From Thermoproteota archaeon (GTDB lineage Archaea > Korarchaeota > Korarchaeia > B14-G2): a stretch of DNA of 11,875 bases. Positions 1 to 11,875 of the stretch are shown in pieces (the first letter of the stretch is position 1; the number at the start of each line of letters is the position of its first letter). Location: positions 1-11,875 of the forward strand of contig JAVCBW010000044.1 of the NCBI GenBank assembly GCA_037917675.1, given 5' to 3'. The notes beneath the pieces were generated by a model, which did no database searches, was not told the DNA's origin, and saw nothing but the letters and a program-made list of their open reading frames with translations. Both the position numbers and the translations under genes were made by a program.

Positions 1-219
1 AGCCCAACCTTCCTAGCTGTGTACCCGAGAGCTGTCGCTAGAGCTGCGGAAGCTGGATAGGCTAGCTTCCTCCAAGATCATATGTAAGTTGCCTGCCCCA
101 TAGCTGCAGGGGTTGTAGCATTCGGTATACAGGAGGCTCTATGGGAAGTGGGCTCCTTATGCTAGGAGCAAAATTGGGGGCTGTGTTTAGAGTCAGCTTC
201 TGGCTTAGCAGTAAGGGTA

Positions 220-942
220 TTATAGTCCTAGGTAGGCTTTTCTTATCCTCTCGCTTTCCTCTAGCTCCTCTCTGCTGCCTTCCATCACTATTCTGCCTTG
301 CTCGAGGACGTAGCCGTGGTCTGCTATCTGGAGTGCCATGTGGACGTTTTGCTCTACTAGCAGGACTGTGAGCTTTAGGTCGTCTCTGAGCTTCTCAATG
401 ACCTTAAATACGTCCAGGATTAGTTTGGGTGCGAGCCCTAGGCTAGGCTCATCCATGAGTAGGATTTTCGGAGAGGACATTAGAGCTCTGGCTATAGCTA
501 GCATCTGGCTTTCTCCTCCGCTTAGGGTGCCTGCTAGCTGGCTGCTTCTCTCCTTTAAGATGGGGAATAGCGTGTAGACTATCTCAAGGTTCTCCTCGAA
601 CTTCTCTTCAGCTCGCTTCGTGTAGGCTCCCAGCTCAAGTGTCTCGTAGACTGTGAGCTGAGGCCAGAGCCTCCTTCCCTCTGGGACCATTATTATACCC
701 ATCTCAGCTCTCTTGTGTGTTGGAGCTTTCACGATGCTCTTCTCCATGTACTTGATGTCGCCCTTCCAGGGGCTTAGGATCCCTGTAGTCACCCTTAGTG
801 TTGTTGTCTTACCTGCTCCATTGCTCCCTAAGACTACTGTTATCTCTCCTTCTCGTGCTCTGAGAGACACGTCCCATAGTGCCTGGGCCTCCCCGTAGCC
901 TGTATCCACGTTATTTAGCTCAAGTATCGCCAACATGACCAC
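220..942 (-). CDS. livF: Branched-chain amino acid ABC transporter ATP-binding protein (LivF family)
   Basis: 240 aa; Walker A GSNGAGKTT, VPEGRR motif, signature LSGGE, Walker B LLMDEPSLGLAP, VEQN, C-terminal AYLG; last gene of the liv operon. Confidence 0.95.
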   Translation of the reverse strand: MVMLAILELNNVDTGYGEAQALWDVSLRAREGEITVVLGSNGAGKTTTLRVTTGILSPWKGDIKYMEKSIVKAPTHKRAEMGIIMVPEGRRLWPQLTVYETLELGAYTKRAEEKFEENLEIVYTLFPILKERSSQLAGTLSGGESQMLAIARALMSSPKILLMDEPSLGLAPKLILDVFKVIEKLRDDLKLTVLLVEQNVHMALQIADHGYVLEQGRIVMEGSREELEESERIRKAYLGL

Positions 943-944
943 CT

Positions 945-1718
945 CTACCTGACTTTGACGAACTTCAGCGCTAGCTCTCTGTCGCCTAGATATGCCTCTA
1001 TGACCTTGATGTCATTAGCTATCTCTATAGGCTTGCCTTCAGCTATCTTCTCTCCATGGTGTAGGACTACTATCCTATCTGCTATGTTCATGACAGCATG
1101 CATCACATGCTCTACCATGATGACTGTAAGCTGCTTAGCCTCCTTAGTCTCCTTGATCACCTTCAAGCTCTCCTCAACCTCCCTGGGGTTCAGTCCTGCT
1201 AGCACCTCATCTAGTAGGAGGAGCTTTGGCTCAGCAGCTAGAGCTCTAGCTAGCTCAAGAATCCTCTTCTCATGTAGTGTAAGCTTGCTTGCCAGCTCGC
1301 TTGCCTTGCCATCTAGCCCAACTAGCTCAAGGGTCTCCATCGCCCTGCTTCTAGCCTCCCTCATTGAGACTTTGCCTGCAAGCCTGCCGAAGAGCACCCC
1401 TACCATCGTGTTCTCTAGTACAGTCATGTCATTGAATGGCTTGACTATCTGGTGGGTTCTAGCGATACCCATGCGTGTCACCTGGTGGGCAGGCTTCCCA
1501 GTGATGTCTGTGCCCTCGAAGTATACTCTTCCCTCCTCAGGCCTATATACGCCTGATATCACGTTGAATAGCGTCGTCTTCCCAGCTCCATTAGGCCCTA
1601 TAAGCCCTAGTATCTCTCCATCATGTACATCAATGCTCACGTTGTTTAGGGCTACCAGCCCACCAAACCTCTTAGTCACTCCTTCAACGCTCAGAATAGC
1701 CTCAGGCATCGGCCTCAC
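945..1718 (-). CDS. livG: Branched-chain amino acid ABC transporter ATP-binding protein (LivG family); the start may be the internal ATG (MPEAIL...)
   Basis: KRFGGLVAL, GPNGAGKTT, GIARTHQ, LLLDEVLAGLN, VEH, IEAYLG motifs; abuts livM and livF. Confidence 0.95.
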   Translation of the reverse strand: MRPMPEAILSVEGVTKRFGGLVALNNVSIDVHDGEILGLIGPNGAGKTTLFNVISGVYRPEEGRVYFEGTDITGKPAHQVTRMGIARTHQIVKPFNDMTVLENTMVGVLFGRLAGKVSMREARSRAMETLELVGLDGKASELASKLTLHEKRILELARALAAEPKLLLLDEVLAGLNPREVEESLKVIKETKEAKQLTVIMVEHVMHAVMNIADRIVVLHHGEKIAEGKPIEIANDIKVIEAYLGDRELALKFVKVR

Positions 1719-2735
1719 CTACTCAAGTACCTCTCTAAGCTTCACCCCCCTAAGCTCATACCTCCTGAGTATGCCTACTATCCCTTCTGGAGCGAAGAGT
1801 ATTATAAGCCCTACTATGATGCCTAGGATTATCAGGTTTACTCCAGGGTAGTGTACTAGGAGCATGTCATATAGCCAGTAGTATATTATGCCTCCGATTA
1901 TGGGCCCTGAGACGGTTCCTAATCCCCCTATGACCATCATGACTATCATGTCTACTGTATGTGCTAGGTCGAATGCCTCACGTGACACTCCACCGCCATT
2001 CAGGTAGAAGACTGCTCCAGCTAGAGCTGTGAAGAAGGCGCTGAGTGTGAAGGCAAGCGTCTTGTACTTTGCAGTCGGGATGCCCATGTCCTCAGCTGCA
2101 TCCTCATCCTCTTTTATCGCCAGAAGCCCCATGCCAAACCTAGACTTCCTCACTAGGTAGTTTGCTGCTAGGACAAGCACCATCACAGTGAACATGGCTG
2201 TGAAGGTCGATGTCTTTGACACAAGACACCTACTAGGAAGGATCACCTGGGCACCATAGAACTGCTCTGGGTTGATGTAGGGTACTGTCCCCATCACGAT
2301 ATAGAGTACTGCGAAGTCTAGGCCTATCGTGGCTATTGCAAAGAAGGCTCCTCTCAGCCTAAGCACAACAGACCCCACAGCTGCAGCAACGAGGGCAGCT
2401 ATGGCAGCTGCTATCAGTGATATAGCTATTATCCCAAAGCCTCCAGTCTTCTGTAAGCTGTTAGCCCAAGGCACATAGTATACTAGGAGAGCGTAAATGT
2501 ACGCGCCTATCCCAAGGAACACACAGTGGCCGAAGCTGACATACCCTGTAAACCCCATGATGAGGTTTAGTGAAGCAGCTATCGATATGAAGTACATGAA
2601 GATCGTCATGGTATCTAGTGTGCTCAAGTTGAGTGCTCGTGCTGTAGCTACAGCAGCTATCAGGAGCACAATCAGTAGGGGAGTAGGCCTGAGGATGCTG
2701 GCCTTCAGCTCGCTAGCTAAGCTCAGAGCTATCAC
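1719..2735 (-). CDS. livM: Branched-chain amino acid ABC transporter permease (LivM family)
   Basis: Hydrophobic 338 aa; NLIMGFTGYVSFGH, LRLRGAFFAIAT, AIKEDEDAAEDMGI, IGGLGTVSGP motifs; GTGA start/stop overlap with livH. Confidence 0.93.
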   Translation of the reverse strand: MIALSLASELKASILRPTPLLIVLLIAAVATARALNLSTLDTMTIFMYFISIAASLNLIMGFTGYVSFGHCVFLGIGAYIYALLVYYVPWANSLQKTGGFGIIAISLIAAAIAALVAAAVGSVVLRLRGAFFAIATIGLDFAVLYIVMGTVPYINPEQFYGAQVILPSRCLVSKTSTFTAMFTVMVLVLAANYLVRKSRFGMGLLAIKEDEDAAEDMGIPTAKYKTLAFTLSAFFTALAGAVFYLNGGGVSREAFDLAHTVDMIVMMVIGGLGTVSGPIIGGIIYYWLYDMLLVHYPGVNLIILGIIVGLIILFAPEGIVGILRRYELRGVKLREVLE

Positions 2736-3646
2736 CTCCCAAACAGCCCCTCAGGCTTAAACAGGAGCGCCACTACCAGTATTATGAAGACTGTCGAGAG
2801 AGCTAGTGGAGCGCTAGCGAGAGGGTTAAATACTGCTATCACTGTCTTGAATACCCCATATGCAAGCCCTATTATCAGCCCACCTATAAACGAGCCCATT
2901 ATGCTGCCGAGGCCACCTAGCACTACTATCACGAAGGAGAGTGGTGTGTAGAGTGCTGCTGTCCCTGGTATTATCGATGTCTCATGTAGGAGGATCAGGA
3001 ACCCTGATAGCATGGTTACAGCTATGGATATCATGGTTGTCTGCATCTTGATCTTCACTGGGTTGATACCGACGAGGGAAGCTGCCTGAGCATCCTGCAT
3101 GACAGCTCTGATAGCTCTCCCCAGCTTTGTCCTAGATAGTAGGATATGGAGTGCAGCTACCAGGCATACTGCGAGGATACATGCTAGAATCGAGTTTGTT
3201 CTCACAGTCAGATAGCCTGCTCTCAAACTAGACTTCGGGCCGAAGTGCCAGAGTCCAAGCCCCTTTGGCTCAGACCCAATGAAGTAGTAGTATGAGTTTG
3301 CTACAGCTACTGAGAAGGCAAACATTATCAGGAGCGTAGCCATCTCAACTCTTAGAGTCATGACCTCAATTTTACCAACTAGCTTATGTAGCATCCCCCA
3401 GTATATCGCTGCCCCTACAGCTAGGCCTGAAGCCAGCACCACTATGAGAGCAATATAAGGTGATAGCTTCAGGATGCTGTAAAGCCCTATCATCATGTAA
3501 GAGCCTAGCAAAGCTACTTCTCCATGAGCTACGTTAACGACCTTCATAACACCCCAGATCAGAGTAAGCCCAGCTGAGATAGCTCCTAGGACAACACCCC
3601 ACAGGAGCCCATGCACTGTGTTAATCACAAGTGAAGTCAGGCTCAT
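2732..3646 (-). CDS. livH: Branched-chain amino acid ABC transporter permease (LivH family); start moved from 3688 to ATG 3646
   Basis: GLTLIWGVMKVVNVAHG, GRAIRAVMQD...LVGIN, VVLGGLGS, KPEGLFG motifs. ATG 3646 follows a GGTGGT SD-like sequence and avoids overlap with livK. Confidence 0.93.
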   Translation of the reverse strand: MSLTSLVINTVHGLLWGVVLGAISAGLTLIWGVMKVVNVAHGEVALLGSYMMIGLYSILKLSPYIALIVVLASGLAVGAAIYWGMLHKLVGKIEVMTLRVEMATLLIMFAFSVAVANSYYYFIGSEPKGLGLWHFGPKSSLRAGYLTVRTNSILACILAVCLVAALHILLSRTKLGRAIRAVMQDAQAASLVGINPVKIKMQTTMISIAVTMLSGFLILLHETSIIPGTAALYTPLSFVIVVLGGLGSIMGSFIGGLIIGLAYGVFKTVIAVFNPLASAPLALSTVFIILVVALLFKPEGLFGR

Positions 3647-3656
3647 GTAAACCACC

Positions 3657-3675
3657 AAAAAATAGAGGGTTGAGG
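3657..3675 (-). terminator. Probable partial (read-through) U-tract terminator between livK and livH
   Basis: Minus strand reads TAG-CCTCAACCCTCTATTTTTT-GGTGG after the livK stop. Pyrimidine/U6 tracts act as archaeal terminators and are common after binding-protein genes. Confidence 0.45.
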
Positions 3676-5037
3676 CTACCTCTTCCACCAGTTTGGTGCT
3701 GGATACACTGGCTTAGCTGTTGCAGCGCTCTCAGGCCATACCAGCTCCTTCTTCCCATTCTGCCATTGGATGACTACCATTGGGTGTCCTACCCCCTTCC
3801 CTGTCTCGGGGTCGATCCACCATGGGCCGAAGCAGGTCATGAGCTTCATGCCATTCATAGCTGCCCTGACTGCATCCTGATCTAGGCTTCCAGCCTTCTC
3901 TATCGCCCTAGCTAGGCAGAGGACTGCTGCAGCTGCCTCGGTGGCATGGTAGTCTGGCTCAACTCCACCTGAGATCTCCTTAACCATCGCTATGAACTCC
4001 TCGTTTGTGGGGCCATACCACTCGAGCCCTAGCTTCTTAGCTGCTTCAGGTGAGTACTTGACTCCAATCTCCCACTGAGCTGGAGCCATCACACCATTGG
4101 CAGCATCCTTCAGCTCCTCATAGAACTCTGGCAGTGTTGGTGCAACCAGAACAGCTATGGCCTTTAGCTTCCAACCCATCTCCCAAGATTGCCTCGTCAG
4201 AGCTGTGCTGTCAGCGAAGTGTCCTCCTCCAAGCAGGACGTTTGCTCCAGCTGCCATCGCCTCTGAGATAGGTGAGCCGAACTCTGTGACACCCACCTCA
4301 TACCTGAACTCATAGACCACCTTAAGACCCATCTCAGCTGCAGCCTCCTTAGCCCCCTTCATGACAGAAGCTGGGAATGGAGCATTCTCATATATGAGAG
4401 CTATCTTTATCTCAGGATCTTTCATAGCAGCTAGCAGCTCGACTACAGACCTCATGTAGTATGATGCAGGGCTCAGTGCACCGACGAAGTACTTGTAGCC
4501 CTGCTCGTATATGGTGTCGCTTGCTCCACCATGGCTTACCGCAATAACCTTGTGGGCTTCAGCTACAGGAGCAGCTGCCTTAGTAAGCAGTGAGGAGTAT
4601 GGTGCTAACAGGAAATCTACCTTGTCCTCTTCGATCAGCTTGCTGTATAGCTCTGGAACCCTCTCAGGCTTGCTTTCATCATCATAATACTTGTACTCTA
4701 GCTTGTAGGTTCTGTCACCGACCTTTATGCCACCATGCTCATTAATCCACTTGACTGCAGCTAGTATCCCCCAGAGAGCCTGCTTACCCTCATGCTCAAA
4801 CTTTCCTTTCAGTGATAGCGTGCCACCAAAGACTATAGTCTCCTTAACTGGAGTAGGCGAGGGAGTAGGGGTTGGAGTAGGAGTAGGAGTAGGAGTAGGA
4901 GTTGGAGTAGGAGTAGGAGTTGGAGTAGCAGTTGGTACTTGGCCTATGCAGCCAGCTAACATTATTGCTATCAGGATAGTTGAAGCTATCACTACATGTC
5001 TGATGCCTTTTCTCATCACATACAACACCCTTGACAT
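3676..5037 (-). CDS. livK: Amino acid ABC transporter substrate-binding lipoprotein (LivK/LivJ type-1 PBP fold); alternative start ATG 5016 (MRKGIRH...)
   Basis: Basic N-terminus, hydrophobic stretch and lipobox LAGC, then a Pro-Thr linker, then PBP1 motifs (GGTLSLKG, INEHGGI, YYDDES, LLAPYSS, VIQWQNG); first gene of the liv operon. Confidence 0.9.
   Translation of the reverse strand: MSRVLYVMRKGIRHVVIASTILIAIMLAGCIGQVPTATPTPTPTPTPTPTPTPTPTPTPSPTPVKETIVFGGTLSLKGKFEHEGKQALWGILAAVKWINEHGGIKVGDRTYKLEYKYYDDESKPERVPELYSKLIEEDKVDFLLAPYSSLLTKAAAPVAEAHKVIAVSHGGASDTIYEQGYKYFVGALSPASYYMRSVVELLAAMKDPEIKIALIYENAPFPASVMKGAKEAAAEMGLKVVYEFRYEVGVTEFGSPISEAMAAGANVLLGGGHFADSTALTRQSWEMGWKLKAIAVLVAPTLPEFYEELKDAANGVMAPAQWEIGVKYSPEAAKKLGLEWYGPTNEEFIAMVKEISGGVEPDYHATEAAAAVLCLARAIEKAGSLDQDAVRAAMNGMKLMTCFGPWWIDPETGKGVGHPMVVIQWQNGKKELVWPESAATAKPVYPAPNWWKR
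4849..4935 (-). repeat. Coding hexamer tandem repeat (ACTCCT/ACTCCA)n encoding a (Pro-Thr)n linker
   Basis: About 14 near-identical GGAGTA/GGAGTT units on the + strand; translates as PTATPTPTPT...PSPTP in LivK. Confidence 0.95.
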
Positions 5038-5060
5038 CCTCCATATAGGCGTCTAGAACA

Positions 5061-5077
5061 CTTTTTTTAAGCTTTTC
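5061..5077 (-). promoter_or_regulatory. Candidate BRE/TATA promoter of the liv operon
   Basis: Minus strand GAAAAG-CTTAAAAAAAG about 25-40 nt upstream of ATG 5037. Confidence 0.5.
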
Positions 5078-5114
5078 TACGTCAAAGACCGAAGAAGGCT
5101 TTTTTTGTAGGTTG

Positions 5115-5131
5115 TGTTAAAATTCTTAACA
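5115..5131. promoter_or_regulatory. Candidate operator palindrome upstream of the liv promoter
   Basis: TGTTAA-AATTC-TTAACA (6-5-6 inverted repeat) about 40 bp upstream of the putative BRE/TATA. Confidence 0.4.
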
Positions 5132-5406
5132 TTCATAGCGAGGCCCTGGACATGCCCATAACACGCATATTTGCAGAGGCTGCAGCTGAGTGTGTCCTGT
5201 AGGAGCTTCAGCAAGGGGAGGGTGAGAAGCTTCTAGCTATCATGGTGGCTGTGTACAGGATGTATGGCCTCTAGCTCCAGAGCTTGAGAGGCTACCATGC
5301 TTACCACATTCGTTATTTGCCGTAGGGTTCCTTGAAGCATGCTAGTAGAGCTCTGAGCCGGCGAGCATGAGCCTGCTGAGAGCTGAGAAGCTGCTTGCTA
5401 TGTGCT

Positions 5407-5422
5407 GCAGGTGAGCACCTGC
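5407..5422 (-). terminator. GC-rich inverted repeat at the end of the SsuABC-like operon (possible terminator or mRNA stability hairpin)
   Basis: GCAGGTG-AG-CACCTGC touches the ATPase stop codon; no clear U-tract follows. Confidence 0.3.
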
Positions 5423-6171
5423 TACCACCATCTTATGAGCTCTGTTATCTCCTTTCTTATCTCGATGAACTCGCTGCTTGTCACGTCTCTAGGCCTTGGG
5501 AGTGGCACCTTAACTTCAGCCTTGACCTTAGCTGGGATGCTTGAGAGGACGACCACCCTGTCTGCGAGGTAGACTGCCTCCTCTATGTAGTGTGTGACGA
5601 AGATGACTGTCTTCTTGAGCTTGCTCCAGACTCTCAGCAGCTCTCTCTCCATGTAGTATCTGGTCTGTATGTCTAGGGCTCCGAATGGCTCATCCATCAG
5701 CAGCAGATCAGGGTCTGTTGCTAACGCTTGAGCTAAAGCAGCCTTCTGCTTCATTCCACCTGATATCTGGTGTGGGTAGTAGTTTTCGAAGCCTTCTAGG
5801 CCAACTAGCTCTATAGCCCACTTGACCCTTTCCTCAACTTCCTCTCTAGTAAGCTTCCATCCTAGAGAGGCTATCTTAGCTTCTAGCCCAAACCTCACAT
5901 TCCCCCAGACAGTCCTCCAGGGGAGGTAGGATGGCTCCTGGAAGACAAACCCAATATTATGCCTCCTATAGTCTACTGGCTCCCCTGCTAGCAGGATTTC
6001 ACCTGAGTCTGGCTTGAGGAGCCCTGCGATGATCTTCATGAGAGTGGTCTTCCCGCAGCCTGTAGGCCCACATATAGCGACAAACTCGCTGCTATCAACA
6101 TTGAATGACACATGCTCTAGGACGAGAAGCTCTCCAAAGCTCTTAACTACACTCCTTACCTTGACATCCAC
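5422..6171 (-). CDS. ssuB: NitT/TauT family (SsuB/TauB-like) ABC transporter ATP-binding protein
   Basis: GPTGCGKTT, VFQEPSYLPWRTV, YPHQISGGMKQK, LLMDEPFGALD, FVTHYIEEAVYLADR, VPLPRPR motifs. Confidence 0.88.
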   Translation of the reverse strand: MDVKVRSVVKSFGELLVLEHVSFNVDSSEFVAICGPTGCGKTTLMKIIAGLLKPDSGEILLAGEPVDYRRHNIGFVFQEPSYLPWRTVWGNVRFGLEAKIASLGWKLTREEVEERVKWAIELVGLEGFENYYPHQISGGMKQKAALAQALATDPDLLLMDEPFGALDIQTRYYMERELLRVWSKLKKTVIFVTHYIEEAVYLADRVVVLSSIPAKVKAEVKVPLPRPRDVTSSEFIEIRKEITELIRWW

Positions 6172-6968
6172 TACACGACAACCTCCCTACGCCACTTAAA
6201 CAGCCTCCTTTCAGCTGCGAGGAATAGCTCATTCATCAGCAGCCCAATTACCCCTATGATGACCATCCCACACAGGACCTCTGGGATCCTGAGGAGCTCA
6301 GCATACTTTAGTATCAGGCTCCCTAAGCCCACCATCTCTCCACCTATCATCTCAGCTGCTACAATACACATCCAGCCTACCCCTAAGCCTATCCTCATGC
6401 CAGCTAAGACCTCAGGCATGATTGATGGTATAACTACCTTAGCTATGATGAACTTCCTGTCTCCTCCAAAGACCTTAGCTAGCTCAACATGCACCTGGCT
6501 TACTCTATGTATGCTTGCCAGTGTGTTTATGAATATCGGGAAGAAGGCTCCAAGCCATATGAGGAACATGTATCTCGAGAAGCCTCTAAGCAAGACTATA
6601 GCCAGGGGGATCCATGCTATTGGAGGTATAAACCTAACTGGCTCTATTATGCTCCTGGTAGACTCGTATGCTGGCCTATAGAGCCCCATGGCCAATCCGA
6701 GAGGGACCCCTGTAATGCAAGCGAAGAGGAACCCTGAGATCACCCTGAGTAAGCTCACCCCTACGTGTAGCCCTAGGGAGTACCCCTCTATGTCCCCCTC
6801 TAGAGCTAGCTTGCAGAAAGCTTTCAGGACTTCTAGTGGCTTCGGGTAAAATGGGGACCTGACTAGCATGGTGCTAGCATGCCACACTATAGTGAAGGCC
6901 AGTAGTGTAGCTGTGTTTGCTGCTATAGACCTGAGAGCTCTCAAGAGTACACCTACCTCACCAGCCAC
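6171..6968 (-). CDS. ssuC: NitT/TauT family (SsuC/TauC-like) ABC transporter permease
   Basis: SLLRVISGF, IPPIAWIPL, FFPIFINT, EAA-like loop (ELAKVFGG), GWMCIVAAEM and GLG motifs; coupled to both neighbours. Confidence 0.88.
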   Translation of the reverse strand: MAGEVGVLLRALRSIAANTATLLAFTIVWHASTMLVRSPFYPKPLEVLKAFCKLALEGDIEGYSLGLHVGVSLLRVISGFLFACITGVPLGLAMGLYRPAYESTRSIIEPVRFIPPIAWIPLAIVLLRGFSRYMFLIWLGAFFPIFINTLASIHRVSQVHVELAKVFGGDRKFIIAKVVIPSIMPEVLAGMRIGLGVGWMCIVAAEMIGGEMVGLGSLILKYAELLRIPEVLCGMVIIGVIGLLMNELFLAAERRLFKWRREVVV

Positions 6969-7969
6969 CTGAGCTCAAGCCTAAGGCTCTCTACGGCTTT
7001 CTCTATGAAGCTCTGGTCAACTGCCTCACTCAGGAACTCATCTAAGTCACCTACCTCTTCTGGGGTGAGGTCTCCTGCCTCTATGAGGCCTCTTAGCATT
7101 ATCTTCATGCTGTTGATGTCAAGGTATGGTGGGTATGGGTGCTTGACTATCCTATGAGCCATCTTGATGAGCTCTATATCTAGACCTGAGTACTTAGCTA
7201 TGATCTCCTCAGCTTCCTCAGGGTGCTCGCTCACCCACTTCATGGCTTTAACATGCCACCTGACTATCTTCAAGACGAGCTCAGGCCTCTCCCTCACCCA
7301 GTCTCCTCTGACAGCTATGATGCAGCACTGGTGGCCTGGTAGTAGGTCTCTCGAAGTCAGGAGGATGTGTGCTCCTCTTATCTTCATGTAGACTGCTCTT
7401 GAGGCATGTGGCTCCCATGCTATATACCCATCTATCTCACCCTTCTCAAAGAGCTTTATGAGCTCAGTGACCTTGTAATGTCTCCTTTCAAGCTTCACAC
7501 CCCACTTCTCCTCAACTACATTCAGCATGTAGTTCTGTATTGTACCTATGCCAGGTGTCCCTATCCTCCTGCCATCCAGGTCTCTGACGCCTTTTATGTC
7601 AGCTGAGACAACTAGAGCTGAGCCTTCAGTGTTCGATGAGGCTACAGCAACTATGTCAACACCCTTAGCTCTAGCTCTAAGGAATGGGACAGCTCCAACA
7701 TATGCTACATCAAGCTCTCCAGCAGCGAAGTGCAGCATCTCCTCTGGGCCATGCGCATACTCGAGGTGTACAGCCTTAAGCCCCTCTTCCCTAATGTACC
7801 CAAGTTCCTCAGCTACACACCACCCAGGCTGATGGAGCTCATCAGCTAGCAGGTGCCCTACCCTGAGCTCCACAACCTCAGCTCTGCGTGCATGCCAAGC
7901 TAAGGCGGCAGCAGCTAGGGCAGCAGCTAAAGCTGCTAGAGCCAGCTGCTTCCTCAAGTAGCCTCCCAC
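6953..7969 (-). CDS. ssuA: NitT/TauT family (SsuA/NrtA/CmpA-like type-2 PBP) substrate-binding protein; probable start TTG 7957
   Basis: Ala-rich N-terminal anchor, GELDVAYVG, EGSALVV, DLDGRRIGTPGIGTIQ, DGYIAWEP, GHQCC motifs; GGAGG lies just upstream of TTG 7957. The substrate cannot be determined from sequence alone. Confidence 0.8.
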   Translation of the reverse strand: MGGYLRKQLALAALAAALAAAALAWHARRAEVVELRVGHLLADELHQPGWCVAEELGYIREEGLKAVHLEYAHGPEEMLHFAAGELDVAYVGAVPFLRARAKGVDIVAVASSNTEGSALVVSADIKGVRDLDGRRIGTPGIGTIQNYMLNVVEEKWGVKLERRHYKVTELIKLFEKGEIDGYIAWEPHASRAVYMKIRGAHILLTSRDLLPGHQCCIIAVRGDWVRERPELVLKIVRWHVKAMKWVSEHPEEAEEIIAKYSGLDIELIKMAHRIVKHPYPPYLDINSMKIMLRGLIEAGDLTPEEVGDLDEFLSEAVDQSFIEKAVESLRLELRWLVR

Positions 7970-7985
7970 ACGTGTTCCACCCTAA

Positions 7986-7995
7986 GCTTATAACT
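7986..7995 (-). promoter_or_regulatory. Candidate TATA box of the SsuABC-like operon
   Basis: TTATAA at 7988-7993, about 30 nt upstream of TTG 7957. Confidence 0.45.
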
Positions 7996-8181
7996 GTGAC
8001 GTGCAATTACACGACTGTACAAAATCTCCAGAAGAAGATTTGGGGGGTCAGCCCAATTGTACAATACCACGCTATGGGGAGAAGCTTCTCCTGGACTCTA
8101 CAGCTATCACTGAGATTAGATCACAGCTATAATCTCGTTCTCCATGCATATCCTATGGCAGAAAGCCTGGGATCACTTGAT

Positions 8182-8197
8182 GAAAAGCCTAATATAC
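8182..8197 (+). promoter_or_regulatory. Candidate BRE/TATA promoter of the HTH regulator
   Basis: GAAAAGCC-TAATATAC about 30 nt upstream of in-frame TTG 8228. Confidence 0.5.
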
Positions 8198-8227
8198 ATG
8201 GGGGGGCAACTGTATTCTGGGGCATGC

Positions 8228-8773
8228 TTGCCTAGGCATCTCTGGAGAGGGCTAATTGAGGCAGCTTTAAAGTCTGATAGCGAGTTCAGAGGTGAGCTTG
8301 AGAGGGCTATGCGTGAGCTCGGCGTAGGTGTCAAGGAGCTAAGTGAGCTCTCTGGGGTATCTGAGAGCCTGCTCTACAAGGTGCTCTCTGGCTCGAGGAG
8401 CGACCTGAGGCTATCTACTCTCAGGAAGATCATAAGGGCAGTTAGGAGGGCTGAGGGGGTCAGTGAGGAGCCATTCCTGGCTATAATAGCAGCCAGACCG
8501 ACCTTGAACTCGATTGACACAAGCCAGGTTACAGTCGGGGATAGGACTGTGAAGCTTAAGGAGTATGCTGCAGCCACCATCGAGGACATCCTGCTTGCTG
8601 CCATAAAAGCTGAGGAAGATGGTGCAGCAGGCATAGTATGTGCTCCAGTAGTCAGCAACATAGTAGCTAAGGTGGCTAGGATCCCTGTCATCTCATGTCC
8701 AGTTGAGATGTGTAAGCAGCCTATCATGAGAGCTGTTGAGATAGCTGCCAGGAAGCTGTTCCCAGTAGGCTAG
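8228..8773 (+). CDS. Archaeal XRE-type HTH transcriptional regulator with C-terminal ligand-binding-like domain (COG4800-like); start moved from 8144 to TTG 8228 (181 aa)
   Basis: HTH (GVKELSELSGVSESLLYKVLSG...LRLSTLRKI) followed by FLAIIAARPTL...KEYAAATIED...AEEDGAAGIVCAPVVS...IPV, which I recognise from a methanogen-associated family. The 8144-8227 extension would overlap the TATA box. Confidence 0.85.
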   Translation: MPRHLWRGLIEAALKSDSEFRGELERAMRELGVGVKELSELSGVSESLLYKVLSGSRSDLRLSTLRKIIRAVRRAEGVSEEPFLAIIAARPTLNSIDTSQVTVGDRTVKLKEYAAATIEDILLAAIKAEEDGAAGIVCAPVVSNIVAKVARIPVISCPVEMCKQPIMRAVEIAARKLFPVG

Positions 8774-8843
8774 AGAAGCCCAGTCTCAGATGGCTCTCCA
8801 TAACCTTTTTAAGCAGCTAGCTGTAGCAGCCTAGGTGCTGCTA

Positions 8844-9068
8844 GTGGTTAGAGCATGTGTCCTGATCTACTGTAAGCCAGGTGAGTACCTAGATGTCTTG
8901 AGGAAGCTGAATGGGATGGAGGGTGTCAGAGAGGCGTTCCCAGTACATGGGAGATGTGATCTCATAGCTTTAGTTGAGGCTCTAGACTACCCTGAGCTCA
9001 GTGTACTCACAGCAAAGATAAATGCTATAGAGGGAATCCAGAGGACTGAGACTCTAGTGGAAGCCTAG
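8844..9068 (+). CDS. Stand-alone Lrp/AsnC ligand-binding (RAM) domain protein; probable start GTG 8844 (ORF track gives 8835)
   Basis: MVRACVLI...GVREAFPVHGRCDLIALVEA...INAIEGIQRTETL pattern, no HTH; AGGTG SD at 8833-8837 and TTTTTAAG TATA-like box at 8806-8813. Confidence 0.88.
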   Translation: MVRACVLIYCKPGEYLDVLRKLNGMEGVREAFPVHGRCDLIALVEALDYPELSVLTAKINAIEGIQRTETLVEA

Positions 9069-9234
9069 TGTATCCTCTCAGCCTCAAATCTGAGCCAAGC
9101 ATCTCTAGGCTTCTCCTCTGGTATCTCATTCCTCACCTTGACTAGCTTGAGTGCTCCACTTGGGCAGTGGTGTACACAGAGACCGCAGCCAACACACTTC
9201 TCCAGTATCAGCTCAACTCTATCCTCTTCACTAT
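9065..9234 (-). pseudogene. 3' remnant of a 4Fe-4S (ferredoxin-domain) protein gene, 5' part lost at the island junction
   Basis: One CxxCxxCxxxCP motif (CVGCGLCVHHCP) plus a tail in host-like codons. The ORF-track N-terminus (MIINRIFDFH) comes from AT-rich duplicated DNA. No partner Cys motif, SD or convincing start is present. Confidence 0.7.
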
Positions 9235-9249
9235 AATGGGCATAGTGAA
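9227..9249. repeat. 8-7-8 inverted repeat at the host/island junction
   Basis: TTCACTAT-AATGGGC-ATAGTGAA; the arms are exact reverse complements. Confidence 0.85.
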
Positions 9250-9494
9250 AATCAAAAATGCGATTAATAATCAAAAATGCGATTAATAATGTCTACTTTA
9301 CAGAAAAAGGCATAATAAGACTCGGCGATTTCGTTACAATTCAAAGAAAAGGTGGGGATGGAAAACATATTACAATCCCAAAGACCGATTGGAGTCATCC
9401 TGGCAATCAATTACAGTTCAAGTTCTCACCGTTAAAATTTACGGAATATATCGAATTGACAAAGGCTATTAAGTTTTGCGTAATAAATTACTAA
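9236..9494 (+). pseudogene. C-terminal remnant of a HinP1I-like type II restriction endonuclease
   Basis: FTEKGIIRLGDFVTIQRKGGD...GNQLQFKFSP resembles the HinP1I-family C-terminus as I recall it (TIQRKGGD...NMLQFKI.P). It covers only ~80 of ~250 expected residues, is frameshifted by the 19-bp duplication, and overlaps the MTase 3' end by 26 bp. Confidence 0.7.
9250..9290 (+). repeat. Perfect 19-bp tandem duplication
   Basis: AATCAAAAATGCGATTAAT at 9250-9268 and 9269-9287, followed by AAT. Confidence 0.95.
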
Positions 9495-11520
9495 GCAGCT
9501 GATATATATTTTCAATGGTATTTTCTGCATCTTTAATTCCAATGAGCTTAGCTATGGCTAAATCAAGTCTGTATCTGTACTCTTCACCTAACTGTTCCCA
9601 TAGAGAAGGAAGATGTTTATCTAGTATATTGTTAACAGTTTTAACTACTTCTGATAACGCTTCTTCATCATCTTTATTCAAATTTATTATAGGCAGTTCA
9701 AGATAATCGTTTTCCAAAAACCTAGTCCATGTCTCTGATATTCTTCTACCTAATAGTACTAAAACTGAGATGAAGATTGTGCTATTAAACCAGCCAGTAA
9801 GAAGCTTTGTGAAAGTTTCATTTTTATCTCTAACAATATAGAAGTTCTTAGACGCTGCTACTCTTTCTTTAGTATAATTTGCGAACACGCCTCTATTTTT
9901 AAAAAGCAAATCAACCTTATCGGGTATGAATACTTGTCCGAAAGGCTTTTTTGTTATCATTTGCTTATAAACGTGACTATACCAGTACCTTCCATAAGCA
10001 TTTATGGCGGGTTTTGCAGTGTTTGACTTAATCCCCCATTCAATATAATGTTGTAAGTCGCTTGGTAAATCGTTGACCTCGATAGGAGGTATTGAAAGCA
10101 TGAAGGTATCTACGCTGGCCTCTATTTTATGGCTATAAAAACTCGGTTTACGAAGGGTCTTTATAAGAAATTCTTTGTTAATAGCTAATTCTTCATCGTT
10201 TTCGTTCATTATCTTCACAAAGTCTTTCTTTTCCTCTACAAGTTCCCAATACTTATTTGGAATAAAGAAGAACTCTGGTCCGTACATTTCTACTCCTCTA
10301 ATGATGCTGCCTCTACCAAGCATATCATTCCAGTATCCAAGTGTTCTTTTCTTTAATCCCTGCTCGAATACGCTGACAACGGTGTCCCTCAGCTTATCTT
10401 CTCCAAAGAGAGCTAACCAATTAATATCTAAAAATCGTGGCAAAGTATGAAGATTAGTTGTTATACATGGCTTAATATTGCTCATGATGATTTTGGCTAC
10501 CTCTTCAACATTATTATCCAGTTCGATAAAGGCTGTTGATCTTTCATTAGAACCCTTAACTGCTACTATGATCACCTCCTTAAATCCGCTATCTTCTGAG
10601 AATGATGCTCTTGATTTGCATTCAACCATTGCGTATATTCCGTACTTTTCTCTTAACAAGGACTTATATCCTCTTCCATATATTGTATAAAACGTGGATG
10701 CTGGTAGCACAGAAATTAGTAAGCCGTTCTCGTTTAGAATGTAATCACAGAGAAACATGGATAGTGTTTGAAGGCTAACCTCTTTCCTGGTTATATACTT
10801 TTTATATCCTAATCCCTCTATAACTGAGAGAAGGAATTCTCGATATTTTTTCTCTAGGTATTTCCATCGAGTAAATGGAGGATTTGTCAGGATTATATCT
10901 GCTCTTGGTATTTCAGGTTGTAGAAATGGGGAAGAAAGCTTGGGAATTTCTTTGAAAGAGTCTCCCACTATCACAGTAACGGAGTCTTTCTTACCCCCCA
11001 TCGAATGAAGTAACGATGCATAAGCGACTAAAGCGGGCAAGGGTAAAGGTTCTATTCCCCATACTTTGCCTATCCTCTCAACTCCTACTTTTTCAATCGT
11101 GGCTGTCAGTGTAGAACCGGAACCAAGAAATGGGTCCGCAAGAACAACTTTTCCTTTTCTTGAGCGTATGAACTCTTTGACAACTGATGCCATAAGAGCT
11201 GTCCCCTGTTGTATGGTGTAGTATGCTGCAAATTTCTTCCTCTCTTCCTGTGGAATTAACTTTTGGACTCTTATTTGAGCTTCCTTAATGGAAAGTTTTG
11301 TCTTTTGTGCTTCTGATTTAATGGTCTCAATCTCATTAGAATTCAATTTATTCAAGTTGGGTAAAACCGGAGCATTCCAATTTGCTAATGATTCCATATT
11401 ATCAGCGTATTCTAATATCGTTTTTATGCTAGCTGCAAGAACTTGGAAGCTCTCCTTACTAATAGGCTCTATACCTAACTTTTTCAATATTATGTCTCTA
11501 GCCTTCATCTTTTCTTTCAC
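9469..11520 (-). CDS. Gamma-class amino (N6-A or N4-C) DNA methyltransferase with long C-terminal target-recognition region; probable start ATG 11508
   Basis: Motif order X (FAAYYT), I (LADPFLGSG), II (GIE), III (GDSF), IV (ILTNPPF), VI (LNENGLLISVLP), VIII (SFSEDSGF). There is no room for an N-terminal nuclease domain. GGTGA SD precedes ATG 11508. Confidence 0.9.
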   Translation of the reverse strand: MKEKMKARDIILKKLGIEPISKESFQVLAASIKTILEYADNMESLANWNAPVLPNLNKLNSNEIETIKSEAQKTKLSIKEAQIRVQKLIPQEERKKFAAYYTIQQGTALMASVVKEFIRSRKGKVVLADPFLGSGSTLTATIEKVGVERIGKVWGIEPLPLPALVAYASLLHSMGGKKDSVTVIVGDSFKEIPKLSSPFLQPEIPRADIILTNPPFTRWKYLEKKYREFLLSVIEGLGYKKYITRKEVSLQTLSMFLCDYILNENGLLISVLPASTFYTIYGRGYKSLLREKYGIYAMVECKSRASFSEDSGFKEVIIVAVKGSNERSTAFIELDNNVEEVAKIIMSNIKPCITTNLHTLPRFLDINWLALFGEDKLRDTVVSVFEQGLKKRTLGYWNDMLGRGSIIRGVEMYGPEFFFIPNKYWELVEEKKDFVKIMNENDEELAINKEFLIKTLRKPSFYSHKIEASVDTFMLSIPPIEVNDLPSDLQHYIEWGIKSNTAKPAINAYGRYWYSHVYKQMITKKPFGQVFIPDKVDLLFKNRGVFANYTKERVAASKNFYIVRDKNETFTKLLTGWFNSTIFISVLVLLGRRISETWTRFLENDYLELPIINLNKDDEEALSEVVKTVNNILDKHLPSLWEQLGEEYRYRLDLAIAKLIGIKDAENTIENIYQLLSNLLRKT

Positions 11521-11690
11521 CCTTTAACGGCTTCACGACAATTATAAGCTCGCCTCCTTCAGCTCTAATCTCCCAATTGAGCCTATCCCCTTCTGAGAGA
11601 TTAAAATTGTTTAACAATCCCCATAGGAATAGTTGTTCTTAGCGATCTGCTTTTTGACGTTGCTCTTGTAAGCACGGTGACTTCTCCCAT
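11498..11690 (-). pseudogene. AbrB/MazE/SpoVT-family DNA-binding protein with a +1 frameshift (not in the ORF track)
   Basis: Removing one base of the A4 run at 11603-11606 gives a 63-aa ORF: MGEVTVLTRATSKSRSLRTTIPMGIVKQFNLSEGDRLNWEIRAEGGELIIVVKPLKGERKDEG (SLRTTIP..IV...L..GD.L.W swapped-hairpin pattern). Its stop overlaps the MTase start. Confidence 0.85.
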
Positions 11691-11720
11691 CCTATCACTT
11701 GTAATAGCTATAGGTAAAAT

Positions 11721-11739
11721 TATTTATAAAGTTTTTTAC
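11721..11739 (-). promoter_or_regulatory. BRE/TATA promoter of the abrB-like/MTase operon
   Basis: Minus strand GTAAAAAAC-TTTATAAATA 31-49 nt upstream of ATG 11690; GTGATAGG SD-like sequence just before the ATG. Confidence 0.65.
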
Positions 11740-11759
11740 AAACCAAAATCTTAAAAAAT

Positions 11760-11823
11760 AATTGGTGTTTACTTTGCAGTGGGACAATGCAAATAGTTGT
11801 TTACTTTGCAGTGGGACAACGCA
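11760..11823. repeat. 32-bp imperfect tandem duplication (2 copies, 3 mismatches)
   Basis: AATTGGTGTTTACTTTGCAGTGGGACAATGCA / AATAGTTGTTTACTTTGCAGTGGGACAACGCA; shared core TGTTTACTTTGCAGTGGGACAA. Confidence 0.93.
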
Positions 11824-11875
11824 GGTCTGAAAGCAGTAATTTGATTCTTTTCTTTCTGATTTCTTTTGTTTGGTC

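Follow-up and report, generated by a model that had tools for sequence, protein, structure and literature searches.

Can a restriction nuclease of the HinP1I fold be partnered by an amino-methyltransferase in place of the C5-methyltransferase that accompanies HinP1I itself, and which base would such a partner methylate? The question is raised by one end of an 11,875-nt stretch of archaeal DNA (hereafter the window), which is the whole of contig C10 of genome G000, the host genome. An initial annotation of this DNA had reported a QRKGGD...QLQFK fragment that converges on and overlaps a 683-aa methyltransferase (MTase) with an NPPF motif, and both reading frames are present in that arrangement (Table 1). 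The part of the window from 220 to 7969 has host-like GC content and, from motifs recognised by eye, carries two ABC transporters, one of the branched-chain amino-acid type, with a Pro-Thr repeat linker in its binding protein, and one of the nitrate/sulfonate type; an HTH regulator and a small gene with an Lrp/AsnC domain come next.

Table 1. Features at the nuclease-methyltransferase end of the window.
Feature	Coordinates	Strand	Basis
4Fe-4S domain fragment, host GC, abuts break	9065..9240	-	Fer4 1.2e-8
19-nt tandem duplication, perfect, at break	9250..9287	+	repeat detection
HinP1I-fold nuclease, 3' remnant encoding roughly the C-terminal 75 of 257 aa	9269..9494	+	homology to intact genes
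Overlap of convergent 3' ends, 26 nt	9469..9494	.	ORF ends
Gamma-order amino-methyltransferase, intact, 683 aa	9469..11520	-	ORF list, profile matches, homologues 82% and 75% identical
Pair of direct repeats, 32 nt each, 91% alike, near contig end and upstream of the MTase	11760..11823	+	repeat detection

The nuclease gene is truncated. The fragment lies in a 78-aa open reading frame on the plus strand (9258-9494), but homology to intact nuclease genes starts only at about 9269 and the ATG at 9258 sits inside the first copy of the 19-nt duplication; the frame is therefore not a natural short gene, and its start codon is spurious. GC content is 0.50 before about position 9240 and 0.36 beyond it. 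The 4Fe-4S fragment, on the opposite strand, terminates at the same break as the nuclease remnant. It probably represents the 3' end of a longer gene that was truncated together with the nuclease, and in the simplest reading a single deletion would have taken the 5' portions of both genes, which would have been divergent. Nucleotide identity to a metagenomic locus with an intact pair (L005) is similar for the remnant (79.6%) and the MTase (81.3%), so that the loss of the nuclease looks recent. The 19-nt duplication has no further copy in the rest of the genome, and the 32-nt direct repeats have no match elsewhere in the assembly. Near 11799, at these repeats, the contigs of two public sequencing runs both diverge from the window, which suggests another context or allele.

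The initial annotation had assigned the fragment to the HinP1I family and had proposed a profile search with the 9258-9494 peptide as a check. Used alone, the peptide gives weak matches to Pfam PF11463 (E 0.006; 16.5 bits, under the cut-off of 25) and to the PADLOC profile REase_II (E 0.004), and neither the remnant nor the MTase has a meaningful match when the PDB is searched directly with it; a Pfam family search of the host genome likewise gave no match, as was the case for all 14 controls. The family assignment holds by way of full-length homologues, to residues 180-257 of one of which the remnant is 79% identical. Two of these pass the same Pfam cut-off for R-HINP1I (E 1.7e-11 and 3.7e-11; 44.4 and 43.4 bits), and a full-length homologue aligns with PDB 1ynm over residues 7-235 (E 3.8e-7). 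The AlphaFold model of one homologue (P0002), built from a 53-sequence alignment, has a pLDDT of 90.8, compared with 36 for a single-sequence model; Foldseek matches it to HinP1I (2fkc, E 5e-13, TM 0.69/0.72) and next to MspI (1.8e-6). The predicted structure thus places the full-length homologues in the HinP1I/MspI monomer fold.

The catalytic residues of HinP1I, which we take to be E18, D62 and the Q81xK83 module, are largely conserved in this family: E21, D63 and K79 (equivalent to E18, D62 and K83) are kept in all 116 intact homologues, and the glutamine of QxK is replaced by serine, as it also is in the Spiroplasma orthologue. The remnant retains QRKGGD...QLQFK, but as residues 180-257 are all that is present, the catalytic E21, D63 and K79 are missing from it, together with Q88 and R91. 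No nuclease match beyond these residues was found in the rest of the host genome, which is 92.7% complete. At this locus the nuclease survives as a dead remnant and the MTase as an orphan, and the pair would no longer provide functional restriction.

The MTase, by its motifs, is a gamma-order amino-MTase. Motif I (DPFLGSG, near residue 128) lies ahead of motif IV (NPPF, near residue 213), and the C-terminal half resembles the Eco57I_C/TaqI_C domains, the presumptive target-recognition domain (TRD). Searched against solved structures, the MTase profile matched M.BseCI, an m6A enzyme with a six-base site, best of all (1.8e-22), and then BpuSI and the PacII subunits. At E<=0.001 it reached 504 cluster representatives, which grade into IIG-like proteins of about 950-1000 aa, and NPP with the arginine that follows is nearly invariant across the family. 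A crude motif scan of the host genome returned this MTase as the sole DNA-MTase candidate, with two further matches that look like RNA MTases and no C5-MTase. Motif IV by itself does not settle whether such an enzyme makes m6A or m4C.

The base can be approached through the site of the nuclease. In HinP1I, K96 reads the first guanine, and K223 with Q93 reads the second base pair (PMC7026639); in the 1ynm alignment these residues correspond to R91, K210 and Q88 of the homologue. All 116 full-length homologues have R91 and K210, and likewise Q232 and K234. Q88 is kept in 79 of them (H in 16, N in 15, S in 6) and in 22 of the 28 with a matched MTase, a variation that counts against GCGC, and D213 is found in 59 of 116, with asparagine in the remainder. 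If the site starts with G-C and is a four-base palindrome it would be GCGC, and hence free of adenine; a five-base pseudo-palindrome with the same start would have adenine on just one of its strands. As each cassette has a single MTase, either length would call for methylation of cytosine, which from an amino-MTase would be m4C. The initial annotation had left two ways out, an m4C enzyme at an adenine-free site or a shift of the nuclease to a site with adenine, and the conserved guanine-reading positions favour the first: the MTase probably makes m4C, whatever the precise site.

The alternative that best survives, unlikely though we think it, is that the nuclease family did shift to an adenine-containing site and that its partner is a conventional gamma MTase that makes m6A. 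The classification of known enzymes leans this way: Table S1 of PMC10609329 gives m6A only for the standard gamma groups g2, g5, g6 and g7, the m4C exceptions listed among gamma MTases being mini-gamma or DPPY enzymes, and accounts of PacII assign nothing but m6A to its NPPF subunit, and m4C to its NPPY subunit, M2 (PMC9613975, PMC5100572). The position of M.BseCI as nearest solved structure and the low identity of the homologues to HinP1I orthologues (about 20-27%) also count on this side, together with the variation at Q88 and D213. Against this, PacII M2 and M.Sbo13I demonstrate that the gamma fold or motif order can yield m4C (PMC9613975, PMC5100572, PMC2890505), and both guanine-reading positions are invariant. 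Moreover, a palindrome that starts with GC must be six bases long to hold adenine on both strands, a length beyond the 4-5 bp that monomeric Type IIP enzymes are described as reading (PMC2978348).

A further argument against a shift of site comes from an insertion that the initial annotation had noted between the two motifs of the fragment (KHITIPKTDW) and had suggested as a possible aid to such a shift. The insertion is real, but it comprises nine residues and not about ten (19 as opposed to 10 residues between QRKxG and QxK), and we reject it as a specificity switch. It is also found in the nuclease of Borrelia burgdorferi N40 lp28-5 (L003), beside a C5-MTase, and in that of L013, a viral locus whose adjacent MTase is M.HhaI-like (E 2e-87), and DNA of strain N40 is reported to be resistant to HhaI/SfoI (PMC3303823). 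As the insertion occurs beside C5-MTases, one of them tied experimentally to GCGC, it is no sign of a changed site. Relatives that lack it likewise have C5 partners, and among distant relatives a C5 partner was seen at five of seven distinct loci (L003, L013, the near-identical L015-L019 set, L053 and L054), both of the two partners tested being M.HhaI-like; the other two loci are a fragment (L004) and one with no visible MTase (L014).

Some of these distant loci deserve mention in their own right. The L015-L019 contigs are viral, giant-virus-like by their neighbours, and in them the HinP1I-like nuclease converges on its M.HhaI-like C5-MTase; L014, which carries a distant HinP1I-like nuclease, is also a viral contig. 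On Borrelia N40 lp28-5, the 'hypothetical protein' that follows the GCGC C5-MTase (L003:3446-4180) matches the family profile at E 3e-18 and looks like the cognate HinP1I-like restriction enzyme of that MTase, a protein for which neither Pfam nor the PDB gives a match by itself.

A second alternative, which we regard as improbable, is that the MTase makes m4C at a different or relaxed motif with a GC start (GCWGC, GCSGC or GCNGC), read with the help of the insertion. The related monomers MvaI and BcnI are described as reading five-base pseudo-palindromes (PMC7026639), the variation at Q88 would be accommodated, and GCSGC was the most depleted word in seven cassette genes after codon shuffling, but this amounts to 1 occurrence where 3.6 were expected. 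The insertion-bearing relatives, on the other hand, have GCGC-type partners, and in the sample of G013, a complete genome with an intact cassette, the observed/expected ratio (O/E) was about 1.0 for each of the three relaxed motifs and 0.74 for GCGC.

Word counts were taken from samples of 80-320 kb, except for the host genome, which was counted whole, and the related genomes among them are not independent. GCGC avoidance does not discriminate between genomes with the MTase (O/E 0.70-0.99 in six) and those without (0.79-1.15 in five); among 16 palindromes GCGC ranks between first and fourth in depletion in the six genomes with the MTase, and second in two of the five without. In the seven cassette genes GCGC occurs twice where 4.2 would be expected, counts too few to judge. 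Two other words stood out. GGWCC is the most depleted short palindrome in the whole host genome (O/E 0.69), where the crude scan found no matching MTase, and CGCG is strongly depleted (O/E 0.47) in the sample of a genome without the MTase family (G023; L075-L084), which may reflect a different restriction-modification system.

The pairing itself, which the initial annotation had proposed to look for in other archaea, recurs. A metagenome scan with the MTase gave five loci (L005-L009). In L005 and L007 a nuclease gene of 257-258 aa lies tail to tail with the MTase; L006 has the same MTase as L007 and ends just past it, and neither L008 nor L009 is long enough. Together with the complete genome G013 these make three intact convergent pairs, with different neighbours at each, and the convergent 3' ends overlap by 29, 14 and 29 nt (L005, L007 and L021). 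At all four nuclease-linked loci that were read the partner is an amino-MTase and not a cognate C5-MTase. In a FastTree phylogeny (70 rows, midpoint root) the four MTases linked to a nuclease group in a single clade (support 0.998) amid solitary ones.

Nuclease homologues numbered 158 among 741 candidates; among the 120 listed, the named ones are mostly archaeal (Infirmifilum, Fervidicoccus, Korarchaeum, Thermofilum, Sulfolobales, Asgard groups and Geoglobus acetivorans), together with a few bacteria. For the C-terminal half of the MTase, 289 homologues were found among 6899 (120 listed). As an indirect test of linkage we matched the longest-contig values of the 120 nucleases with those of 119 of the 120 MTases listed, which gave 30 pairs (one ambiguous), whereas controls over 100 offsets averaged 0.84 and never exceeded 4. 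The pairwise identities of nuclease and MTase correlate across 28 pairs (r 0.76; 0 of 2000 permutations), although the kin among them are not independent. One pair bears adjacent locus tags (QXF05_04575/04580), and G. acetivorans carries both genes. Counting against our explanation, 28 of the 91 nucleases on contigs of at least 3 kb were matched to an MTase and 63 of 91 were not, and a large, partly bacterial clade of 254-aa nucleases has no matched MTase; another MTase search, based on a peripheral alignment, brought one or two further length matches, none of them for that clade. Outside the host phylum, the neighbourhoods come from the two metagenome loci and the indirect matches. The two genes form a conserved, mobile cassette, in which separate but linked restriction and modification genes travel together.

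That the juxtaposition in the window is an assembly error, or that the genes are no cognate pair, is very hard to credit: contigs from two public runs, possibly the assembly's own source, tile the break region in fragments, the sole listed piece that spans it being a 92-nt contig (depth 73 versus 283-448) with no joint listed, and most host-phylum MTase homologues have no nuclease, but the same convergent overlap is found at the three intact loci, whose MTases fall in the nuclease-linked clade.

The spread of the two genes is patchy. Within the host phylum the nuclease occurs in 3 of 43 genomes, intact in G013, as the remnant in the host genome and as a piece at a contig end in G022. The MTase family is found in 27 of the 43, in 25 of them at E<=1e-60 with a profile that included near-identical members. 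Among the matches listed, most of these MTases are solitary, with host-like GC content and flanks that are common within genera. Such solitary copies (L022-L044 and L047) occur in about 23 host-phylum genomes, and G013 holds two copies, one solitary and one linked to the nuclease. They look like persistent orphans, and lie outside the 2023 archaeal survey, which included few such genomes. A viral contig also carries a family MTase (L050:3995-6067; 54% identical), with no nuclease match within 10 kb, and this could be an anti-restriction gene. A phage collection gave no nuclease match and, for the MTase, only distant halovirus IIG-like enzymes.

We favour, by a modest degree, the view that what survives here is a degraded copy of a Type II restriction-modification cassette that is mobile and found mostly in thermophilic archaea, with GCGC as its site and m4C as its mark. 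In the intact cassette, a 257-aa nuclease of the HinP1I fold would cut G^CGC, presumably as a monomer that nicks each strand of the unmethylated site in turn, as is described for HinP1I (PMC2978348). A single convergent, full-length gamma-order MTase of the Eco57I/TaqI type would protect the host by methylating N4 of the target cytosine, flipped into its NPPF pocket. Such an enzyme would have replaced the M.HhaI-type C5-MTase, the partner of this fold in mesophilic bacteria and viruses, and heat may have been the reason for the exchange of MTase class, m4C being probably the more heat-stable mark on cytosine; hot-spring DNA is described as nearly free of m5C in a bioRxiv 2026 preprint, whose main text does not contain the string 'archae'. 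In the host genome a recent deletion would have taken the first 180 or so codons of the nuclease, leaving the MTase as the only gene that can work, and loss of the nuclease is a route by which many of the solitary copies could have arisen. A wider scenario, possible but in our view doubtful, is that an NPPF gamma MTase related to IIG enzymes writes m4C at GCGC, displaced the C5 partner in hot habitats and was kept by the lineage as a solitary, vertically inherited gene, providing a lineage-wide Gm4CGC mark in most genomes of the host phylum.

If the favoured explanation is correct, a stand-alone, full-length NPPF gamma MTase would join the short list of m4C writers, and sequence-based annotation would mislabel the whole MTase family as m6A. 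It would further provide a clear-cut natural example of a restriction enzyme that retains its site while the class of its methylase is swapped, and would hence put to the test the proposed avoidance of m5C by thermophiles. Intact copies are available in named organisms, Geoglobus acetivorans (GACE_0263) and Ca. Korarchaeum cryptofilum, and may give a thermostable HinP1I isoschizomer as well as an enzyme that writes m4C at GCGC. Should the MTase instead prove to make m6A at a new site, the outcome would be less of a surprise, a known fold that has acquired a new specificity. Searches of open-access papers turned up no account of the pairing or of a gamma m4C enzyme for GCGC, although a putative or PacBio-assigned REBASE entry may exist. 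The GCGC rows listed from the supplements of Blow 2016 give two m5C MTases (two of three rows) and one unassigned case with 17% m4C. The string 'GCGC' appears neither in the text nor in the supplement of the 2023 archaeal REBASE survey, whose rows for Korarchaeota and Archaeoglobi read 0 in the column we take to be Type II restriction endonucleases. A six-member HinP1I subfamily is listed, with no further detail, in PMC2441816; bioRxiv 10.1101/2023.12.13.571470 served for classification.

Compared with known systems, the archaeal nuclease shares with R.HinP1I (G^CGC; PF11463; PDB 1YNM/2FKC) its fold, a length of about 250 aa, the QRKGG...QxK module and the positions equivalent to E18, D62, K83, K96 (as arginine) and K223. 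It differs in its low overall identity, in the nine-residue insertion and in the serine that replaces the glutamine of QxK. Its partner is a gamma amino-MTase placed tail to tail, whereas the C5-MTase of HinP1I lies upstream on the same strand, and the Spiroplasma and Mycoplasmopsis orthologues of HinP1I have dcm-type partners. The pair on Borrelia N40 lp28-5 (the GCGC C5-MTase N40_Y07 and the 244-aa nuclease P0001) is linked to the archaeal one by the shared insertion and by 44% identity over the remnant, but its C5-MTase is in tandem and the nucleases are 24% identical overall.

On the modification side, the g7 gamma MTases (M.BseCI, M.TaqI and M.Eco57I type) and the Eco57I-like Type IIG enzymes have the same I-IV-TRD order, an NPP(F/Y) motif and an Eco57I_C/TaqI_C-like C-terminus. 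The g7 members listed are m6A enzymes, whereas the archaeal family has an invariant NPPF-x-RW and a partner nuclease of the HinP1I fold. Precedents for m4C share the motif order or fold, namely M.NgoMXV (mini-gamma), M.Sbo13I (DPPY) and PacII M2 (Type I, NPPY), but these are small, DPPY-type or Type I subunits, and none is a stand-alone 680-aa NPPF Type II enzyme with a fused TRD. The archaeal cassette would work like a Type IIP system, with a nuclease that belongs to PF11463 and yet is not accompanied by the C5 partner of the HinP1I and HhaI systems.
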